Shown: piece by piece, positions 1 through 64,000 of the stretch
Layout: each line of letters begins with the position of its first letter
How positions within the stretch are numbered: the stretch's first letter is position 1
IMG/VR virus record: IMGVR_UViG_3300028275_000007
Reading direction: 5' to 3' (one strand)
DNA from: a virus
Taxonomy: Duplodnaviria; Caudoviricetes
DNA: 64,000 nt
Translations under genes and position numbers: made by a program
The notes under the pieces: generated by a model
The model's database searches: none
What the model was told of the DNA's origin: nothing
Seen by the model: the letters and a program-made list of their open reading frames with translations, nothing else

Positions 1-29
1 AATGTATCCGTAAAAAGGAAAGATTGAGG

Positions 30-58
30 TTGATTCTTCCAGAGCGTTCTGCTAATAT
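30..58 (+). promoter_or_regulatory. sigma70-type promoter
   Basis: TTGATT-N17-TAATAT upstream of CDS 112. Confidence 0.6.
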
Positions 59-111
59 TTAAGAACGCTGAAGAACAAGTAATCAGCTATATTAACTTAA
101 AAGGAAACAAA

Positions 112-384
112 ATGAAACGCATTTCTAAAGACACCAAGACTTTCAAGGTCTTCAACGCACTTTACAATGGTGCAAAACTTACCCAATCCGAAGCAACTAA
201 GCGTTTCGGCGTAGGTAACTTGGCTGCTGAAGCAAGCCGCATTCGTCAGCATGGTTACGCTGTTTATGCCAACACTCGTGTTGCTGGCAACGGTGTGACT
301 GTTACCGAATACGAGTTGGGCCAACCAAGCCGTGAGATCGTAGCACTTGGCTACAAAGCTCGCGCAATGGGTATCACTCTTTAA
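112..384 (+). CDS. winged-helix/HTH-like phage protein, probably highly expressed
   Basis: 90 aa ORF; AAGGA RBS; HTH-like segment LTQSEATKRFGVGNLAAEASRIR; biased codons (cgt, gct, ggt). Confidence 0.75.
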   Translation: MKRISKDTKTFKVFNALYNGAKLTQSEATKRFGVGNLAAEASRIRQHGYAVYANTRVAGNGVTVTEYELGQPSREIVALGYKARAMGITL

Positions 385-407
385 GAGTCGCTCCTAAAGT
401 AAACGAT

Positions 408-422
408 CCGATTCGCTCCCGG
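408..422 (+). repeat. 15-nt repeat CCGATTCGCTCCCGG, copy 1 (CCG/CGG stem, ATTCGCTCC loop) in a 3' UTR
   Basis: Exact match to 6555-6569. Confidence 0.9.
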
Positions 423-434
423 GGACTTTCTTTG

Positions 435-461
435 AGCCGCTACTACAGCGGCTTTTCTTTT
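435..461 (+). terminator. Rho-independent terminator
   Basis: AGCCGCT-actac-AGCGGCT followed by TTTCTTTT. Confidence 0.8.
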
Positions 462-468
462 GGCTGGA

Positions 469-499
469 TGTTGCAAAAATGCCACACCGGCCGGCACTC
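469..499 (+). repeat. bipartite element TGTTGC-N6-GCCACA-N4-CCGGCACTC
   Basis: Inverted counterpart at 3683-3713. Confidence 0.7.
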
Positions 500-509
500 T
501 CCAAACCGG

Positions 510-538
510 TTGACAACTTGGGCGATCAGCTATATAAT
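510..538 (+). promoter_or_regulatory. sigma70 early promoter
   Basis: TTGACA-N17-TATAAT. Confidence 0.9.
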
Positions 539-565
539 AGAGACAGTTAGACAACGGAGCGAAGA

Positions 566-1207
566 ATGCAATTCACAGCAGATCAAGTATGGGGCCTGGC
601 TGTTAGGGCTGATGTTCAAAATGGCGGCTACTGCAAAGAGCCAGTCTATGCTGCTACTGCCACCCACGGGATAGACTACAACACCGTGATCAAGCAACCA
701 AACAAGGTCTTGGTCAAGCAATGGCTCCGCGACAATGTGCAGCCTACAGCAGAAGAGATCGCTCAGGGACAGCAATATCGCGCACAGATCAACACCTTCA
801 CCATGAAGCTGCTGACTGGGAAGATCACAGACTTCGAGCAGACTGCTCTCAAGATTGCCCAAAAGGACGAGTTCACGGGCCGTGATATGTTGGACTTCGC
901 CATTGTCAGCTGCTTGCCCCAGTCAGCTCGCATGGAGCAATCCCGGACGGAGATGAAACGAGAACTGTTCCAAAGTGAGCAACTCCCGGGCGCTGTAGGG
1001 GATACTGTTGTGATCTCTCTGACTGTAATACGTTCGCGTTACAATCCTGAATACAACAAGTTCAAGATCTACGCCCGTGCAGGTGAGTCATTTGTGGACT
1101 TTTGGTTCTCACGTGCTGTAGAAGGTGAACTGCGGGTGAAGGCCAAGATCAAACAGCATCGTGGCGATAAAACAACAGCCCTAAATTATGTGAAAATCAT
1201 CAGTTGA
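566..1207 (+). CDS. hypothetical protein, possible C-terminal OB-fold
   Basis: 213 aa ORF with promoter and GGAGCGAA RBS; beta-rich C-terminus ending TALNYVKI. Confidence 0.75.
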   Translation: MQFTADQVWGLAVRADVQNGGYCKEPVYAATATHGIDYNTVIKQPNKVLVKQWLRDNVQPTAEEIAQGQQYRAQINTFTMKLLTGKITDFEQTALKIAQKDEFTGRDMLDFAIVSCLPQSARMEQSRTEMKRELFQSEQLPGAVGDTVVISLTVIRSRYNPEYNKFKIYARAGESFVDFWFSRAVEGELRVKAKIKQHRGDKTTALNYVKIIS

Positions 1208-1232
1208 CAGGTTGGGCACCTGGTGCTACAAT
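1204..1232 (+). promoter_or_regulatory. sigma70 early promoter
   Basis: TTGACA-N17-TACAAT. Confidence 0.85.
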
Positions 1233-1281
1233 AATGATACTGAGAGAGTAATTGTTTTAACTGTTTTTTAAGCGAGGTCTT

Positions 1282-2367
1282 ATGTCAAAGCAAGTAGATG
1301 TTTCCGTTCGCCAAGTTGGTCCTAAAAACGCCAAGAAGGCAATTCGTAAGGCGGTCAATGTTCGCCGTCCAGTGTTCCTGTGGGGTCCTCCAGGCATTGG
1401 TAAATCCGATCTCGTCAAGCAGATCGGTGAAGACGCAGGTCGTGAGGTCATCGACGTCCGCCTAGCACTTTGGGAGCCCACCGACATCAAGGGTATTCCT
1501 TATTACAATGCCGATCAAGGCAAAATGACTTGGGCTCCTCCTGCAGAACTGCCTGTGGACCCAGATAGCAAGGCAATCATCTTCTTGGATGAATTGAACT
1601 CTGCTCCTCCTGCTGTTCAGGCCGCGGCCTATCAGTTGATTCTGAACCGTCGTGTTGGTACCTACGAACTGCCTAAGGGTGTTGACGTAGTCGCCGCTGG
1701 TAACCGTGAAGGTGACCGTGGTGTTACCTACCGTATGCCTGCTCCGCTGGCTAACCGTTTCGTTCACTTGGAAATGAAAGTGGACTTTGATGACTGGCAA
1801 GACTGGGCTACCTTGAACAAGGTGCATCCAGATGTCGTAGGTTATGTAGGCTTTGCCAAGCAAGACCTGTATGACTTCGATCCTAAGAGCCCTAGCAAGT
1901 CATTTGCTACTCCTCGTTCTTGGATGTTCGTTTCTGACCTGCTCAGCGACGACGATGTTGACAACGAGACTTTGGCTACCCTGATTGCGGGTGCCGTTGG
2001 TGACGGTCTGAGCAATAAGTTTATGGCTCACCGTAAGATCGCAGGCAAACTGCCTAAGGCAGAAGACATTTTGGATGGCAAGGTCAAGGACCTGCAGATC
2101 AAAGAAGTGTCTGCGATGTATTCGTTGACTGTTTCACTCTGCTACGAGTTGAAAGACCGTGCTGAGAAGAAGGTCAAGGACTGGGACGGTATGGCAGATA
2201 ACTTCTTTGCCTATATGATGGCTAACTTCCCAACAGAGTTGGTTGTTATGGGTGCAAAGACTGCTCTTACTAACTACGACCTGCCCCTGGACGCTACTAA
2301 GATGAAGTCGTTCGACGAGTTCCACAAGCGTTTCGGCAAGTATGTTCTTTCAGCAATGGAGAATTAA
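1282..2367 (+). CDS. MoxR-family AAA+ ATPase
   Basis: Walker A GPPGIGKS, Walker B IIFLDE, AAGN sensor, PLANRF arginine finger; adjacent vWA gene. Confidence 0.9.
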   Translation: MSKQVDVSVRQVGPKNAKKAIRKAVNVRRPVFLWGPPGIGKSDLVKQIGEDAGREVIDVRLALWEPTDIKGIPYYNADQGKMTWAPPAELPVDPDSKAIIFLDELNSAPPAVQAAAYQLILNRRVGTYELPKGVDVVAAGNREGDRGVTYRMPAPLANRFVHLEMKVDFDDWQDWATLNKVHPDVVGYVGFAKQDLYDFDPKSPSKSFATPRSWMFVSDLLSDDDVDNETLATLIAGAVGDGLSNKFMAHRKIAGKLPKAEDILDGKVKDLQIKEVSAMYSLTVSLCYELKDRAEKKVKDWDGMADNFFAYMMANFPTELVVMGAKTALTNYDLPLDATKMKSFDEFHKRFGKYVLSAMEN

Positions 2368-2384
2368 GACCTCGCCCATTGCGG

Positions 2385-2415
2385 GGGTGTTGTAGAAATA
2401 CAACACCCTTTTTTT
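2385..2415 (+). terminator. Rho-independent terminator that also contains the palindrome TGTTGT-N6-ACAACA
   Basis: GGGTGTTGT-agaaat-ACAACACCC followed by T7. Confidence 0.8.
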
Positions 2416-2419
2416 ACGG

Positions 2420-2448
2420 TTGACGCATTGGATTTCCGGTGCTATAAT
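2420..2448 (+). promoter_or_regulatory. sigma70 early promoter
   Basis: TTGACG-N17-TATAAT. Confidence 0.85.
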
Positions 2449-2473
2449 ATATACATACTAAGGAGAGCGACTT

Positions 2474-3679
2474 ATGGATCCAATCGTTGAGAAACTAACT
2501 ACTGCACGAGTAGGCCTGCTTTTGAAAGCACCCTTCTTCGGCAATATGGCCACCCGTATGCGTTTGATGGACGCTTCAGACTGGTGCCCTACCGCGGCAA
2601 CTAACGGCCGTGACTTTATGTATAACAAGGACTTCATTAACAAACTGTCTGTTAAGAAGTTAGAGTTCCTGCTGGCACACGAGATCTGCCACTGCGTTTT
2701 TGATCACTTTGGTCGCGTAGGTTCACGTGATCGTATGCTGTCTAACATCGCACAGGACTATGCCGTAAACCAAATCCTTGTAGACGAACGCATCGGTGAG
2801 AAGATCACCGAGGTTAAGATCTGCTACGATCCCAAGTATCGTGGTATGGCTTGGGAAGAAATCTACGATCAATTGTATGAACAAGCAGAGAAGATCCCTA
2901 TGGATCAACTGCTGAAGCAATTGGGTGACCTTTTGGACGAGCACATTAAAGAAGAAGAAGGTGCTGGTAGCCCTGGCGACAAGACCAAAGACGGCAAAGA
3001 GAAGCCTACGCTCAGTAAGGAAGAAGCTGAGAAACTGCGTCAAGAGATCAAAGAGGCTATGATCCAAAGTGCCGCGGCCGCTGGTGCAGGTAAGACTCCT
3101 GCGGGCATTATGCGTATGATCAAGACTATGACTGAGCCTAAAATGGACTGGCGCCAATTGGTTCAGCAAGAGATCCAATCTATTGTGCGTAATGACTACT
3201 CATTCGCTCGCTACAATCGTAAGAGCCAACACTCAGGTGCGGTGCTTCCTGGTATGAAAGAAGCAACTACCATTGACGTGGCTATTGCAATCGATATGTC
3301 GGGTTCGATCGGTGAAGAGGATGCAACTGTATTCCTTTCTGAGATCAAAGGCATTATGGATCAATACGAGGACTTCAAGATCAACCTGTGGTGTTTTGAC
3401 ACAGAGATCTACAATCACCAAAGCATCAGCCACGACAACGCTGAAGACTTGGTTGAGTATGAACCTCAAGGTGGCGGTGGCACAGACTTCGATGTCAACT
3501 TTACCTTTATGGAAGAGAATGACATTCGCCCTAAGAAGTTCATTATGTTCACAGACGGCTATCCCTGCGGTAGTTGGGGTCCTGAGGACTACTGCGACAC
3601 AATCTTTATCGTTAAAGGTAACACATCTGCTCAAGCACCCTTTGGTCAGACTGTTATCTACGAAAAGGAAACGGGCTAA
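2474..3679 (+). CDS. DUF2201-type metallopeptidase plus vWA-domain protein (MoxR partner)
   Basis: HEICH (HExxH) motif; MIDAS DMSGS, GGGTDF, FTDG. Confidence 0.9.
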   Translation: MDPIVEKLTTARVGLLLKAPFFGNMATRMRLMDASDWCPTAATNGRDFMYNKDFINKLSVKKLEFLLAHEICHCVFDHFGRVGSRDRMLSNIAQDYAVNQILVDERIGEKITEVKICYDPKYRGMAWEEIYDQLYEQAEKIPMDQLLKQLGDLLDEHIKEEEGAGSPGDKTKDGKEKPTLSKEEAEKLRQEIKEAMIQSAAAAGAGKTPAGIMRMIKTMTEPKMDWRQLVQQEIQSIVRNDYSFARYNRKSQHSGAVLPGMKEATTIDVAIAIDMSGSIGEEDATVFLSEIKGIMDQYEDFKINLWCFDTEIYNHQSISHDNAEDLVEYEPQGGGGTDFDVNFTFMEENDIRPKKFIMFTDGYPCGSWGPEDYCDTIFIVKGNTSAQAPFGQTVIYEKETG

Positions 3680-3682
3680 CCG

Positions 3683-3713
3683 GAGTGCCGGGGGTTGTGG
3701 CTAAAAAGCCACA
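3683..3713 (-). repeat. bipartite element TGTGGC-N6-GCCACA-N4-CCGGCACTC (inverted copy)
   Basis: Reverse complement matches 469-499 in both arms and N4 spacing. Confidence 0.7.
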
Positions 3714-3759
3714 ACTTCCTAAGTGGCCCCGCTGCTACGTGTGTGCGTGAATCTAGGTC

Positions 3760-3788
3760 TTGACAGATAGGTAGATTGGTTGTATAAT
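3760..3788 (+). promoter_or_regulatory. sigma70 early promoter
   Basis: TTGACA-N17-TATAAT. Confidence 0.9.
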
Positions 3789-3820
3789 ATAGATATCGTA
3801 ACAAAGTAAGGAGTGATAAA

Positions 3821-3952
3821 ATGCTTAAATTCTTGTTAGGAGTATTTTTAACATTGGCTGTCCTGTACCCTGCTGTTACTAAGACCATCGTTGGTAATGC
3901 TGTTGATACCACCCACACGGTTGTAACTGGAGTTATGGAGAATGCTAAATGA
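3821..3952 (+). CDS. small membrane/secreted protein (43 aa, not in ORF track)
   Basis: AAGGAG RBS; MLKFLLGVFLTLAVLYPAV hydrophobic N-terminus. Confidence 0.7.
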   Translation: MLKFLLGVFLTLAVLYPAVTKTIVGNAVDTTHTVVTGVMENAK

Positions 3953-4125
3953 GTAAAGTCGCAGATCTTGCCTATGATATCGAGCAACTGTATATCGAAG
4001 GTCATTCGCCTAAGATGATTGCTCTCATGTTGGAGTGCCCCACAGAGATGGTCTATGATTGGATCGCCGGTAACGGGCTAACCACAGACGATTCCTACGA
4101 TCCGTTTGAGACTGTAAATTCGTGA
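3949..4125 (+). CDS. hypothetical protein (58 aa, HTH-like, not in ORF track)
   Basis: ATGA overlap with upstream gene; MSKVADLAYDIEQLYIEGHSPKMIALMLECPTEMVYDWI. Confidence 0.7.
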   Translation: MSKVADLAYDIEQLYIEGHSPKMIALMLECPTEMVYDWIAGNGLTTDDSYDPFETVNS

Positions 4126-4388
4126 GCAAATTAGAATACTACGCCCGCCCCCTTGTAGCCTTTGATCCAAGGAACAAGATGCACAGACGCTACTACAACC
4201 AATTCCTAGAGCATATGAGTTGGGGTCACTGTCCGGTTCGGTTCATCTGCCCGGAATCTAACGGTTCGGATTTGGTCAAAATGATCCAAACAGAGCTGCT
4301 CAAATACTATGTTGAGAAAGAGTTTAAGGTCAAGAAGAAACCCGCCAAACTCAAAGGTTATCCACATATCGCTAAAAAAACTGGTTGA
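4122..4388 (+). CDS. hypothetical protein
   Basis: 88 aa; GTGA overlap with upstream stop. Confidence 0.7.
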   Translation: MSKLEYYARPLVAFDPRNKMHRRYYNQFLEHMSWGHCPVRFICPESNGSDLVKMIQTELLKYYVEKEFKVKKKPAKLKGYPHIAKKTG

Positions 4389-4413
4389 CACTTTGGCTGA
4401 TCCTTGCTATAAT
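4385..4413 (+). promoter_or_regulatory. sigma70 early promoter
   Basis: TTGACA-N17-TATAAT. Confidence 0.9.
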
Positions 4414-4435
4414 TGACACATAGTTAGGAGAGCGA

Positions 4436-4576
4436 ATGGAATACACCGTGATTTACCCCAATGGCAACTCCCAGAAGTTCTACGTTCGGGCTGTAGCGGA
4501 AATGTACGCCACAATCAACGGCGGCCGTGTTGTAGGAAAACCTGAGTTGAAATTGGTTGACAAATTGGCTGCTTGA
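4436..4576 (+). CDS. hypothetical protein (46 aa, not in ORF track)
   Basis: Own promoter; AGGAGAGCGA RBS; MEYTVIYPNGNSQKFYV. Confidence 0.7.
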   Translation: MEYTVIYPNGNSQKFYVRAVAEMYATINGGRVVGKPELKLVDKLAA

Positions 4577-4585
4577 TCATACAAT
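4557..4585 (+). promoter_or_regulatory. sigma70 early promoter
   Basis: TTGACA-N17-TACAAT. Confidence 0.85.
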
Positions 4586-4608
4586 AGAACTATGATAAGG
4601 AGCGAACG

Positions 4609-4857
4609 ATGATAACAGAAAAACAGCGTGTTGTAAATGCCCTAAAGGGTTGGCAGTTCGTGCGTGGAACCCATGGTTGCTTGTATGATCGTGGATCCGC
4701 AGACTCCTACTACGGTAGGGCACGTGATCCTCACTACGGTGGAGTGGGAGGCGATTCCGGCGCCCGAGTCTCGGTCAACGACGAGGCTTCAGTGGCTGAA
4801 TACATGGCCGGCTACAACGACAACGAGCGTGATGGTAACAAGAAGGATTGGCGATGA
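4609..4857 (+). CDS. hypothetical phage protein
   Basis: 82 aa; promoter and GGAGCGAA RBS; YDRGSADSYYGR. Confidence 0.75.
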   Translation: MITEKQRVVNALKGWQFVRGTHGCLYDRGSADSYYGRARDPHYGGVGGDSGARVSVNDEASVAEYMAGYNDNERDGNKKDWR

Positions 4858-5051
4858 CCCCTACGGAATTTCAATACATTCAACGAGCCGTCAAGGCCTT
4901 GGAAACACCCATGAGCCTTCCAGAGAGGATTAAGGTGGAACGCACTATGGCCCAGATTCTGAGTCGCTCCGCTGACACTTTGGAACAGAATTTGGTTGAC
5001 AACATCGAAGATCGGTTGTATAATACTAATACTGAAACAGAAGGAGCGTGA
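4854..5051 (+). CDS. hypothetical protein
   Basis: ATGA overlap with the 4857 stop. Confidence 0.55.
   Translation: MTPTEFQYIQRAVKALETPMSLPERIKVERTMAQILSRSADTLEQNLVDNIEDRLYNTNTETEGA
4996..5024 (+). promoter_or_regulatory. sigma70 early promoter
   Basis: TTGACA-N17-TATAAT. Confidence 0.9.
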
Positions 5052-5052
5052 T

Positions 5053-5676
5053 ATGCCAAATTGGTGCAACAACACATTGACCCTTGAGCACGATGATCCA
5101 GCAATGATTACTCGTGCCAAAGAAGCACTGGATCGTGGAGAGTTCCTGCAGGAGTTCATTCCTGTGCCCAAAGAACTCACAGAAACCATGGCTGGTTCCT
5201 ACGGGGACGGAGACAAGCAGGCCGCATTGGAAGCACAGATGAAGTCCAATGTTGAAAAGTTTGGCTACAGCAACTGGTATGACTACTGCGTCGGCGAGTG
5301 GGGAACCAAATGGGATGTAGGTGGCGATGGACAGACTGATATTCACCCTGATGGTAAGACGCTGTTCACTACCTTTGATTCAGCATGGTCTCCACCCGTG
5401 AATGCTTATCAGAAGTTAGAGCAACTAGGCTTCCGAGTTTCTGCACAGTTCTATGAATCAGGTATGGCTTTTGCTGGTGTATATGAGGACGGCAACTGCG
5501 AGGACTTTAGCCTCGAAGGCATGACTGCTGATGAGATCGAACGGGATTACCCAGAACTAGACGAAGCGTTCTGCATCGCTGAGGCTATCCGTGAGTTCCA
5601 GGAAGAGGAAGAAGAAGAACTCACAGAGTGGATCAAAGATGGTGTTGACAAGAACCTGGAGTTGAAGTCTCTATGA
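5053..5676 (+). CDS. DUF1281/YubB-like ferredoxin-fold protein
   Basis: MPNWCNN start after AAGGAGCG; WYDYCVGEWGTKWD and FDSAWSPP motifs; start moved from 4996 because the promoter lies there. Confidence 0.75.
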   Translation: MPNWCNNTLTLEHDDPAMITRAKEALDRGEFLQEFIPVPKELTETMAGSYGDGDKQAALEAQMKSNVEKFGYSNWYDYCVGEWGTKWDVGGDGQTDIHPDGKTLFTTFDSAWSPPVNAYQKLEQLGFRVSAQFYESGMAFAGVYEDGNCEDFSLEGMTADEIERDYPELDEAFCIAEAIREFQEEEEEELTEWIKDGVDKNLELKSL

Positions 5677-5987
5677 CAATGACTGTGGTCAAAATGGACC
5701 GACGCTATGACGGGCACGATCGCTTCAGTCATAGAGTCGAGTTCACAGGCTATCAGCCACATGGCCAGAAGCAGACTCGAATTGCACAATGGGTTCGAGC
5801 TCGCAACTGGCTGTGGCAACAGTTTGGTCCTTCAGGAGAATTGTTCTGCGCCCGGCCCACTTACTTCGATGGACATCAGCCGGTTTGGGCCTGGGATGCA
5901 GAGAAATCATCGCTGTATCTGAGCAAGGAAGCCTACACGATGTTTATGTTACGCAAGGAATTTTGGGAAAATGTCGAGAACCTTTAA
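5673..5987 (+). CDS. hypothetical protein
   Basis: 104 aa; ATGA overlap. Confidence 0.7.
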   Translation: MTMTVVKMDRRYDGHDRFSHRVEFTGYQPHGQKQTRIAQWVRARNWLWQQFGPSGELFCARPTYFDGHQPVWAWDAEKSSLYLSKEAYTMFMLRKEFWENVENL

Positions 5988-6177
5988 CTATCGATTAGAA
6001 GTCATCTGTGGAGGTTCAGGCACAGCGGACGAGGTCCGGGTCGAGGAAATGCTCGATTTGGCCTTTCAGGATCTGGTCTATGACGACGAGTTTATCGCCG
6101 CCCTAGACGAGAAAGAGTCTGTGACCATTCGAGTGTCTAAATTGGACAACCGAATGGTTGACAGAAGTGGCACTTGA
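5971..6177 (+). CDS. hypothetical acidic protein
   Basis: 68 aa; GGGA upstream. Confidence 0.6.
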   Translation: MSRTFNYRLEVICGGSGTADEVRVEEMLDLAFQDLVYDDEFIAALDEKESVTIRVSKLDNRMVDRSGT

Positions 6178-6186
6178 TGCTACATT
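6158..6186 (+). promoter_or_regulatory. sigma70 early promoter
   Basis: TTGACA-N17-TACATT. Confidence 0.8.
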
Positions 6187-6240
6187 TATAACATACCAAA
6201 AAGGTATATTTTTTAACACACACAGAAAGAGGTAATTTAA

Positions 6241-6552
6241 ATGGCTACAGATAAGAAGTTTGCGGTTGCTGGTGTTTCCACTCAAGCAGGTAAGACCAAG
6301 GTTCGTTTCGCTAATGACGTGATGCGCATCAAGATCCTTGCCAAGAATGGTCACACTGACATCAACCTCGTGGATCTTCCACGTGAAATGACCAAGGCTG
6401 AGATTGGTGCCTATATGGTCGAAACTGGCTTTGGCAAGGGCAATGCTGCTGTAGAAGCTGCTGTTGCTTACATTGTCAAGAAGAACCCTTTGGCCACAGC
6501 TGCCAAGGTAAGTAAGACTACTGTCGCGAAGACAGAAGCTATCGCCGAATAA
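6241..6552 (+). CDS. basic Ala/Lys-rich phage protein, possible nucleic-acid binder
   Basis: 103 aa; GAGGT RBS; strong codon bias; K/A/T-rich tail. Confidence 0.8.
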   Translation: MATDKKFAVAGVSTQAGKTKVRFANDVMRIKILAKNGHTDINLVDLPREMTKAEIGAYMVETGFGKGNAAVEAAVAYIVKKNPLATAAKVSKTTVAKTEAIAE

Positions 6553-6554
6553 AC

Positions 6555-6569
6555 CCGATTCGCTCCCGG
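6555..6569 (+). repeat. 15-nt repeat CCGATTCGCTCCCGG, copy 2, in a 3' UTR
   Basis: Exact match to 408-422; 2 nt after the stop; CCGAT...ATCGG extended stem. Confidence 0.9.
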
Positions 6570-6585
6570 TATCGGCGGTCTTAAC

Positions 6586-6620
6586 ACCCTACTGTATACA
6601 CGTACAGTAGGGTTTTTTTT
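6586..6620 (+). terminator. Rho-independent terminator
   Basis: ACCCTACTGTA-tacacg-TACAGTAGGGT followed by T run. Confidence 0.9.
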
Positions 6621-6622
6621 GG

Positions 6623-6651
6623 TTGACAACTGGCGTTTTTGAATATATAAT
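6623..6651 (+). promoter_or_regulatory. sigma70 early promoter
   Basis: TTGACA-N17-TATAAT. Confidence 0.9.
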
Positions 6652-6670
6652 TAAACAATAGGAGAGCGCG

Positions 6671-7063
6671 ATGGAACTTATTGATTGGATCACACTAGCT
6701 ATATTCTTTGCCCTGGGTTGGTTCCTAGGTAACAGGGCTGCGACCCGCATTCATCTCACTGCTTTCTCCATGATCCTCAAGGAGTTGGGCGTGAAGAATC
6801 AGGATTTGATTCGTGTGGCTCGTGCCAATGGCCTCACTATCCCTGAACCTGAGCATGATGAACCTGAGTTAGATCACATCGAAATCAAGGTGGAAAAGCA
6901 CGGTGAAATGCTCTATGCTTTCCGCAAGGACAACGATCGGTTCCTAGGCCAAGGCACTTCACGTGAAGAACTCATCAATCGTATGGCTGAGTCACTGCGC
7001 AATGTTCGCTGTACCGTAGTGGAAGGCAATGAGTATATGATCAAGGATAGCCCTACAAGCTAA
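6671..7063 (+). CDS. hypothetical protein with N-terminal transmembrane segment
   Basis: 130 aa; WITLAIFFALGWFLG; GGAGAGCG RBS. Confidence 0.75.
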   Translation: MELIDWITLAIFFALGWFLGNRAATRIHLTAFSMILKELGVKNQDLIRVARANGLTIPEPEHDEPELDHIEIKVEKHGEMLYAFRKDNDRFLGQGTSREELINRMAESLRNVRCTVVEGNEYMIKDSPTS

Positions 7064-7081
7064 AGGGTTATTACAAATTGG

Positions 7082-7110
7082 TTGACAGATTGGCTGTTTG
7101 GGCATACAAT
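7082..7110 (+). promoter_or_regulatory. sigma70 early promoter
   Basis: TTGACA-N17-TACAAT. Confidence 0.85.
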
Positions 7111-7135
7111 ATACACATACTAACAAGGAGCGAAG

Positions 7136-7318
7136 ATGTTAACAAACAAGCAAAACCAGCAACTGCTCAGGGCTGTGGAACTACTGCAGGAAGCAGACGC
7201 ATTGGTACAGTCAGCAATGGGCGCCAGCGACGAATGCTACTACATCCACACACAAATTGAAAACTCAGCGGATGACGTGCTGGACTTTATACAAGAGAAC
7301 ACTGAAGAGGCAGCGTAA
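7136..7318 (+). CDS. hypothetical helical protein
   Basis: 60 aa; AAGGAGCGAA RBS. Confidence 0.75.
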   Translation: MLTNKQNQQLLRAVELLQEADALVQSAMGASDECYYIHTQIENSADDVLDFIQENTEEAA

Positions 7319-7629
7319 TGGAAGCCCTACAGGAAACCACTGGGGGGCAGTTTCCTGCCCACACTTACCTACTCGATGGCACAACGCTGGTTGCCTATAT
7401 CAAGCAAGGGGAAACTACGCCATTCTATTTCAAGTCAGGAATCAAAGGCTTCGACAAGCGAGGCCGGAAGTTCCAAACCGTAACACCAAACCCATTCAAA
7501 GTAAAGGCATCAAATGACACACGCACAGTCCAAGGCTCAAACGGCAAAACTTACACAGTCAACGACGCAGAGAAAACCTGTACCTGTCCAGGATTTACAT
7601 TTAGAGGTGCCTGCAAACACCTGGGCTAA
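7318..7629 (+). CDS. SWIM zinc-finger protein
   Basis: YTV...CTCPGF....ACKH. Confidence 0.8.
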   Translation: MEALQETTGGQFPAHTYLLDGTTLVAYIKQGETTPFYFKSGIKGFDKRGRKFQTVTPNPFKVKASNDTRTVQGSNGKTYTVNDAEKTCTCPGFTFRGACKHLG

Positions 7630-7634
7630 TATGG

Positions 7635-7663
7635 TTGACAGATTGGTAAAAGGCTGTTAAAAT
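7635..7663 (+). promoter_or_regulatory. sigma70 promoter, probably leaderless transcript
   Basis: TTGACA-N17-TAAAAT-N6-ATG. Confidence 0.8.
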
Positions 7664-7669
7664 ACACAT

Positions 7670-7894
7670 ATGATAAACAACTTACTCCAATGGTCCGGTA
7701 CTGCATTCCTCTTAGGAATGTATGTGGTTATGAACTTCTTCCACACTCTGCATCCTCTGCAGATCGTCTTGGGACTCTGCGGTGGCCTGTGCTATTTTGC
7801 TTGGAGCTACCGTGTGGCAAATAAGCCACAGATGATCGTTAACCTAGCGGGCATATCCGTATGCGCCGCAGGGTTATTCCACTATTTTGGTTGA
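7670..7894 (+). CDS. small multi-pass membrane protein
   Basis: 74 aa; three hydrophobic segments. Confidence 0.7.
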   Translation: MINNLLQWSGTAFLLGMYVVMNFFHTLHPLQIVLGLCGGLCYFAWSYRVANKPQMIVNLAGISVCAAGLFHYFG

Positions 7895-7919
7895 CAGTTT
7901 GGGCTAAAGATCCTATACT
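7891..7919 (+). promoter_or_regulatory. sigma70 early promoter
   Basis: TTGACA-N17-TATACT. Confidence 0.85.
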
Positions 7920-7946
7920 ATAAACACTGAAACAAAGGAGCGAACA

Positions 7947-8060
7947 ATGATCAAACTCATCGGATGGATTGCAGTTACCTGGGCTCTGTTCCACTTTGGC
8001 ATTGCTCAGGCCATCTTAATCACGGCCGCTGCTGCGGGAACCATAGTCTTCGGAGGTTGA
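7947..8060 (+). CDS. small hydrophobic protein (37 aa, not in ORF track)
   Basis: AAGGAGCGAA RBS; MIKLIGWIAVTWALFHFGIAQAILITAAAAGTIVFGG. Confidence 0.65.
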   Translation: MIKLIGWIAVTWALFHFGIAQAILITAAAAGTIVFGG

Positions 8061-8061
8061 T

Positions 8062-8322
8062 GTGTCAGGTTGGGTAGTCTACGATCAGCGTTCGGGTCAT
8101 ATGCAGAAGTATTACAAGCTGGCTGCAACTGCGAAAAGGATCGTCACACAGCACAACACAGAACGCGAGTATGATTGGGGCGATGGCTCAGGCAGCTACA
8201 CCTATCGTCCTCAGAGTCTTTGGGCCTGCTGCTCCTATGCAGACTACGAAGGGATTCTAATGGGTCTGCGTGGGGAAGCGTTTAAGATGTGGCAGTTTGT
8301 GCGCAATAACCCTAGAGGTTGA
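8062..8322 (+). CDS. hypothetical protein
   Basis: GGAGG RBS with GTG start. Confidence 0.65.
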   Translation: MSGWVVYDQRSGHMQKYYKLAATAKRIVTQHNTEREYDWGDGSGSYTYRPQSLWACCSYADYEGILMGLRGEAFKMWQFVRNNPRG

Positions 8323-8338
8323 CAGGTCTTCCAAAAGA
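8309..8338 (+). repeat. 30-bp direct repeat, copy 1 (promoter-containing)
   Basis: ACCCTAGAGGTTGACAGGTCTTCCAAAAGA identical to 8556-8585. Confidence 0.95.
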
Positions 8339-8347
8339 CAGTATAAT
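8319..8347 (+). promoter_or_regulatory. sigma70 early promoter
   Basis: TTGACA-N17-TATAAT. Confidence 0.9.
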
Positions 8348-8379
8348 TGACACATACACAAACAAACAAGGAGCGAAAG

Positions 8380-8553
8380 ATGATCAATCAAGACCTTAGA
8401 GTAATCGCAGGAATCCAAGAACGCCTGGGCCAACTGCCCGTGCTGGAAACCCTGATCTATATCGAAAACAACACTGGCGAGTTCACTATCGCTGAACTGC
8501 GTAGTTTCTACAACGTGATGTCACAATTCCGTGCGCTGTTTGCTGCCGCCTAA
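8380..8553 (+). CDS. hypothetical protein (57 aa)
   Basis: ATG 8380 after AAGGAGCGAA; the track start at 8347 lies in the -10 box. Confidence 0.7.
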   Translation: MINQDLRVIAGIQERLGQLPVLETLIYIENNTGEFTIAELRSFYNVMSQFRALFAAA

Positions 8554-8555
8554 AG

Positions 8556-8585
8556 ACCCTAGAGGTTGACAGGTCTTCCAAAAGA
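8556..8585 (+). repeat. 30-bp direct repeat, copy 2
   Basis: Identical to 8309-8338. Confidence 0.95.
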
Positions 8586-8594
8586 TCGTATAAT
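8566..8594 (+). promoter_or_regulatory. sigma70 early promoter
   Basis: TTGACA-N17-TATAAT. Confidence 0.9.
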
Positions 8595-8623
8595 ACACGC
8601 ATATTAACAAATAGGGAGCGCAA

Positions 8624-8860
8624 ATGAAACACAACGAAGTTCAACTCTACAAGAACATCGGCTCTATCCAGGCAGTCGAGGGTGACGAAGGCCGCTACTA
8701 CTTCTACCGTCACTTTGCCACAGGTAACACCTGCGATGAAGACACCATCAAAGGCGCCAAAGAGATGTTGGATTGGGAAGAAAAGAACTATCAAGAAGTA
8801 CAGGCCGCGATCCGTGTGCTTCAGGGCCGTGGCTATCGTGTGTTCAAAGAAGTGGCCTAA
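8624..8860 (+). CDS. hypothetical protein
   Basis: 78 aa; GGGAGCG RBS. Confidence 0.75.
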   Translation: MKHNEVQLYKNIGSIQAVEGDEGRYYFYRHFATGNTCDEDTIKGAKEMLDWEEKNYQEVQAAIRVLQGRGYRVFKEVA

Positions 8861-8865
8861 ATTGG

Positions 8866-8894
8866 TTGACAAACGGCCAGTTCGATCGTATAAT
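8866..8894 (+). promoter_or_regulatory. sigma70 early promoter
   Basis: TTGACA-N17-TATAAT. Confidence 0.9.
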
Positions 8895-8926
8895 ATACAC
8901 ATACACTAAACAACTAGGAGCTGAAA

Positions 8927-9109
8927 ATGGTTACAGAAGGTCAGGGAATGTTTGTCGTCATAGTAGGACTTGTGATCACTATGTTGGGCACAGGTGGTGT
9001 AGAGAATAGCATCACCAACACAGAGCTGCTACAGGCCCTAGCTGTTGCAGTAACTGGACTAGGTGCAATGTATGCAGGTACACTTATGATCCAGAGGGCT
9101 CAGCAATGA
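8927..9109 (+). CDS. small two-TM membrane protein
   Basis: 60 aa; AGGAGCTGAA RBS; two hydrophobic helices. Confidence 0.7.
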   Translation: MVTEGQGMFVVIVGLVITMLGTGGVENSITNTELLQALAVAVTGLGAMYAGTLMIQRAQQ

Positions 9110-9333
9110 CTATAGAACTACACGGACTTAATCGTCAACAACATCAGATCGCAGACATGATCTGGAGCTGTGAATCGCAAGCAGATGTTGAGCGGCTTAT
9201 ACGGAACCTGCCCCCCGCATATCAAAAGGATGCTGTAGTCATACACGATCTAATGATCGCTGCTGTGATGGATCAACATATGGAGATCACTGAAGATGTT
9301 CGTGCGCTTATTCGTAGCCTTAGCTCTAGCTAA
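9106..9333 (+). CDS. hypothetical protein
   Basis: 75 aa; ATGA overlap. Confidence 0.7.
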   Translation: MTIELHGLNRQQHQIADMIWSCESQADVERLIRNLPPAYQKDAVVIHDLMIAAVMDQHMEITEDVRALIRSLSSS

Positions 9334-9496
9334 TCTAGCTGCCTGTACAGCCTACGATCGTAGAGACGCAGCTTGGTCACGGCCCTATCATCAGAAGTTT
9401 GATCAGATTCCCAATCAACCTGGCGAGGCTCTTCGACGCTGTGGAGGTCAGGTTAGACCTGAACTGAGGACACCGGAGATGACCGACCGGTGCTGA
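9296..9496 (+). CDS. putative small lipoprotein
   Basis: Hydrophobic N-terminus with LAAC lipobox; two further Cys. Confidence 0.55.
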   Translation: MFVRLFVALALANLAACTAYDRRDAAWSRPYHQKFDQIPNQPGEALRRCGGQVRPELRTPEMTDRC

Positions 9497-9658
9497 GGTG
9501 GTGGGGGGTGGCCGGTATAGTGTGTATACTATAGTAGTAGTTTTACTAGCGGTATGGGGTCTAAAATCACCACCCTGAAATGAAAAGTACTCCACCCAAA
9601 TTTTTTGCGCGGCCAAATTTTTGACCTCTAAAACCCTTTTCTTAGTATATACTAGTCT

Positions 9659-10159
9659 ATGCTTTATACACCCAAATATCAACAGATGCTGGTTCAAGAA
9701 CATCTGCGCAGACCCTGGGGCGATGTTGGTCATCGTTACTCTGAACATATCTTAGAGCTTTATCATCAATACTCCTGTGCGCACATCTTGGACTACGGCT
9801 GTGGACAAGCTCTGCTCAGTAAAAAAATCGGCGATCTAGTCCCTGTGGATAACTATGATCCCGGAATCCCAGCTTATTCTACTCTGCCACAACCTAGAGA
9901 TCTCGTAGTCTGCGTAGATGTCTTAGAGCACATAGAACCTCAGTGTATTCACTCAGTCTTGGCACATCTACAGTCTTTGACTCTAAAAGTAGCCTATGTT
10001 AACATATCGTCAGTGCCTGCACGTAGTTCATTCCCTAACGGACAAAATCTTCATCTTATACAAGAACCCCTAGAATGGTGGCTAAGTCAGCTTAGTCAGT
10101 ACTTTACTCTTGGCTCTGTTACTAACAATCTAGTTATATGCCACAGTACGCACTCCTAA
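9659..10159 (+). CDS. class I SAM-dependent methyltransferase
   Basis: ILDYGCGQA motif I; DLVVCVDVLEHIEP. Confidence 0.8.
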   Translation: MLYTPKYQQMLVQEHLRRPWGDVGHRYSEHILELYHQYSCAHILDYGCGQALLSKKIGDLVPVDNYDPGIPAYSTLPQPRDLVVCVDVLEHIEPQCIHSVLAHLQSLTLKVAYVNISSVPARSSFPNGQNLHLIQEPLEWWLSQLSQYFTLGSVTNNLVICHSTHS

Positions 10160-10323
10160 ACTCTGATCCCCAGCTTAGAGAATTCTTTGCTTTTATAGAG
10201 CAACACAGTCTCCGTCACGAAATCCACTTAAATCGTACTCGTGTATGGATTGATTCCAGTCCTATATTAACTGAGTTTTTACTACGGTTTACTTCAGTGT
10301 TTCGTGTTCTAGATGATATATAG
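10138..10323 (+). CDS. hypothetical protein
   Basis: 61 aa ORF in a co-directional run. Confidence 0.55.
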   Translation: MPQYALLNSDPQLREFFAFIEQHSLRHEIHLNRTRVWIDSSPILTEFLLRFTSVFRVLDDI

Positions 10324-10326
10324 TGT

Positions 10327-10527
10327 ATGCAGACATTTAGTCCCCACCCCGATTGGCGCCGAACCTTTGAGTTTACGGCGCAGTATGTATCCACTCTAGA
10401 TCTGTCATTTAAACCGGATCCCATTCTAGCTCATAAGCAGACTCTAGAGTTTGTCATAGATCCTGTTATACACAAGTTCAGTCTCGCCAATGCACAGATT
10501 CATAACTCATCAACATCAGTGGCTTAA
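10327..10527 (+). CDS. hypothetical protein
   Basis: 66 aa ORF in a co-directional run. Confidence 0.5.
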   Translation: MQTFSPHPDWRRTFEFTAQYVSTLDLSFKPDPILAHKQTLEFVIDPVIHKFSLANAQIHNSSTSVA

Positions 10528-10589
10528 ACGACGCAAACTGCCCTTGGGATCTCACATAGATATAAGGGTTTGATGTAAATACTAGTGTA

Positions 10590-10853
10590 ATGCTACTTGT
10601 GTACCTAGAGCCATTTCGCCAGTCGCAGATTACCTTACTTAATTCTTGGCGCGACTCAGTACACTATTGGCCTCGTAGTTATGCTCACACTGATGCCTAT
10701 AACTCTGCTATTCCCACAGACTACTGGCTGCTTTTTGGAGTGCCAAAATTGGCCACACAATGGCTTCTACAGTATCCTGAACACTCGCGTATAATGCGCA
10801 CTCTGTTCGAAGACTTTGATCAAGATTTACTGACTAAATTCTCTTGTAGATAG
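10590..10853 (+). CDS. hypothetical protein
   Basis: 87 aa; TAAATA at 10576-10581. Confidence 0.55.
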   Translation: MLLVYLEPFRQSQITLLNSWRDSVHYWPRSYAHTDAYNSAIPTDYWLLFGVPKLATQWLLQYPEHSRIMRTLFEDFDQDLLTKFSCR

Positions 10854-10885
10854 GGCTTCTGCGGATATATGCGCAGATAATTCTT

Positions 10886-11509
10886 CTAAAAAATCTTGCG
10901 CTGCTGCGCTTCGCGCTCAGGAATTTGCGCTGCGGCTTCGCCGACTCTATAGAAATTACTTCCCCAAGATCTAGGCATTGCATTAAAGCTCAGAGTTTTT
11001 CTTGGTTCTTCGCTGGTGTGTGCTGTGGTTGAGTGCTGTAGATAACTGGGCCATAGGAGTAGATCACCTTGTTCTACGGGCAGTATGACTTCTGTCTGTG
11101 ACCAGGCTGTGGGCCTTTGATCCAGTTTCATAGTCCAGTGTGTAGATGAGTTTAAGCCCTGTTTGTGAAATCTAATCTCTGTTTCGGGTGTTGACCAATA
11201 CCAAGTTCCCGACACTATGGAATTAGGGTGGCTGTGCTGATGTATGGAGTCGCCGGTATTATAGACATTGATCCAACTTTCTGTGATGTAGAGTGTATCC
11301 GTGATGCCCAGAACCTGTTCAGCCCACTGTTGAACCCTTTGTTCAATTATTTGGTGTAGATCTGGAACTGTGTCCAAAACTCTCTGGGACAGGGAGTAAC
11401 AGTGATTGGTCTGATATTCACAGGGAATCTGATCAAGCTGCTGTTGCCAGGTTCCGGGCCAAATCTGTTGGCGAGTCACGGGTTCGGAAAATAAGCCTAG
11501 GGTCTGCAT
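10886..11509 (-). CDS. 2OG-Fe(II) oxygenase (TIGR02466-like)
   Basis: ESWINVY..G....HSHPNSIVSGTWY; LLLWPSYLQH; RKTLSFN. Confidence 0.85.
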   Translation of the reverse strand: MQTLGLFSEPVTRQQIWPGTWQQQLDQIPCEYQTNHCYSLSQRVLDTVPDLHQIIEQRVQQWAEQVLGITDTLYITESWINVYNTGDSIHQHSHPNSIVSGTWYWSTPETEIRFHKQGLNSSTHWTMKLDQRPTAWSQTEVILPVEQGDLLLWPSYLQHSTTAHTSEEPRKTLSFNAMPRSWGSNFYRVGEAAAQIPEREAQQRKIF

Positions 11510-11565
11510 ATCAATATTTAATTCACTGACCAGTTTATGGGATAAGTATGTGACAAGGAGATACT

Positions 11566-12153
11566 ATGACTGAAGAACTGTTGCCTAAACTGACTCAAAT
11601 TGATGACCTTTTTGAGGGTCAGGTCCGGGGCTGGCTAGCTGAACGCATCGGCAACCCATTGACTAATTGGGGATTTTTTCCTCCAGAAATGGCCCGAGAT
11701 ATTCGCAGATACGACTGGCACCAATATACCAATGTGGTCTATGACAACGACACCGTGATCAACGAAGAACTAATGGACATCTGTCAAATGATCCTATTCC
11801 GAGCCTTGGATCATCAGGGCAAAAACCTAAGTAGAATTTTTAAAATAAGAGTAGTTAATTCTCTACCCGGAGATCGTGGCAATAGCCAACCGCACATTGA
11901 CATCACAGGCCCACATCAAACTGGCATTTATTTCCCCATGGATTCCGACGGCACCACAGACATTCTTCGTGAACGTTCTTGGATGCAGGACTGGGAATTA
12001 CCCCAGAATTTGGAGAACATTGTGCATCGTCTAGAACCCCGTGGTGGTACTTGGTACGACTTTGACGGCACACACTGGCGCTGGACTGGACGTCCTCAAG
12101 AACATCAACAGCGTATCTGTGTGATCTTCAATTACACAACCACAAGGGTATAA
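11566..12153 (+). CDS. putative 2OG-Fe(II) oxygenase/cupin-fold protein
   Basis: PHID (HxD), FDGTHWH-like segment, RICVIFN; AAGGAG RBS. Confidence 0.65.
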   Translation: MTEELLPKLTQIDDLFEGQVRGWLAERIGNPLTNWGFFPPEMARDIRRYDWHQYTNVVYDNDTVINEELMDICQMILFRALDHQGKNLSRIFKIRVVNSLPGDRGNSQPHIDITGPHQTGIYFPMDSDGTTDILRERSWMQDWELPQNLENIVHRLEPRGGTWYDFDGTHWRWTGRPQEHQQRICVIFNYTTTRV

Positions 12154-12156
12154 ATA
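12149..12156 (+). promoter_or_regulatory. T4-type late promoter
   Basis: TATAAATA upstream of 12178. Confidence 0.7.
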
Positions 12157-12177
12157 TACTATTACAGGAGACGACCC

Positions 12178-12369
12178 GTGATAGCATATAGAGTAATGGC
12201 CCGAAATTTAAAAACACGCATTAGAATAGAAAGACAGCAGATCGACGGCCGTCTAATCACCAACGAAGACCTTGCCTGGAGATTGGCCCAAGATTTTGCT
12301 GTTCAACAAGAGCAGCGAACGCTGGATCAATGGAAGGCAGAAGTTGAATCATACACACCCAGAAGCTAA
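12178..12369 (+). CDS. hypothetical protein
   Basis: CAGGAG RBS; GTG start; late box upstream. Confidence 0.65.
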   Translation: MIAYRVMARNLKTRIRIERQQIDGRLITNEDLAWRLAQDFAVQQEQRTLDQWKAEVESYTPRS

Positions 12370-13267
12370 AAAAGATCCTCGCAGACTATGGATATTTGGT
12401 GATAGCTGGTCTGCGCTGTGGCCCGATCGCGATCCTATTCGCGTATGGACACGTCAACTGAGTCACGCCTTGGCCACTGAGCTAGGTGAAGTAATACAGT
12501 TACGCAATAATTCATTGGTAGGTTCTGCACAGGACTGGGCCCTAAATGAATTCCTAAAAGTTGTTCATTTAATAGATCCCAATGACATTGTGATCTTTAT
12601 TCTAACCAGTCCAGCAAGATTTTGGTACTTTGAAGATGAACCTACGATCAGTAACTGGAATATCATGGATCTTGATCAACACATATCTTCAGAACAGGCC
12701 AAGGCCATTGAACTGTTTATCAAGCACATACAAAGACCACACATTGATAGTCTAGCAATGCGATCGCGCCTAGGACTCATTGCCTACGAAATTGCCAGAA
12801 GAGGTCTAAATCGTGCTCTAGTTATTCCGGGCTTTGATATGGACCTAGTTGGCTGCGATCAATATGAACATCTGTTGTTTGCTCAGGGAAATTTATCTTT
12901 TATTCAATGGGGCGAATACAAGGATAAGAAAAAACTAGATGAAATGCTGGACCAAGGACACTCGGGATATTTCCAGGGCGGAGACTGTAGATACAATCAT
13001 ATGTGCCTGTGCAATCACGATGTCCTAGTTAAAAAGATTCTAGACACCTTGGTCAAAGGTCAACCCTTGGATCTTACCTCAGGATTTCATACAGAGCTGA
13101 TTGGTCCAGATTGGCTGTCTGACCAGGATCTTGTCGAAGGTGAATTGAATCCCCAGGCCGTAGAATTCTTTATCAAAGAAATACAGACTTCAAAATGGAA
13201 CCTGCCTTGGAAAAAGCGGTCTGGGGTAGAAAAAGTTATGCAGTCTAGAGGATACCACGCTGGTTAG
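12272..13267 (+). CDS. SGNH/GDSL-like protein (true start probably further downstream)
   Basis: IFGDSWS block-I-like motif; late YNH. Confidence 0.6.
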   Translation: MPGDWPKILLFNKSSERWINGRQKLNHTHPEAKKDPRRLWIFGDSWSALWPDRDPIRVWTRQLSHALATELGEVIQLRNNSLVGSAQDWALNEFLKVVHLIDPNDIVIFILTSPARFWYFEDEPTISNWNIMDLDQHISSEQAKAIELFIKHIQRPHIDSLAMRSRLGLIAYEIARRGLNRALVIPGFDMDLVGCDQYEHLLFAQGNLSFIQWGEYKDKKKLDEMLDQGHSGYFQGGDCRYNHMCLCNHDVLVKKILDTLVKGQPLDLTSGFHTELIGPDWLSDQDLVEGELNPQAVEFFIKEIQTSKWNLPWKKRSGVEKVMQSRGYHAG

Positions 13268-13701
13268 TGGTATAGGTAGTTTACACTATCTTCGTTTTCT
13301 CTATGAATCTCAGCACCGTTTTTCAAGTGAAATCTCTTGGCCATTTCTGTCTTAGGACTTAGAGTAACATAGGTTTCCACTTCAGGGTGTTCCTTTTTAA
13401 TGTGCTCTTGAGCCTGTTCGATTAGAGTACGGCCTGCACCAGCAGCATATGACCAAATAGTATAGAATACTGCGGTATTTGTGTTAATTGCAGCTTCGGC
13501 TAGATCGTTCACAGAACTAGGAATTTTTTCTAAGAACTTTACGCAGGTCACTGCCAGAGGTTCTTGTGTGGTTTCGTCGCGAAGAACAAAGATTTTTGAG
13601 TTTTGATTAACTCTTTGTTCAACGGGAATTTCAGGACGAACAGGATCGTCTTTGATTAAATTAAGTAGATTATCTGATAAGTCTTGGATGATGTGTAACA
13701 T
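13264..13701 (-). CDS. conserved phage protein, GNAT-like fold
   Basis: FYTIWSYAAGAGRTLI; TLSPKTEMAKRFHLKNGA; TATAAATA at 13723-13730. Confidence 0.65.
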   Translation of the reverse strand: MLHIIQDLSDNLLNLIKDDPVRPEIPVEQRVNQNSKIFVLRDETTQEPLAVTCVKFLEKIPSSVNDLAEAAINTNTAVFYTIWSYAAGAGRTLIEQAQEHIKKEHPEVETYVTLSPKTEMAKRFHLKNGAEIHRENEDSVNYLYH

Positions 13702-13750
13702 TTTTGTGCCCCATAATATGCGTATTTATATTATAAGACAAAAAATGTCA

Positions 13751-14464
13751 TTAGTCAAGCGGTTGTATAGCCTGTTCTAGAGAAAGTTCTTGATCTTCCA
13801 ATTCTCTAATTTTGTCAGTGAGCTCGTCGATAAGTCCAAGGTTACGAAGTATTTTGAATACAAGATTTTCTACTGACCACTCGCCCGCACGTTCCAATCC
13901 GCTCTTGCGCATCTGTGTAACTTTATCTTTTACTGTGCGTAACTTATCGATATCCTTGCTCAATAATGCGTGTTCGATCTGACGCAGTATTGCATCTTTT
14001 TTGGCTTCAATTGCAGCATCGTCTACTTGAGGTTTTACCTTCTTGGGCTCTACGAGCCACTTATCATCTAACAGAGAAAAAACGCCTGTTGAGTGATGTG
14101 GTTCATCTGCGCCTTGTACGTAGCATTCTACGGGCAAGCCTTTGATAGTGATGTCGTGTTGTTCTGCCCAAAGTGCCTTTTTAGCGGAAAATAATTCACG
14201 TTGTTCGTCTGTTGCTGTGCCTGGGATGATAATGTGTAAATCTAGATCTGAATACTGTGTCCAAGTATAATTAGCATTAGATCCGGTGATTGTGTAATCT
14301 TCTACTTCTAGATCAATGCCTACAAATTCTTCAAAGGCGTGTGCAATTTCAATTAATTTATTTCTAACTTCTGGATTGAGTTTGTCACTTGCCCAAATTT
14401 TAGGGTTTAGTTTTGAGTTTACGGTAACAAAATCTGAAGATTCATCTAATTCACGTAAACGCAT
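13751..14464 (-). CDS. Pol-beta superfamily nucleotidyltransferase
   Basis: ITGSNANY....SDLDLH (GS...DxD), third acid in VECYVQ; helical C-terminal domain. Confidence 0.8.
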   Translation of the reverse strand: MRLRELDESSDFVTVNSKLNPKIWASDKLNPEVRNKLIEIAHAFEEFVGIDLEVEDYTITGSNANYTWTQYSDLDLHIIIPGTATDEQRELFSAKKALWAEQHDITIKGLPVECYVQGADEPHHSTGVFSLLDDKWLVEPKKVKPQVDDAAIEAKKDAILRQIEHALLSKDIDKLRTVKDKVTQMRKSGLERAGEWSVENLVFKILRNLGLIDELTDKIRELEDQELSLEQAIQPLD

Positions 14465-14465
14465 A

Positions 14466-14846
14466 TTAAACTCCGTATTTGTTACGTTTTGGCTTTGCTA
14501 CAGAACTTGTTATATTAACATCTTTAGCTTCGGTTGATTTTGGAGTGCTAATTAGTTTAACGGCACCTGCGTGAACTTCTTTTGCTGCCTGCTTGACCAT
14601 TTTTTCGCTTTCGTTGTCATATGCTACAACAATAGCGTTTTCGCCCCAAGGAGTGTTAGGGGAAAACTGGTCTCGATCTGCAGGCTTACTTCCACCTGCT
14701 CTAGCTAGGGCCATACCAAATCTGTATTGTTTGTACGGATCTTGGTTCTGTAATGATGGAATAGAAAAGGTTGATGGTAGTGCATCAGCAACATCGTCTT
14801 GGATACTGCCTTCTCTAGCTTCGTTAATAAATTCTTTGGCTCGCAT
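14466..14846 (-). CDS. putative internal head protein (capsid-targeting-like N-terminus)
   Basis: MRAKEFINE resembles T4 CTS MKTYQEFIAE; TAAATA-N5-ATG. Confidence 0.65.
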   Translation of the reverse strand: MRAKEFINEAREGSIQDDVADALPSTFSIPSLQNQDPYKQYRFGMALARAGGSKPADRDQFSPNTPWGENAIVVAYDNESEKMVKQAAKEVHAGAVKLISTPKSTEAKDVNITSSVAKPKRNKYGV

Positions 14847-14850
14847 ATCA

Positions 14851-15090
14851 TTATTTAGCCCACATTAGATAGTAAGTAGCTAAGGTGCGTTCATCGTAGA
14901 ATTCTGCTATTAAACGACAATACATATCGTTTCTTTCAAGCACAACCTGACAATTAGTATGATTTTGATTTAACAACCATTTAGTATGATCTACACCAAT
15001 CGTACGGTGTACTTTAGGCCAATCGATTTCAATATATTCGCCCTCGTGTGGTAACCACTTTAACAGCTCTACCTTAGATGTCTTCATCAT
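14851..15090 (-). CDS. hypothetical protein
   Basis: Overlaps helicase 3' end; GGTGG upstream. Confidence 0.6.
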   Translation of the reverse strand: MMKTSKVELLKWLPHEGEYIEIDWPKVHRTIGVDHTKWLLNQNHTNCQVVLERNDMYCRLIAEFYDERTLATYYLMWAK

Positions 15091-16513
15091 CACCACCCAT
15101 ACTGTTCAAGATTTCACGTAGTTTTGACGAACCTACATTTGCTCGAACTTTGCCTATGCTAGCGCCTTGGGTTGGATCTATTTCGCCTGTTTCTGGATCT
15201 ACTTTATTAATTTCTGTTTTACGTTTAATGCTGTCAATGATACTGCTTGTGCCTCTATTTGCTCCGTTATGCGACTCTTGTTCATCTTCGGGCAAATCGC
15301 TAATCTTAAGCGTTTCTAGATTAAACTCTAGATCTACCTTTTGTCCTACACCTGAACTAGAACGAGTTTTCATTAATTGTATTTGATAACGTCCACGCTC
15401 ACGCATAGCACGTGACGTAAAGATACCAAACACGTTATCTGCTGTTTGAATCTTAGAAAGACCGCCTGAAATATGACTGTGGTCAAATTCAACTTCTTCA
15501 ACAGCACCACGGTTCAACTGTGCCGCAGTAACTAGAATACATTGTTTTTCCATTGCTAGGTTGCGTAATTCTTCAGAAACATACTTGTCTTTAATAAACA
15601 AGTTTTCTGCTGAAATCTTACGACTTGCTGGCATTAACAAGTCTAAGTAATCTACTAGTAATACATCAATCTTAGCACCTGTTTTGATTTCAAACTCTTT
15701 CATATATGCTCTAAGGTCATTGGCAGTCTTGCCACTAGGCATATATTTGATTTGTAGTTTACCAGCCTTCTTACCAATAACACGAACTTTCATTTCAACG
15801 TTTTCTAGATCTTTAAAAATCTCTTTTGTTGAAATACCAGTAGTCATTGCATCAATACGCATAGCTACTAGGTCTTCTGAAAGTTCTAATGTTAGATATA
15901 AAACATTAAGTCCTTGTAGACACCAATTCACGCCAAGGTTAGCAAGAAAGAGGGATTTACCTGCACCTGATCCACCAGCAAAAATGTTAAGTTCTCCACG
16001 ATTCATTCCTCCAAATAGTCTACGATCAAGAGTAGGCCAGCCTGTGCTAATTTGACCATTCTTGTCTTTGATACGCATTAATCGCTGTCTAGGATCTTCA
16101 AAATAATCAGTGCCTAGATCTTTAGTTAAAGAAATTTGTACTGCTTCTTTAATCATAGATTCTACTTGACCGTAGTCTTTCTTTTCAAGTAAATCTGCAG
16201 AATTAATAATTGCACGTTCTAATGCCTTATGGCGAGTAAAGTTTTCAAACTCGTCCATTAGCCAATCGTTGTGACCTTCTTTGATATCTTCTGGCTTTTT
16301 AAGATCTGATCTACACGATGCATTAACCATTTCGTAGTCAGGCATAACAGAATATTCTTTTGCATAGAGATTAATAAACTCTGCTGCATCTTGTAATTTT
16401 CTGTCAAAAAGTGTGTGATCAAAAATACCTTGGCAACGTACAAACACTTCTGCGTCTGCTAGCATTAGCTCAAGATATAATTTTTGTAGTTCGTATCCGT
16501 AGTCTTTAATCAT
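15074..16513 (-). CDS. gp41: DnaB-like replicative helicase (T4 gp41 type)
   Basis: FAGGSGAGKS Walker A; LLVDYLDL; TAAQLNR; MKTRSS. Confidence 0.92.
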   Translation of the reverse strand: MIKDYGYELQKLYLELMLADAEVFVRCQGIFDHTLFDRKLQDAAEFINLYAKEYSVMPDYEMVNASCRSDLKKPEDIKEGHNDWLMDEFENFTRHKALERAIINSADLLEKKDYGQVESMIKEAVQISLTKDLGTDYFEDPRQRLMRIKDKNGQISTGWPTLDRRLFGGMNRGELNIFAGGSGAGKSLFLANLGVNWCLQGLNVLYLTLELSEDLVAMRIDAMTTGISTKEIFKDLENVEMKVRVIGKKAGKLQIKYMPSGKTANDLRAYMKEFEIKTGAKIDVLLVDYLDLLMPASRKISAENLFIKDKYVSEELRNLAMEKQCILVTAAQLNRGAVEEVEFDHSHISGGLSKIQTADNVFGIFTSRAMRERGRYQIQLMKTRSSSGVGQKVDLEFNLETLKISDLPEDEQESHNGANRGTSSIIDSIKRKTEINKVDPETGEIDPTQGASIGKVRANVGSSKLREILNSMGGDDEDI

Positions 16514-17123
16514 TTTTGTTGTAAATGTAATCTATAATAATTGATCTTCTTGGTGTGGTCTTAACAGGATATACTCCGTGAAATACATCTCCTGTCATTA
16601 AAATACTTCTACCAGGAAATCCAACAAATGGAATATATACTGGTTTTCCATCTGTCATTAACGCATACATTGATCCAGGCGTATAATCCTTTGCCGCAGT
16701 ACTTTCATTAATATTGGGCTCATCCATATAAATTACCTGTGTAATACAATTTACACTATGCGTATGCATCGCCTGCCAGCCACCTGGCTCATAGTCCATC
16801 CACCAAGATATTACAGGCGTGATTTGTTTAATGATATGATGCTCTATTAATTTTGCCTGAGTCCATTTTGTAATGTTGTCGAGTTCTTGCTGCCAAGGTA
16901 TTGAAGAATTATCGTTATTGAATTTTTTATGTGAATAGTATTCGTCAGAAAGATTAGGATCTCTCCACAATGGATATTGTTTTGCAAAATGCGCCGATGT
17001 CTCGGAACTATATTCTTGCTCGTTACTAGGCAATAAAAATTTATACAAATTTTTATAGTTAGGATATTCCGAATCGATGATCCATTGATTTCCGCTAGTA
17101 AATTTTTTTTCTGTACTCAACAT
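16506..17123 (-). CDS. putative 2OG-Fe(II) oxygenase
   Basis: WWMDYEPGGWQAMHTH; GDVFHGVYP; RRSIIID; start set at ATG 17123 (TATAAT-N6-ATG). Confidence 0.65.
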   Translation of the reverse strand: MLSTEKKFTSGNQWIIDSEYPNYKNLYKFLLPSNEQEYSSETSAHFAKQYPLWRDPNLSDEYYSHKKFNNDNSSIPWQQELDNITKWTQAKLIEHHIIKQITPVISWWMDYEPGGWQAMHTHSVNCITQVIYMDEPNINESTAAKDYTPGSMYALMTDGKPVYIPFVGFPGRSILMTGDVFHGVYPVKTTPRRSIIIDYIYNKND

Positions 17124-17130
17124 AATACTA

Positions 17131-18075
17131 TTATACACGAATCTCGATATGTTTTACAACCCCAAGGTTTGCATCCCAAACTCTTTGCTTAGTGTGATAC
17201 AGTACAGCGCCAATACTGCTACTAGGATCGCCAGGTTGCGGCAATGACCAAATGTAATTAAATTTTGGTTCTACTACCTTTTTGTTTGCTCGACTATTCA
17301 TAGCACAGCCACCCATATATACTAGACAATCGGCTCCTGTTAAATCTTTGGCAATTTTCATTACCATATCAATTTGTTCTTCAAACACTTCCTGAACGGC
17401 AGCGGCAATGTGTACCTTGTCTTCATTGGTAATTTCATACGGCCAATTCCAAATGCCTTGATGCATATTTTGATGCGCATTAATAACGCTGCCCATATAT
17501 TCTTTTACATCAAAATAATATTTGTTAGGATCGCCTAGTTCTGCATCTTTTTGTAAAAGAAATTCATCTTGAATAGGAGTATGCCCTATTAACTCAGTGA
17601 AAGCGGAATAAAATAATCCTAAACTGTTAGGATATGTCTTACTCCATACTTTTTTCATTTCGCCGTGTTTACCTTCCCATATTGTAGCGCATTCCCATTC
17701 GCCAATCGCATCAAGCACAACAATGGCACAATGGTTAAATGGACTGGTATAGTAACCAGCGGCAGCGTGACTTGCGTGATGCGGAGTATAATGCATCTTT
17801 GCATAATTAGCACGTATACTTCTAATATAGGCACTAGGTATTGCTTGAAAATCAAAGACTCTATGCCATTGACCTGCATAGGCCTGTCTTGCTTTTTTAA
17901 TCCAAGGCCTTTCGTACCAAAATATATCCGAAGGTGCTCCGTGATGTAGAGCAGTTGTAATAGTCTTAGTATCTAACGTGTCAGTCTTATCAAAGGTATT
18001 TGAAATAAATTTTCCGTCTTTAAACACGGCAAGACTAGAGCCGTGATTAAGTGCGTTTATTCCCCAGCTTATCAT
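17131..18075 (-). CDS. carbamoyltransferase, N-terminal Kae1-like domain only (NodU/CmcH/TobZ family)
   Basis: HHASHAAAGYYTSPF, VLDAIGE, SLGLFYSAFT, GGCAMN, PGDPSSSIGA; 314 aa. Confidence 0.85.
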   Translation of the reverse strand: MISWGINALNHGSSLAVFKDGKFISNTFDKTDTLDTKTITTALHHGAPSDIFWYERPWIKKARQAYAGQWHRVFDFQAIPSAYIRSIRANYAKMHYTPHHASHAAAGYYTSPFNHCAIVVLDAIGEWECATIWEGKHGEMKKVWSKTYPNSLGLFYSAFTELIGHTPIQDEFLLQKDAELGDPNKYYFDVKEYMGSVINAHQNMHQGIWNWPYEITNEDKVHIAAAVQEVFEEQIDMVMKIAKDLTGADCLVYMGGCAMNSRANKKVVEPKFNYIWSLPQPGDPSSSIGAVLYHTKQRVWDANLGVVKHIEIRV

Positions 18076-18188
18076 TTGTAAATGAAAGGATCCCGTTTTC
18101 TTAATTCAGCGATCCGTTTTTTAAATCTTTGATGTTCTTGATATTTTCTGTAGGGATATAAAATGATATTAAGTATTTTCTTTAGCAT
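18072..18188 (-). CDS. 38-aa basic peptide ending KRDPFIYK (not in ORF track)
   Basis: Overlaps the primase stop upstream and has an ATGA overlap with the carbamoyltransferase start. Confidence 0.6.
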   Translation of the reverse strand: MLKKILNIILYPYRKYQEHQRFKKRIAELRKRDPFIYK

Positions 18189-19218
18189 ATTCGAGTCTCT
18201 CCAATTTGTGTTCTTGTTGCTTCTTAGCCATATTAATTTTAATCGATCCTTTTTGTGCTGTCTTTATTGCATCAACAATAACAAATAATTTTCCGTAGGA
18301 TTTTACAGCATCTGCAACGTCTTTTACATCGTCGTCCCAGTTAGGCATAGCCACTGACCAATTTAATTCGGCAGCTCTGTCAAATAATACTAGTCCTGCT
18401 TGATCTTGATCCGGAATTACAATAACTTCAGCACCTAGACTATTAATTATCCTAGATTGTTGTTCAGCTATATCGTTAGTAAGAAGAGCAACACCGTCTA
18501 TTGCCAATGCATCAAATGGACCTTCGCAGACAAATATATACTTCTGATTTTCTTTTTGACGGTCAAAGTTGAATACAAAATGTGGATGTTGATCTGAAAG
18601 ATATTTTGGTTTTCCGTCTCTAACTTTTCTAGCTGTATTTCCTACTATTCTTCCTTCCCATCTAAAAGGAACAATAACTCTATCAATATATCCAGGAGCC
18701 GGGCTCCAATAAAAATCATATTCAAATGGATTGTTATATCCTCTGCTGATTAGATATCTTAATACGTTTGAATAGTCTTCACCAATCTGTTCTTCAACTT
18801 CGCCTTCTATTAAATTCCCCCATTCTGCCAAAGGCATCGCACCTTCTGGTAATGCTTTATCTGTAAAATTTATTGGGGTGTTATCTTCTGAATGATATTC
18901 GTGATAATCGGGACCTTCTGTTTTAAGAGCTTCAAACACTAGATCTTTTATAAGGTCTTCACTGGCGCCCATCCATCGCGCCAGTGTTTTCATTTTTTCA
19001 CCAAAGGGTGCCCCTGGTTGCCAGCCTGTAGAAAACTTGCAGTTAAAGCAATTATAAACTACACTATTTCCGTCAAACCTAATACCACCACGTTTGCGAG
19101 TATCGGGACTATGGCCACGATGCTGGCAACAAGGGGCGTTAAACGATGTCCAACCAGACGGCGAGTGTTTGGCTCGCGGAGGAAGTAACGTTCGAAATTT
19201 ATCTACGACTAGTGTCAT
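18169..19218 (-). CDS. gp61: DNA primase (gp61-like; Zn finger plus TOPRIM)
   Basis: FNAPCC...YNCFNC zinc-binding domain; FVCEGPFDALAIDG; PDQD; KDVAD. Confidence 0.85.
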   Translation of the reverse strand: MTLVVDKFRTLLPPRAKHSPSGWTSFNAPCCQHRGHSPDTRKRGGIRFDGNSVVYNCFNCKFSTGWQPGAPFGEKMKTLARWMGASEDLIKDLVFEALKTEGPDYHEYHSEDNTPINFTDKALPEGAMPLAEWGNLIEGEVEEQIGEDYSNVLRYLISRGYNNPFEYDFYWSPAPGYIDRVIVPFRWEGRIVGNTARKVRDGKPKYLSDQHPHFVFNFDRQKENQKYIFVCEGPFDALAIDGVALLTNDIAEQQSRIINSLGAEVIVIPDQDQAGLVLFDRAAELNWSVAMPNWDDDVKDVADAVKSYGKLFVIVDAIKTAQKGSIKINMAKKQQEHKLERLEYAKENT

Positions 19219-19224
19219 AGATAT

Positions 19225-19253
19225 AGTATATTATCTATAGAGAACTTTGTCAA
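19225..19253 (-). promoter_or_regulatory. sigma70 promoter of primase, probably leaderless
   Basis: TTGACA-N17-TATACT-N6-ATG. Confidence 0.8.
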
Positions 19254-20310
19254 GACTTCCAATGCCGGAAGTTGTGCCAGAAAGAACAAAAGTTTTGACG
19301 CCGTTATAAGAAAGACCTGTCCAATCTATAGATACAATTGCACCACCGGGACTTACGCCTGTGACTGTAATAACTAGATCATTAGTACCTAGTTCACCGC
19401 CTAATTGATTTCCTGGTATAGTAATTGTGTCTCCAATTTGGTATCCTTGACCTGGGCTGTAAACAGATGCCTGATAATTCAATAACATTGTTTGGCTAAT
19501 AACAAATTGAGCTGTGTTAGATGACCTCGAAGGAATATGTTTAATTCTAAACCAACTCCAATTACCAATTATGTTTTTATAGCTTTCAACAGTTAGATCT
19601 ACAGAATCGATATTGACCCATTTATCGTGCCTAGGCGATGCTCCTTGATCGTCTAGACTTCCTTGTATGATTACTGATCCGTCGTAGTTAGTAGAGTAAA
19701 ATTGAAATGTGTGTAGGGCATTTCCTGTTTTTATTTTCGGTCTTGCATCTATAATTTCGCTTTCAAACCAAGCAGGAGTAGTATCTCCTTGTGTAAATGG
19801 ATTGACGTAATTAAAGGTATTGATTATCTTACTGCTTTCTACAGTTCCATAAACATCACCTAGGATTTCTAAAACCCCAGTTGGTCCGTATTGACTGTCA
19901 ACATACAATGGCATCTTAGAAGTTACTCGGTAATCTGTTGAATCAACTGTTTCTCTAATTTCTTTAACAATACTATATTCGTAGAATCCGTTATCAACGT
20001 TTAACAATTCGTTGTCAGTTAAAATTACTGTTACTTTTCCTGTAGATAAATCCATTGTGTCAAAATCTTTCTGTAATACTAAATCTTTTGTCACTTTAGA
20101 AATTAGATTAAATACCAAAGTAGAACCAGTTATGTTACTGGCTTTTTGATCGGGATTACGAACTTGGATGTCAATGCGATTATCAACACCACGATATATT
20201 TTTAAATTGCGATTGTACACTTTACGATACCTCTCTGATGACCAAGCGTCCGAGGGACTTGTAAATACGTCTAACTTATTTGTGTATAAATAAACTGGAT
20301 TAAATTGCAT
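19231..20310 (-). CDS. putative virion structural protein
   Basis: 359 aa, beta-rich; GQGYQIGDTITIPG..LGG....ND module shared with the giant tail protein; ATAAATA upstream. Confidence 0.65.
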   Translation of the reverse strand: MQFNPVYLYTNKLDVFTSPSDAWSSERYRKVYNRNLKIYRGVDNRIDIQVRNPDQKASNITGSTLVFNLISKVTKDLVLQKDFDTMDLSTGKVTVILTDNELLNVDNGFYEYSIVKEIRETVDSTDYRVTSKMPLYVDSQYGPTGVLEILGDVYGTVESSKIINTFNYVNPFTQGDTTPAWFESEIIDARPKIKTGNALHTFQFYSTNYDGSVIIQGSLDDQGASPRHDKWVNIDSVDLTVESYKNIIGNWSWFRIKHIPSRSSNTAQFVISQTMLLNYQASVYSPGQGYQIGDTITIPGNQLGGELGTNDLVITVTGVSPGGAIVSIDWTGLSYNGVKTFVLSGTTSGIGSLDKVLYR

Positions 20311-20338
20311 TTTTACGGACCTTTAGCATATTTATCGA

Positions 20339-20710
20339 ATGAGAATAACAACTAACTTACAAGAAAACTTTCCGTTCATCAGCGTTATAACCCACGTTAA
20401 TCAAGAGTACGTAGGAATCATTATCAACCAGGATGCACAAGTAACTAGCTTTTACGACTACTCTGCAATACGTACAGAAACAGAAAAACAACGATTTCTA
20501 GAACTGGGCGAAGCCTGGTGGTGGGAATCTAATAGGCAGATTCCTATTAACATTTTCTTACTTAAAGAAATTGCTGTATTCAAATATGTCATTAAAAACT
20601 TTAGTACAAAAGATGTTAAAATAATTCTTGGACCCTGTACCAGTTTAAATGATATCATTGTTAAAAGAATTAAAAGAAAATCTATTACTTTGGTCAGAAA
20701 AAGTTCTTAA
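20339..20710 (+). CDS. conserved hypothetical phage protein
   Basis: 123 aa; WWWESNRQIPINIFL. Confidence 0.7.
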   Translation: MRITTNLQENFPFISVITHVNQEYVGIIINQDAQVTSFYDYSAIRTETEKQRFLELGEAWWWESNRQIPINIFLLKEIAVFKYVIKNFSTKDVKIILGPCTSLNDIIVKRIKRKSITLVRKSS

Positions 20711-21285
20711 CTAAATCCGTAACTAATACCTTCGCAGATTAAATTCATCTGAACCACAATAGCTACCGCATACGCTGTAGCGTGTGATTTTTTAAAATAG
20801 TATTCGTCATTCTCCGGTTTCGTCCAAACTTCCGTCATCACCGTAGTCCAATCTTTGCCAATCAGATAACGTTTCGCTGGGCGTATCATTGCTAGAATGG
20901 CCGCCAGTTGTTCCACACTCGTCGGCTTCATTTGCCTTAATATAGAACCATGCCCGTTTACGTGAAAGAGTAAGTTGACGAAATCGTCTTGCTCTAGAAG
21001 ATCCCATAGTGGCTCCGTGTTCATTAATTGTACAAGATGTTCTTCGTCTCGAACACCTTTGTATAAACCTACATTCAAAAAGTCAATTTTAAAATAACCC
21101 TGTTCTTCTGCTTTGTCGTAAGGTACCGCACATACTGCTTCGAGGGAACTCATAGGTACTTCGTGCATATACACGCCCGTATTGTGCTTGACTAATTTTC
21201 CGTCGTCAATACGACTTGCCTTAACGTGTTTAAAGTGTTTTAAGGCATTGTCTCTATCAACAAAGTCAATATCGATATCAGGCAT
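20707..21285 (-). CDS. miniature DNA polymerase III alpha (DnaE)-like protein, 192 aa
   Basis: Collinear DnaE motifs PDIDIDF, HNTGVY, FKIDFL, LAMIRP, YYFKKSHATAYA. Confidence 0.8.
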   Translation of the reverse strand: MPDIDIDFVDRDNALKHFKHVKASRIDDGKLVKHNTGVYMHEVPMSSLEAVCAVPYDKAEEQGYFKIDFLNVGLYKGVRDEEHLVQLMNTEPLWDLLEQDDFVNLLFHVNGHGSILRQMKPTSVEQLAAILAMIRPAKRYLIGKDWTTVMTEVWTKPENDEYYFKKSHATAYAVAIVVQMNLICEGISYGFS

Positions 21286-21286
21286 A

Positions 21287-21475
21287 TTATTGCATCCTAG
21301 TAGTTTCAAATAACAATAGAGGTAATGTTTCTGCTAAAAAATCTGCATATTCTTCTGCATCTTCAGCGTCTGCAAAATTTGAAAATTTAACATAAACGCA
21401 GGGCTCTTCATCAGAGGTGCTCATAACTTCAATATCAAGATCATCTCTTGAAATATATTCTTCATTGTCTTTCAT
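21287..21475 (-). CDS. hypothetical acidic protein
   Basis: 62 aa; ATGA-type overlap. Confidence 0.6.
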   Translation of the reverse strand: MKDNEEYISRDDLDIEVMSTSDEEPCVYVKFSNFADAEDAEEYADFLAETLPLLLFETTRMQ

Positions 21476-22155
21476 AATATTTTTGCCTCTTTAATAACAT
21501 CTTTTACTAGTTCTGTGTCTGCTGGCAATGACTTAAATCTACGCATCCAAAACTGAGGATCGATATATTGTCCAACGATTTCTAATTGTTCGTCGTTCAT
21601 TTTTTGAAGCATTGTTTTGCCTTCTTTAGTATTTAAAATTACCCAAGGACTAATCAATCCTTCTTTAATATCGTGAGTTGCACGATTAAGATTCACGTAG
21701 GCAAAATAATGTTCCCAAGACGAATTGTTTTTCTCACCCCAGTCCATCATAGTCTGTATTGTACGCTGTATGGCTCCGTCTGCTGGTTCTATTTTAATTA
21801 ATTCTTTTACATATGTTTCGTAGAGTTCGTCTCTACACCAGTGATCAAGTTTCACGCCGCTCTTGATTACAAATTCAATAAATTTGTCTGGATGTATTGG
21901 TGCAGTATTAACCATAAAACTACCAAACTTGATAAAAGCGGTGTAGTACGGGCTAGATGCAAATTCGTCAAATGATTTTTGACTTTTCCCTTTTTGTGCG
22001 ATCTCGTAGAATTTTTGATAGGTCATTAGACCCATCTGAACGTGCTTCTCATTTTTGCTAAGATGTCGACGTTTTTGTTCGCAAATATGAACTACCAAAG
22101 TTTTTTCTTTGGCAAATAACTTACCGCAATATTCACATTTATAATTTAATTCCAT
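21472..22155 (-). CDS. zinc-finger (C2HC/C2H2-like) protein
   Basis: YKCEYCGKLFAKEKTLVVHIC; start set at MELNYK. Confidence 0.75.
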   Translation of the reverse strand: MELNYKCEYCGKLFAKEKTLVVHICEQKRRHLSKNEKHVQMGLMTYQKFYEIAQKGKSQKSFDEFASSPYYTAFIKFGSFMVNTAPIHPDKFIEFVIKSGVKLDHWCRDELYETYVKELIKIEPADGAIQRTIQTMMDWGEKNNSSWEHYFAYVNLNRATHDIKEGLISPWVILNTKEGKTMLQKMNDEQLEIVGQYIDPQFWMRRFKSLPADTELVKDVIKEAKIL

Positions 22156-22618
22156 TGACTTCTTTTTTATCCCAACCAAGAGACTCGCAATATTGTTTGA
22201 TTTCTTTGTCTGAGGTAATGGCTGCAAGTGTTTCAATGTCTGCTCTCTTCATATTAGGAAATAGTTCTGCTAAAAATTCTTCTTTCTTATTCTTTTCACG
22301 TTTTAACGGTAACCACTCGTGGAATTGTGTTTTCTTACTTTCATGGCTGCACATTGCGAGAGTAAGCCATTGCAGTTTTGGATGCTTACTAATGTCTGCC
22401 CAATTCTTATTGTAAAATTCATTCACTGTCATTAGGTAATGTTCTTGTAACTCTGAATTGTTACTTTTTACATTACTAATATAGCGATTAAGATTCCACA
22501 GGTCGCCTTTGATCTCTTTACGACCTTCTTCAGTGGCGGCATCCCAAAGCTCTTTTAAGCCCATATCCACAGCAGGAATCATATCTTTAAAAAGGTCTAC
22601 GTGTTTATTTTTGCCCAT
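22139..22618 (-). CDS. probable clamp-loader small subunit (gp62-like)
   Basis: LNRYIS...VNEFYN...HPKLQW...FHEWL pattern and size resemble gp62. Confidence 0.55.
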   Translation of the reverse strand: MGKNKHVDLFKDMIPAVDMGLKELWDAATEEGRKEIKGDLWNLNRYISNVKSNNSELQEHYLMTVNEFYNKNWADISKHPKLQWLTLAMCSHESKKTQFHEWLPLKREKNKKEEFLAELFPNMKRADIETLAAITSDKEIKQYCESLGWDKKEVNGIKL

Positions 22619-22901
22619 CGTCTTTACTCAAATGATATATTATTTTAACACGATCAATAGCCTCTTGTAAAGTAGGATTCTTTTTTCCGGCTAACCTGAT
22701 CTTAATCCATTCATTATGATCGTCGAGTTCGGCTTTTCCTGTTTTTTGATCTAATCCTCTGACCCTTGCCGGATTAGTTTCCTGCTCATAATCCCAACCT
22801 ATGGCAACTCTTGTTGACGGGTCTGAACCAAACTCACGTGCATAAACTGTGCCGCCTTGGCGCTCATAGATATATTCTGCTCCTGGTTTAAGCGATCCCA
22901 T
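22605..22901 (-). CDS. hypothetical protein
   Basis: MGSLKPGAEYIYER start overlapping the upstream cupin gene. Confidence 0.65.
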   Translation of the reverse strand: MGSLKPGAEYIYERQGGTVYAREFGSDPSTRVAIGWDYEQETNPARVRGLDQKTGKAELDDHNEWIKIRLAGKKNPTLQEAIDRVKIIYHLSKDDGQK

Positions 22902-23241
22902 TATTGTACCCCACAGTTTCTCTTTCAATGTCGTCGTGATCAAATTCTGCCCAATATAATTCAAAAGCAACACAGTCTTCAATTGCTTCAAACTGATGAT
23001 ATTCGCCAGGAGCAACTTTAGTATATTGTCCAGCCTCTAATAGCGTTTCATCTACTAGATCATAATTATTCTTCCATACACGAATAATCATCTTTCCTTT
23101 TTCAACAAAGAATCCGTTCCACTTATATTTGTGTTTATGTTTAGAACAGACTCCGCCTGCTTTGGCTTCAATGCGATGAAACTCTAATACACCGTTGGCT
23201 TCTAATAATTCTGTAACACCCCAAACTTTTCCAGCTTTCAT
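22888..23241 (-). CDS. cupin-domain protein
   Basis: CSKHKH...WNGFFVEKG; PGEYHQF. Confidence 0.8.
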   Translation of the reverse strand: MKAGKVWGVTELLEANGVLEFHRIEAKAGGVCSKHKHKYKWNGFFVEKGKMIIRVWKNNYDLVDETLLEAGQYTKVAPGEYHQFEAIEDCVAFELYWAEFDHDDIERETVGYNNGIA

Positions 23242-23456
23242 ACGATACCTTTAATTTTAAGAAATAGATATTGATCTTTATCACACCATCTATATTCAAA
23301 TACAGGTTCACCCGGACCTGTTATCATTGCTGTGCCAAGATAAGCACGTTTCAACCACAAATATTTACTTGTGTAGTGACACTTGCGAGGGATTATAACA
23401 AACTTATCAACCCAGCCAATACATCTCCGCTTAAACGCCTCGTCGTCCCACATCAT
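23238..23456 (-). CDS. hypothetical protein
   Basis: 72 aa; coupled overlaps at both ends. Confidence 0.55.
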   Translation of the reverse strand: MMWDDEAFKRRCIGWVDKFVIIPRKCHYTSKYLWLKRAYLGTAMITGPGEPVFEYRWCDKDQYLFLKIKGIV

Positions 23457-23959
23457 AATAACTTATGTAGTTGTAACACTTCACTTTGACGGCTAACTTC
23501 TTTTACAAAATATACACAAGGAGGATTAACACCGTCAGTTAACGGAACTGTTAATAACTGTCCGTTTTTCATTTTTGGAAAATACCATCGAACATCTTGA
23601 AAGATATTAACAATTTCAATTGGCATAAATTCTGCTCTAAACCCTTTAATAGGATTGAATACTAATGCGTCAAATCCTCGTTCATTAATACTTGTTAACG
23701 GAAGAACTTCGGGATCCATACCGCAATCTTTATCTCCTACTACCATACACCAATCCAACGGCATTTGAATTTCGTGTCCTCCTATATTCAATAAAATAGC
23801 AGGACTGTTAAATGATTCTAAGAATATCAACGGCATAAAAAAGAAATCAGGTTCTTGCGGATTACTGTTATCTAATACACTAAACCTAGTGTCTTCATCT
23901 ACTTCGTCGGGCAGGTCATTTAAATCAAATGCCTGATTGTTTAATGTTAAAATTTTCAT
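23453..23959 (-). CDS. conserved hypothetical phage protein
   Basis: 168 aa; coupled to uvsW. Confidence 0.75.
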   Translation of the reverse strand: MKILTLNNQAFDLNDLPDEVDEDTRFSVLDNSNPQEPDFFFMPLIFLESFNSPAILLNIGGHEIQMPLDWCMVVGDKDCGMDPEVLPLTSINERGFDALVFNPIKGFRAEFMPIEIVNIFQDVRWYFPKMKNGQLLTVPLTDGVNPPCVYFVKEVSRQSEVLQLHKLL

Positions 23960-25446
23960 GTATTCACCTTAATAATTGTAAAGGGGTATTTCGCCTCCTT
24001 ATAGTATTTTTTACGTTCTGTTAAATGTCGTTTTGCATATTTGCAGGTACTAGTTATATCCCAGATTTCAACGTGGTCTTTGTCTTCTGCTTTTCTAATA
24101 CCTCGCCCAATAGATTGTATAACCCTAACAAAGCTCTTTCCGGGTTCCAAAAGAACCAAATTAAAAATCCTAGGGATATTAATACCCACAGCGGCCACAC
24201 CATAAGTCGCCACAATAATCTTTTCATTGCTAGTCCGTACTTCATCGTATTCTTCCTTTCGATCATCTAACTTAACGCTACCGTTGATAAACACCGCATC
24301 TGGCAATTGCTCCATTAGTTTATTTCCAGTATCAATGCGATTGATGAGGACTAGGGTGTTGCCTGATTGACTTAATTCTTTAATTTTATTTGCTATCCAA
24401 GTTAATCTTTTTGGATCAGTTACTAACCAAGTATACTCTTCTTGATAACTTCTAAACACCTCAACATCGTTAGTTTGAACAATATTAATATTAAGATTTG
24501 CCAACACTCCTTTTTGTTGTAGATCGTGTGCAGATACGTTATTAATAACTGGACCAATGCTAGCAAGGATACCTTGAAATTCCCAATTTTCCTTAGGGAC
24601 AGTTCCAGTTAATCCCCAACGAATGGCACAATTTCTAAAGTTTTGTGTAAGAAGTTTTGTTAATACATCTGCCTTAGCCTGATGGACTTCGTCAACAATG
24701 ATTGCTACTACTCCTTCACAAAACTCTGCTAACGAAAGACTCTCTTCGTCATAACTCTTTTTATCCAAGACGTTAAGACTTTGCCAAGTACAGATAGTGT
24801 GCGTTCTGTTAAGTTCTTTTCTATCACCAAAATAAACTCCTACATCTAATCCTAAATTTTTGTAGTCTTCTTCAGTTTGGACAACAAGCGATTTGTTCGG
24901 AACAATAACCATCGTACGGCCATACGGTTCACAAAGATGCGATAACGTCGCAGTAGTAATTGTCTTGCCGGCACCTGTTGCTACCTCCTGTAGAGCTTGT
25001 GGATTTTCTAAAAATTTATTAACAACGTCATATTGATAATCACGTAAAACAATTGGCTGTCCTTCGGCAGGATGACCTTTAGGCCAAGTTTTTCCTTTGT
25101 CTGCCCAATAGTTTTCAGTTACTGGATCGAATTTAAAATCATGAGAAGATCTTAAATCTTCAACTTCAATGTCGTATCCTGCTTCATCTATTATAGGAAG
25201 AATAACATCTAAGTGTGCAAGATAACCGTTGCCACCAATGCTAAAATATGTTTTAGTTCCGTCCCAGCGACCTAGTTTGTAGGCTGGCATATGCCTTGCA
25301 TAGGGAAGGTCAAATTTTAATTTGTTGACAATTTTTCTTCGTGTTTCAACACTAAGTCCATCGACTTTAATGTTAACTTCATCTCTAATTGTAAGTTTAC
25401 AATTCGACAATCTTTCTTCCTTTATGAGTGCTTGGTTTTGCTGCAC
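23956..25446 (-). CDS. uvsW: UvsW-like SF2 helicase (true start may be TTG at 25410)
   Basis: ATGAGKT; IVDEVH; GLTGT; QSIGRGIR. Confidence 0.9.
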   Translation of the reverse strand: MQQNQALIKEERLSNCKLTIRDEVNIKVDGLSVETRRKIVNKLKFDLPYARHMPAYKLGRWDGTKTYFSIGGNGYLAHLDVILPIIDEAGYDIEVEDLRSSHDFKFDPVTENYWADKGKTWPKGHPAEGQPIVLRDYQYDVVNKFLENPQALQEVATGAGKTITTATLSHLCEPYGRTMVIVPNKSLVVQTEEDYKNLGLDVGVYFGDRKELNRTHTICTWQSLNVLDKKSYDEESLSLAEFCEGVVAIIVDEVHQAKADVLTKLLTQNFRNCAIRWGLTGTVPKENWEFQGILASIGPVINNVSAHDLQQKGVLANLNINIVQTNDVEVFRSYQEEYTWLVTDPKRLTWIANKIKELSQSGNTLVLINRIDTGNKLMEQLPDAVFINGSVKLDDRKEEYDEVRTSNEKIIVATYGVAAVGINIPRIFNLVLLEPGKSFVRVIQSIGRGIRKAEDKDHVEIWDITSTCKYAKRHLTERKKYYKEAKYPFTIIKVNT

Positions 25447-26584
25447 CTAGATAAATTACACAAGGATGAGAATCAAACCAATCTTTTGTAATAACACTTG
25501 TTGGCGGATAAATGTTATTTGTTACTAACATTTTAACATCAAGGTTATCTTTAAACAACCATTTAGCTGGCTTAGATTCAAATATTAAAAATTTTCCAGT
25601 ATCCACTTTGCCGCCAACACCTGCTAGTTTAATCCAGTCATTAAGACCGGTCTTTGAATCTTTAGTATCTCTAAAACATACCTTAATTTCTTCTCTAGGA
25701 ACACTATTTTGATCAGCTGCTTTTACAAATTCTTGTAACCATTTTAGTGTGTCAGATGTTCTATCTAAAATTATACAGACTCTGCCTTTAACGGTAGTGC
25801 TAATGTTAAAGAAATCTTGAACATTTTTAATCCAGAATAAATTTTCAGACGAAGATGCTATTTTTTCTACTAAACTTACCGGATTTTTTTTCAATGGAAA
25901 TCCCATACTCTTAGCCAGTAATAAATCATTGTTTAATGATTCGGTGCGAGTATTTGACCACCATTCTTCGGTTTCTGGATCAGCATTTACTAATTCAACT
26001 TTTGAATTAATTATTTCCGAACAGGGAATAATGTTGTCTGAATTTTGCCATATTTCTTCAACATCTGACAACACACTCATAAAACTGTCGTCAATTACAA
26101 AGTTGTGTTTATTAGCAAATTCATATAGACTGATCAAGTTGTATTCGTAAAATTTTAAACGTCGAACTTTGTCTTCTTGATCCCAATGACTGACTCTAGT
26201 TGAATTAGGCAAGTTAACATTTATTTCATCGTCAAACTCTTTTTTCAATTGATATGGAAATTTTAGACAAATTTCTAAAGATCCATCTTTGTTTTCTACA
26301 TAGATTTTTTTTGTAAGATCTAGTACTCTAAAAGGTCTTTGCCATTGCGCTGTTAACAATGCGTCTTTGTAATCAAAACCCAATAATGCCGATACATTTT
26401 TGTATTTTTCTAATATTTTTAAAATGTAGTTAGCTTGATTTTTTGTTAGTTCGCTGTCATTGGAAATTTTCTCGTGAAAACTAAGAATAGGCGAGAAGTC
26501 CTGGTGCTGAACGTGTAGTTGACCAGATTGAACAAGAGTATAAAAACGAAGAAAAATGTCTTCGGCATACACAGAGCTTAACAT
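25397..26584 (-). CDS. hypothetical protein
   Basis: 395 aa ORF with its own promoter. Confidence 0.75.
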   Translation of the reverse strand: MLSSVYAEDIFLRFYTLVQSGQLHVQHQDFSPILSFHEKISNDSELTKNQANYILKILEKYKNVSALLGFDYKDALLTAQWQRPFRVLDLTKKIYVENKDGSLEICLKFPYQLKKEFDDEINVNLPNSTRVSHWDQEDKVRRLKFYEYNLISLYEFANKHNFVIDDSFMSVLSDVEEIWQNSDNIIPCSEIINSKVELVNADPETEEWWSNTRTESLNNDLLLAKSMGFPLKKNPVSLVEKIASSSENLFWIKNVQDFFNISTTVKGRVCIILDRTSDTLKWLQEFVKAADQNSVPREEIKVCFRDTKDSKTGLNDWIKLAGVGGKVDTGKFLIFESKPAKWLFKDNLDVKMLVTNNIYPPTSVITKDWFDSHPCVIYLGAAKPSTHKGRKIVEL

Positions 26585-26590
26585 TTAATT

Positions 26591-26619
26591 ATTATATAAC
26601 AGGCAGATATGAAAGTCAA
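26591..26619 (-). promoter_or_regulatory. sigma70 promoter, probably leaderless
   Basis: TTGACT-N17-TATAAT-N6-ATG. Confidence 0.8.
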
Positions 26620-27440
26620 CCGAACAATCTTGCCAAAGGAATACCTTGACTTATTTCGTCAACAGTCCATTCGGTATGGCAGAGTTTGAGAAACCATTCT
26701 TCTCTATCTGGCAATGTGGGATTTTCAAGATTTTCCCATTTAATGCTTAATTCGCCAGCTAGGCTAGAAGAATCACAGAGCACGGGAATCCCATTTATAG
26801 GAGCTTGAACAGACGGTCCTGCATTATAATTAATCACGCAATGATAGTTGTAAAAAATATCAAAATTATCATAGGTGTTTGGAATATGTCTAGGCCTCTC
26901 TAATATTACATTAGGCACACTAAACGGAAATGGAGACCTTGGATGTGGTCTAACTATAATCCTGCGCTGTGAGTGCCGTCTAATTTTAGAAATCGTATCC
27001 TTACACCATTCTGCCATAGTTGGCATACCTTCCCATTGAAGACTTTCTTGATGTTGGCAAGCCACTAGTATCTCTCCTCTTGTTTTGTTAGGAGGAGATT
27101 TTAATTCTATACCTAATTTTCCTGGTCTCGAGGAGTCTAAATTTGTAAGATTATTAAAAACGCCTAATCCGTTTATATGGTTTAAAGAAATTCTCCAGGT
27201 CTCGTTCCTTTTTAAATTTCCAACTTCTATAATTAAAACAGATTTTTTATTTTTTATAGCATTATGATATATGGCTTGATTGTTTTTCATCCTGCCTGAC
27301 CATAAAACTGACCAAATTACCGGTATGTCTTCGTCTTTATTAACAATTTCGTGGCCAAGTGAACGCAGTCCTTGTTCGACTGCATTAAAAATTGGTGCGC
27401 TGTTTAAGGCACCGTATTCACGATAAAGTTTGAAGCGCAT
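26616..27440 (-). CDS. KpsS/KpsC-like GT-B capsule-type transferase
   Basis: ILVACQ, IIVRPHP, VINYNAGPSVQA..GIPV. Confidence 0.7.
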   Translation of the reverse strand: MRFKLYREYGALNSAPIFNAVEQGLRSLGHEIVNKDEDIPVIWSVLWSGRMKNNQAIYHNAIKNKKSVLIIEVGNLKRNETWRISLNHINGLGVFNNLTNLDSSRPGKLGIELKSPPNKTRGEILVACQHQESLQWEGMPTMAEWCKDTISKIRRHSQRRIIVRPHPRSPFPFSVPNVILERPRHIPNTYDNFDIFYNYHCVINYNAGPSVQAPINGIPVLCDSSSLAGELSIKWENLENPTLPDREEWFLKLCHTEWTVDEISQGIPLARLFG

Positions 27441-27474
27441 AGGAGTAATAAATATCAGAGTATTTAATTAATTT

Positions 27475-27873
27475 ATGGCCTCGTTTGAAAAAAAGATCAA
27501 AAAAATTATTGGCAGAGCAGAAAATGCTTTGGTAATTGGTGACGGTTTTGGAATGTTGCAGGACATAGTGTCTTTACATAACACAACTTTTATAATAGAA
27601 GCAGAAGATAGATCTTTAAAATCAAAAAAATTAATTTATAGAGAAAATTTTGACTATATTGAAACATTATATGAAATAAAGGCCATATACTTTAACCTAG
27701 ATAAAATAGATAGGCTGGAAAAATTGAATAATTTTTGGACAAGATTTAAATCTGTTGTAATAGTCGAAGGAAATTCTATAGTAGACAAAAAAACAATGAA
27801 GGCTCTATACAATACAGGCTGGGTATGCACCTCGGTTGATAAAAAATTTCACGTTTGGGAAAAAAGAAAATGA
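27475..27873 (+). CDS. hypothetical protein (possible degenerate Rossmann fold)
   Basis: 132 aa; ALVIGDG; ATAAATA upstream. Confidence 0.6.
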   Translation: MASFEKKIKKIIGRAENALVIGDGFGMLQDIVSLHNTTFIIEAEDRSLKSKKLIYRENFDYIETLYEIKAIYFNLDKIDRLEKLNNFWTRFKSVVIVEGNSIVDKKTMKALYNTGWVCTSVDKKFHVWEKRK

Positions 27874-28685
27874 AATATGCAGTGGTAACAACTTTTAATG
27901 ATGCGGGTCGTGCAAAATACGGCCAAAAAATGATAGATAGTTTTTGTGAAAAGTGGCCAGAAGAGGTCACCCTTCACATTTATCCAGAACTTTGTAATCC
28001 TGCAATACGAAATCACAATCACGTGACATTAAAACGCCTTGAAGAAGTTGAAGAGCTTATGAAATTTAAAGAAAAGTGGAAAAATGTTCCCAAGGCTAAC
28101 GGCGATGTATCAGCAGATCCTATTCGAAGTCGAAGAAAAGATGCTGGCAAAGGTTTTAAATGGGATGCTGTTAGATTTGCCCACAAAGTCTATGCAATTT
28201 TTCACTGTGCTAAGGAAACTGACGCAGATATTTTAGTTTGGATGGACGCAGATACCATTTGTCATAGTCCAATTACCATGGAAACAATTCAACGTCTAAT
28301 TCCGGCAGACAAAGATTTGTGTTTTCTTGGAAGAAAAGGAAAATTTAGTGAATGTGGCCTTTACGCAATGAATTTGCGTTCACCTGCTGTTCAAAAATTC
28401 TTAGAAAAATTTCAATGGATGTACGATTGTGCAGAATTAGGAATTTTTACCTTAGAAGAATGGCATGATAGTTTTGTATTTGATGTCGTACGACGAAATT
28501 CAACCTTAAATGAATTAGATTGGAGCAGCCATCTTATCACTGGAGAAGGTCATCCGCTGATTAACAGTGAATGGGGAGCATATCTTGACCATTTGAAAGG
28601 CGGTAGAAAAGATCTAGGCCGTAGTAAGCCTCAAGATCTAAAGGTTAGAAGAAAAGAAAGTTATTGGCAAACTGGAACAGTTTGA
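27870..28685 (+). CDS. GT-A nucleotide-diphospho-sugar transferase
   Basis: VVTTF; WDAVRFAHKV; WMDAD (DxD); ECG; YLDHLKG. Confidence 0.75.
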   Translation: MKYAVVTTFNDAGRAKYGQKMIDSFCEKWPEEVTLHIYPELCNPAIRNHNHVTLKRLEEVEELMKFKEKWKNVPKANGDVSADPIRSRRKDAGKGFKWDAVRFAHKVYAIFHCAKETDADILVWMDADTICHSPITMETIQRLIPADKDLCFLGRKGKFSECGLYAMNLRSPAVQKFLEKFQWMYDCAELGIFTLEEWHDSFVFDVVRRNSTLNELDWSSHLITGEGHPLINSEWGAYLDHLKGGRKDLGRSKPQDLKVRRKESYWQTGTV

Positions 28686-29410
28686 ATATTGCCAATTAAT
28701 TCTTCAATACTCGTATCAAGGTCATCATCTTCTTTTAGTCCTGCCTTAAAATGAGTAAAATAATCTTTTAGTATGGTTCTTGGCATCGGAGTTTTGTGAA
28801 AGTTAGGATTAATTTCATTCATACCTCCTAATTTTTCTAAATCTTTAATAGTTGCTCCAAGGACTTCACCGTCATAGAATCTTCTTAAATTCTCAGTTAA
28901 TCGATTATCATAATATTCACGATATCTCTTTGAAAATAATGAAAAATTTTGATGAGTTTTGTTTACAACAAAAAAACTTGATTCACAACTGAAATATTCT
29001 TTGTCATTTGCTTCGTGCCATACACCCATAAACGTAGTTAGATCTTTAGACGAACATAAATTTTCTAAAAATTCTCTAGGAACCGCTGTATGTGTTAATA
29101 CATCAGAATCAATCCATATTAATAGATCGCAATCTATGTTTTCCATAGCGTGAATTACAGAATAACCTTTTTTAGAAAAAGTTTTTACTCTTTGTTTAAA
29201 TTTTGTTTTTTGCAAATCAAAATATTCAACAGGAAGTTCTGTAAAAGGAATTTGTATAATACGTGGATCGGGAGTTAATGACATTTCTTCCACGTAACAG
29301 GTTAAATTAATGTCAGTTGGCCAATTTTTTAAAAATGTAGCAACACAATATTTGCCAATTAACTCATAATATTTTTCGTTAAAACTTGTAATAACAGAAA
29401 TCTTTTTCAT
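28661..29410 (-). CDS. GT-A transferase paralog
   Basis: VITSF; FSKKGY; WIDSD; CESSF; YFTHFK. Confidence 0.75.
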   Translation of the reverse strand: MKKISVITSFNEKYYELIGKYCVATFLKNWPTDINLTCYVEEMSLTPDPRIIQIPFTELPVEYFDLQKTKFKQRVKTFSKKGYSVIHAMENIDCDLLIWIDSDVLTHTAVPREFLENLCSSKDLTTFMGVWHEANDKEYFSCESSFFVVNKTHQNFSLFSKRYREYYDNRLTENLRRFYDGEVLGATIKDLEKLGGMNEINPNFHKTPMPRTILKDYFTHFKAGLKEDDDLDTSIEELIGNIQTVPVCQ

Positions 29411-30339
29411 ATAAATTTTTTCATATGGCTCCAGCATTCGCCGGATCTTAGTTCGTCAAAATTCCAATGAAACATGGCTAATCGTTCAAGCCATCTGTCT
29501 CTATAGGGCATTTGTGGATTTTCAATTTGAGATAAATCAGTATTAGCAATTTCTGCGCACTGACTACGGGCAGGATCCATTACAAAAATAGGAACACCTT
29601 CAATCGCTGCTCCTACAGCAGGACTTGAATTATAATTAATTGCTGCCCAACAATCTACTAAATCATCTTCTAAATTTTTATTATAGCTAAGAGTGATTCT
29701 TTTAGAAAATTTAATTTTACATCTACCTAGTCTAGGATTAAGATAATTTATAGCATCTTTATCTCCAGGATGTGGTCGTATAATTATGTGTCGATCGGAA
29801 TATTGTCTTACCTGAGCTATAACATCGTTAGCCCAGTCTTGTACATCAAGATTTCCCATACTCCATCCGCCGTTTCTTTGTAGCAACAACAAAATATGGT
29901 CTCCGTTAGTTCTCCACTCTTTAGGTTGAATTTTTAAATTATGACTAATTTTTTTCCATCGAAATGGATCAATTTCCGTATCACAATAAATTCCTGTATT
30001 AGGAAATATTCCATCAAAACTGTATCTGAGATAATGCAAAGGATTTTCTTTATTTTTATAAAGAAATAAATTGCTGTCAACACCTATTACGTGTCTTTTA
30101 TTTTTAAGTTGTTGTTGAATAACAGTATTTCTTAAGAGTAAATGCTTACCAGTTGGCCGACCGGGAGCGACCCAACCTTGTATAATGGCCACATCCGATG
30201 GTCGATAAGAGTGATCAAGATAGTCGTAGACTATTGATCCTGTTCTTCTAGCACCTTCAGAGAAGTATCTTAAAAGATCAATTTTTTCTTGGCTCTTTTT
30301 GTTTGGTACAGAACCGTGGTATACCGCTACTGTTGTCAT
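29407..30339 (-). CDS. KpsS/KpsC-like GT-B transferase paralog
   Basis: ILLLLQR; IIIRPHP; INYNSSPAVGAAIEGVP. Confidence 0.7.
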   Translation of the reverse strand: MTTVAVYHGSVPNKKSQEKIDLLRYFSEGARRTGSIVYDYLDHSYRPSDVAIIQGWVAPGRPTGKHLLLRNTVIQQQLKNKRHVIGVDSNLFLYKNKENPLHYLRYSFDGIFPNTGIYCDTEIDPFRWKKISHNLKIQPKEWRTNGDHILLLLQRNGGWSMGNLDVQDWANDVIAQVRQYSDRHIIIRPHPGDKDAINYLNPRLGRCKIKFSKRITLSYNKNLEDDLVDCWAAINYNSSPAVGAAIEGVPIFVMDPARSQCAEIANTDLSQIENPQMPYRDRWLERLAMFHWNFDELRSGECWSHMKKFI

Positions 30340-31019
30340 TTATTCTTTTCAATTAATAATTTTTTATTATCTTTATTAATCCAATGTTTAAAATATGGAG
30401 CAAAGTGACTATTAGCTAATGCTTCTGCATTAGGACATTTTTTCTTGCATAAATTTAAAAATCCTCTTTCCATTGCCACAGCACCTAATGCCTGTGCATC
30501 GTAAGGTTTCCATAGACTAAACAAGTTATCTTGATTTAGATACATATTTTCATATTTTCTAACAACCAAATCGATCTTATCGGCAGTTTGATTAAAAACA
30601 ACTATGCCGGATTCCCAACAGTCTTCGCCGTCACCGGAGTTTAACATTGCAATTGGTTCCATAAAACTAAAAGAAAAAATAGATTCTGGTAAAGTGGATG
30701 CTGTTTGTTCAACGTCAGCATCTATCCAAACTATTCTTTCATCTTTACCTCGTTCTCTCATTGCAGATATCTGGGCGCAGGCTTTACCCCAGAATTTTCT
30801 AATTTTTGTAGAATCTCTATCTTCTAAATTTAGATTAGGAACACGAACTAATTTTTTAACAAAGGATGATGGTAGTTCATTGATCCAGGCTATGTCACCT
30901 TCTTGTTGATCGATATAAACTGTCACTGTGCCTGGAAAATTTTTCCAAGTCTTTAGACAAAATTTTCCTGTTCCTTCCCAATATTCTTTAGAAAGACTGG
31001 TAATAAAATTTAAGTTCAT
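30336..31019 (-). CDS. GT-A transferase paralog
   Basis: FITSL; FWGKA; WIDAD; WESG; YFKHW. Confidence 0.7.
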   Translation of the reverse strand: MNLNFITSLSKEYWEGTGKFCLKTWKNFPGTVTVYIDQQEGDIAWINELPSSFVKKLVRVPNLNLEDRDSTKIRKFWGKACAQISAMRERGKDERIVWIDADVEQTASTLPESIFSFSFMEPIAMLNSGDGEDCWESGIVVFNQTADKIDLVVRKYENMYLNQDNLFSLWKPYDAQALGAVAMERGFLNLCKKKCPNAEALANSHFAPYFKHWINKDNKKLLIEKNK

Positions 31020-31846
31020 CTATGTTCCTTTATTAACTCATATGTTTCTTCTAACATCTTTTTTGCAGAACCATCTCTAAGTTCGTTGTTATGATATTGC
31101 AGATATGCTAGATGACAAGCCCAAGCATAAACTTTATCCTTGTCTGCATAATACGGATTTTCAATCTTGCTTAAGTCTCTTAATGTTACTGGACTAGCCG
31201 CATGGCTTGGAGCAAGTATAAATGCTGGTATTCCGTGTAGGACTGACTCAGTTGCAGAATTACTATTAAAAGTAACTAGGCAATGAACATCGTCATCGAG
31301 TGCTTCTTTTAGTGTATTATGAATTACACGATCTAATCTACTCTTAACTCTATCCCTAACAACAATCGGTCTATCGGTATATTTCTTAATTGTTTCTATA
31401 GTTTCTTCCAACCATTGTTCTCGATCTAATCCGTAGAACCTCATAGGTTTTTCATCGGGTGCAGCAATTAAAACTTTTCTTCCGCCTTTTTTCCAATCGC
31501 TAATCGGAATAGCTAACTGTTTAAATCTATCATTAGGTCTAGGAATTATATCTCCTTCGTATTGCAAATCGTTTTTTACAATTCTATGATAGTATTTCCA
31601 ACCCATTGGATTTACAGGACTTTTTTGATTTCCTAAATATCCAGTGTCAATAAAATAAAAATCTCGTTGTTCACGCCAGCATTGTTGAATTATTTTCTTT
31701 TTTAATATTCCTCTCATCACAATAGGATCTTCGGAATCTTCAAAGATAAAATCTTCAGTCGACACCACTCTTCCTCCGGTGCCGATAGCAAACATATTAA
31801 TATATTCGTCCTGGCCGTCTTTGCTTAAAAATAACCAATTGTTCAT
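31016..31846 (-). CDS. KpsS/KpsC-like GT-B transferase paralog
   Basis: FYFIDTGY; VLIAAP; VTFNSNSATESVLHGIP. Confidence 0.7.
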   Translation of the reverse strand: MNNWLFLSKDGQDEYINMFAIGTGGRVVSTEDFIFEDSEDPIVMRGILKKKIIQQCWREQRDFYFIDTGYLGNQKSPVNPMGWKYYHRIVKNDLQYEGDIIPRPNDRFKQLAIPISDWKKGGRKVLIAAPDEKPMRFYGLDREQWLEETIETIKKYTDRPIVVRDRVKSRLDRVIHNTLKEALDDDVHCLVTFNSNSATESVLHGIPAFILAPSHAASPVTLRDLSKIENPYYADKDKVYAWACHLAYLQYHNNELRDGSAKKMLEETYELIKEHR

Positions 31847-32523
31847 AGATTCCTTTGTTGACACCAATCTGCATAAATTCTTTCAAGATGCCATTCGCCT
31901 GAAAAACTTCCTTGATGTGCAAATTCGTGGAAGCAAGGTGTACCTAACGTATAATGAACTAATTTTGCATCTGGGTTATAATCATATTCGACATCCAGCC
32001 AGTTCCATTCTTTAGGCAATTCGCCAATGTCATTGTCTTCTAACCAAGTAAATCTATGTAGCTGTGCACCTGTAGATTTTTCAATGAAGTTAGGTGTTAA
32101 GATTCTATTTTTAGGATGGCTGCAATTCCATAAGATAACACTAGACCAATTTTTTCTAGGATAGTCTTCGTTCTTACTGCCTAGATATTTTTCTGTCATC
32201 TTAGTTTTATAGTCGTGTTTGACTACCATTACTGCCTTTGACTCGTCTCTTAGATTCCATAATTTTAAAATATCATCTCTTAAAATCATATCGCCGTCGA
32301 CAAATATAGCCCAGCCCATAAAGTCCGATAGGGCAGGTGTTAAGAATCTAGAGTAGATAAATTGATTACTACCATCGCTGTGTGTTTCTTTGTACTCATT
32401 GAATGTATTCAACGCCAGGGGAGTAATACTAACAGGGCAACTAGCCTGTCTAATAATACTGTTCGAACACACGTGAAACGCCACGGCTTCACGAGGATCG
32501 TACCCAATGAATATTCTAATCAT
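31843..32523 (-). CDS. GT8-like glycosyltransferase
   Basis: IFIGYDPRE; SRFL; FVDGD; YPRKNWSS; EWNWL; HYTLGTP. Confidence 0.8.
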   Translation of the reverse strand: MIRIFIGYDPREAVAFHVCSNSIIRQASCPVSITPLALNTFNEYKETHSDGSNQFIYSRFLTPALSDFMGWAIFVDGDMILRDDILKLWNLRDESKAVMVVKHDYKTKMTEKYLGSKNEDYPRKNWSSVILWNCSHPKNRILTPNFIEKSTGAQLHRFTWLEDNDIGELPKEWNWLDVEYDYNPDAKLVHYTLGTPCFHEFAHQGSFSGEWHLERIYADWCQQRNL

Positions 32524-33281
32524 TTTCTTTCTATGTCCTCTTCTTCGCAACGCTCACCGTATTGAATTTCTACAATTCTACAAGGCACATCGTAAGGGTT
32601 TGTTAATTGGTGCCATTGTCCGACTGGAATATCTTCTTCGTCGTGCAATTCTAATCTAGCAGTCGGCAACGAGTAACCGCTGTCCATCATTTTGTTAACA
32701 TCGGCTCTACCTTCACTCACTATCCAATATTCTGAACGATACTTATGTCTTTGCATTGATAATTTGCAACCTGGATTAACTGTTAGTTCCTTAACTTTCA
32801 TTCCAGGAACTTCGTGCAGAACACGATAGTAACCCCATTGACGTTCAGTCTTAGGTGCTTTCCATTCCTGTAAAATCCAAGAACTAGAATTCTTTTTATC
32901 TTCTCCGCCAACACCAAACACAAATTCTAGGTTGTCGTCTTTGATGTCCATTTCGGGAATATTTTCTTTGGTTCTATCTCCACCGTTGGCAAAAATAATA
33001 CGTTCTTGAGGATAACTTTGACGCACCATTTGTATGGCGTGTTTAGCACTACCGTCACTGTCATTAAAGTCTATAACAAAATCTACACCAACTATATTCC
33101 GTACAATTGATGCACGTTCCATATAAGGCATAAAAGGAGCACCTTTTTTGCGTGTTAGCCAAGCGTCAGAATTTACGCCTACAACTAAAATATCACCCAA
33201 TGCCTTTGCTGCTTTAAAATAAGCAATATGACCAGAATGTAGAGGATCAAAGCCTCCGGTAATTAAAACAATTTTTTTCAT
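32520..33281 (-). CDS. cytidylyltransferase (TagD/RfaE-like) fused to a mannose-6-P-isomerase-type cupin
   Basis: TGGFDPLHSGH (HxGH), GVNSD, NGGDR; C-terminal RQWGYY...LSMQRH..RSEYW...VEIQYG. Confidence 0.85.
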   Translation of the reverse strand: MKKIVLITGGFDPLHSGHIAYFKAAKALGDILVVGVNSDAWLTRKKGAPFMPYMERASIVRNIVGVDFVIDFNDSDGSAKHAIQMVRQSYPQERIIFANGGDRTKENIPEMDIKDDNLEFVFGVGGEDKKNSSSWILQEWKAPKTERQWGYYRVLHEVPGMKVKELTVNPGCKLSMQRHKYRSEYWIVSEGRADVNKMMDSGYSLPTARLELHDEEDIPVGQWHQLTNPYDVPCRIVEIQYGERCEEEDIERK

Positions 33282-33856
33282 AACAAATTTGTTCTTTCTT
33301 TCCATTCATTAAACGAACAAGTTTTAAATTCTATGTTGTCTTTTAAAAACCATGTTTCGAATAAATTTTCTTCTTTTTTATAATATACATCGGTAACTGC
33401 TACTTTATACCCGTTGTTTAATAAAAACTCAGTAGCAATTAAATTATAGTCAACTGTTGAATTATATAAATCGTGTTCAAATGTAATTATATCAAAAGTA
33501 ATTCCTTGACCAACAATATTCTTAAGAGCATTAAATGTATTTTCTGGAGGTTCTATATCACAAGACAAATAATTTATGTGTGTTGGTAAAAGATTTTCTG
33601 TTAATGCATTGATGTAATTAAATGTCAATGCATCTTCCCAATAAATTTTATTTTTTCTTTCAGGAGATTTTTCCCAAAACTCTTTTAAAGAATCATTGAA
33701 TTCTATGCCAAATCCTTTCCAGCCGCACGTTACTTCTAAATTATAAGTGTTACTGTTTTTTATTGGTTTATGAGCACCAACTTCAATGTATGTTCCATTA
33801 TTACCGAATAAAGAATATACGAATAAATCTTGATATGCTTGGGCTGTTGATTTCAT
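33278..33856 (-). CDS. FkbM-like methyltransferase
   Basis: GTYIEVGA; YLSCDIE; IITFEH. Confidence 0.7.
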   Translation of the reverse strand: MKSTAQAYQDLFVYSLFGNNGTYIEVGAHKPIKNSNTYNLEVTCGWKGFGIEFNDSLKEFWEKSPERKNKIYWEDALTFNYINALTENLLPTHINYLSCDIEPPENTFNALKNIVGQGITFDIITFEHDLYNSTVDYNLIATEFLLNNGYKVAVTDVYYKKEENLFETWFLKDNIEFKTCSFNEWKERTNLL

Positions 33857-34593
33857 TGTTCTTCCTGAGTTTTTTCTCTGCTGCCTTTAGAATAATTAGC
33901 CTTATTTTTTTGTGCTACCCAATGACGCATATATTGAGCTAATTCAGTATACATAAACGGCATCAAATGATCCTTAGATGTTTTTAAATGATTAGCTTTT
34001 GCACCTGAATTTTTTATAGCCGACCACCATACGGATGTTTCCATATATCTAGGTGTATCTAACATTTTTAGTGTTGTATGATATTCTCTATAGTAATCGA
34101 TAACAGATTTTGATTCTTTCATTTTTAGATTTAATCCAAAAAATCCTGTTTCTGCTTCTTTATCACGACCTTTTCCTCCTGCAGGAACATCAACAGCTAA
34201 TGTGTCTTCTGGAATTAAAGAATTCAAATATTCAATGGTAACATAATTATGAGTTATTACATCACTGTCTAACCATATAAACACATCGGAATCAAAAGTT
34301 TCAAGAGCTGTTAAAACTACGTGTCCTTTTAGCCAAAATGTTTTCTTAGATAATACTTTGTCATTTGTTGTTGACGAAAACATTAATTGTTTAAAGTTTT
34401 CAAATCTAGGATTTATTTTATTAAAATCTTTAATTATTAATCTAGGGTCTGTTATGTCGGGTTCAAAATTTTCTGCCCATAATTCGATTGAAACCTCTTT
34501 AGGCCAATATTTCAAAAAGGATTGAATACATTCCTTACCGATAAGGTCATAGTAAGGTTTATGTTGTGTAGTCACTACTCTAAAAGATCGCAT
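33853..34593 (-). CDS. GT-A transferase paralog
   Basis: VVTT; FWLKG; WLDSD; AETGF; YMRHW. Confidence 0.7.
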   Translation of the reverse strand: MRSFRVVTTQHKPYYDLIGKECIQSFLKYWPKEVSIELWAENFEPDITDPRLIIKDFNKINPRFENFKQLMFSSTTNDKVLSKKTFWLKGHVVLTALETFDSDVFIWLDSDVITHNYVTIEYLNSLIPEDTLAVDVPAGGKGRDKEAETGFFGLNLKMKESKSVIDYYREYHTTLKMLDTPRYMETSVWWSAIKNSGAKANHLKTSKDHLMPFMYTELAQYMRHWVAQKNKANYSKGSREKTQEEQ

Positions 34594-34641
34594 TGTAGTC
34601 CAATTCTATTAACTGCTCATATTTAGTCGATAAATATTTCT

Positions 34642-35499
34642 ATGAAAATATTACTTACAGGCCATAGAGGATTTATTGGTAGCCATTATTATAATTTAAT
34701 TAAAGATAAACACGAAACCGTAGTATTTGATAAAAGAGAAGGCCAAGACCTTTGTTTACCAGACATAACAAATTCTTCTCCAAATTGTGATGTCGTTGTT
34801 CATATGGCCGCGACCAATGGAACCAAACTGTTCTACGAAAAACCAACTGAAGTTGCATTTAATAATACTTTACCAACATTTAATTTAATTAATAGATATA
34901 AAGGTACAGATACTAAATTTGTTTTTACAAGCACTTGTGAAATTTTTAATGGTGCTATTGATAAAGGACTATATCCAGTTCCCACTGATGAATCAGTTCC
35001 TGTGATGTTTGAAGATGTGATCAATCCTCGCTGGAGCTATAGTTTACCAAAAGCACTAGGAGAAAACTTAGTTGCTAATTCTGGATTAGATTGGTTAATT
35101 ATTAGATACTTTAATATCTACGGTCCTGGTCAGGTAGATCATTTCATCAGCGAATTTGTTGAACGTGTTGCCAAAGGTGAGTATTATATCAAAGGCAATG
35201 ATACAAGAAGTTTTTGTTATATCGACGATGCTGTTGAAATAACTCATAGACTAGTGACAAATAATAAAAATTATATAGTTAACGTAGGCAGACAAGAAGA
35301 AAATGAAATTGCTGAAGTAGCAAGAATTATTTTAGACATAATGGGAGTAGATCCGGAGAAATTAGAAATACTTCCAGGTCCAAAAGGTAGTGCAAAAAGA
35401 CGTTGCCCCGATACTACCCTGATGAAAAAATTAACCGGATTTACAGAATATACATCATTGAAAGACGGATTAAAGAAAACTGTTGAGAGCTTAATATGA
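34642..35499 (+). CDS. NAD-dependent epimerase/dehydratase (extended SDR)
   Basis: TGHRGFIG; YSLPK (YxxxK); RYFNIYGP; RSFCYIDD. Confidence 0.9.
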   Translation: MKILLTGHRGFIGSHYYNLIKDKHETVVFDKREGQDLCLPDITNSSPNCDVVVHMAATNGTKLFYEKPTEVAFNNTLPTFNLINRYKGTDTKFVFTSTCEIFNGAIDKGLYPVPTDESVPVMFEDVINPRWSYSLPKALGENLVANSGLDWLIIRYFNIYGPGQVDHFISEFVERVAKGEYYIKGNDTRSFCYIDDAVEITHRLVTNNKNYIVNVGRQEENEIAEVARIILDIMGVDPEKLEILPGPKGSAKRRCPDTTLMKKLTGFTEYTSLKDGLKKTVESLI

Positions 35500-36290
35500 A
35501 AATAGGAATTATTGGTTGGGGAGCAGTAGGTAGTGCTGTTGGTGAAGGATTTAAGATGTTAGGACACGATGTAACTAAACACGATCCTAAATTTAATACA
35601 ACTATCGATAGTGTATTGGATACTGAAATTGTATTTGTTTGTGTGCCAACACCGTCGGGTGAAAATGGCGAATGCGATTTGTCAATTGTGCATCAAACAA
35701 TATCTAATTTAAAAAATTTAAAATATCAGGGTGTGATCGCTCTTAAATCAACATCGGTGCCAGGAACCACACAATCTATAATTGAAAAATATAATGATAA
35801 AGATATTTGCTTTGTTCCTGAATTTTTAAGAGAACGATCTGCCCTAGAAGATTTTGTAAGAAATCACGATGTACTAGCAGTAGGATGTTATACAGACAGG
35901 TCCTGGCACAAGGTCTGTGAAGCACATTCTTGGCTTCCTAAGAATACAGTTAGAATGACGCCCACTGAAGCAGAGATATTAAAGTATTATTCAAACACTT
36001 TTAATGCTTTGCGAGTAGTATTTGCAAACGTTATGTACGAAGTCTGTGATAAACTAAATTCAGACTACGACAAAGTATTAGAAACTTTTTTATTAAGAAA
36101 AACATCAAGTCCTGATTATCTTAGCTGCGGACCAGAAATGCGAGGGTATGGAGGAATGTGTTTGCCTAAAGACACAAAAGCAATGGCAGACCTATGCAAA
36201 CAATTAGATCTACCATTTGATTTATTTAAAACTATGGATCACGATAATAACCAGGTTAAGAAAACTGTATTTCCTGGTATGAGGTTTTAA
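35496..36290 (+). CDS. UDP-glucose/GDP-mannose dehydrogenase-like (no C-terminal domain)
   Basis: GIIGWGAVG; KSTSVPG; PEFLRE; KYYSN; GYGGMCLPKD; 264 aa. Confidence 0.85.
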   Translation: MKIGIIGWGAVGSAVGEGFKMLGHDVTKHDPKFNTTIDSVLDTEIVFVCVPTPSGENGECDLSIVHQTISNLKNLKYQGVIALKSTSVPGTTQSIIEKYNDKDICFVPEFLRERSALEDFVRNHDVLAVGCYTDRSWHKVCEAHSWLPKNTVRMTPTEAEILKYYSNTFNALRVVFANVMYEVCDKLNSDYDKVLETFLLRKTSSPDYLSCGPEMRGYGGMCLPKDTKAMADLCKQLDLPFDLFKTMDHDNNQVKKTVFPGMRF

Positions 36291-36742
36291 AGAGTAGCGT
36301 CTTCTAAACCAGCTACACGTAGTTTAACAATGTTGCTTAGATGCCATTGTTTTTGATCTAATGCTTTGATAATACCCAACCACTTATTTCTAAGTAGGGC
36401 AAAGTCATTGATAATTTTTTCAAAGTCTACAACGTCGGCCTCGCCCTCTACAAATTTTTCACAATCTCTAGAGGAGAGGCTACGTTGATAGTTTTCAAGA
36501 TACTTACGAAAATGTTGACTACGAAGCCGACGAAGTTCAATGTTTAGGTATTCTAAAATTGCTTCAATTTCTTGAAGTTGATTAAATCGATTTTCAACAA
36601 TGCCGGGCATCTGCGCAGACGCTTTCTCGATGTTCCCCGCTATACGGGCATCTTGTTTTGCCTCAGTTAATTGGGCTTCATAATAAGCCACAGCATCTGG
36701 AATATTTGAAATATCCTTTGAAACTCGATCATACCAATTCAT
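36287..36742 (-). CDS. uvsY: UvsY recombination mediator
   Basis: 151 aa helical protein; LSSRDCEKFVEGE..V; IIKALDQKQWHLSNIVKLR; next to uvsX. Confidence 0.8.
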   Translation of the reverse strand: MNWYDRVSKDISNIPDAVAYYEAQLTEAKQDARIAGNIEKASAQMPGIVENRFNQLQEIEAILEYLNIELRRLRSQHFRKYLENYQRSLSSRDCEKFVEGEADVVDFEKIINDFALLRNKWLGIIKALDQKQWHLSNIVKLRVAGLEDATL

Positions 36743-36988
36743 TTATTCCTCGTCGTCATCGTAACCGTAATTTTCTTCCTCATCACTTTCAATCTCCTCA
36801 CCATCGATAACATATTCTATAGCATTATCTAGGTAAGGGTCAACCCCTAATAGACTATCTAAAGTTGATTCTTTAATACCATAGTCCATTAAAGTGTTGA
36901 CAAAGTCTGCTGCCACATTGGCACGTTGTTTTTCTGGAATTACCTCAACAACAACAGACCAAAGATCTGCAATTAAGTCTTCTTTCAT
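36743..36988 (-). CDS. hypothetical acidic protein
   Basis: 81 aa between uvsX and uvsY. Confidence 0.7.
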   Translation of the reverse strand: MKEDLIADLWSVVVEVIPEKQRANVAADFVNTLMDYGIKESTLDSLLGVDPYLDNAIEYVIDGEEIESDEEENYGYDDDEE

Positions 36989-38064
36989 TATACGCTCTCC
37001 GTTTCAGGTTCGACATTAGTAGTTATCTCAGAAACGGAATTTTCACCATGTTTTGAAATGTCAGACATAATAGCATCTAAGCCACCATTTTCATTTCTTT
37101 CCCAGGCTTTGCGGAACTGTTTGATGATTTCACCATCTTTAGTTGTGTAAACAAGACTGTTACCTTCTTTCTTTAGAAGACCTTTTTCTTCTGCCAGATC
37201 TACCAGTCCACTATATGGATTCATACCTGTTTCATAAGGAATCTTCACTTGTACACTTTCAAATGGTTTAGCATAACGAGTTTTCATAATCTTACAAGCG
37301 GCACGAATACCCTTAACTTCTGAAATCTTGTTACCATCTTCATCTTCTTTTAACTTTAACTTACGCATAGCAACTACAATAGAGCTAGCGTAGATAAAGC
37401 CCTGACCACCTGAAATCTTGTCATCTGGATCAAACATATCTTGTGAAGCGTATGTGTGATTAGTTGCAACCAGGCCAATGTTAAGTGATCCAAACATATT
37501 AACACAGTTACGAACAAGTGCTGTCAATGCCTTAGGCTTACGACCCATATCGCCTTTCAAATCACCTGCTTCAAACTGATTAACATCTGTTGGAGTAAGC
37601 AACATACCTAAAGAGTCAAGGATAAACAATACTTTAGGACGAGTATCCTCTGGCATTGTTTTATATTCAGCAACAAATTCTGTAATGGTCTTTGCTACAT
37701 CATCGATCATTGCCATATTAAGTTTTAGCAACTTATCTTCTGAAGTATCGACGCCTAATGCCTTGAGCCAATCTTCGTCAAGAGCATTTTCTGTATCGAT
37801 CAAGATAGGATAAATTCCCTGTGCCTGTGCTGCCTTGATAAGGTTACCGGAACAGATATATGATTTACCTGCACCTGATTCACCGGCAAATACAGTCACT
37901 TTTCCCAACGGAACCCCTTTATGGAAATCGCCGCTGATCAAATAGTTTAAGGCAAAATTGCCTGTGCTGACCCAATCAGTAGGGTCGTTAAAGCCAATAC
38001 TAAGACCGTCAATAGACTTAGTAATTGACTTTCTAAATTTAGAAATATCAAATGCTTTTGCCAT
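36988..38064 (-). CDS. uvsX: UvsX RecA-like recombinase
   Basis: FAGESGAGKS; DTENAL; ILDSLG; NHTY; SGGQG. Confidence 0.92.
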   Translation of the reverse strand: MAKAFDISKFRKSITKSIDGLSIGFNDPTDWVSTGNFALNYLISGDFHKGVPLGKVTVFAGESGAGKSYICSGNLIKAAQAQGIYPILIDTENALDEDWLKALGVDTSEDKLLKLNMAMIDDVAKTITEFVAEYKTMPEDTRPKVLFILDSLGMLLTPTDVNQFEAGDLKGDMGRKPKALTALVRNCVNMFGSLNIGLVATNHTYASQDMFDPDDKISGGQGFIYASSIVVAMRKLKLKEDEDGNKISEVKGIRAACKIMKTRYAKPFESVQVKIPYETGMNPYSGLVDLAEEKGLLKKEGNSLVYTTKDGEIIKQFRKAWERNENGGLDAIMSDISKHGENSVSEITTNVEPETESV

Positions 38065-38066
38065 AA

Positions 38067-38255
38067 TTATTGATCCAATGGTAGTTTATTCCACTCTTTA
38101 ATTAGAGTGATTACTTCTTCTTCTGTGTTGCAAAGGGTCTTGGTATTTGCCCAATCTTCTTTTTTATTTCTGCCGCCAATTTCAACCATCCAACCGTTGT
38201 CGTAACGATTGATAGTAATTGACTCATTTACTTTTGTTAGTTTGTCTAGTTTCAT
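38067..38255 (-). CDS. hypothetical protein
   Basis: AGGAG RBS; 62 aa. Confidence 0.7.
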   Translation of the reverse strand: MKLDKLTKVNESITINRYDNGWMVEIGGRNKKEDWANTKTLCNTEEEVITLIKEWNKLPLDQ

Positions 38256-38323
38256 TATTATCTCCTAAATAGTGAAGAGAGCCCGGGCGTATGACTAAGT
38301 CACAGTGGCCCGAGCCGTGTTGA

Positions 38324-39334
38324 TTATTGCTTTTGACGATTACGAATCATTGCCAAGATGTCTTGAGCACGTGATGCGTTTTCACCGCCGGCTGCTGGAG
38401 CAGGTGCTGCCTTTGGAGCAGGTGCTTCTGCAGGAGCAGAATCTTCCCAAGGAAGATCTTCTTCACTAGATGTTTGAGGAGCAGGTGCGCTAACGCGAGC
38501 TGCCGGAGCGGCTGCTTTGTTAGGATCACCAGTTGCTTGACCCATACCTGCTGGTTTGAAGTATTGTCCCCAACGGTCCATATCATATGCTTCACCGTCA
38601 ACTGACGCTTCAAACATTTCTTTCATAACCTTGAGTTCAACGTCTGTCGGCTTCTTAGGTAGGAAGTCTGATAGATTAAACAAACCAAATTGTTCAATCG
38701 CTGCCTTATCTGCATCAGAAATTGAACGTTCACGACGGCTCCACTTTGAAGTAGAGTAGTCAGCAAATCCGCCTTTGCTGGTTTTAGCAATACGGAAATC
38801 TACACCACGGAGGTAGTCAGTTGGCAATTCTTCCAACTCAGGGTCCATAAGAGCAGATTTAATAGTTTGGAAAATCTGAGGACCGATAATGAATCTACGA
38901 ATCGGATTGTCTGGTGTATTATCTTCTTTGAGTGCATCTTCAACTACAAAGCCTTGGAAAATGTATGAACGCTTCTTCCAATATTTACGACCCATTTCTT
39001 CTAGTGATTTGTCTTTAAACCAACCACGCACTTCAGATAGAATAGGACAAACTGAACCATCGTTGTACATTTCAACACAGGGAACCTGTACTTGAACTGG
39101 ACGTGAATCTGTTTCACCTTTAATACCTGCAAATGGGAGTTTGATCATTGCACGCTCTACCCAAAAGAAAGTGTTGTTTGGGTTACCGTCTGGTAGAAAA
39201 CGTACTACGGCTTCTTTACCTTCCTGCATATTCCAGTGTGGGTAAATTGCGTTATCGCCGCCGCCTGTTGATTGTCCTGTGGACTTGCCTTGTGCTTCTT
39301 GAAGTTTTGCACGAATTTCTGCTAATGTTGCCAT
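38324..39334 (-). CDS. gp32: single-stranded DNA-binding protein (gp32)
   Basis: AVVRFLP; CPIL; KKRSY; DFRIAK; YSTSKW; low-complexity/acidic tail. Confidence 0.9.
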   Translation of the reverse strand: MATLAEIRAKLQEAQGKSTGQSTGGGDNAIYPHWNMQEGKEAVVRFLPDGNPNNTFFWVERAMIKLPFAGIKGETDSRPVQVQVPCVEMYNDGSVCPILSEVRGWFKDKSLEEMGRKYWKKRSYIFQGFVVEDALKEDNTPDNPIRRFIIGPQIFQTIKSALMDPELEELPTDYLRGVDFRIAKTSKGGFADYSTSKWSRRERSISDADKAAIEQFGLFNLSDFLPKKPTDVELKVMKEMFEASVDGEAYDMDRWGQYFKPAGMGQATGDPNKAAAPAARVSAPAPQTSSEEDLPWEDSAPAEAPAPKAAPAPAAGGENASRAQDILAMIRNRQKQ

Positions 39335-39391
39335 TTTATAGCCTCCTTATGCCTTTAATGTAAATGACTTTATGCCTATCGCATAACAACT

Positions 39392-39420
39392 ATTATGCGC
39401 TTTTTATTTAGCAAAGTCAA
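39392..39420 (-). promoter_or_regulatory. sigma70 promoter of gp32 with a nested late box
   Basis: TTGACT-N17-CATAAT; TAAATA at 39405-39410 inside the spacer. Confidence 0.75.
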
Positions 39421-39445
39421 AGGGTTTTTAAGATTTTATTTCACC

Positions 39446-39473
39446 AAAAAAAATCCACTCTATGAGTGGATTT
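39446..39473 (-). terminator. Rho-independent terminator
   Basis: AAATCCACTC/GAGTGGATTT stem with a T run on the minus strand. Confidence 0.7.
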
Positions 39474-39858
39474 GGTGATAACGAATCATAGCCGCTGTTC
39501 TTGCTAAAAATAGTTTCCACCGTATTTCTTCAGTAATTAACCCGTCCGGATCATCTGGTGTTGGGTCTGTTTGAATTCTTTGAAGATCGCGTCGACGATA
39601 AGATGTAATAATATCGTCAACTTCTATAATATCATATTCTTTATCGTCTGCAAATAAAGTAATTTTATGAGGATTACCTGTAAAAATTTTATTCTTGGGT
39701 AATCTTAGGGATTTTACAAGGACTGGTCCTTTTTTGGTCGCAGTCTTCGCTGACGATTCTGTAATGGTATGATTCCCAAAGAGGTTTTTCTGAGCCATAC
39801 TTACTTGGCTTATCCCAATTGTAATCATCGCAGTAAGAATCACTGCTAACCTTTTCAT
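39460..39858 (-). CDS. secreted hypothetical protein
   Basis: Signal-peptide-like MKRLAVILTAMITIGISQVSMA; GAGGA RBS. Confidence 0.7.
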   Translation of the reverse strand: MKRLAVILTAMITIGISQVSMAQKNLFGNHTITESSAKTATKKGPVLVKSLRLPKNKIFTGNPHKITLFADDKEYDIIEVDDIITSYRRRDLQRIQTDPTPDDPDGLITEEIRWKLFLARTAAMIRYHQIHS

Positions 39859-39876
39859 TTCTAGTCCTCATTAACA

Positions 39877-40173
39877 TTATTGACAAGTCCTTGTAATTGT
39901 CACGCTACCGTCTGGATTGCGTATTTCAGTCCAAGGACCACATACTTGTTGTTGCGTATAAACGGGCGGTTGTTGAATAACCGTTGGCGGTTGTTGAACA
40001 ACTACAGGGCGAGTTGCGGCATATACTACAGCACCTCCAACAACAGCTGGAACTACCCAATTCCAACTACCCCTATGATGCATATGGTGTCCACCATGAT
40101 GTCCGTGGTATGGACCTGCTTGCGCACCAAAAGCAGATAAACCAATTAAACCTGCAATTAAGAGTTTTTTCAT
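39877..40173 (-). CDS. secreted His/Pro/Gln-rich small protein
   Basis: MKKLLIAGLIGLSAFGAQA signal; GGAGG RBS; two C-terminal Cys. Confidence 0.8.
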   Translation of the reverse strand: MKKLLIAGLIGLSAFGAQAGPYHGHHGGHHMHHRGSWNWVVPAVVGGAVVYAATRPVVVQQPPTVIQQPPVYTQQQVCGPWTEIRNPDGSVTITRTCQ

Positions 40174-40187
40174 AAAACCCTCCTTGA

Positions 40188-40225
40188 TATTATAATAACG
40201 CCCCAGTGCCAACTTTCGTTGACAA
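40188..40225 (-). promoter_or_regulatory. ECF-sigma-like promoter, copy 1
   Basis: TTGTCAAC-N17-CGTTATTATAATA. Confidence 0.6.
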
Positions 40226-40238
40226 GGGGCAATTAAAA

Positions 40239-40412
40239 TTACTTCTTAGCTTCTTCTTTCTTAGCAGGAGCTTTTGGAGCTTCCTTAGCAGCAGGTGCTG
40301 GCGCAGATGCAGCTGGTTTGGCTTCTGCTTTCTTTTCTTCTTTCTTAGGTGCATCAGCAGCGAAAGCGGATACTGCAAATAATGATGCTACTAAAGTTGC
40401 TACTAGTTTCAT
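40239..40412 (-). CDS. secreted Ala/Lys/Pro-rich peptide (57 aa, acid-shock-protein-like; not in ORF track)
   Basis: MKLVATLVASLFAVSAFA-ADAPKKEEKKAEAKPAASAP; AAGGA RBS. Confidence 0.8.
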   Translation of the reverse strand: MKLVATLVASLFAVSAFAADAPKKEEKKAEAKPAASAPAPAAKEAPKAPAKKEEAKK

Positions 40413-40458
40413 AGTAATTTCCTTTTTTTAGGTTAAACACAGAAAAACCTTCCCTGTG

Positions 40459-40496
40459 TATTATATTAACGTTCTAGCATACAAAAAAGTTGACAA
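40459..40496 (-). promoter_or_regulatory. ECF-sigma-like promoter, copy 2
   Basis: TTGTCAAC-N17-CGTTAATATAATA. Confidence 0.6.
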
Positions 40497-40507
40497 ATAT
40501 TTTATCC

Positions 40508-40536
40508 AAAAAAAAAGGCTCCTAAGAGCCTTTTTT
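40508..40536. terminator. bidirectional Rho-independent terminator
   Basis: A9-GGCTC-ctaa-GAGCC-T6. Confidence 0.85.
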
Positions 40537-40542
40537 GAATTA

Positions 40543-41958
40543 TTATTTTATCCAGGCATATAAGTGATATTGTCGGTTAGTACCGCCCCATGTACCTTCG
40601 TCAAGACCTGTAGAACCCCAACCTGTGTTTACGCTAGTTGGGCTTGAAGCATCGATTGGTCCCCATCCAGCGTAGTTCCAAATATCGCTAGAAGATGTCC
40701 ACTTAAATCCTCCGGTATTATAACTATTTCTAAATGTGTATCCGTCTACTTCGTCTGAGCCACCGTTATTGTGTCCGTACTGCATTTCGCCAATTAGTGT
40801 ACCGAATCTATAGTTTGGATAGTTTACATCATTTTGAGTACGTATATTGTTTACAAGGTTGAGATCAACTCCCCAATAATTACCTCGATCTTTGGTTGCT
40901 CTTAACCATGCTCGTAATTCAGAATTTAATCCAACTGCATATTTAAAATTAGCAAATGCTGGAGTTGTATAGCTAGCATCATTATCTGAATTTAAATATA
41001 GGTACGTTACGTTATTAACAATCGCAGCCGGTAATGCATACATAAACATAGCTGTTGTGCTGGTTAATGTATAGGTTGTACCAGAGTTGCCTGGATCTGA
41101 AATGGTTAAGCTACCACTCATAGGATCTCTGTAATGATACCAAAGCATATAGCCTGCACCGTTCATACTACAGTACATTCTTCTTGCCTGGCTAGTATCT
41201 GTGGTGTTGCCTTTAATCCAGTACCAATTAGATGCACCAGCACCTTGATAAGTAGCACTAAGATTATAAATTGTTTGTGCGTTGGTTGCTGCCAGCGCCT
41301 GTGATGAACCGTCTGCCCAACGTTTAACAATATTAAAAGTTTGAGGAGTTCCGTTGCTTCTAGAATCAGTTGCAGTTATCTGAACAGTACTATTTGTATC
41401 TGGTAATCCAAAAGAATATCCTGTGGCCGTTGGTGTGCCTGTGATTAATCCAGATGACGATAAACTAGTTCCTGTTGGCAAAGATCCAGAAGTCACTGCA
41501 TAAGTAACTGCTTCTCCTTCGCTGTCAGTAGCACTTAATTGAATAGACGTAGAAGAATCCGCTGCATAAAATGTAGGCAATGTAGGGTTCGTTACCCACA
41601 TAGGTGCAGTTCCGTAGTTTGTTGCTATCCCTGGGGGTGCAGTGGTTCTATTTGTAACTCCATAGATAACAGCATTTACATCACTAGATGACGATCTAAC
41701 GACCACGCTTTTGCCAGGTGATACCATTATACTTTGTTTTTCTAAAGTAGTTTTTGGATCTATTGGTTGGTCATAAACAATAAATTCACCGGCGGCTGGT
41801 GAGGTTGCACTTGTGCTAATAGCAACTCTTACGTTGGCTATGGTGCTTCCTCTATTACACAAATTGATAATAACGACACTAGGAGTATCGTAGGCATTTG
41901 TGTAAATTGCCTGATTAATATTTGGAAGTAAGGTCCAAGTTCCTAAAATACCGTTCAT
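40543..41958 (-). CDS. putative virion protein with Ig-like domain
   Basis: YAVTSGSLPTGTSLSSSGLITGTP (putative Ig); Thr/Ser/Gly-rich; AAGGA RBS. Confidence 0.7.
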   Translation of the reverse strand: MNGILGTWTLLPNINQAIYTNAYDTPSVVIINLCNRGSTIANVRVAISTSATSPAAGEFIVYDQPIDPKTTLEKQSIMVSPGKSVVVRSSSSDVNAVIYGVTNRTTAPPGIATNYGTAPMWVTNPTLPTFYAADSSTSIQLSATDSEGEAVTYAVTSGSLPTGTSLSSSGLITGTPTATGYSFGLPDTNSTVQITATDSRSNGTPQTFNIVKRWADGSSQALAATNAQTIYNLSATYQGAGASNWYWIKGNTTDTSQARRMYCSMNGAGYMLWYHYRDPMSGSLTISDPGNSGTTYTLTSTTAMFMYALPAAIVNNVTYLYLNSDNDASYTTPAFANFKYAVGLNSELRAWLRATKDRGNYWGVDLNLVNNIRTQNDVNYPNYRFGTLIGEMQYGHNNGGSDEVDGYTFRNSYNTGGFKWTSSSDIWNYAGWGPIDASSPTSVNTGWGSTGLDEGTWGGTNRQYHLYAWIK

Positions 41959-41972
41959 TGATTATCCTTCTA

Positions 41973-43727
41973 TTACAGGCCTGCTAGTTCTCTGACTCTT
42001 GCTAGTTCAGCCAATTCAGGATTTTGTTCTGTAGTCTGCTCAGGAGCCATTCTTTCAACAAATTTGCGAGCAACCTGCTCTGCCTGCTCACCAAACTTCT
42101 TGCCTACCATTGTGCAAACACCTTCTGGGCCTTTGGGGAATGTACCTGATTCTTGGTCGTAAAATGAATGAATGAATTCAGCTAATTCTTTAACGCCCAT
42201 CTTGCCCTCGTGTCTTTCTTCTGGATCATCGCTGGCCATTTGTGGTTCTTCTGCAGGTGCTGCTGCTGGAACTTCTGCCGGTTCTTCTGCAGGAACTTCT
42301 GCTGCTGCTGGTTCTTCAGCTGCGGCTGCTCCCATATCGCCAAAGTCTAATGACTCTAGTGCCTCTGGTGCATTTAATTCTAACCAACCTTGGATTTGAG
42401 GGCGGACGTCTGCATTTGCATCTTCCGCCGCTGTTGCCTTAATTCGTTTGTATAATTCTGGATCTTCAATTAGGCCTTTTAAACTTTCAATTGCGTTTGT
42501 GCCATCTGTACCTGCAGGAAATTCTTGTCCAACTAATTCTTGTAATTTTTGTAAGGCTGATTGTTGTTCTTCTGGATCTTCAGAAGTTATAGCAGACTCT
42601 TCTCCAAGACCCATTACCCAGTTTTCAAACTTGGCAAATGGATCATCTTGTGTCTGCTCAACTTCGATGTCTTCTTGCATATCTTCTTGTGTTAAAGCGA
42701 CTATGTCGTCGTAGCCTATAGTGTTTCCTTCTTTCATTAGTCTATATAAGACCGGAAATACTGATGCAATGTCTTCTTTAAATGATCGTACTGTAAATTT
42801 TTCTTTGAAATCTTCAACTACATCCTGCGGTACTTCTTCGCTGTCATATGCCTGGAAATTTTCTCTATATGCTTCGTAGTGACTTTGTTTTGCTAGGGCC
42901 TTAATTTGCTCGCGTAGGCTATTTAGGTATTGTGTAGAACGTTCAACCACTGAATTTGTTTCTGAATTCATTAGATCGTTACGAACAACATAACCACCAA
43001 AGCTCTTTAATTGAGCAATTTCTTCACTCATTTGAATAATACTTTTACCAATGTCGTCATAGGGTACACCACCGTTGGCCACGTGGCGTTGCATAGCACG
43101 AGCACCAGCTAGGTGGATGAAAGGATATTTAAATCTTTCACCGTCTTGATTTTCTACAAAAAGTGCTGCAATGTGTCTTGTTCGTGCGCCAGGTTGTTGA
43201 TCATCCATTACTGCTTGACTATGTTTGATAATCAATTTAGTATCCATTAAATTCTGGTAACTCATTAATCTGCTACCGTACATTGAGCTTTCTGCCATAA
43301 TGCTTTCTCCGACTGGTTTCTGTATTGTGTTTGGTTGTGTTTGCTTAGGTTGCGCATTTGCAGCTAAAAATTCATAATCTCTACGATCTAAATTATCCTT
43401 AGCAATATCTCTTGTGTCAAATGCTAATAGTCTGCGTTTAGCAAATTCACGTAATTCTCGCAAAAACTTATACCAATTACCTTTCTGATGATCATCCATA
43501 CCTTCGGCAATTCCGTGACTGAAGTATACCTTCATAGAATTTGGTTCTGCTAGGCTAACACTAACGTGACCCATCGGTGTTTGACCTTCCATATAATCAA
43601 AATCAAAGAATCTAGCTTCTTCAGGATTGATGGTAATTTGGCCTGTTTCAGCACCTAATTTTAGGTTCTTAAAACGGCTTCTAATTTTATAGAATAAATC
43701 TGTAGCGATATTGTTTCTTGCGTCCAT
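41973..43727 (-). CDS. large acidic late protein, possible head core/scaffold
   Basis: TAAATA-N5-ATG; acidic EEPAA repeats; C-terminal ELARVRELAGL. Confidence 0.75.
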   Translation of the reverse strand: MDARNNIATDLFYKIRSRFKNLKLGAETGQITINPEEARFFDFDYMEGQTPMGHVSVSLAEPNSMKVYFSHGIAEGMDDHQKGNWYKFLRELREFAKRRLLAFDTRDIAKDNLDRRDYEFLAANAQPKQTQPNTIQKPVGESIMAESSMYGSRLMSYQNLMDTKLIIKHSQAVMDDQQPGARTRHIAALFVENQDGERFKYPFIHLAGARAMQRHVANGGVPYDDIGKSIIQMSEEIAQLKSFGGYVVRNDLMNSETNSVVERSTQYLNSLREQIKALAKQSHYEAYRENFQAYDSEEVPQDVVEDFKEKFTVRSFKEDIASVFPVLYRLMKEGNTIGYDDIVALTQEDMQEDIEVEQTQDDPFAKFENWVMGLGEESAITSEDPEEQQSALQKLQELVGQEFPAGTDGTNAIESLKGLIEDPELYKRIKATAAEDANADVRPQIQGWLELNAPEALESLDFGDMGAAAAEEPAAAEVPAEEPAEVPAAAPAEEPQMASDDPEERHEGKMGVKELAEFIHSFYDQESGTFPKGPEGVCTMVGKKFGEQAEQVARKFVERMAPEQTTEQNPELAELARVRELAGL

Positions 43728-43738
43728 AGTTATATTTA

Positions 43739-45325
43739 TCAAAACCCGCTGCTTACAAAGATAGGCAGCGGCATAGATTCCTCTGTAATTTTTTCAGTCA
43801 TTTTTTCGTAAACTGTAGGATCCCAATCTGCTAGTACGTCTGCCATACGTATGATCAGTAACGTAGAGCTCACTAGGTCGTCGTGTTCTCCTGTTTTGGC
43901 CTTAAAACCAAGTCCGCTGGCAACATACGTTTTTAACTCAGAAATCAGCGGTTTAGATGTAATTGTCATCTTATTAGTTTCTAGTAAATTTTTAAACTGA
44001 GAACAAGCAGTAACTTTACTGCGATGTGTAGTATTAAATCCTTTACGGAATTTACGAACGTGTCCTTTACGTATAGGCTCACTTAAGAATAAACCAGGAA
44101 AGTTTTCTTCTCCTATGTCGTTAATAACAATAAGAGCGGCTTCACCTAGAGAATTATTTTCAACAGAATAATAAATTTGCGGAACACCGCCTTTTTCTTC
44201 TCCGCGTGATTGAATGTATTTCAATATTTCACGCATATGTTTGACCTGTTGCTGTACTGGAGTAGTATTATGATGCCATTCCGCTACCTGAGTCATTGAG
44301 GGCATTTCAAAAACCTGTATAGCACCGTAGTCACCGCCTGTACCTAGACTAGGATCTAGAGCAACAAGATATGTGCATCTAGAATCTATATCTTTATACC
44401 AACGTGTTTGACCCATGGTCATAGTTGGATCAATTCCCTCTAATGCTGCAAGTTTAACTGAATTGATTAGTGTTTCGTCGAAGATCAAGAACTCACATTC
44501 AAACTCTCGGCGGAAACGTTCTTCACCAATTTTAGCACGTTCGACAGAGGCCCAGGCATCGTCGCGTAACGGGTTTTCACGCCAGTGAGCAAAGAATGGA
44601 AAGAATCCGTTAGGTCCTAATTTTGTCTCGTTGCCGTACTCGTCAAAACGTTTATTAGCTTCAGTCCAGATAAGAGCAAACTGATCTTCGTCCGAGTTTG
44701 GTGTTGATGTAATCAGTGCTTTACCACCTGTAGCCAATGTAGGAGATAGGGCAGTCCAAAACTCTTTGGCCTTTTCAGGTGGTTGAACAAATGCAAACTC
44801 GTCACAGTATATTAATGATAAAGACTTACCACGACCGGTGTTTTCTGTTGTTGTGGTAGCTTGAATACGTGCTCCGTTATCGTATTCGATTGTGTTTCTA
44901 TTGTATGAATAAACACCAGCACGAATAAAGTCAGGTAAGTTTTCGTAACCAAAACGGTAACGATCCATAATGTCTTTAGCACCTTCATATTTGTGTGCGG
45001 CAATAAGAACTTGGCAGTCTGGAACAAACATTGTGTACCACAGCAGGTAAGCAACTGCACAGGTTGTTTTACCCATCTGACGCGGTAACATTGCAATACA
45101 TTGCTTGTTTTCGTGATAGGCCTGTATTAGTCTAACCTGATATTCATAAGGTTCAAAAGGTATGCTACCTCTAACCGGGTGTTGAATTTTAATAAAGTTT
45201 CTAGCAAAGTACAACGGCCCGTTTACAGGATCCATACACTTTTCAAGATGTTCTACTTCCTCAAGTGTATACCTGGTTTGAGCGTGAGCTTTCTTAACTA
45301 AATTACCGTCTAATGATTTTGCCAT
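43739..45325 (-). CDS. gp17: terminase large subunit
   Basis: PRQMGKTT; YCDEFAF; ITSTPN; LDPS; HDDLV. Confidence 0.95.
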   Translation of the reverse strand: MAKSLDGNLVKKAHAQTRYTLEEVEHLEKCMDPVNGPLYFARNFIKIQHPVRGSIPFEPYEYQVRLIQAYHENKQCIAMLPRQMGKTTCAVAYLLWYTMFVPDCQVLIAAHKYEGAKDIMDRYRFGYENLPDFIRAGVYSYNRNTIEYDNGARIQATTTTENTGRGKSLSLIYCDEFAFVQPPEKAKEFWTALSPTLATGGKALITSTPNSDEDQFALIWTEANKRFDEYGNETKLGPNGFFPFFAHWRENPLRDDAWASVERAKIGEERFRREFECEFLIFDETLINSVKLAALEGIDPTMTMGQTRWYKDIDSRCTYLVALDPSLGTGGDYGAIQVFEMPSMTQVAEWHHNTTPVQQQVKHMREILKYIQSRGEEKGGVPQIYYSVENNSLGEAALIVINDIGEENFPGLFLSEPIRKGHVRKFRKGFNTTHRSKVTACSQFKNLLETNKMTITSKPLISELKTYVASGLGFKAKTGEHDDLVSSTLLIIRMADVLADWDPTVYEKMTEKITEESMPLPIFVSSGF

Positions 45326-45339
45326 ACTATTATTTAATG

Positions 45340-45367
45340 AAAAAAATAGGGCCCGGAGGCCCTATTT
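45340..45367 (-). terminator. Rho-independent terminator
   Basis: AAATAGGGCC/GGCCCTATTT stem with a T run on the minus strand. Confidence 0.8.
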
Positions 45368-45381
45368 GAGTGTTTATACAA

Positions 45382-45831
45382 TTAAGCGAATGTTAAACCA
45401 GTTAACGCTACGTCTGTAATTGTGATGTCGTTTTCGGCAACACCTAACGCTGCACCGATGACATCTTCTAGGTTTTCGTAAGAACCGTCTGCGCTTCCCG
45501 ATGCTGCATATCCATTTCCTGCATCTGTTTTGTTAATATTAACTAATGCAACAAATTGGTTAGCACCAGATGCTGTTGGTTTACCAACATAATAAATTTC
45601 AGATAAAGACTGTAGGGCAAAAACTGCTTTAGCTAAATTACTGTTAGCTGCTGCGGGAGTTGTTGTAAAGTCAATTGTTGCAGAAACAACTTTAATTGCT
45701 TGTAATTTTGGAGTACCAAAACTAGTATATGGTCCAACGCCTGATGCGCCGTCACCTAATAATTTTCTTGCATTACTGTCGACGTTACCTGTTAAACCGC
45801 CACCTAATGCGTCGCCGTATAAATCTGCCAT
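45382..45831 (-). CDS. hypothetical virion protein
   Basis: 149 aa, Ala/Gly-rich, strongly biased codons, followed by a terminator. Confidence 0.7.
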   Translation of the reverse strand: MADLYGDALGGGLTGNVDSNARKLLGDGASGVGPYTSFGTPKLQAIKVVSATIDFTTTPAAANSNLAKAVFALQSLSEIYYVGKPTASGANQFVALVNINKTDAGNGYAASGSADGSYENLEDVIGAALGVAENDITITDVALTGLTFA

Positions 45832-46478
45832 TATTTCGCTCCTTTAGCTTCTTCTAATCTACGCAGTAATTCTGCTCTAATAGAAGCACGTAATTCTTCG
45901 CCTTCCATGGCCATTGGATTGTCGCCTTGACGATAGCTGTGTTTAACCATTTGTTTAGGTTTGTTTAAATCATTACCGTCCGGAATAGCTGCGCTAACAT
46001 CTTTAACTTCTGGCTCAGAACCTGGAACTGAATTTCCAAATGCTTCGTCTTCTTTATCTTCTTCGCCTTTTTCTTCAGGACCTTCTTCGCCGCCTACTTT
46101 TTCATCGTTGTCAGCATCCATATCAGGAAGCATTTTCAATGGGCCTTTGTCTAGATCGCCTAGACCGCCTAGCTTAGGCATACCGCCTTCTGGCTTGTCC
46201 ATTGGTTCAATTTCAATGTGTGGCATACCGCCCATTGGAGCAGCAGGCTTATCCATACCTGGGTTAACTGCCTTGATTAAAGATAATAGTTCTTCAATAT
46301 TATCTAAACCTTGTGCATTTAAGTTAACGCTCATACTTGGAGGAGGAGCATCTGGTTTACCCATATTGCCCATTGGGCTAGGAGGCATTTCTCCACACTC
46401 GTCTGTTACAACTGGAGCTGCCTCAACTGCTGGTTGATCAAGCTCTCTCATTCTTGCCATTAAATCATTAAAATTCAT
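45831..46478 (-). CDS. acidic Pro/Met-rich late protein, possible internal head protein
   Basis: GGGAG RBS; low complexity. Confidence 0.7.
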   Translation of the reverse strand: MNFNDLMARMRELDQPAVEAAPVVTDECGEMPPSPMGNMGKPDAPPPSMSVNLNAQGLDNIEELLSLIKAVNPGMDKPAAPMGGMPHIEIEPMDKPEGGMPKLGGLGDLDKGPLKMLPDMDADNDEKVGGEEGPEEKGEEDKEDEAFGNSVPGSEPEVKDVSAAIPDGNDLNKPKQMVKHSYRQGDNPMAMEGEELRASIRAELLRRLEEAKGAK

Positions 46479-46479
46479 A

Positions 46480-47028
46480 TTAACTCCCTAAGGCGCTCTT
46501 AACGCCTGCTTTGTCTTGTTTGGCCTTAGGCAGCTTGTATTCTGTCTGCACACCGTCTTTTTTGCGTTCCTTGGCGGCCTTTGCTAAATCTTTCAAGAAA
46601 CTTTTATTAAAATCATCGCCGAAGTAGTCTTTGTGCTTTACCTTATCGTTGTAAGGCTCTGCTAATACTGATTCACCACTTGGTTCCATATCCGCTGTAT
46701 TGTGTTCTACTTCGCCTGCATCACCACCGTTTCTGACTCTAAAATTAGATTCTGGAACAAAGTATTTTACGTGTTCTGCAAGCTCAGGAGCAGTAATTGG
46801 ATATTCGCATACTACTTCAAATGTGTGAACTTCAACATTGCTTAGTTCCGGAAAATCTAGTGGAGTTGCTTGAATAGGTGTTTTAGATTTTTCAATGATT
46901 GCTGGATTTGCTTTTCCGATGCAATCTTTGAGTTCTTTAACAAAATTTTCAGGCAATTCGCCTGCTACCTTTAATCTAAAAGGGTAGCTCTTTTTGCTTT
47001 CGGCAAGATATTCTTTAAAAGTTTTCAT
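46480..47028 (-). CDS. putative internal head protein (capsid-targeting-like N-terminus)
   Basis: MKTFKEYLAES closely resembles T4 CTS MKTYQEFIAE; TAAATA-N5-ATG. Confidence 0.7.
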   Translation of the reverse strand: MKTFKEYLAESKKSYPFRLKVAGELPENFVKELKDCIGKANPAIIEKSKTPIQATPLDFPELSNVEVHTFEVVCEYPITAPELAEHVKYFVPESNFRVRNGGDAGEVEHNTADMEPSGESVLAEPYNDKVKHKDYFGDDFNKSFLKDLAKAAKERKKDGVQTEYKLPKAKQDKAGVKSALGS

Positions 47029-47036
47029 AGTAGTAT

Positions 47037-47519
47037 TTATGCTTTTCCGCCTAATTTTTTCAGTAGCTCATTGCGGTCTGTGATCACATACCCTTGGCCG
47101 TTGATAACATCGTTTGGATCGTTACCCGCATCGTTATCAATTTTTAATTTTTTAAGTTGTAGGTCAACAGCTTTTAATTTCTTTTCAATTTTGTTAGTTT
47201 TAGCAGTAATAGCGTTGCCCATCATAGAACTAGCTACTTCAAAAATACGACTAGCATAACGTACTTCTACGTTCATACCTAAATCCATAAGATCGTCGTA
47301 GGCCTGCTCTGCTTTTTTAGCTAGGTTATCTAGCTCGTTTTCGTCTAGATTTTCTAATTCTTGTATCTGCGGCAACGTGCTGGTAATTTTAGCTACTTCA
47401 GCATAACTATCATCTAAACTTTTAACCTGCTCGTGGGTTGGAACAGGAGTAGTATCTTCAGCAGCCTTTACAGCCTCAGCTGAATCTAAGTTAAAGAGTT
47501 CTTCAAGTTTCTTGGTCAT
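47037..47519 (-). CDS. probable terminase small subunit (gp16-like)
   Basis: 160 aa; RYASRIFEVASSMM...KKLK..DLQLKK helical pattern like gp16; near terL. Confidence 0.55.
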   Translation of the reverse strand: MTKKLEELFNLDSAEAVKAAEDTTPVPTHEQVKSLDDSYAEVAKITSTLPQIQELENLDENELDNLAKKAEQAYDDLMDLGMNVEVRYASRIFEVASSMMGNAITAKTNKIEKKLKAVDLQLKKLKIDNDAGNDPNDVINGQGYVITDRNELLKKLGGKA

Positions 47520-47526
47520 ACTTTAC

Positions 47527-47967
47527 TTATTTCCGTTTGCCGCCTTGGTGAAAAATATCATTTTCACTAACTACTCGAAATCTAACACCCTGTTGTTTGC
47601 ACCATTTATTTGCTGCTTCCCATTTGGCCATATTCTTAACATACTGTTCTTGGTTGTACAAGCTCTTGCCAACTTTTTCTAAAATAGTATGATTGCTAGG
47701 TTTAACTTCTACTACTTCGGCGTGTTTACTGCCATTCTTGTCAACATAGACAATAAAGAAGTCTGGGACATAGATTGTGCTTTTTCCTGTTAAGGGATCT
47801 CTATAAGGTATTTGTATACTTTCACTGGCCCAATTTTGTACGCCAGGATGTTCGTCAAGCATTCGCATAAAAACAAATTCCCAACTACTACGTGCCAAAG
47901 GAGTTTTTTTCCCAACATACTTGTCAGGATTTTTCATTTCAAATCTTCCCTGTGCAAATTTTGCCAT
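47527..47967 (-). CDS. gp4: head completion nuclease (gp4, TnsA-like)
   Basis: GRF...NPDKY; RSSWE; WASE...IPY; YVPDF; EVKP; KWEAA. Confidence 0.9.
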   Translation of the reverse strand: MAKFAQGRFEMKNPDKYVGKKTPLARSSWEFVFMRMLDEHPGVQNWASESIQIPYRDPLTGKSTIYVPDFFIVYVDKNGSKHAEVVEVKPSNHTILEKVGKSLYNQEQYVKNMAKWEAANKWCKQQGVRFRVVSENDIFHQGGKRK

Positions 47968-48332
47968 TATGCTGCTATGTTTCTTATCTGAATAGGTTTG
48001 ACGTCAGTTGTTCTAAATCCTAGTATAGAAGTTGGTACTCGATTGTTGTTTAAAACTTCACCTACTATTTGATTTAATTCTAAATAATTAAAATTTTTTA
48101 AAGTATCTAATAATTGACCCACAGGAATCGAATCTATTTTGGCCTGCCTTAACAAAGTCATTGCAACTACATCGGCAGCATCTTTTGAAAATCCCGCAGA
48201 TTGAAAAAATGAATGTGCTAGGTCAATTTCCATTGACGAAAATTCCATCGGAGCTTCGCCATATCTTTCAAAAAATAGTTTTGTTCCGGCAGCACTATCT
48301 TCTACAACTTGACTGGGTAAATTTGTTGCCAT
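47967..48332 (-). CDS. hypothetical protein
   Basis: 121 aa in the late operon. Confidence 0.7.
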   Translation of the reverse strand: MATNLPSQVVEDSAAGTKLFFERYGEAPMEFSSMEIDLAHSFFQSAGFSKDAADVVAMTLLRQAKIDSIPVGQLLDTLKNFNYLELNQIVGEVLNNNRVPTSILGFRTTDVKPIQIRNIAA

Positions 48333-48333
48333 A

Positions 48334-49410
48334 TTAATTTCCTGTTAGATTTCTTTGTGATGCAGTAGTTGTATTTTCTGTTGATGCACTCTTTGGAAAT
48401 ATTGCGCCAACAACACCTCCAACTGTGGATACTGCTGATGAAATATTTCCAGGATTACTTAGAATATTAATTGCTTCAGATTTTAATTGTGCTGTAGATA
48501 ATTGTTTAACATTTTTGTATGTGTTAACTGCTTTGATAGCAGTACTCATAAATCCACCCCAACTATCAAATGCTGTTCCGTCACCTACTGCACCGAACAC
48601 TGATTCTAGTCCGTCTAGTACACCGCCTTCACCTGTTAGTGTGGCCACGCCTCCGCCGGCAACTGAGATAGGACTTGGTGTTGTATCGTAATGAAGATTT
48701 GCAAAACCTTTAGGATTATTGTATGACACAGTTCCTGCTGAATATTTTACAGCTTCGTATTCTAATGTCATTTGACTTTCATTAAATTCTGATGCAGAAT
48801 AGTCCATAGCACCGTGTTGCCAAGATTTGATTCTTGGATTCACTAGTGTATATCCGATGAATCGTCGTCGACTCATTGTGTATATACTCACTGAATTAAA
48901 AAATGGATCGGATACATCGTTATCTAAACCGTATCGGAATAGATCTAAATTAGTGTTTGCAGGTCGAAGATGTGTAGCTGAATATGCTGCATTAGGATTC
49001 AATCTATCAGCAATATAATAGCCATAGTATATTGCCCATAACGCATTAACTACTCCGTCACTGTCGTCGTGTAAGGATATATTAATTGGCTCGTAGTTAA
49101 TGCCTTTGTATACAAGTTTTTTTCTATTATATTGATTTTTAACAATAGAATCAAAATTAAATTTTGGTAAATCGCAAGACTTTACCAACATCCCAACTTC
49201 TTGAGAATTTTCATTTGACCATCCAGGAGACCTAATTGTATGTTTGTTTAAATCAAATCTAACATAGTATAAAAATTTAGTCTTGGGTGATAATCTAAAA
49301 GAATTATCAATGAATAGTCGTGTGGCGTGTTGCCAATTGGCTTGTTGTCCTTTGGGATTTAATAATCCTTCAGATACACCGGTAAGGAATCTAGTAAAGT
49401 AGTTGGCCAT
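48334..49410 (-). CDS. tail-tube-fold baseplate/tube initiator (gp54/gp48-like)
   Basis: VKSCDLPKF...YEPINISLHDD...LVNPRIKSW...MTLEYE; adjacent to gp19. Confidence 0.7.
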   Translation of the reverse strand: MANYFTRFLTGVSEGLLNPKGQQANWQHATRLFIDNSFRLSPKTKFLYYVRFDLNKHTIRSPGWSNENSQEVGMLVKSCDLPKFNFDSIVKNQYNRKKLVYKGINYEPINISLHDDSDGVVNALWAIYYGYYIADRLNPNAAYSATHLRPANTNLDLFRYGLDNDVSDPFFNSVSIYTMSRRRFIGYTLVNPRIKSWQHGAMDYSASEFNESQMTLEYEAVKYSAGTVSYNNPKGFANLHYDTTPSPISVAGGGVATLTGEGGVLDGLESVFGAVGDGTAFDSWGGFMSTAIKAVNTYKNVKQLSTAQLKSEAINILSNPGNISSAVSTVGGVVGAIFPKSASTENTTTASQRNLTGN

Positions 49411-49427
49411 ATTAATATTTATGCCAC

Positions 49428-49458
49428 AAAAAAAGCCCGGTTTAACCGAGCTCTTTTT
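49428..49458 (-). terminator. Rho-independent terminator after gp19
   Basis: AGCTCGG-ttaaa-CCGGGCT followed by T7 on the minus strand. Confidence 0.75.
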
Positions 49459-49471
49459 GAACTAACGTTAA

Positions 49472-50119
49472 TTAAGCGCCGCCTGTTGCGCCTGTTACAG
49501 CGTTTCCAATTGTACGTCCTACTGCTGCACCAATACCACCGATTGGGCTTGTTGCTGCTGCACCTGCTGCAAACTGTACTAAGTTATCGTAGGCAATTGT
49601 TAAAGCAACTGTCATATGTTCGTTAGTAGAGTAGTTAGCATCGCCGTAGTCTACGTTTTGTAGGAAGCAACCATACATTTCAAAAGTTTCTAATGTTTCT
49701 GGAGTTAATGTACCATTACCACCATCTAACACTTCGATACGTGTTGTAAATTTATAGTCAATACCTGAACGAGCGGATGCCTGTTCCATAAAGTCATATT
49801 GTTTCTGGATTTGTTGACCAACTAATTTCTGAACTTGACCGCTAGCATCATCACGTAATGTTAATGTTACGTTTTCTAATGTATGCTTGCCTGCAAGTTT
49901 CACCTTTGAGTTATAGATGTCTAGTGTCATTTCTTCAAATGAAACTTTTGGTCTAGTAACGTCTTGAACTTGCTTTGTCAATTCAGTTGCTGCTGCAACA
50001 CCAAATCCTAGCAATGTAACACGGAATCGATATTTCAACTTAGGCATTAGAAGCACCTGAGTGCTTCCTGCCTGATTAGTTGTTGGAATACCAAAATTGT
50101 TTAGTGATGTAATTGACAT
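49472..50119 (-). CDS. gp19: tail tube protein
   Basis: KYRFRV; RPKVSFE; AGKH..E.VTLTLRDD; follows the sheath gene. Confidence 0.85.
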   Translation of the reverse strand: MSITSLNNFGIPTTNQAGSTQVLLMPKLKYRFRVTLLGFGVAAATELTKQVQDVTRPKVSFEEMTLDIYNSKVKLAGKHTLENVTLTLRDDASGQVQKLVGQQIQKQYDFMEQASARSGIDYKFTTRIEVLDGGNGTLTPETLETFEMYGCFLQNVDYGDANYSTNEHMTVALTIAYDNLVQFAAGAAATSPIGGIGAAVGRTIGNAVTGATGGA

Positions 50120-50121
50120 TT

Positions 50122-53100
50122 TTAAATCTCTCCTGTGTTCTTGACACGTAATGGGATGTAAATGAATTCAACAGCCTTAACTGGTTCAATTGCAATGTCA
50201 ACATATAGTTCATTACGATCGATTCTGCTAGGAGTGTTGTTGCTTTCATCACAAACAACTGCGAAGTCATAAATTGCTCTCAAACCTACCAACTCTAATA
50301 ACAAACTTTCTGCTGCCTGTTTGATCTCATCACGTGTGATCTTGTCATTTGGTTCAAAAATGTATGGACGAGCTAGTTTGTTCAACTGGCTGCGTAGGTA
50401 TACAACTAAACGTGCTACGTTGATTCTGTCTAATGCAGAAGCATTTCTTGCACGAGTCTTTTGACCATATGCAACTAAACCTACACCATTAAAGAATGGA
50501 ATTGGGTTAATCTTTAGATCATATAGTGTATCACGTTGACCTTCGTTTAGAGCTACGGTCTGGAATTCACCTGTCATTGCGTCAATATAACCAACTGCTG
50601 TTGCGTTAGTAATACCACCGCGTCTTGTACCTGCTGGAGCAAACCAAGGATAACTTACGTTGTCACTTAGTGCGATTGTTTTCAACATCATATGTGATGC
50701 TGGAACAACTGCGCCTGCACCGCTTAGGTCTGTTGTGTAACCGTTTGGATAGTAAGTTGCTAGATATTCGTCATATGTAACAATACCATCATCACCGTTG
50801 TCTGTTACTAGGTTAGCGTTAGTACCCCAAGTTGTTAGGCTTGTTGCATCTGCTGCTAAACGCAATGGTGTGTCACCAATTACAAAAGCTGTAATTCCAC
50901 GGTCAATGTTTAAGTTAACTAGGTTGCTCATTAGCTCAGGATATCCTGGGCAAGCAATCAAGTTAAAGTTGCGACGTTCTGTATCACGGATTTCGCTGCT
51001 TGTATCAACAACACTCTTAAGAGCTTGTGTAACAACCTTACGTTGTGCGTGACGACCAAATGTACCAGAACCGTCTTCGTTATTACCAGATGCTGTCACC
51101 CAACGATCTGTCCAATACGCTTCCATTGACAAACCAGAACCGCTTACAAATGCACTACCTGCTAGGGTAGCTGTACTTGTTCTTGGGTTATCGCTAGCTG
51201 TATCAATGTAACCGTTCATATATTTCTTAACGTTTCCGCCGCTTCTGCGTAGATTCCATAGCAACATACCTTTTGGATATAGTGCTGGATCTGGAGCGTC
51301 TGGATCTAAGAAGTTATTCTGCAATAGGTCTTCGATAGTAGACATTGCATTTGTTGTGCCTGTTGTGTTCCAACGTGCATCAGCAAACAAGATACCCTCT
51401 TCTGTTGTTTGATCAGTTTTATCAACTAATTCCCAACGTTGAGAAACATCCGCAATATCAGTTAGATTATTATTAAATCTGTAGATAGTTGGGAAGTTTT
51501 CCATATCGGCTGTGCTGATCCATAGGTCACCTGTTTGTGTGCTGCCTGCTTGATATGGATTGCTAGCTGAAACTAGTGGAGCATAACCAATTCTTGTTGA
51601 TGTCGCGCTTTCTGCGTACTGAGCAGAAGCGTGTCTATAACCAACCCAAGTTGCGCCATTGTGTACCATAACGTCAACTTCTGAGAAGTTAGGGTTGTAC
51701 CACATTTGTCCATCTTGTGGCTCATTTAATGGAGCATCACCGCTTGCTGCAAATCTTGGATTGCTTGCTGCCAATGGCATCCAACCAGAAGCTAGATAAT
51801 CATATCCTGCGGCTGATTGAGCTTCATATAAGTTTTCAGTTCCAGATAATGTGTTGATACTATAAGGTGTAAACAATCCACCAATTGGGCTACCTGTTCC
51901 GTCTGTTAGACTGAAATCTCCGCCTAGTTTGTGTGAAATAACCAACTTAGCTGAGGTTGAACTTACTGTTGTTACAGAAGCTACAATGTTGGTAAATCCT
52001 GCTGCGTTAATTGCTGTTGCAATTGCATCAGCATCTTCGCTGTTGCCAGCTGCTGAGAAATTAATTGTAACTGCTGTGTCTAAAGTTGCTTGTCCTTTTA
52101 ATGATTCTGCTAGATCAAAACTGTATGGGCCGGCAGCTAGTGTGCTGTCTTTAATAACTGCTGATGTAATGCTTGTTACAGCATTTGCAGAAACGTTTCT
52201 TTTCCATACTCTAAATTCAGCAGTTTCTGGAGTTGCATCAAATCCAGCAGCTTCTGTAGCATTTGATTGTACAAATAAAGAATCTTTGGAAATATTTGCA
52301 CCACCGCCACTACGATCTAGATAATAGTTTGCTGCACCAGTTGATGTGTGGATTGGAGCTTCGTATGATGCCCAAGAAAGTGTTCCTGCGCTCCAACGCT
52401 TAACTCTCCAACGAGCGCCGTTGTTTGGTTCAGTTGTTTTAATCCATACAGAACCAGTTGGGTTTCCGCCGACTGTGCCAACGTTGTCAGAAATCTTAAA
52501 TGCTGGAACAGAAGTATGTGGAGTTTGTTGTAATGCTGGGCTCAAATAAGTACCAGCTGTGATACCCAATGTGCTCCAGTTTGCTGTACCATTTTCTAAT
52601 TTAACTGCACCGTCAGCACCAGTTGAATCGCCTGCATCACCGTCAGCAGCTGATGTGCCGTTAGAATAAATGTACAATCTGTTGTTAATTGCTTGAGCAC
52701 TTACACCAGTAATTGCTGCTGCATTAATGTTTGAAGCAATAGTAGCTACTGTTCCGCCAGCAATTAAACTGTTGTTAACATATAAGTTACCACTTATCGA
52801 ACCTGAATATGCTGAACCAGATGCTACTGGCCAACTTGCTTTCCAGTCTGTAGAACCTACTAGTACCCACTGACCTGCATCAACAGCGTCAACTCCGCCA
52901 GTCGAAGCTGGAGCACCAGCTGATTTAAAGTAAACTCTTGCAAACTCTTCGTTTGCACCAAATGATCCATCACCTGTAACGGTTTGGAAAACTACAGCGT
53001 AGTCACCAATTGCACCAACTGATGTTTTTGGAGCATTGTTAGAAATTTTTGCTGTATCTGCGTCGGTTAATACTAATGGAACTTTGTTTGTAAATTTCTG

Positions 53101-53580
53101 CCCGCCAACTACTGTTGGTGCAGATCCATTCCATTCTTGAATACCCCAAGTTGTTGCTTGAGTGTCAATCCACCATTGACCGTTTGTTGGGTTCGCTCCC
53201 GGGGCGTCTACTTGAGCCTCTAGTTCGTCTAAGTTAATATCAGCACGAACGATAAATGCCGCGTTGCTAACACCCAATAAACTATATGCTGCTAATAATC
53301 CGTATTCGTTTCTTTCTGAACCGTGTACAGGAGTCGAACTCGCTGTCTGTTCAAAGAAAGGAACACCGAAGAAATCTGTTAGATCTCTCTGACTGGTTAA
53401 TTTAAATGCCTTACCAGCATTGGCTTTTGTTGTTGCGGACGCGGTACCTGTTCCCGATCCGTTTGCTTTATCTTGCGCTGTAGCTACTACGATAAGAGGA
53501 GTAGTACCAGGTTCTGCTGGTGTATAAAAACTCTCGTCGATAACTGTAACCGCTACGCCCGGTGATTGTAATGTTGCCAT
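50122..53580 (-). CDS. gp18: tail sheath protein with large insertion (1152 aa)
   Basis: LQSPGVAVTVIDES; WFAPAGTRRG; DRINVARL; FEPND; DIAIEPVKAVEFI. Confidence 0.95.
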   Translation of the reverse strand: MATLQSPGVAVTVIDESFYTPAEPGTTPLIVVATAQDKANGSGTGTASATTKANAGKAFKLTSQRDLTDFFGVPFFEQTASSTPVHGSERNEYGLLAAYSLLGVSNAAFIVRADINLDELEAQVDAPGANPTNGQWWIDTQATTWGIQEWNGSAPTVVGGQKFTNKVPLVLTDADTAKISNNAPKTSVGAIGDYAVVFQTVTGDGSFGANEEFARVYFKSAGAPASTGGVDAVDAGQWVLVGSTDWKASWPVASGSAYSGSISGNLYVNNSLIAGGTVATIASNINAAAITGVSAQAINNRLYIYSNGTSAADGDAGDSTGADGAVKLENGTANWSTLGITAGTYLSPALQQTPHTSVPAFKISDNVGTVGGNPTGSVWIKTTEPNNGARWRVKRWSAGTLSWASYEAPIHTSTGAANYYLDRSGGGANISKDSLFVQSNATEAAGFDATPETAEFRVWKRNVSANAVTSITSAVIKDSTLAAGPYSFDLAESLKGQATLDTAVTINFSAAGNSEDADAIATAINAAGFTNIVASVTTVSSTSAKLVISHKLGGDFSLTDGTGSPIGGLFTPYSINTLSGTENLYEAQSAAGYDYLASGWMPLAASNPRFAASGDAPLNEPQDGQMWYNPNFSEVDVMVHNGATWVGYRHASAQYAESATSTRIGYAPLVSASNPYQAGSTQTGDLWISTADMENFPTIYRFNNNLTDIADVSQRWELVDKTDQTTEEGILFADARWNTTGTTNAMSTIEDLLQNNFLDPDAPDPALYPKGMLLWNLRRSGGNVKKYMNGYIDTASDNPRTSTATLAGSAFVSGSGLSMEAYWTDRWVTASGNNEDGSGTFGRHAQRKVVTQALKSVVDTSSEIRDTERRNFNLIACPGYPELMSNLVNLNIDRGITAFVIGDTPLRLAADATSLTTWGTNANLVTDNGDDGIVTYDEYLATYYPNGYTTDLSGAGAVVPASHMMLKTIALSDNVSYPWFAPAGTRRGGITNATAVGYIDAMTGEFQTVALNEGQRDTLYDLKINPIPFFNGVGLVAYGQKTRARNASALDRINVARLVVYLRSQLNKLARPYIFEPNDKITRDEIKQAAESLLLELVGLRAIYDFAVVCDESNNTPSRIDRNELYVDIAIEPVKAVEFIYIPLRVKNTGEI

Positions 53581-53685
53581 TCCCTATTTCTCCTGGTAAT
53601 AGTTGCTCATAATATTTAGCGTACTATTATAAAAATGGGTAGTTATACAACCTGAAAAAGGGGAAGAAAAGGTGTAAATATTGAT

Positions 53686-54024
53686 ATGAGACCACTTTGT
53701 AAGGCCTGTAATGAACGGCCTAGAGCATTAAATTATTATAAAGGTAAAAAACCTTATTATAGAACGCTCTGCGAAGCGTGTCTAGCTCACGGACCTAAGG
53801 CACATATACCACGTTGGAAACGTTCTGGTTATAAAATAAAGTCACAATGTGAAAAGTGCGGACATCGTAGCCCGCACATGGAGGTATTTAGGGTATTTCA
53901 CATAGACGGCAATTTAGACAACTGCCGCCCTAGTAACTTAAAAACAATCTGTGCCAATTGTGCTCAGGTGCTTCACAAGGAGGGCATCACTTGGCGTCAA
54001 GGGGACTTGGTCGCTGACTATTGA
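53686..54024 (+). CDS. small HNH endonuclease-like zinc-finger protein
   Basis: CKAC, CEAC, CEKC; HIDGNLDNCRPSNLKTICANC; TAAATA-N5-ATG. Confidence 0.75.
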   Translation: MRPLCKACNERPRALNYYKGKKPYYRTLCEACLAHGPKAHIPRWKRSGYKIKSQCEKCGHRSPHMEVFRVFHIDGNLDNCRPSNLKTICANCAQVLHKEGITWRQGDLVADY

Positions 54025-54624
54025 TCTTGCCTGTTGATACAGATTATCGATAGTGCTGTTATTATCTACGACGTGATCAAATTCAGTTCCTACCCAAGCA
54101 GTTTCACTAGCGTGAATTTTTCGCATCTTTAATTCTTGAACAGCCCAATTATGTCCTTGATTTGCGGCCACTGCTACATCGTACCAATCCGGTAACTCTC
54201 CTCGCTGTACCCATACAATCTGTCCACCAGCTTTACGGATGCTTTCAATTTCATTAGGAAACCGGCAATCTGAAATAACAACATTGTCTTTGGAATTACG
54301 AAGTTTATTTTCTAGGCTAGCAATCCAAATGTCATCGTGGAAGCCTTTGCGGCATACTTCTGTGCCCCAATACTGTAGAACCCAACGAGGTGTGAGCGTG
54401 GGCATATCTAAACGTTCTGCCCACCACGGATCGACTTGTTCGCGCCACTCCCGGGCTTCTTTAGTTCGCCCTTCTAGCATCGTCCTGTCCCAGCCAAACA
54501 CAGAACTTACTGCGTCTTTTAGTGTATTAGCAAAAGACTCTCTTCTAAACTCGTGAAAATTAACTAGATAGTCAGCAATTGTATCCTTGCCTGACCCGAT
54601 AAACCCACAAATACCTATAATCAT
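53938..54624 (-). CDS. gp1: deoxynucleoside monophosphate kinase (gp1-like)
   Basis: IIGICGFIGSGKDT; FANTLKD; PRWVLQYWGTE; ISDCRFPNE; HASE. Confidence 0.9.
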   Translation of the reverse strand: MIIGICGFIGSGKDTIADYLVNFHEFRRESFANTLKDAVSSVFGWDRTMLEGRTKEAREWREQVDPWWAERLDMPTLTPRWVLQYWGTEVCRKGFHDDIWIASLENKLRNSKDNVVISDCRFPNEIESIRKAGGQIVWVQRGELPDWYDVAVAANQGHNWAVQELKMRKIHASETAWVGTEFDHVVDNNSTIDNLYQQARSIVSDQVPLTPSDALLVKHLSTIGTDCF

Positions 54625-54644
54625 AATAGCCTCCAATTAAGACT

Positions 54645-54673
54645 ATTATACTATACTAAAATATTAAGGTCAA
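54645..54673 (-). promoter_or_regulatory. sigma70 promoter of dNMP kinase
   Basis: TTGACC-N17-TATAAT; GGAGG RBS. Confidence 0.8.
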
Positions 54674-55428
54674 CCTATAATCCAACCATAGCCCATACCG
54701 CCTGGTACAAGTTTCATCAAATCATCAATGAGCTTGTCCATTTCGGCTTGAGCTTCAGTTTTAAGTGCTGCGCCGTTTAGGCTAGAACCGCCCTGTGGGC
54801 CTGCGATTTGAGCAAACTTCTCGCGGGCTTGACCTAGCATCATCTTGCAGTTTGCCAGTGCATAATCCTTAACCCATTGTCCTGAATAGATATCGTCGAT
54901 AATAGCAAAGTCAGGTTTACTGTTATAAACCATAAGCATTACACTTTCTTCGCCTCGTGGTCTTTGCTGAATAATGAGTTTGTGACTCTGTGGATGCCAA
55001 GTAAAGTTAATAAAACTACCAAACATTTTACCAACTAATTCTTGATACTGTGCAAATAATTCATATGTTAGCAATCCTCCCATATTTGTAGAGCTTAACA
55101 AATATGTGTTTGTGTATGCTAAATTGAATGGTTCAAAAACTGTTCCGCCCGTGCCGTTACCAGTCCTTGATCCAACACTTCGTCTAAAAATTTGACGGAC
55201 TTGTTGTATTTCTTTTGGTAAAATATATTCGTTTTGATCTTGTACCAGTGTTAAAAACACGTAAGATTCCTCTACAGCATTATCGCTTCTTTGCCTAAAA
55301 ACTGCAAGGGCTCTATTTAGAGCTGTTTCGTAGTGAGTTGGATCTAACTCAACATCAATCATACCGTCACCTAGCATAGTGCGGCAATAATTATAAACGC
55401 TTTGGCGGGATTCGTCGTTTGTACTCAT
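54670..55428 (-). CDS. gp13: neck protein gp13
   Basis: LGDGMIDVELD; WVKDYALA..K..LG..R.KF...GP.G...LNG. Confidence 0.85.
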   Translation of the reverse strand: MSTNDESRQSVYNYCRTMLGDGMIDVELDPTHYETALNRALAVFRQRSDNAVEESYVFLTLVQDQNEYILPKEIQQVRQIFRRSVGSRTGNGTGGTVFEPFNLAYTNTYLLSSTNMGGLLTYELFAQYQELVGKMFGSFINFTWHPQSHKLIIQQRPRGEESVMLMVYNSKPDFAIIDDIYSGQWVKDYALANCKMMLGQAREKFAQIAGPQGGSSLNGAALKTEAQAEMDKLIDDLMKLVPGGMGYGWIIG

Positions 55429-55433
55429 AATAC

Positions 55434-55454
55434 TATTTATCGTAGCGGTAAATA
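55434..55454. promoter_or_regulatory. back-to-back late promoters for gp13 (minus) and gp14 (plus)
   Basis: TAAATA minus at 55434-55439; TAAATA plus at 55449-55454. Confidence 0.75.
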
Positions 55455-55455
55455 T

Positions 55456-56856
55456 ATGACTATGCCAAGACTTTCGTTATATCGCCCGCAAAAGGGCAAC
55501 GACTATAAATTCATCGATAAAACCGTATGGGAAATGTTCCAGGTTGGGGGTACAGATGTATGTGTACACAGGTACCTAGGACCAGATATTTCTGTCCAAG
55601 GAAACACTCCTAGCACTCCTGCTTACGACTCTGATAATCCTTTTCAAATACAGGATATGTTATTTTTAGAAAATCGCGATCGAAAATATGACCCAGATGT
55701 TTATGTATTGCGAGGTGTTTATAATATGCAAGACATTGACTTTAATCTAAGTCAATTCGGGCTCTTCTTGCAAAACGATACAATTTTTATTACATTTCAT
55801 ATCAACGATACAGTAGAAAAACTTGGCAGAAAAATTATTGCAGGAGATGTTATAGAGCTGCCTCATTTAAAAGATGAATATGCTCTTAATGATCTAAGTT
55901 TTGCATTGAAAAGATTTTATGTTGTTGAAGAAGTTAATCGCGCAGCAGAAGGATTTTCAGTAACTTGGTATCCCCATTTATATCGTGCAAAATGTAAACC
56001 ACTAGTTAATAGTCAAGAATATAAACAGATCCTTGACGGAATAGCCAACAGCGACGCTGATAAAGGTAATTACAATTCATCGATTACTTATTATCCTGGA
56101 GATATTATTACTGGCCCGGACGGTGTAAAGTATGAAGTAATAAAAGAAGTTACTGGTATTGATCCTCCTAATACTGAATATTATCAAATAGCAGGTACGT
56201 TAAGAGATTTAATGAGTACATACAATAAAGAAATGGAGATTACTCAAGCTATCCTTAATCAAGCTGAAGCCGATGCTCCAAAAAGTGGGTACGACACTTC
56301 TAAATTTTGGACTCTTCAAAGATCGGACGACGGTACTGCTTCTTTGATTACAGTAGACTCTGATCAAATTAATCAATATTCTGCCGACACTGATATTGTA
56401 ACGGATAAAAATGGAAATCCTATATTAGACGCTGAGGGCAATGAAGTATCTGCCGTTAACGCTGCTTCAACTTATCCGTCTGTAGATGGAAAAGGTTATG
56501 TAGGATATCTAACTAAAGATGGTATAGCACCTAATGGTGCTCCAGTCTCTGTAGGCTATTCTTTCCCGTACAATCCAGTTGAAGGTCAGTTTCATCTTAG
56601 AACAGATTATCTTCCTAACAGATTGTTTAGATTTAACGGAACACGCTGGATGAAATTTGAAGACAACGTTCGTATGACTATGGATAACCTAGGTGCTAGT
56701 GATGTTGTTACCAGTGCATTGTTTGAAGGTAAGGATGTTAGACAAACACAAAAAACATCGTTTATTAACAATACATCAGTTGCAAATATTGATGGACATA
56801 CAATCAAACAGAAACAAAGCCTATCTAAGGCTCTTAGACCACAGGCGGACGAATAA
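55456..56856 (+). CDS. gp14: neck protein gp14-like with C-terminal extension
   Basis: QFGLFLQND.IFITFH...LGRK...GDVIELP...YRAKCK; divergent from gp13. Confidence 0.75.
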   Translation: MTMPRLSLYRPQKGNDYKFIDKTVWEMFQVGGTDVCVHRYLGPDISVQGNTPSTPAYDSDNPFQIQDMLFLENRDRKYDPDVYVLRGVYNMQDIDFNLSQFGLFLQNDTIFITFHINDTVEKLGRKIIAGDVIELPHLKDEYALNDLSFALKRFYVVEEVNRAAEGFSVTWYPHLYRAKCKPLVNSQEYKQILDGIANSDADKGNYNSSITYYPGDIITGPDGVKYEVIKEVTGIDPPNTEYYQIAGTLRDLMSTYNKEMEITQAILNQAEADAPKSGYDTSKFWTLQRSDDGTASLITVDSDQINQYSADTDIVTDKNGNPILDAEGNEVSAVNAASTYPSVDGKGYVGYLTKDGIAPNGAPVSVGYSFPYNPVEGQFHLRTDYLPNRLFRFNGTRWMKFEDNVRMTMDNLGASDVVTSALFEGKDVRQTQKTSFINNTSVANIDGHTIKQKQSLSKALRPQADE

Positions 56857-58355
56857 TGGATTACTTTTACGACGGGCAAATAAGACGCTATGTAACACAG
56901 TTTATGCGTGTGTTTATTGGATTTAAATGGCAAGCTGGCGATGGAACTCAACAAACTGTACCTGTAATGTACGGGGATATGAGTAGACAAGTAGCAAATA
57001 TAATTAAAGAAAATAGCGAAAACAAAATGCCTTCAGTTCCAAAGATTGCCTGTTATATTACAGGGTTAGAAATGGATACTACAAGGTTATCTGACCCTAC
57101 GTTTGTTAGTAAAGTTCATATTAGAGAACGAAGATTTACAGATGCAGGTGGGACTAGAGAATATCAAAATACACAAGGCGGTAATTATACAGTAGAACGT
57201 CTAATGCCTACACCATTTAAATTAACAATGAAAGCAGATATATGGACTTCGAGTACTGATCAAAAATTGCAATTGTTAGAACAAATACTGGTTTTGTTTA
57301 ATCCGTCCCTTGAATTACAAACCACCGACAACTATATTGATTGGACTAGTTTAAGTGCGTTATATCTTACAACTCCTACTTGGACTTCACGATCTATTCC
57401 AGCAGGAGCCGAAAGTGAAATTGATATTTCATCATTAGAATTTGAAATGCCTATATGGTTAACTCCTCCTGCTAAGGTTAAGAAACTAGGCATTGTGCAG
57501 AGTGTCATATCTAATGTGTTTATGGACAGTGGCGATATTATTAACTTAGATGATTTAATATACAATCAAAGAATTGGAGCATTTGGTACTACTACTAATA
57601 GATATAGAGTATTATTGTTTAAATCTAATACAGGTAACTTAAATGATCATCAGTACGACCTAACTCTAGTTAATCCTACACACGCTGTACTGGCATTAGG
57701 ATTGGATCAAAAAGAATATGCTAATGGTGCGCCTTTAGAGTGGGCTAAAATTTTAGAAGTTCAGGGCGGATACATTCCAGGCAGTGATATTTGGTTTAAA
57801 AAGCCTGATGGATCAGAAATTCTAGGCACATTTGTTATTAATCCTTTAGATCCTACAATCTTAACAGTAACACTAGATCAAGATACATATCCTAGCAATG
57901 ATGATATAGCAAGTTCAATTCCTGGAGGAGAAACCAGAGGAACTGTAGATGCTATTATTGATCCTTACAAATTTAATCCGTTAGAAGTTTTTGGATCTTT
58001 AGAAAATATTCCTCTTGGTATTAGATATTTGATGTTAGACGATATTAATAACAGTACCAATAGAGGAGACTTTAATAGATTGTACGAAGGGTCTGATAGT
58101 TCTAAAGACCCGTATGACGGCCCAGATGGATGGAAAGATGTTCACGGTTCTGATCCAGTAGTTAAGGCTAATTCTGTAATAGAATGGGATGGAGAAACTT
58201 GGACAACAATTTGGGATCCAGATCTAGCATCTGAAAATTTCTATATTCAAAATATTCGAACCGGCGTTAAGTATAAGTGGGACGGAGTACAATGGCTCAA
58301 AGCATTTGAAGGTGAATACGGGCCAGGAGACTGGAACTTCAAACTTATCTCTTGA
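56856..58355 (+). CDS. gp15: tail sheath stabilizer/terminator gp15-like with C-terminal extension
   Basis: YFYDGQIRRY; VPVMYG; PTPF.L....DIW; QLLEQIL..FNP. Confidence 0.8.
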   Translation: MDYFYDGQIRRYVTQFMRVFIGFKWQAGDGTQQTVPVMYGDMSRQVANIIKENSENKMPSVPKIACYITGLEMDTTRLSDPTFVSKVHIRERRFTDAGGTREYQNTQGGNYTVERLMPTPFKLTMKADIWTSSTDQKLQLLEQILVLFNPSLELQTTDNYIDWTSLSALYLTTPTWTSRSIPAGAESEIDISSLEFEMPIWLTPPAKVKKLGIVQSVISNVFMDSGDIINLDDLIYNQRIGAFGTTTNRYRVLLFKSNTGNLNDHQYDLTLVNPTHAVLALGLDQKEYANGAPLEWAKILEVQGGYIPGSDIWFKKPDGSEILGTFVINPLDPTILTVTLDQDTYPSNDDIASSIPGGETRGTVDAIIDPYKFNPLEVFGSLENIPLGIRYLMLDDINNSTNRGDFNRLYEGSDSSKDPYDGPDGWKDVHGSDPVVKANSVIEWDGETWTTIWDPDLASENFYIQNIRTGVKYKWDGVQWLKAFEGEYGPGDWNFKLIS

Positions 58356-58366
58356 TAAGTAAAGGT

Positions 58367-58759
58367 ATGCAACAGCGTGCCGGATTACTTTTTCTATCAA
58401 AAATAACAGGTAGAATATTTCTATTATTGGAAGACTCAAAATGGACTGTTCCAACATTTTTGCGAACAGGTCCTCTTTTAGCTGATGCCAATCCATTATT
58501 AAACAGGTATAGCGAAGGTCGAGTACTTCCTATAGAACTTTATCTCAGCGAGGATAAAGGCTTCGAATACGGTACCTATGTCTGTGTTGTAGAAACAGAA
58601 TTTTTTGGATCCAATGAAGAAACAATATGCTGGTCCAACATAGATAATCTTCCAAAAAATTTACACACCGGTTTAAAAACTACATTAAATAATGGACTAA
58701 TACGAGCGAAAATTGAAACTATAATGGTGATAGAAAATGCTTCCAACATTACGAACTGA
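58367..58759 (+). CDS. degenerate Nudix-fold-like protein
   Basis: RAGLLF..K.TGRIFLL start and LHTGL end resemble Nudix; no intact Nudix box; TAAGTA-N5-ATG. Confidence 0.55.
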   Translation: MQQRAGLLFLSKITGRIFLLLEDSKWTVPTFLRTGPLLADANPLLNRYSEGRVLPIELYLSEDKGFEYGTYVCVVETEFFGSNEETICWSNIDNLPKNLHTGLKTTLNNGLIRAKIETIMVIENASNITN

Positions 58760-59042
58760 TAAAAGAATTTTAGAAGATTTTAAAAAATATCAAGACTCTA
58801 TTGATAGAATAACCAACGAACCGCTCAAAGAAGAATTGAGTAAGTTGCTTAAACGTCTTAAAGAGCAGGTAGGTCACATAGACCGAAATCACGAACAGCT
58901 GATAATTTCTGGAAGAATCCCAACAGAGATCAGCGAAATTAGATCTAACATAGCGTCAATTAAAAAATCATTGGATTTTAAAATTGACGCTTGGAATAGA
59001 TCTAATAACGTTATGCCTGCGCCTCTCCCCAACGTAAAATAA
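58737..59042 (+). CDS. hypothetical coiled-coil protein
   Basis: 101 aa helical ORF. Confidence 0.65.
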   Translation: MLPTLRTDKRILEDFKKYQDSIDRITNEPLKEELSKLLKRLKEQVGHIDRNHEQLIISGRIPTEISEIRSNIASIKKSLDFKIDAWNRSNNVMPAPLPNVK

Positions 59043-62000
59043 TACCGCCAGGTACTGCTGTACCTGTGGTCTTATAAATGTTAATGGCCAATACGTCGGG
59101 TCCATTTGGGAAAGCTCCTCTTCCACCAACCGCGGTTGTTGTCAGTTCTTTAAGTTCTGATAAGTCTAGTGCATTTAAACTACCAGGTTGACACAAGAAT
59201 GAAAATACCTGCTCTCCGGGAATAGCATACTGTGGATCACCAAACTGGAATGTAACCGTACCTGCTGCACTAATAGTTGCACTAGAAGTTTGAGTAAAAG
59301 TAACACGCTGTATAGTAGTTGAACCTAATCGTCTTGGGGACACAGCTGATACAGAAGTACCTGCTGGAAATTGTGTAAAACTAGTTGCTACACGAGTACC
59401 AACTGTTCCGCTCGATGCGTTCCAGGATGGACTTGTAAAGAACAAATAGTTGGTGCCTGCATACGAAGCTGCCGAACCAGCTGCGGTAATAGTTATTGTA
59501 ACGTTATTACCAGTTCCTGCTGGGCTAATAGAATTTCCGTTTGAACTCATAACAATTCTAGTATAAGACACTCCGCTAACTGTAGCGTATGATCTAGTAA
59601 TAGATGATATAGTTTGATTTACTGTAACGTAAGTACTTGCACTTAATATATCACTCGACTGCATATAAGATACATCGTAATCTGCGTTAGTTATTAAGAA
59701 ATCATTTCTTGTTGTTGAAACTGCACTGGCGTAGGCTGTAGAAATGCTGCTAGTAACTGTAACGTTTACATTAGTATTAAGTGTACTTGAATTATTAGCA
59801 GGGGCACTCATTATAATTCGAGTATATGCAGAACCTAAATATGCTCTTGTAATAGAAGTTATTGATTGTCCGCCAGTGATAAAATTAGGTGCTGCTGCTA
59901 ATGTATCACCAACCCTTAACGGTGTAGTTGTTAATAATGTATCATATTGTGTATTGGTAATATAAAAATCTGTTCTGCTGATGCTTAGAGCTATACCAGA
60001 AGTCTGCCCTGTTAGACCAGTTGGTTGAGCAATAGCAGCAATAGTGTTTTGTACAGTTGAAAAACTTCTAGCAGCGACTGTTGTAGTCAATGCTCCTTGA
60101 ACAGTAGCGGTAGTTGTATACGGTGCAACACCTCCCCAATTAATAGAACCACCAAGTGCAATTTGTGCAAAACTTGGTTGTCCGCCAGATGCACTTGATG
60201 ATAGTCCAGTCCAGGTAATCTTAGCAGGATCTGTAGGATAATTTTTAGGATTTAATACTCCTTCAACAACAATAGCTCCAGATCCTGAGTCGGCAGTAAT
60301 AGCAATCTGATTTAATAATAATTGTGCTCTATTTAGAAGGTCTCTTTCTCCAAGGTCTCCTACAATAGCATTTGATACCGATGGTGCTAGTCTAATAGCA
60401 AATGCAGTCTGTTTGGCTGTAGAAATACTCAGACCAGTTGCTGCATAGTTAAAGATATAGCCTCGATCACTGTCAAACATACCGTCGGTTAACAGAGCAG
60501 AACCCCAGTGACTAATAGTTGGTGTTGTTGTGCAACTAATTAACTGAACACCGGAATTGGCTGGGTGTGCCTGATTTGGCCCGCCACTCATTGTTCTGTT
60601 TACACCTGCAATAAATGTTAAGAACGAAGCAGCTCTGGTACAGCCAACCAATGAATTACCACTTTTACCAGAATATGAAATTACTTCATTGTCGATATAG
60701 ATTGTTCCAGAATTAGGAAATCTGCTGGCATCAGTTAGAGGTATTGTCTGAGCAGTTGATGTTATAGCGGCAGCTAATTTATTAACCGCTGATCTATTTT
60801 CAACTTCGTAACGCACAGGCAAGTTAGCAGTACGCATATATGCTTCTGTGTTTACGTTAGAGTTTCTCATTCTGTGTAAAAATATAAATTTACCATCTGA
60901 TCCTCTAAGCATAAATTCAGCAAAACCAGCAGCATACCAAGAGTATTGCATACCTAACATCTGCATACGCCAAGGTAAAATGTTATATCCGCTAGGACCT
61001 GTTCCGTCTAATCGATCTATATTCCATTCACTTTGAGGAATATATAAATCTTGCGTCACGCATAATTTTGCACCAGTTATAGTTGTGGCGCCTCGCCAAT
61101 CTGGTGATACAGTCATAGAAGTTTGGCTAGCGATAGATGTAACAATATGACTCATACCCCTCAATACAACTTTATCCCCAACTTTTAACTGATCCTGGAA
61201 TCTAGTACCGGTTCCAGTTATTAAGTTACTGTCTACACTAATCCCTACAGTTCCTGTTAATTGATTAGTACTTGATCTACGTACAACTGCCATTTCTCGA
61301 CCATCGTATTGATAAAATAGTCCATTCTGCTCATCAAATGCACCAATTCTAACAGTACTGCCGTGCCAGCGTTTCATAATAACCTTGGCTTCTGGGCCTA
61401 GTGATCCTGTTGTAGAACTTAGTACGGCACCTGCTCGAACACGGAATCTTCTTGCATCAATGATACTTTCTACAATATAATCGCCATTGTATTCAAAAGA
61501 TACCATTCCAATAATTTCAATTTCTGCGCCTGCTTGTAATCCATGATCTGTATCATCGCAGGTAAATGTAATTAAACTATTTTCTGTAGTACCGTCGGCA
61601 GTTGCACTTGATAAGTTATAACTTGGAGCAAATAGGCCGCCGGTGGTGTACATAATGCCTTTACCAGATTGGTAACGAATGTATTTTTTACTTTGACGAA
61701 TTGCCTGTGCACCGTGACTTGGATTACCAGTACCTAGCTGAACGCCGCCGTCAAATGGTCTATGAGTAAAATATGCATCAGGTCTTGCATATACAACACC
61801 TGCCAAAGGAACAGACGAAGTATCAATCGTTCCTGTAGTTCTTGCTGGTAGTCTTACAGAAGTTGGTGTTGGAACAGAAACAATAACGTGAGGTCCTGTG
61901 GCAATTTGATGGTTTGCTGAAGTTAACACAATACTCTGAGCCGTTGTTCCGTTGGCTGTTGAAACAAATATTCCTAAACCTTGGTAAGACAGATATGCCA

Positions 62001-64000
62001 TTCCTGCCCAGGTTGCTGAGGCCGATGCTGTTCTAGATGTCCACGATCCAGTTTCGCCTGTGAATGAAGTAAGAATCGTTGTAGATCCAGAAGCCTGGAG
62101 AACAAAGTTATCGTCACCGAAGACCATATTGGTCCAGGTTGCAGTAGCTGGTAATGTTACAGAAGTCCAAGAAGTACCATTAGTCGAGTATGCTGCTGCT
62201 GTGCCACCGCTTGCCACAGCAAGGAATCGATTGTAACCATAGGCTAAGGTATTCCAAGTACCAGAACTTGGCAATGCTCCTGTAGCCGTCCAGCTTATTC
62301 CATTGTCTGCAGAATATGCTGCTGCTGTTCCGCCAGTGGCAACAACAACAAAATATGTTGATGAACCAATGAGTCCAGCAGCAATCTTTGACCAAGTGGT
62401 AGACGATGGAAGTGCTCCACCGGCGACCCAAGTTTGTCCATCTAGAGAATAAGCTGTAGCAGTTCCTCCTGATACGTGTGCAACAAACACACCATTAGAG
62501 AATGTTATACTCTGCCAAGTTCCGGAACTTGGTAGTGTTGTAGATGTCCAAGTTCCGCCTCCGTTTGTTGAATATGCAGAAGTAGTTCCAGAGTTTCCAA
62601 TTGCAAGGAAATAATCAACCGATCCAATAGTTCCTGCAGCAATGCCAACCCAGGTAGTTGATGTAGGTAGGGTGCCTCCTGCCAACCAAGTTTGTCCATC
62701 AATAGAATATGCAGATGCTGTGCCGGCACCGCCTACAGCAACAAATCTACCATTGAGTCCTGCAACAGAATTCCATCCGGTAAGGCTTGTTGGCAACGAT
62801 CTTGCTGTGGCCGCAAATCCCGGAGCTGGTTGAGAAGAAATGCTAGTTAAAACTGTTGTTCCTGGTACTAGTCCGTGGTTACTTGTAAAATCAATTTGAA
62901 TAGTTGCAATAGCACCAACGTTTAAAGATGTTCCGTCAGTAATTTCGCCTGTGATAGGTTCACTAACGGTTAATGTTGGATATATTGAAATAGTATCGCC
63001 GGCAAACGGAGTTCCTGATGCTGTTACTGTTGTAATTGCACCGCTAGATATTCCTGTGACTAATAGTGTACAGTCGTTGTCTGGTGTGATTCCGTCTAGA
63101 TTATTTCCAGCAATTATTATTCTATTTCCAATTGCATAATCAGTTCCTTCGGATCCACTTACAATGGTTGCAGAATAGACTCCGTCGGTTCTTGTGACAT
63201 CAAATACTGCGCCTGATCCGATAACTGCAATGTTAGAAGAACTAATGCCTGTATAGGCAGCATCGCCCGAATCACCTACTGGAGATCCGCTGATTGTGTA
63301 ATCTACAATTGCTCCAGCAGTAACTCCGTCAACTTGAAGAGTAATATCATTTGCAGGTGATGCACCACCAAATGAAGTTCCGGCCCAAGTTACAGTATCG
63401 CCCGGGGCAAAACTTGCTCCACCATCGGCTAATGTTATGTTGTATGCTCCGGTACCGCCGGTTCTTACTACAGTAATTCTAGCACCTGTTCCAGCGCCTG
63501 TTGTAGTAGATTGAAGTACACTCGTATATGTTGCTCCACCGGAAATTGCTGTACCAGAAAAACTAAATGTAGCAATTGCATCACCAGTTAATGTGTCTAC
63601 AACAATAGTAATATCATTGGTTGAGTCTCCGCCTAAGCTGCTACCGCTAATTAATAATCTATCACCAATTGCATAACCAGACCCGGCATTGTTGACAGTA
63701 ACGATAAGGTATGTTCCAGCAGATCTAGACACATCAAATGTTGCACTAGTACCAACCTGGGCAACATTTGACCCGGTTTGATTTGTAATTACCGCATTAG
63801 CACCAACCAGTACTGCGCCAACTGTCCCGTTTAAATTTATTAAAGAACCATCTAAAGATGTTACAAATACAGAATCCCCAGCGTTGGAAATTGCCATCCC
63901 CTGTTGAATTCCTACAGGATTAGTTACTGTGAAATTTATGTCGTCAGCAGCAGTTGTATCTTTAATTGTTGCTACTATAGTTCCAGAACCAACAACACCT
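59011..64000 (-). CDS. giant tail fibre/baseplate virion protein (5' end outside the window)
   Basis: Frame stays open from 63897 to the window edge; Thr/Ser/Gly-rich; Trp-containing propeller-like repeats. Confidence 0.85.
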   Translation of the reverse strand, partial: GVVGSGTIVATIKDTTAADDINFTVTNPVGIQQGMAISNAGDSVFVTSLDGSLINLNGTVGAVLVGANAVITNQTGSNVAQVGTSATFDVSRSAGTYLIVTVNNAGSGYAIGDRLLISGSSLGGDSTNDITIVVDTLTGDAIATFSFSGTAISGGATYTSVLQSTTTGAGTGARITVVRTGGTGAYNITLADGGASFAPGDTVTWAGTSFGGASPANDITLQVDGVTAGAIVDYTISGSPVGDSGDAAYTGISSSNIAVIGSGAVFDVTRTDGVYSATIVSGSEGTDYAIGNRIIIAGNNLDGITPDNDCTLLVTGISSGAITTVTASGTPFAGDTISIYPTLTVSEPITGEITDGTSLNVGAIATIQIDFTSNHGLVPGTTVLTSISSQPAPGFAATARSLPTSLTGWNSVAGLNGRFVAVGGAGTASAYSIDGQTWLAGGTLPTSTTWVGIAAGTIGSVDYFLAIGNSGTTSAYSTNGGGTWTSTTLPSSGTWQSITFSNGVFVAHVSGGTATAYSLDGQTWVAGGALPSSTTWSKIAAGLIGSSTYFVVVATGGTAAAYSADNGISWTATGALPSSGTWNTLAYGYNRFLAVASGGTAAAYSTNGTSWTSVTLPATATWTNMVFGDDNFVLQASGSTTILTSFTGETGSWTSRTASASATWAGMAYLSYQGLGIFVSTANGTTAQSIVLTSANHQIATGPHVIVSVPTPTSVRLPARTTGTIDTSSVPLAGVVYARPDAYFTHRPFDGGVQLGTGNPSHGAQAIRQSKKYIRYQSGKGIMYTTGGLFAPSYNLSSATADGTTENSLITFTCDDTDHGLQAGAEIEIIGMVSFEYNGDYIVESIIDARRFRVRAGAVLSSTTGSLGPEAKVIMKRWHGSTVRIGAFDEQNGLFYQYDGREMAVVRRSSTNQLTGTVGISVDSNLITGTGTRFQDQLKVGDKVVLRGMSHIVTSIASQTSMTVSPDWRGATTITGAKLCVTQDLYIPQSEWNIDRLDGTGPSGYNILPWRMQMLGMQYSWYAAGFAEFMLRGSDGKFIFLHRMRNSNVNTEAYMRTANLPVRYEVENRSAVNKLAAAITSTAQTIPLTDASRFPNSGTIYIDNEVISYSGKSGNSLVGCTRAASFLTFIAGVNRTMSGGPNQAHPANSGVQLISCTTTPTISHWGSALLTDGMFDSDRGYIFNYAATGLSISTAKQTAFAIRLAPSVSNAIVGDLGERDLLNRAQLLLNQIAITADSGSGAIVVEGVLNPKNYPTDPAKITWTGLSSSASGGQPSFAQIALGGSINWGGVAPYTTTATVQGALTTTVAARSFSTVQNTIAAIAQPTGLTGQTSGIALSISRTDFYITNTQYDTLLTTTPLRVGDTLAAAPNFITGGQSITSITRAYLGSAYTRIIMSAPANNSSTLNTNVNVTVTSSISTAYASAVSTTRNDFLITNADYDVSYMQSSDILSASTYVTVNQTISSITRSYATVSGVSYTRIVMSSNGNSISPAGTGNNVTITITAAGSAASYAGTNYLFFTSPSWNASSGTVGTRVATSFTQFPAGTSVSAVSPRRLGSTTIQRVTFTQTSSATISAAGTVTFQFGDPQYAIPGEQVFSFLCQPGSLNALDLSELKELTTTAVGGRGAFPNGPDVLAINIYKTTGTAVPGGIILRWGEAQA

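Follow-up and report, generated by a model that had tools for sequence, protein, structure and literature searches.

A conserved 3'UTR hairpin with a loop complementary to early Shine-Dalgarno regions in a clade of uncultured T4-like jumbo phages

Behind an early operon of an uncultured phage we found a predicted RNA hairpin that is conserved among related phages and whose C-rich 9-nt loop, AUUCGCUCC, would serve as an anti-Shine-Dalgarno (anti-SD) sequence for the early ribosome-binding word (A)GGAGCGA(A). As judged by comparison of related contigs, loop and SD word have co-changed through at least four versions, and a functional pairing between the two is well supported. Our preferred reading, to which we assign a probability of roughly 0.55, is that this 3' untranslated region (3'UTR) hairpin pairs with early SDs in trans, and possibly in cis as well, and lowers translation of the early class. 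The design is new within the known types of anti-SD regulator, and it is widespread in an uncultured phage lineage.

The hairpin and its candidate targets in the window

The DNA analyzed here (the window, 64,000 nt) derives from a 110-kb IMG/VR record with an estimated completeness of 31% and is shown as its reverse strand. From its genes, the phage can be classed as an uncultured T4-like, jumbo-type myovirus. The genome encodes a myovirus, and its large terminase (TerL) is closest to that of the Pseudomonas jumbo phage PA5oct (55% identity) and also near those of Sinorhizobium phage Phosso and Agrobacterium phage Atu_ph07. TerL and an nrdC.10-like ATPase bear out the T4-like affiliation given in the initial annotation. 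A megablast search with window positions 1-4000 against cultured phages returned no match; DNA of the phage is present in many riverine metagenomes and metatranscriptomes. The early region extends from about -5200 to 8700 in window coordinates and holds 14 genes with GGAGCG at SD distance. Each of these genes has a consensus or near-consensus sigma70 promoter directly upstream, followed by a short A/C-rich leader, and window positions 1-9000 contain 14 promoters that match 11-12 of the 12 consensus positions.

We reread the sequence of the element and found all coordinates of the initial annotation to be correct. The parts of the element and the target sites described below lie on the + strand. 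The gene upstream, which we call F1 (112-384), encodes a 90-aa winged-helix protein of the HTH_39 family (Pfam HTH_39, E 1.4e-5; phrog_4973) and has a plain AAGGA ribosome-binding site (RBS) without GGAGCG, as had been noted. Its stop codon, TAA at 382-384 as read from the sequence, is followed directly by a first, unstructured anti-motif copy, AGTCGCTCCT at 386-395, which is the complement of GAGCGACT; within it, read from the window sequence, GTCGCTCCT occupies 387-395 and AGTCGCTC occupies 386-393. The anti-SD hairpin spans 396-429. Its inner stem pairs CCG (408-410) with CGG (420-422) around the 9-nt loop AUUCGCUCC (DNA ATTCGCTCC, 411-419), such that the C-rich word complementary to the SD sits in an apical loop closed by a G-C pair. 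The outer stem places AAAGT at 396-400 (RNA AAAGU) opposite ACTTT at 425-429 (RNA ACUUU). A terminator scan identified an intrinsic terminator at 434-461, with an 8-bp GC-rich stem (434-454), a 5-nt loop, and a U run. The same layout of stop codon, hairpin, and own terminator is found in relatives. Beyond the terminator lie the sigma70 early promoter of the next gene (510-538; 12/12, TTGACA-17-TATAAT) and a target-type SD, GGAGCGAA, at 556-563, two bases 5' of the ATG of gene 566-1207.

The 15-mer made up of inner stem and loop, CCGATTCGCTCCCGG, occurs exactly at 408-422 and again at 6555-6569, each time between a stop codon and a terminator. The second copy is likewise a hairpin apex. It begins 2 nt beyond the stop codon of a second gene, F2 (6241-6552). 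Two stems, CCGAU/AUCGG and GCCG/CGGC, enclose it, and a terminator follows at 6586-6613. The flanks of the two copies are unrelated, as are the upstream proteins F1 and F2. The window holds about a dozen repeat families of at least 15 nt, and thus an exact 15-mer repeat is not rare in itself.

The SD word GGAGCGAA was counted nine times in the window against 1.0 expected, a number reached in 0 of 100 shuffles, and its complement is found on the + strand at 412-419 and 6559-6566. Five + strand copies stand just 5' of the starts 566, 4609, 7136, 7947, and 8380, and the earlier claim that the complement of the loop precedes five early starts is therefore borne out by five exact sites at SD distance. 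The four target-type SDs beyond that of gene 566 were assigned by word count, SD distance, and duplex prediction (4599-4606 for gene 4609, 7127-7134 for gene 7136, 7937-7944 for gene 7947, and 8370-8377 for gene 8380). Duplexes between the 15-mer and the five target leaders are predicted at about -14 kcal/mol (-14.2 for the gene 566 leader), while those with the leaders of F1 and F2 reach only -3.1 and -4.6 kcal/mol. A variant SD, GAGCGACT, precedes the DUF2201/vWA-like gene 2474-3679 at 2465-2472, with a predicted duplex of -14.0 kcal/mol. The first anti-motif copy at 386-395 and its match to the leader of this vWA gene, both proposed initially, are real in the sequence, but the copy is poorly conserved: it is kept in three of 44 distinct F1 3'UTRs from related contigs, the window itself being a fourth case. 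Taken alone, the window is suggestive and not decisive, and the significance of the element rests on comparative data.

Conservation of the hairpin and of the genes that carry it

We scanned IMG/VR with the exact 15-mer and retrieved more than 117 stretches among the matches listed. By a rough estimate, about 80-110 chance matches to any 15-mer would be expected in a collection of this size, and a dozen or more of the matches listed are clearly unrelated coding sequence. About 85 stretches among the matches listed, however, share one common anatomy, in which the 15-mer forms a hairpin apex just 3' of a stop codon. The flanking stems vary between contigs yet remain complementary, and the hairpin either stands upstream of a separate terminator or is itself the terminator hairpin with a T run. 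In one clade of T4-like/jumbo myoviruses, well over 100 IMG/VR contigs have this hairpin, always in the 3'UTR and on the coding strand of three unrelated early gene families.

Across 146 distinct G-ATTCGCTCC-C instances the loop is invariant, and an unconstrained minimum free energy (MFE) fold presents it as an apical 9-nt loop in 104 of them. The closing pairs covary (CCG/CGG, CUG/CAG, GUG/CAC, AGG/CCU, UGG/CCA, and UUG/CAA), and further copies in the same contigs keep the loop with closing CG/CG, CUG/CAG, GUG/CAC, CCUAGG/CCUAGG, and CCUUGG/CCAAGG. A covariance model based on 19 instances that share one geometry was run against both strands of the 64-kb window with filters off and gave two credible matches only, at 396-434 (32.4 bits, E 1.1e-5) and at 6555-6569. 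In 576 kb of contigs collected via a protein and not via the motif, the model had 41 matches, 41 of 41 on the coding strand. Paired cells made up 93.7% of the model-based alignment, compared with 66% in shuffles and 34-49% in slid controls, and double changes affecting both sides were seen at all seven outer pairs; because this alignment was fitted to the covariance model, it favors structure somewhat. An Rfam cmscan of window positions 1-10000 with E up to 1 gave only an unrelated weak match at 7377-7466 and none at the element.

The hairpin of the initial annotation is therefore backed by the model match and by stems that covary around an invariant loop, but it is not the MFE fold of 382-465, a segment whose fold z-score (-0.19) is no better than that of shuffles. 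As a hairpin, copy 1 of the window is weak: in the predicted ensemble its seed is about 46% unpaired, with an opening cost of 2.5-5.3 kcal/mol. The seed of copy 2 is 93% unpaired.

Two of the three gene families keep the element without using its target word. For F1, defined as the orthologues of 112-384 in the 90-aa HTH_39 family, the CGCTCC element is present in the 3'UTR in 44 of 44 distinct contexts. For F2, a protein of about 100 aa (orthologues of 6241-6552), it lies 0-3 nt after the stop in 10 of 10 distinct contexts, all from contigs fetched by the exact 15-mer; F2 homologues in contigs fetched by the third family mostly lack the hairpin. GGAGCG was found in none of the leaders of these genes (0/44 for F1 and 0/10 for F2 orthologues), which instead have AAGGAAA or AGAGGT-type sites. 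The lack of the motif that had been noted for the host gene thus extends to these two families.

The third family, F3, consists of AAA ATPases (phrog_1250; about 295 aa) that resemble T4-type nrdC.10. Its 3'UTRs often have two tandem motif hairpins, the last of which is the terminator. In window coordinates F3 lies at about -1503 to -406, has an GGAGCGAA leader, and overlaps the next gene at its 3' end. A terminator search on this strand from the F3 promoter (about -1562) to 434 found none that was credible. With the overlap and the lack of a credible terminator before 434, hairpin 1 would be the 3' end of an F3-to-F1 unit. F1 itself has no match of the icaR type between the two ends of one mRNA, its RBS being AAGGA, but the GGAGCGAA leader of F3 would provide one if F3 and F1 are cotranscribed.

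Co-change of loop and SD word across clades

We examined the SD word in the motif-selected contigs (GC 0.44-0.53), which have 447 GGAGCG-N(2-8)-ATG/-GTG sites on the hairpin strand in 0.97 Mb. A later count of 478 distinct sites gave the consensus A-GGAGCG-A(79%)-A(63%), with the ATG 3-6 nt away. Being tied to the start codon, the word is part of the RBS, and most early genes in the hairpin contigs have (A)GGAGCGA(A) as their SD region. The CG(AA) extension of this word cannot pair with the canonical 16S 3' tail, GAUCACCUCCUUA. An A stands at position 7 in only 79% of sites and at position 8 in only 63%, and U is not preferred at position 9; pairing with the loop would therefore often be limited to 6-7 bp. 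The A 5' of GGAG is strongly conserved, which the loop does not explain.

For comparison across clades we used 80 contigs gathered via alignment of the F3 protein (57-100% identity), a sample that was not motif-selected. Automatic loop extraction from global folds of 250-nt UTRs missed most class A hairpins, and word-based tests were used instead. In clade A, where the RBS is GGAGCG, the F3 3'UTR contains CGCTCC at 31 of 38 loci and GCCCTC at 0 of 38, whereas GCCCTC is present at seven of seven loci in the clade with a GAGGGC RBS (Fisher p 5e-7 versus clade A, with the loci being related). In this second clade the early SD is (C)GAGGGCA(A), with 34 sites in 54 kb, and the loop of the F3 3'UTR hairpin reads UGCCCU(CG) at all seven of the seven loci. 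The class A pair thus consists of the loop AUUCGCUCC and the SD GGAGCGAA, and the class B pair of UGCCCUCG and CGAGGGCA. Two more classes emerged when F3 leaders were compared with their own 3'UTRs, one combining GAGCUAGACA with a loop containing UGUCUAGCUC and the other combining ACGGAGCAA with UUGCUCCGU.

The four leader classes, GGAGCGA, GAGGGCA, AGCUAGA, and CGGAGCA, were tabulated against their reverse complements in the 3'UTR. The table is strictly diagonal, with 24, 3, 2, and 4 loci on the diagonal (33) and 0 off it. Complements of at least 8 nt between leader and 3'UTR were found at 25 of 66 loci, whereas 200 shuffles averaged 1.8 such loci and never exceeded 6; the reverse, same-sense, and complement-only controls gave 2, 4, and 1. 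Because the loci of any one class are kin, what counts as independent evidence comes down to four or five matched switches, each of them altering several positions in both partners. Seed and targets thus covary among relatives, a check that the initial annotation had named, in the form of four class-matched pairs with no cross-class match. That two conserved reverse-complement words change together makes RNA-RNA pairing the simplest explanation.

Outside these clades, the motif is absent from PA5oct, the nearest cultured relative by TerL, where only chance matches with one mismatch were found. The classical T4-type phages T2 and Aeromonas 44RR2.8t showed no leader/3'UTR complement at their orthologous nrdC.10-like gene. 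An 8-nt leader/3'UTR match in PAC2 lies within a stem arm and was taken as chance.

Proposed mechanism, alternatives, and known systems

We propose that the hairpin would act either within the complete mRNA or as part of a 3' fragment that the terminator protects. In trans, its loop would form 7-8 bp, at about -14 kcal/mol, with the SD regions of some 14 early mRNAs; in cis, it may also bind the GGAGCGAA leader at the head of its own operon. By analogy with icaR (PMC3868564), an SD covered in this way should be closed to the 30S subunit. Pairing would thereby occlude 30S binding and reduce translation of the early class, and it may promote mRNA decay. We infer pairing in vivo, its repressive effect, and a role in early-gene dosage control or shut-off from the sequences compared here. 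The initial annotation had envisaged shut-off by a small RNA of about 75 nt, and this scenario is plausible. With two hairpins facing some 14 or more target mRNAs, the stoichiometry would require the 3' fragment to accumulate. Riverine metatranscriptome contigs (Logan) span 210-594 across terminator, spacer, and promoter, although such contigs show neither RNA ends nor strand; the breaks between unitigs are strain-variant positions.

If pairing works as proposed, it would amount to class-wide translational control by a 3'UTR element of a phage mRNA, of which we found none described in phages, with a regulator and its target sites co-evolving across a viral lineage. It would also account for an early SD extension that the ribosome cannot read. 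A broader version of this idea, which we hold tentatively and at somewhat short of even odds, is that early genes carry a private address code. The SD extension (CGAA, GCA, CUAGACA, or CAA, depending on the clade) would then serve mainly for recognition by the phage anti-SD loop, as an RNA counterpart of RegA/RegB; code and decoder would have co-evolved through at least four versions, and the decoder would hop between the 3'UTRs of abundant early transcripts. In practical terms, this gives a sequence rule for contigs of uncultured phages, by which the early regulon is predicted from a loop word that reads as the reverse complement of the early SD word. A natural orthogonal set exists in the matched pairs of classes A and B, which makes the proposal testable with reporters even without a known host.

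The alternative with most in its favor is strictly cis pairing of the icaR or hbs type, end to end within one mRNA, with the loop acting only on the leader of its own unit and affecting the translation or stability of this one mRNA rather than many targets in trans. Covariation was scored between F3 leaders and F3 3'UTRs, i.e., within one mRNA, and in F3 units the 5' end always carries the word and the 3' end its complement. In this genome F3, with its GGAGCGAA leader, opens the operon that ends at hairpin 1 with no credible terminator between them, and the complementary word is for the most part confined to the F3 leader in classes C and E. The precedents are icaR (PMC3868564) and hbs (PMC5737220). 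In classes A and B, however, the SD word is common to most early genes, many of them in units ending at terminators without the element (for example, the unit of terminator 2383-2410). F1 and F2, each with a promoter of its own and a leader free of the motif, nevertheless always retain the hairpin (F2 in the contigs fetched by the 15-mer), and at one locus, L171, the loop also matches a second, different leader. At the level of sequence, cis action would be favored by the layout of the F3 units, and trans action both by F1 and F2, where the element is present and the word is avoided, and by the many motif genes whose units end without the element. We consider an exclusively cis role unlikely. 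A different cis arrangement, in which read-through would mask the SD of the next gene, was rejected; it fits F1, where the next gene mostly has GGAGCG, but not F2 (2-3 of 10).

Complementarity alone gives no sign of the effect, and pairing might instead be protective or activating, with GGAG shielded from a RegB-like endoribonuclease or other decay, or with mRNAs tethered, and with no repression. Early SDs are a known attack point in T4-type phages, since T4 RegB cuts GGAG in them (PMC3014915). An 8-bp duplex over the SD would be expected to block the 30S subunit too, however, and the anti-SD systems known from 3'UTRs and loops act as repressors (PMC3868564). We therefore regard a protective role as improbable.

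It could also be that the complementarity is a by-product, the loop being the site of an RNA-binding protein or the word being a double-stranded DNA site or recombination signal of cassettes like the PeSL units of T4-type phages. An invariant 9-nt loop would be expected of a protein site as well, yet one protein cannot read a word and its complement on RNA, and four co-changing classes would demand a change of specificity each time. For a DNA-level signal, the sense 15-mer is found 5' of the ATG of unrelated genes in AT-rich contigs, and the region is arranged like a PeSL unit, with a stem-loop, a near-perfect sigma70 promoter, an SD, and an ATG (PMC2839356, PMC4122927). A DNA site, however, needs neither a covarying hairpin around the antisense copies only, nor sense copies set at a fixed, SD-like spacing (with peaks at 3-6 nt past GGAGCG), nor a strict strand asymmetry, and we give this explanation little weight. 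Chance or composition, whereby C-rich loops and purine-rich SDs are complementary anyway with nothing specific selected, is hardly credible: an exact 15-mer repeat in 64 kb and database matches of the number and kind seen here (by the rough estimate above, and among the matches listed) would not be unusual, but the match runs past the SD core into the clade-specific extensions, the shuffle, reverse, same-sense, and complement-only controls are far lower, and the loop is invariant while the stems vary.

Among described systems, the phage element comes closest to two of Staphylococcus aureus, the C-rich loops of RNAIII and the 3'UTR of icaR. In icaR, a C-rich UCCCCUG in the 3'UTR is complementary to the SD region and blocks initiation, and the duplex is cleaved by RNase III (PMC3868564; Ruiz de los Mozos et al., 2013). 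F3 units resemble icaR in having a matching SD at the 5' end and an anti-SD at the 3' end. The phage word differs in lying in an apical hairpin loop, often as part of a terminator hairpin; its SD word is common to a temporal class of about 14 genes, and the element is also found behind genes whose own SD lacks the word. Further differences are the phage setting, the co-change of loop and SD through at least four versions, and the role of RNase III, which would not be expected from an 8-bp duplex. The 5'/3'UTR interaction of hbs is a close analogue (PMC5737220). Enterobacterial 3'UTR-derived small RNAs such as CpxQ, SroC, and DapZ, a class reviewed in PMC5502269, share with the phage element a conserved seed and the position between a stop codon and its own intrinsic terminator. 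Their seed is in the single-stranded 5' part, whereas that of the phage is in a hairpin loop.

In S. aureus, RNAIII and the Rsa small RNAs pair with the SDs of several targets through apical loops rich in C (UCCC), among them the loop of terminator hairpin H14, and one RNA has several such loops. The phage hairpins are similar in their apical C-rich anti-SD loops and in the tandem loops of F3 3'UTRs. They differ in that RNAIII and the Rsa RNAs are stand-alone bacterial RNAs directed at a generic SD, whereas the phage loops lie in mRNA 3'UTRs and match a private, extended SD word. The endoribonuclease RegB and the translational repressor RegA of T4 down-regulate the early class posttranscriptionally via the SD/initiation region (PMC3014915); they are functional analogues, but they are proteins, and here the recognizing partner would be RNA. 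Our literature search for a phage anti-SD 3'UTR element found no description of one, and a full-text search with the motif strings returned primers only.

The PeSL cassettes of T4-type phages combine a terminator, an early promoter, and an SD and are described as recombination substrates (PMC2839356, PMC4122927). The stretch 434-566 has the same layout of stem-loop, near-consensus sigma70 promoter, short leader, SD, and ATG, which is repeated through the plastic early region; units that fit are 434-454 / 510-538 / 556-566 and 6586-6613 / 6623-6651. Unlike the cassettes, the conserved phage hairpin occurs upstream of, or within, only some terminators. A term search for complementarity in the available part of the 2014 PeSL paper (PMC4122927) found no mention. 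Concerted evolution of terminator-promoter-SD cassettes of the PeSL type (PMC4122927) could inflate the uniformity of the motif.

Three further candidates were set aside. Mimicry of a tRNA T-arm was dropped by eye, since the would-be T-loop has the wrong base at position 58. An unusual 16S tail was likewise dropped by eye because different clades would need different tails. Many phyla have, around position 765 of the 16S rRNA, a word identical to the SD word described here (GGGAGCGAA); this site was judged unlikely as a target, as it is paired in the ribosome. Elsewhere, in other clades, the hairpin loops read UGCCCU, CUAGCUCCUC, UUGCUCCG, and CCUCC.

Promoters, terminators, and predicted nesting of early transcripts

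Promoters are abundant in the early region. Between positions 1 and 9000 of the window, 14 sigma70 promoters match the consensus at 11 to 12 of 12 positions, and 8 additional sigma70 promoters lie upstream of the window start, where about 5.3 kb was covered. Terminators are sparse across these same two segments, occurring at 434, 2383, and 6586. This combination of many promoters and few terminators suggests that early transcripts would be nested, with 3' ends in common, an architecture like that of PeSL, the terminator, early promoter, and Shine-Dalgarno (SD) cassette of T4-type phages. Located among the early genes is a pair (1282-3679) consisting of a MoxR-type AAA ATPase (AAA_5/AAA_3) followed by a DUF2201 metallopeptidase-like/VWA-like protein.

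A hairpin adjoining the F2 stop codon

In the F2 family (window gene 6241-6552), the anti-SD hairpin starts 0 to 3 nt after the stop codon, both in the window (6550-6569) and in 10 orthologues (L025, L042, L053, L061, L078, L080, L094, L101, L104, and L119). A ribosome terminating at the F2 stop would cover or unfold the adjoining hairpin, and seed availability could in this way be coupled to translation of the host gene.

Matches to the 15-mer in other settings

The 15-mer at the hairpin apex (408-422 and 6555-6569) is also found in sense form, CCGGGAGCGAATCGG, 0 to 14 nt upstream of start codons (ATG or GTG) belonging to unrelated genes, in AT-rich IMG/VR contigs (L026, L028, L029, L040, L049, L050, and L106) and in L011, L081, and L085. 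The genes behind it encode signal-peptide proteins resembling curli CsgF and endonuclease VII-like proteins. The sense 15-mer is followed in L050 by a second GGAGCGAA and in L106 by a near copy, AGAGCGAA. Hence SDs of the GGAGCGAA type may also serve beyond the clade of this phage, or the hits may be family-level ones that arose by chance. Within the window, TGGGTTCGCTCCCGG (53188-53202, plus strand) matches the 15-mer with 3 mismatches, probably by chance, and falls within a long minus-strand ORF (50122-53580).

Unusual loops behind the F3 ATPase gene

Two relatives (L171 and L180) carry, in the 3'UTR of F3, a 19-nt loop complementary to two different leaders within the same contig, that of F3 (GAGCUAGACA) and that of another early gene, CAGUGAG(GAG). 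In L196, the loop of the F3 3'UTR hairpin consists of repeated CU (CUCCUCUCUCCUCUCUCUCCUC) and represents an extreme case of an anti-SD-like loop; neighboring genes there have GAGGAG or GGAGAA sites. In the PA5oct-like Pseudomonas phage PAC2 (L202), the F3-homologue leader is AGGAGTAGCAT, and the hairpin behind that gene holds an 8-nt complement of this leader in its 3' arm. The complement falls in the stem and not the loop, and the match may be due to chance.

Follow-up and report, generated by a model that had tools for sequence, protein, structure and literature searches.

A ribosome-binding-site tag on the early genes of an uncultured river jumbo phage and a conserved 3'UTR hairpin loop complementary to it

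The stretch of uncultured river jumbo phage DNA that we analysed (IMGVR_UViG_3300028275_000007; 64,000 nucleotides, referred to here as the window) contains an array of 15 near-consensus sigma70 promoters (GGTTGACA-N17-TAyAAT; 510..8894, + strand), each followed by a short A/C-rich leader, in promoter–leader–Shine-Dalgarno (SD) units that resemble the PeSL cassettes of T4-like phages. A further ~4.8 kb of this early cluster lies before the window, in locus L089, and adds seven promoter units and six tagged starts, so that the whole array consists of 22 promoter units in ~14 kb on a single strand. The promoters at 8319 and 8566 have an identical 30-nt stretch in common, which suggests that these two units were recently duplicated. 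There are three strong intrinsic terminators in the early region, and strong terminator hairpins were seen ahead of the promoters at 510, 2420 and 6623. The leaders of the tagged genes are also rich in A-R-N type repeats (AACAA, ACAAACAA).

Most of the first genes behind these promoters carry an unusual extension of the ribosome-binding site, GGAGCG and often GGAGCGAA. The original prediction had placed this motif at no fewer than 11 early starts, each close to an ATG and behind a sigma70 promoter, and we found all 11 listed sites on the + strand, each 5–8 nt 5' of the ATG of an ORF and with a consensus TTGACA-N17-TAyAAT promoter upstream. The form GGAGCGAA is found at 556..563 (ATG 566, a 213-aa gene; promoter 510), 4599..4606 (ATG 4609; promoter 4557), 7127..7134 (ATG 7136; promoter 7082), 7937..7944 (ATG 7947; promoter 7891) and 8370..8377 (ATG 8380; promoter 8319). 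The other tagged sites are GGAGAGCGAC at 2462..2471 (ATG 2474, a DUF2201 metallopeptidase/VWA gene; promoter 2420), GGAGAGCGA at 4427..4435 (ATG 4436; promoter 4385), GGAGCGT at 5043..5049 (ATG 5053; promoter 4996, which lies within the preceding ORF), GGAGAGCGC at 6661..6669 (ATG 6671; promoter 6623) and GGGAGCGC at 8614..8621 (ATG 8624; promoter 8566), while the eleventh, GGAGCTGAA at 8917..8925 (ATG 8927; promoter 8866), is a near-variant which keeps GGAGC without the GCG. All of the tagged starts have a canonical SD site, as the GGAG core is 5–8 nt from the start codon and the usual range for a GGAG-type core is 4–10 nt.

The tag reaches beyond these 11 sites, and over the whole contig GGAG(AG)CG is located 5–8 nt 5' of the ATG at 16 of the 22 promoter-proximal early starts (it is missing from six) and at none of the cluster's 11 internal cistrons. 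When only GGAG-bearing starts on the contig are compared, 16/19 early promoter-proximal starts are tagged versus 2/25 elsewhere (Fisher p = 2.9e-7). The earlier claim that late and replication genes do not have the tag at their starts holds for this contig as well as for a relative that is 98% complete. The two tagged starts outside the early cluster (45835–45842 and ~36993–37000, minus strand) are located within upstream coding sequence and look like chance occurrences. It should be noted that the GAGCG pentamer is not enriched overall in the window (46 versus 55.7 expected), so that the signal is a positional one. The window has nine copies of GGAGCGAA where 1.02 would be expected (0/100 shuffles attained nine), with two of these copies on the reverse strand within 3'UTR hairpins. 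The distance from the tag to the ATG is fixed at 5–8 nt, whereas that from the -10 box to the ATG ranges from 19 to 34 nt.

Conservation of the tag was assessed using the information content of 387 distinct GGAG-bearing promoter-proximal units from this genome and 80 related loci. In ~60 related phage contigs the C and G following GGAG are kept at 79% and 84%, respectively (1.07 and 1.16 bits), while the remaining leader drifts (0.1–0.7 bits at other positions), and GAGCG is preserved in the GGAGAGCG variants found among the 387 units, as the original prediction had noted for its own variants. In the 98%-complete relative (353 kb), the tag is present at 11 of the 26 consensus promoters of one early cluster versus 0/53 elsewhere. 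The description of the motif as a regulon tag fits these data well, because it is position-locked to the start codon, belongs to one early cluster, and is conserved far above the rest of the leader in ~60 relatives. With the usual 16S tail, which may not be that of the host, the C and G after GGAG would be mismatches. An odd host anti-SD sequence is nonetheless unlikely to explain a cluster-specific tag because the genes of the same phage outside the cluster use the ribosome sites GGAGA, GGAGG and GGAGT. The point made in the original prediction, that GCG adds no pairing with the anti-SD, depends on the CCUCC core that is conserved in other bacteria (PMC10783764).

The complement of the tag is found behind two other early genes, both on the + strand and both with untagged ribosome sites. 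Gene A (112..384; ribosome site AAAGGAAAC) encodes a 90-aa winged helix-turn-helix protein (PF14090) and gene B (6241..6552; AAGAGGU) a 103-aa protein without a family. The 3'UTR of gene A carries a hairpin, CCG-AUUCGCUCC-CGG (408..422, + strand), whose loop is exactly complementary to GGAGCGAAU, followed by an intrinsic terminator at 434–454, and the 3'UTR of gene B carries an identical 15-mer (6555..6569, + strand) followed by a terminator at 6586–6613, with the outer stem of this second hairpin extending into the final codons of the gene; hairpins of this kind thus stand just before two of the early region's three strong terminators. The 15-mer, CCGATTCGCTCCCGG, occurs twice compared with 0.01 expected, and is unchanged in 37 distinct gene-A 3'UTRs and in 12 of 14 gene-B 3'UTRs with variable flanks. 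In the consensus fold a 9-nt loop (AUUCGCUCC) is closed by a CCG/CGG stem, and the outer stems covary, with changes to both sides in 9–15 sequences per pair for hairpin A and 1–3 for hairpin B; in L052 the closing stem itself has changed from CCG/CGG to UCG/CGA. The predicted probability that the loop is unpaired is 0.95 in hairpin A and 0.50 in hairpin B. The only loop variant in the clade is a C to U change (L011, L012, L014 and L015) which retains G.U pairing with GGAGCGAA and is a better fit to GGAGAGCGAA. Rfam covariance models gave no relevant match in positions 1–10000 at E-values up to 1. The region of the hairpins is present as contigs in six river metatranscriptome runs. A second, unstructured copy of the complement, GUCGCUCC, adjoins the stop codon of gene A (387..394, + strand), and we note that extra copies of this kind are also found in L009, L020 and L064.

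Contiguous complementarity to the loop amounts to 8–9 nt at GGAGCGAA sites and 7 nt at GGAGAGCG sites, where 7 nt or more would be expected of a base-pairing anti-SD riboregulator, and the 9-nt loop with its CCG/CGG closure and covarying outer stems exposes its seed as would be expected of an anti-SD riboregulator. However, with three closing pairs, pairing along the full length of the loop is impossible unless the stem opens. The predicted duplexes between the 15-mer and tagged leaders have energies of approximately -11 to -18 kcal/mol compared with a mean of -6.4 kcal/mol for 90 other starts, and with the start regions of genes A and B themselves they reach only -3.1 and -4.6 kcal/mol.

The tag is most likely read by a phage RNA which would control early protein synthesis, since conserved hairpin loops that follow two other early genes display its exact complement, and we lean towards a 3'UTR-borne anti-SD RNA pairing with the tagged early leaders as the specific arrangement. 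GGAGC(G)(AA) would then act in cis, marking first-cistron ribosome-binding sites within a single early cluster, and an RNA would be its trans reader. This reader would be the 3'UTR of the gene A or B mRNA, acting while still attached to the message or, after processing, as a terminator-proximal fragment that displays the AUUCGCUCC loop. Pairing over 7–9 nt with the tagged SD region would be stronger than the 4–5 bp made there by the 16S tail, and may block 30S binding and probably expose the mRNA to decay, so that tagged early protein synthesis would be damped or shut off as the hairpin RNAs build up. Genes A and B, the internal cistrons and genes outside the cluster would not be direct targets. 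The meeting of the two RNAs, repression as the sign of the effect, and its timing are what we infer from these features; as the hairpin genes have the same class of promoter as their putative targets, any delay would have to stem from accumulation or stability. The original prediction had named 3'UTR seed RNAs alongside a phage RNase or repressor as possible readers of a regulon tag, and on sequence evidence the tag and the seed RNA fit, the latter because the exact 8–9 nt complement is an invariant hairpin loop in two early 3'UTRs flanked by covarying stems, while the RNase or repressor finds no support.

The evidence for covariation of tag and loop across distant lineages is mixed. Of 21 own leaders, 81% contain a 7-mer perfectly complementary to the gene-A 3'UTR, and matches between a lineage's own 3'UTR and its own leaders exceed those of cross-lineage pairs when scored by perfect 6-mers (p = 0.00015) or 7-mers (p = 0.013), but not significantly by perfect 8-mers (p = 0.14) or by duplex energy (p = 0.19), with shared ancestry ignored in all four comparisons. 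Distant homologues of gene A (L149 and L156) carry arrays of three to five such hairpins. In L156, leaders have switched to aCUGGAGa (6/22 versus 17/768 elsewhere, p = 1.7e-5, shared ancestry ignored) and one of the loops is GCUCCAGU, giving a matched switch of ACUGGAG with CUCCAGU. Where the loop reads UAGUG, the frequency of CACUA in the leaders is 0.37 versus 0.10 (p = 0.0006, again with shared ancestry ignored). Most sister-clade lineages, in contrast, combine GGAGCA sites with a CGCUCC element, so that an A.C mismatch falls on the very base that distinguishes the tag in the phage studied here.

This last observation, in which base 6 of the site is A in the sister lineages with no matching change in the element, favours a reading without any trans reader, where the tag would be no more than the part of a PeSL-type promoter–leader–SD cassette that binds the ribosome. 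Shared descent, exchange between cassettes by recombination, and selection for an AGGAG site of moderate strength that does not extend its 16S pairing would then keep the sites alike, and the 3'UTR complement would be a by-product or an element with another role. Repeated units of a stem-loop, near-perfect sigma70 promoter, SD site and start codon are known from the variable early regions of T4-like phages, where they promote shuffling (PMC2839356, PMC4122927). The early units here match this description in that a near-consensus sigma70 promoter, an SD site and a start codon recur together in the variable early region of what is likewise a T4-like phage, with signs of unit duplication in the 30-nt stretch common to units 8319 and 8566, and the tag is confined to promoter-proximal cistrons. 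However, PeSLs are described as recombination substrates, upstream stem-loops are found at only some of the units here, and neither a specific site extension nor a complementary 3'UTR loop is reported in the two PeSL papers (PMC2839356, PMC4122927). The units have also not been homogenised, as spacers and leaders vary in length and sequence while the two bases that follow GGAG remain C (79%) and G (84%), and avoidance of extended 16S pairing would permit A, C or U, as elsewhere in the phage. This explanation, which we think unlikely, also leaves unaccounted for both the matched L156 switch and the presence in two 3'UTRs of an invariant, structured and exact complement of 8–9 nt.

More doubtful still is a protein reader, either a phage or host endoribonuclease cutting in or next to GGAG or a translational repressor, with the hairpins unrelated or acting as decoys. 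There is a precedent in T4, where RegB, together with S1, cuts GGAG within ribosome sites chosen by their 3' context and so inactivates early mRNAs, and RegA acts as a repressor at the start regions of many early mRNAs through A+U-rich operators that overlap the AUG (PMC3014915), and about half of the proteins of the early cluster here have no known family and could include such a reader. The system that we propose, with an RNA as its putative reader, would resemble T4 in its probable outcome, the selective inactivation of early mRNAs at ribosome sites with the sequence 3' of GGAG deciding, and intergenic GGAG is indeed present in the early ribosome sites. However, no RegB (PF10715) or RegA (PF01818) homologue was found in the contig or in the 353-kb relative (the RegB search could miss a very distant analogue), and the base after GGAG is C in 79% of the 387 units rather than the purine of the strong RegB site GG*AGRAYARAA (PMC3014915), a context which the tag does not match. 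Nor does the tag fit a RegA operator, as it is G+C-rich and upstream of the AUG and PF01818 has no match. Neither type of protein reader predicts a conserved complementary loop.

A site for a DNA-binding protein such as the winged-helix product of gene A, in the form of GGAGCGAA or the 15-bp CCGGGAGCGAATCGG in either orientation near early units, is very improbable despite the presence of the same 14–15 bp element in both orientations, its constant linkage to gene A, and two leaders outside the cluster in relative G001 which read CCGGGAGCGAA(T/C)CG ahead of the ATG, because the site has no dyad, the sequences on either side of the antisense copies show the covariation of RNA stems, the copies are strictly sorted (sense copies 5–8 nt before start codons and antisense copies in 3'UTRs before terminators), and it is the distance to the ATG that is constant rather than that to the promoter.

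The proposed anti-SD RNA has relatives among known regulators. In Staphylococcus aureus, the C-rich (UCCC) loops of RsaA-K and RNAIII pair with target ribosome sites and block initiation (PMC2790875), and icaR has the anti-SD motif UCCCCUG in its 3'UTR (PMC3868564). These have in common with the phage element a pyrimidine-rich anti-SD motif in a loop or unpaired region, and for icaR also the location in a 3'UTR, but here the setting is a lytic jumbo phage known from sequence alone, the motif also matches the CGAA extension of ~16 early genes, and the 3'UTRs from which it would reach its targets in trans belong to two other genes, whereas the icaR motif acts on its own mRNA. The c4 antisense RNA of P1/P7 likewise is a phage-encoded RNA with loops that pair around the ribosome-binding site of a phage mRNA to block translation (PMC12197685), although c4 serves one operon (icd-ant) in temperate-phage immunity, while here a whole early cluster is tagged and the putative regulator lies within 3'UTRs. 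The A-R-N repeats in the phage leaders and the placing of the seed before an intrinsic terminator, seen here at the level of sequence, are reminiscent of enterobacterial 3'UTR-derived Hfq-dependent sRNAs, in which the seed is upstream of the mRNA's own intrinsic terminator.

The window corresponds to the minus strand of a 110,417-bp IMG/VR virus contig with a CheckV completeness of 31%, and belongs to the same clade as a larger relative, G001 (353,123 bp; completeness 98%). A single early gene cluster extends over window positions 1 to ~9500 and the adjoining ~4.8 kb of the contig upstream of the window (L089), with a G+C content of 46–49% (window 1–9500) compared to 33–42% in the rest of the contig. 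This compositional break is sharp between 1–9500 and 10000–64000 and falls within one phage genome. The cluster contains 22 near-perfect sigma70 promoters (GGTTGACA, 17 nt, TAyAAT), and every one of them lies on the plus strand ahead of a short A/C-rich leader and a small gene.

The original prediction held that early ribosome sites in this region carry a non-canonical extension (GGAG(AG)CG, referred to here as the tag), and every site it listed was recovered. The 8-mer GGAGCGAA occurs nine times in the window against 1.02 expected, a number reached by 0/100 shuffles; the bare pentamer GAGCG is not enriched in the window, and the signal is therefore confined to the 8-mer and its position. Across the whole contig, GGAGCG or GGAGAGCG is found at 16 of the 22 promoter-proximal early starts, with GGAGCA, GGAGCT or GGAGTG at three more, and at 0/11 internal cistrons of the early cluster. 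When only starts with a GGAG core are counted, the tag is present at 16/19 early promoter-proximal starts versus 2/25 elsewhere (Fisher p = 2.9e-7). The two tagged starts outside the cluster, at 45835 and 36993 (minus strand), lie inside upstream coding sequence with no promoters and were set aside as chance occurrences. As the distance between the tag and the ATG is fixed at 5–8 nt whereas that between the -10 box and the ATG varies from 19 to 34 nt, the tag belongs to the translation start and not to the promoter. The leaders had also been described as unstructured, which does not distinguish the tag: its mean unpaired probability, 0.49, does not exceed the value for the remainder of the predicted leader. 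We rejected an unusual host anti-Shine-Dalgarno sequence as the cause of the tag because ordinary GGAGA, GGAGG and GGAGT sites are found at other genes of this phage.

Relatives of the MoxR-like ATPase encoded in the cluster are found in more than 596 IMG/VR contigs. The promoter array and tag are common to 61 loci with 81–94% ATPase identity, and both are absent from loci at ~72% identity, which are A+T-rich T4-like phages; a search with the L065 ATPase (from a related phage locus) for intermediate lineages returned the same two clades, and the early region had no megablast match among GenBank phages. We pooled 664 distinct promoter-to-start units, including 387 with GGAG positioned 4–12 nt before the ATG. 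In these 387 units, the base after GGAG is C in 79% and the next is G in 84% (1.07 and 1.16 bits, respectively), and most of the remainder are GGAGAGCG, which agrees with the expectation that variant forms preserve GAGCG. Other leader positions carry 0.1–0.7 bits, and the C and G must therefore be selected for in their own right and not simply passed on with a cassette. The tag is present in G001 at 11 of the 26 consensus promoters in the 310–330 kb cluster versus 0/53 consensus promoters elsewhere, and the tag thus marks one cluster rather than all sigma70-driven genes.

A sequence complementary to the tag is found behind two early genes which themselves have untagged ribosome sites, gene A (112–384, plus strand; a winged-helix protein, PF14090) and gene B (6241–6552, plus strand; no family). 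The 15-mer CCGATTCGCTCCCGG occurs at 408–422 behind gene A and at 6555–6569 behind gene B (two copies versus 0.01 expected), in each case downstream of the stop codon and ahead of a strong intrinsic terminator; the early part of the window has just one other terminator of this kind. It is unchanged in 37 distinct gene A 3'UTRs and nearly so in 14 gene B 3'UTRs, while the flanks vary widely. The consensus fold is a 9-nt loop, AUUCGCUCC, closed by a CCG/CGG stem (UCG/CGA in the related locus L052) within a covarying outer stem, where pairs are changed on both sides in 9–15 sequences per pair for gene A and 1–3 for gene B. The loop complements GGAGCGAAU exactly. For duplexes between the 15-mer and tagged leaders, the predicted energies are about -11 to -18 kcal/mol, compared to a mean of -6.4 kcal/mol for 90 other gene starts and to -3.1 and -4.6 kcal/mol for genes A and B; these duplexes are stronger than those predicted for the same leaders with the standard 16S tail. 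The sole loop variant in the clade, a change of the last C to U at four loci, would keep pairing with GGAGCGAA through a G.U pair and is a better fit to GGAGAGCGAA. An extra unstructured anti-tag copy, GUCGCUCC, lies behind the gene A stop codon (387–394), and some relatives have similar extra copies, or two hairpins behind gene A and none behind gene B. Rfam contains no relevant family for the tag or the hairpin element.

Four river metatranscriptome runs were compared with the region as assembled contigs, which do not show starts, ends, strand or levels. One contig stops at 422 (run X21) and one at 3743 (run X22), each running on into Illumina adapter letters; 422 is the last base of the 15-mer hairpin, and a single contig per position is no more than a faint indication of an RNA end. 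The highest contig depths were over the gene A and B bins, though depth is unsuited to ranking here.

On the basis of these sequence comparisons, we lean slightly towards a mechanism in which the 3'UTR hairpin RNA reads the early ribosome-site tag. Tagged early mRNAs would be translated first, and the gene A and B mRNAs, or terminator-proximal fragments of them, would build up afterwards. Their AUUCGCUCC loops would then pair with tagged sites (the native GGAGCGAA in the leaders of the genes at 7136 and 8380, for example), outcompeting the 16S tail and blocking initiation at first cistrons, so that coupled downstream cistrons would be silenced too. We infer both the sign and timing of this effect, and pairing may instead be protective or activating. 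The A/C-rich leaders, with their AACAA repeats, could be landing sites for a chaperone by analogy with enterobacterial Hfq targets.

The tag might instead be no more than part of a PeSL-type promoter–leader–SD unit with no trans-acting reader. PeSL cassettes are known, and the early units here match those published for T4-like phages (PMC2839356, PMC4122927); furthermore, two adjacent promoter units open with an identical stretch of ~30 nt, ACCCTAGAGGTTGACAGGTCTTCCAAAAGA (8296–8325 and 8543–8572), which points to recent duplication or PeSL-type cassette recombination. However, such homology leaves unexplained both the fixation of AGGAGCG alone and an invariant structured loop complementary to it, and we consider this explanation unlikely. 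The original prediction also allowed for a phage RNase or repressor, for which T4 provides the precedent with RegB and RegA, but Pfam searches found neither protein in the contig or in the 98%-complete G001, and the context of the tag is unlike the RegB consensus GG*AGRAYARAA and the RegA operators (PMC3014915), making a protein reader quite improbable. It is very hard to credit the element as a DNA site bound by a DNA-binding protein, as sense copies are strictly at start sites, antisense copies are strictly in 3'UTRs and the stems show covariation of the RNA type, even though G001 has two leaders outside the cluster with the full 14-nt complement of the hairpin. These leaders (CCGGGAGCGAA(T/C)CG / TATAACCGGGAGCGAA(T/C)CG-ATG; L233, a locus in G001, 280–2026 and 9533–9840) belong to two divergent genes, one heading a CsgF-like and CsgG-like (curli secretion) pair with SH3 domains, and could fold as a mirror hairpin and kiss the 3'UTR loop.

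Complementarity between hairpin loops and ribosome sites can also be followed in more distant phages, for which we made an exhaustive profile search for gene A homologues and then examined their contigs. Three hairpins follow the homologue in L149 (49% identity), with loops containing CCGCUCC, AAUUCGCUCC and AUUCGCUCC, and five follow that in L156 (48% identity), a homologue with no close relative in IMG/VR. The promoter-proximal ribosome sites of L156 are mostly aCUGGAGa (6/22 leaders versus 17/768 in other lineages, p = 1.7e-5 with kinship ignored), and one of its loops is the complement, GCUCCAGU. In a large sister clade, a single-stranded (C/U)GCUCC is followed by a hairpin with the loop GGUAGUGU, and both halves complement the ACACUA-A-GGAGCA leaders of this clade in the order needed for antiparallel pairing. 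Hairpins behind gene A homologues of other lineages share another conserved loop word, GUAGUG(U/A) (L156 5193–5450, with three copies; L155 6400–6430; the gene A 3'UTRs of L160–L217), and the early leaders of these phages often contain its complement, CACUAC or ACACUA; CACUA is present in 37% of leaders where a UAGUG loop is present versus 10% where it is absent (p = 0.0006, kinship ignored). The L151, L153 and L155 homologues have no such loops and no tag. Against strict coevolution, most sister lineages combine a GGAGCA site with a CGCUCC element, giving an A.C mismatch at the tag-defining base. With kinship ignored throughout, the UGCUCC–GGAGCA association was not significant, and own-versus-cross comparisons reached significance with perfect 6-mers (p = 0.00015) and 7-mers (p = 0.013), whereas those with 8-mers (p = 0.14) and whole-3'UTR duplex energies (p = 0.19) did not, the last probably having been swamped by G+C-rich terminators. 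The firm core across clades is GGAGC with GCUCC. A wider proposal, which we put forward tentatively and hold at somewhat under an even chance, is that this freshwater jumbo T4-like clade uses an RNA-only early shut-off in which gene A-linked multi-hairpin 3'UTRs (1–5 loops) coevolve with leader 'barcodes' (GGAGCGAA, ACUGGAG and ACACUA) across the entire early cluster, replacing the role of RegB and RegA in T4.

Base-pairing RNAs that mask ribosome sites are known, including the Staphylococcus aureus UCCC-loop sRNAs (PMC2790875), the icaR 3'UTR (PMC3868564) and the c4 RNA of P1 and P7 (PMC12197685). What would be new here is a shared site extension tagging the whole early cluster of a lytic jumbo phage, together with loops that match it in the 3'UTRs of two other early genes and are conserved across a very large clade of uncultured phages. 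Should the pairing prove real, hairpins carried by two further early mRNAs would read the ribosome-site tag of ~16 early genes, amounting to a regulon-wide post-transcriptional switch made wholly in RNA within a lytic phage. This would give a phage without RegB and RegA a way to close the early phase, add a phage case to the 3'UTR-borne anti-Shine-Dalgarno regulators, and provide a simple, portable tag-and-reader pair for translation control. If it is not, a sharp and conserved ribosome-site extension in PeSL-like cassettes still needs another explanation.

Several further features of the early cluster were noted. The MoxR-like AAA ATPase gene (PF07728) adjoins a DUF2201 metallopeptidase/VWA gene (1282–3679), and more than 596 viral contigs keep this pair; no tag is present at the ATPase start, and that of DUF2201 has the GGAGAGCG form in every case. 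At 7635–7672, a TTGACA-N17-TAAAAT promoter lies just 6 nt (ACACAT) ahead of the ATG that opens the gene for a hydrophobic protein of 74 aa (7670–7894), leaving no ribosome site, and this unit is a candidate leaderless or near-leaderless early mRNA. Several early promoters have a G+C-rich hairpin within the 17 nt that separate the -35 and -10 boxes, such as CAGGGCC-TAC-GGGCCCTG (L089, window about -2077 to -2045; the related locus L057, 6185–6560). Finally, an upstream word of the GTATATACTA / TGTATACTATAG type is repeated at the edges of the cluster (9515–9545, 9640–9660, 10570–10590 and, in L089, -5215 to -5195), where it precedes genes without sigma70 consensus promoters and may represent a second promoter class; at -5187 in L089, a word of this type stands before a GGAGCGAT site.

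Follow-up and report, generated by a model that had tools for sequence, protein, structure and literature searches.

A hairpin loop conserved in early mRNA 3'UTRs of a jumbo phage clade is complementary to the early ribosome-binding site consensus and may act as an antisense element

Several described systems use an RNA loop, or a protein, against the region at which translation starts. In the temperate phages P1/P7 and P22, the c4 RNA acts on icd-ant and the sar RNA on ant; exposed loops of these RNAs pair with the ribosome-binding site (RBS) and stop translation. Plasmid antisense systems such as CopA/CopT and RNAI/RNAII operate through kissing loops with a YUNR U-turn. Proteins can recognise early ribosome-binding regions as well, and in phage T4 the endoribonuclease RegB (specific for GGAG) and the repressor RegA shut off early translation. 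A different use of early RNA hairpins is seen in phage lambda, with the boxB hairpins of nutL and nutR, the latter located between cro and tR1. To our knowledge, very little has been described of regulatory RNAs in lytic phages, and early shut-off has so far been ascribed to proteins (e.g., T4 RegA and RegB). In enterobacteria, 3'UTR-derived small RNAs (sRNAs; e.g., CpxQ, SroC, NarS, GlnZ) carry, within an mRNA 3'UTR, a seed that regulates other mRNAs, and sRNAs of the CpxQ type share the Rho-independent terminator and the U-tail of that mRNA (PMC7038943, PMC9731577).

The element discussed here was found in a window of 64,000 nucleotides, i.e., the whole stretch of DNA that was analysed, which represents the minus strand of a 110,417-bp IMG/VR virus record (IMGVR_UViG_3300028275_000007; completeness estimate ~31%). 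The record encodes a T4-type large terminase, a tail sheath protein, and a DnaB-type helicase; its nearest cultured relatives belong to the jumbo Pseudomonas phage PA5oct group, with a TerL identity of only 55%, and the phage DNA is found in riverine metagenomes and metatranscriptomes. The early region comprises window positions 1–10 kb together with 6 kb upstream in the record and contains ~20 perfect or near-perfect TTGACA-17-TATAAT promoters, one before each of its small genes. The G+C content is 46–49% in window positions 1–10000 versus 33–44% in 14000–64000. GenBank phage records contain no DNA near-identical to window positions 1–8000. In the syntenic region of PA5oct, neither GGAGCG nor CGCTCC occurs and the RBSs are AT-rich and weak; hence, the system is not open to study there. 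The region is present in four riverine RNA runs as short assembled contigs broken at strain variants, which show presence in RNA libraries only, transcript ends, strand, and level being unreadable from them.

The 15-mer CCGATTCGCTCCCGG is present in two exact copies, 6.1 kb apart and both on the plus strand, at 408–422 (copy 1) and 6555–6569 (copy 2). Neither the window nor the whole record holds a further match with up to two mismatches, and 0.01 matches are expected in a shuffled window. Both copies lie between a stop codon and an intrinsic terminator, copy 1 behind the stop codon (382–384) of a helix-turn-helix (HTH) gene and copy 2 beginning 2 nt past the TAA stop (6550–6552) of a gene for a 103-aa protein. 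The identity of the two copies and the position of copy 2 between stop and terminator had been noted in the sequence-only reading and are confirmed, and the genome-wide search it had proposed yielded no copies at random positions. It had also called the flanks unrelated, which holds: no alignment extends beyond the 15-mer, the sole likeness being a TAAAC upstream of both copies that is offset by 3 nt at copy 1. The features around the two copies are as follows.

6241–6552, plus strand: coding sequence of the 103-aa early protein, the bearer of copy 2 (from the ORF list)
6541–6548, plus strand: 5' arm of the basal stem of copy 2, ATCGCCGA / AUCGCCGA, in the last codons of the coding sequence (from the fold)
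6555–6569, plus strand: copy 2, the 15-mer CCGATTCGCTCCCGG, with the mini-stem CCG 6555–6557 / CGG 6567–6569
6558–6566, plus strand: 9-nt loop of copy 2, ATTCGCTCC, unpaired in folds
6572–6579, plus strand: 3' arm of the basal stem, TCGGCGGT / UCGGCGGU, pairing with 6541–6548 (from the fold)
6586–6620, plus strand: terminator after copy 2, with a 12-bp stem (6586–6613), a 4-nt loop, and a seven-T run (6614–6620)
6623–6651, plus strand: promoter of the next gene, a perfect sigma-70-type TTGACA-17-TATAAT
387–395, plus strand: extra anti-RBS word GTCGCTCCT, the complement of AGGAGCGAC, in the 3'UTR of copy 1
396–400 and 425–429, plus strand: outer stem of copy 1, AAAGT / ACTTT
408–422, plus strand: copy 1 of the 15-mer, with its loop at 411–419, in the 3'UTR of the HTH gene (112–384)
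434–463, plus strand: terminator of copy 1 (434–454 in the narrower delimitation)
510–538: perfect TTGACA-17-TATAAT promoter after the copy 1 terminator

The terminator at 6586–6620 is the 3' end of the mRNA that bears copy 2, and the stretch 6550–6622 folds with a z-score of -3.7 against shuffles; given the perfect promoter right behind this terminator, read-through is not needed. Extra anti-RBS words like GTCGCTCCT occur two to three times in the HTH 3'UTR of relatives. A CGCTCC at ~4965 was dropped as a UTR element, lying inside a 66-codon ORF (4854–5051).

The 103-aa gene is served by its own promoter (6158–6186) and, as had been read from the sequence, by a GAGGT RBS (6229–6233) that lacks GAGCG, while the HTH gene uses AAGGAAA. 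The protein has no match in Pfam or PHROG and no tblastn match in cultured phages, its atlas look-alikes all score below 0.9, and its AF2 model (pLDDT 72.6) has no fold match in the PDB at E ≤0.001. Its codons had been described as biased like those of the HTH gene (gene 112). This applies to glycine (GGY only) and arginine (CGY only), together with the highest T3, but not to the E. coli-style Fop, which is an unremarkable 0.53 versus 0.73 for gene 112, on a reference that may not be that of the host.

With regard to structure, the earlier drawing of a hairpin closed by CCGAT/ATCGG was partly wrong: these arms can pair here, but they do so in this genome only, are not kept in orthologues, and, at -6.8 kcal/mol, do no better than shuffles (z +0.19); hence, they were rejected as the conserved hairpin. 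In the conserved fold, a covarying basal stem is topped by a CCG/CGG mini-stem carrying the open 9-nt loop AUUCGCUCC, which is unpaired in computed folds. At copy 2, the basal stem encloses both the stop codon and the 15-mer. The arms of this stem change together in orthologues (GCTGA/TCAGC, ACCGC/GCGGT, ACTGC/GCAGT, AGCTTA/TAAGCT, CCCAG/CTGGG), and in a test of 95 distinct terminator-associated contexts, the mean pairing energy of the flanks was -13.5 kcal/mol with the own partner versus -8.0 with swapped partners (p = 6e-24). The element comes in three arrangements. Type A follows the HTH gene and has an outer stem (e.g., CAAAGAC/GTCTTTG; here AAAGT/ACTTT) and then a terminator; in type B, located behind an ATPase gene, the terminator hairpin has the 15-mer as its own loop, and the 3'UTR often contains two to three such hairpins; type C, to which copy 2 belongs, is found behind the 103-aa gene. 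Even the mini-stem can be substituted with the loop kept, by CAG/CUG, UCAG/CUGA, UCG/CGA, or CCUAGG/CCUAGG, and at 385–395 the loop word is also present in unstructured form, GAGUCGCUCCU. From this replacement of the stem and the unstructured GAGUCGCUCCU, it follows that what stays constant is (A)UUCGCUCC in single-stranded form, its invariant core being UCGCUCC.

No Rfam 15 family matches the window at its gathering score, and at E ≤1 the only match in positions 1–9000 is an unrelated weak one at 7377–7466; ARAGORN finds no tRNA in the window. A tRNA T-arm has a 5-bp stem and a 7-nt T-loop, UUCRANY, with A58. The loop UUCGCUC failed this comparison, having a C at the A58 position.

Conservation of the element was assessed at 37 loci with relatives of the 103-aa protein (identity 44–84%). 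In ~28 of these, the motif is found, exact or near-exact, 0–5 nt past the stop codon; the proteins at these motif-bearing loci are 63–84% identical, and the terminator stems downstream are unrelated. Behind the HTH gene, the exact 15-mer is present in 36 of 54 distinct orthologous 3'UTRs and a CGCTC-core variant in 8 more. Taken over the orthologues of these two genes, the 15-mer remains exact while the proteins are 63–96% identical and the terminator stems differ. Of five larger clade records, three (G011, G013, and G014) carry two exact copies each, on one strand and 5.9–7.5 kb apart; G012 and G015 have one exact copy and one variant at other spacings. In a scan of IMG/VR, the 15-mer was recovered from at least 117 contigs versus 13 for a reversed control, an enrichment of at least 9-fold; about 78 of the 108 distinct 15-mer contexts adjoin an intrinsic terminator, and all 15 positions are invariant in ~80 different contexts. 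Judged by this comparison, it is the 15-mer itself that is under selection, not a recent duplication, in line with the proposal of the sequence-only reading; the same two sites are kept in orthologues, while coding sequence and terminators diverge. On the same comparative grounds, copy 2 occupies one of the two sites at which this clade conserves an RNA element not described before; our literature searches returned no account of anything like it.

The target side of the comparison concerns the early RBSs. The core UCGCUCC is the exact complement of GGAGCGA, and UUCGCUCC pairs with GGAGCGAA at 556, 4599, 7127, 7937, and 8370. The initiation regions in question are listed below.

556–563, plus strand: GGAGCGAA RBS of the gene at 566–1207, a presumed target
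4599, 5043, 7127, 7937, 8370, and 8615, plus strand: RBSs of other presumed targets
2463, 4428, and 6662, plus strand: RBSs of the GAGAGCG variant

On the plus strand of positions 1–10,500, all ten GGAGCG/GAGAGCG words sit 6–11 nt before a start codon, and 14 of the 18 GGAGCG words on this strand of the whole record are early RBSs. In 696 distinct promoter-proximal leaders from the clade, the four positions after GGAG are mostly C (88%), G (75%), A (63%), and A (61%), and the early RBS consensus of the whole clade, as read from these leaders, is GGAGCGAA(U). The canonical anti-Shine-Dalgarno sequence cannot account for an extension of the RBS past GGAG; since the extension is beyond its reach, another reason is needed. 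The calculated duplex energy with the loop is -12.4 kcal/mol for 8 bp and -13.4 kcal/mol for 9 bp. The only core variant, CGCUCU (relatives L120–L124), keeps pairing by means of a G-U pair and exactly matches the AGAGCGAA RBS class. In some relatives (L254, L258, and L265), the loop is kept and most nearby RBSs are GGAGCA or GGAGCT, which leaves only 5 bp. Pairing in cis, within read-through transcripts, was rejected as a general explanation because GGAGCGAA at 556 fits copy 1, while GAGAGCGCG at 6662 fits copy 2 poorly. As another partner of the loop, we considered the 16S rRNA helix 24 word GGGAGCGAA, which is presumably confined to some phyla.

Loop and RBS word occur together across lineages, although the number of independent lineages behind this co-occurrence is small. 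The loop is absent from both 3'UTRs in distant relatives and in a sister clade, which use other RBS words (AGAGGGYAA, GGAAYA). The sister-clade contig L217 (IMGVR_UViG_3300044701_000569, 357,559 bp) has the same gene order, including the 103-aa gene, the HTH gene, and perfect promoters, with AGAGGGYAA as early RBS; its two 3'UTRs contain neither a CGCTCC loop nor a loop complementary to AGAGGGYAA. L217 being without a loop, the relation is a presence/absence correlation and not a compensatory change. The same contig has tRNA-like sequences at 3050–3210.

From the positions, structure, and conservation of the element and its complementarity to the RBS word, we infer pairing in the cell, and we see roughly an even chance that the loop is a trans-acting antisense device, on early mRNAs or on fragments of their 3'UTRs, directed at GGAGCGA-type initiation regions, with repression of these regions as the most plausible outcome. 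The 15-mer would form the apical module of a conserved hairpin in early mRNA 3'UTRs, in which a variable basal stem and the 3-bp CCG/CGG mini-stem would present AUUCGCUCC single-stranded just upstream of the terminator. The loop would pair in trans with the GGAGCGA(A/U) regions of most early genes, over 8–9 bp and at approximately -12 to -13 kcal/mol, and this pairing would occlude the Shine-Dalgarno region. Accumulation of the two abundant bearer mRNAs, or of stable 3' fragments possibly processed from them and ending at the terminator, would then lower GGAGCGA-led translation, the bearers themselves using other RBSs (GAGGT and AAGGAAA). Speaking against antisense action, bearers and targets are both early transcripts, and the timing logic is an assumption.

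The sequence-only reading had already regarded the two mRNAs as redundant sources of one regulatory seed. The comparison fits this idea in that two separately promoted, unrelated early genes carry the loop clade-wide and its core is complementary to the RBS, but the hairpin drawn for it was wrong. The attendant idea that bearers avoid the target RBS applies to the two genes in the window, whose orthologues are consistently without GAGCG at their own RBS, but not to a third bearer found in relatives (L116, L059, L056, L174, L047, L006, and L181). This gene, for an AAA-type ATPase with the C-terminus VAEVTCMRR, is followed by a 3'UTR with two to three AUUCGCUCC hairpins, and its RBS reads GGAGCGA; thus, bearers do not always avoid the target word, and a cis 5'–3' pairing would be possible there. 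The ATPase homologue in the genome studied here (window -1260 to -409) is followed by overlapping genes and has no hairpin-bearing UTR.

Compared with the enterobacterial sRNAs of the CpxQ type, both copies share the location in a 3'UTR and a terminator with U-tail in common with the mRNA; furthermore, the 15-mer is better conserved than the surrounding UTR and coding sequence, and the loop is complementary to initiation regions of presumed targets. The differences are that the seed is placed in a hairpin loop and not in a 5' single-stranded stretch, that one seed is repeated behind two or three unrelated genes, and that the presumed targets make up a whole early-gene family with one RBS word. 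What is proposed here resembles c4 and sar in that an RNA of phage origin, either a small RNA or a part processed from a transcript, would direct a loop against a ribosome-binding region. However, c4 and sar hit one neighbouring target each and serve the immunity of temperate phages, while the present element belongs to a jumbo phage of lytic type, in which it occupies 3'UTRs that are not linked to its targets and has matches in at least a dozen initiation regions. In contrast to the proteins RegA and RegB, the proposed effector is an RNA, with GGAGCGA(A) as its recognition word. As in CopA/CopT and RNAI/RNAII, recognition would use a hairpin loop of 7–9 nt, and the UUCG that follows the first base of the loop fits YUNR as in CopA/CopT. 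In those plasmids, the two RNAs are encoded in cis, by the two strands of a single locus; here, the modules are short, portable, and unlinked.

A second type of partner was found in related contigs, where the exact 15-nt complement of the element, CCGGGAGCGAATCGG, lies 6–16 nt past a TAAATA late-type promoter at 20 loci. At most of them, a start codon follows after 0–2 nt; it belongs to one of four genes that are unrelated to each other, encoding a 93-aa membrane protein, a CsgF-like secreted protein, a 133-aa secreted protein, and a 63-aa protein; at a few loci, there is a second GGAGCGAA RBS before the start codon, or no ORF behind. One record, G006 (265,680 bp), contains both a terminator-loop copy and a full-complement leader. 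In these relatives, some late genes have a CCGGGAGCGAAUCGG leader with which the element could form base pairs along its entire 15 nt. The 15-bp loop–leader duplex is calculated at about -31 kcal/mol and would explain the conservation of all 15 positions. The 15-nt complement in late leaders can, in turn, form a mirror CCG/CGG hairpin, which makes a loop–loop kiss possible. Among orthologues of the 93-aa gene, leaders are highly variable and the full complement is sporadic; in L340, this leader has only GGAGCGA, with a type-C hairpin on the same contig. The 110 kb of the genome studied here contain no full complement and none of the four leader genes. When the CCTAGG-stem variant was sought in leader orientation, all ten matches proved to be sense hairpins in the HTH 3'UTR. 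The CsgF-like protein (curli assembly), an unexpected gene for a phage, has a late promoter and the 15-nt complement leader in L026, L029, L049, L172, L165, L169, and L175; its likeness to CsgF was judged by eye from the N-terminus.

Extending the antisense idea to these leaders, one may conceive of a protein-free 'address label' circuit across a large, as yet uncultured group of jumbo phages, in which 3'UTR loops would titrate or silence GGAGCGAA RBSs together with CCGGGAGCGAAUCGG leaders and thereby time the early-to-late switch; we regard this as a tentative and rather doubtful proposition. Two or three strongly expressed early mRNAs would each display the exact complement in their 3'UTR, in the form of a portable hairpin-loop module. 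As the 3' ends of these mRNAs built up, their loops would form kissing pairs with the leaders; late genes without a leader would escape this control.

The main rival, raised already in the sequence-only reading and in our view less likely, is a protein-binding hairpin: a phage or host protein would recognise CCG-AUUCGCUCC-CGG and thereby stabilise, localise, or control the bearer mRNA, or would itself be titrated, as CsrA is by RNAs of the CsrB/RsmZ type, the RBS complementarity being secondary. The invariance of all 15 positions in ~80 contexts goes beyond what a seed of 8–9 nt needs and is typical also of protein-binding sites; this counts at once against antisense action, and the two to three tandem hairpins in some 3'UTRs, as in sponge RNAs, as well as the persistence of the loop where nearby RBSs match poorly, point in the same direction. 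However, the stem is wholly replaceable with the loop kept (CCUAGG/CCUAGG, UCAG/CUGA), the unstructured GAGUCGCUCCU is found too, and a protein site explains neither the exact complementarity between the invariant core and the RBS consensus nor the recurrence of the 15-nt complement before four unrelated late genes. Autoregulation by the encoded protein is unlikely in view of three unrelated bearer proteins, and, as a weak point, the modelled 103-aa protein seems to have no recognisable RNA-binding fold.

Clearly less probable still is a purely cis-acting 3'-end element for termination, stability, or processing, with the RBS match as a by-product of an anti-SD-like CUCC core. The element is always beside or inside an intrinsic terminator hairpin, the type C structure contains the stop codon, and one assembled metatranscriptome contig, from run X11, passes into Illumina adapter directly behind position 422, where copy 1 stops; this could reflect a recurrent RNA end but, coming from a single contig, is a weak hint. 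Elements of stability or termination, however, need no invariant 9-nt loop; a third strong early terminator (2383–2410) has no such element; a specified 8-mer falls inside a 15-mer by chance with a frequency of only ~1e-4; and the leader copies of the full complement are left unexplained.

We consider it most improbable that the hairpins are nut/boxB-like antitermination sites that load an antiterminator on RNA polymerase before the terminator. As with lambda nut, two early transcripts contain an identical 15-nt hairpin; its flanks are unrelated, and in each transcript it stands between a small early gene, in one case an HTH gene, and a terminator directly behind; furthermore, CACTCTTTAA, 24 nt upstream of copy 1, may be counted in favour, as we take it to be boxA-like. 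Yet CACTCTTTAA forms the end of the HTH coding sequence, has no counterpart at copy 2, and is missing from many orthologues, so that, other than in lambda, there is no conserved boxA; nor is there a GNRA-type pentaloop, and the loop complements the RBS word. A perfect promoter right after each terminator leaves read-through without obvious purpose, and in relatives the 15-mer is often the terminator hairpin loop itself, which is not a nut-like position. A functionless chance repeat or recent local duplication, for which the mere two copies in the record and the shortness of the 15-mer could be cited, has a negligible likelihood against 0.01 matches expected in shuffles, the unrelated flanks, the same two positions kept in many diverged genomes, and the enrichment over the reversed control.

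If the antisense pairing is real, an mRNA 3'UTR can serve as a global translational switch within a virus, and the loop and its RBS word would offer a small, portable tag/anti-tag pair with which translation could be controlled synthetically. The candidate is well defined, comprising a short, sharply conserved loop and a target set with a common complementary word, with natural variants in hundreds of environmental genomes and with sense and antisense modules that have moved between genes. As an RNA motif that is unregistered to date, the element could enter family databases and mark this phage clade. The corrected structure, the complement in late leaders, and the exceptions are what the comparison of relatives has added.

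In addition, many late genes of this genome start in a distinct way, with TAAATA followed after exactly 5 nt by ATG (minus strand: 55439, 49421, 47039, 45336, 43738, 14857, and 11520; plus strand: 34631). The corresponding mRNAs probably have no leader or almost none. At some early genes, ATG stands 6 nt behind TATAAT or TAAAAT (e.g., with the promoter at 7635). There seem to be three classes of initiation regions in this phage: GGAGCGAA, canonical Shine-Dalgarno, and leaderless.

Finally, partial copies of the element are present inside late coding regions. TTCGCTCCCGGGGCGTCT, at ~53190–53210 on the plus strand, is antisense to the sheath gene, and 18 nt of it match the type-A consensus of relatives; GTCGCTCCCGGTCGG, at ~30160–30180 on the minus strand, lies in sense orientation within the ORF 29407–30339. 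The word TCGCTCCCGG occurs 4 times in 110 kb versus ~0.2 expected.
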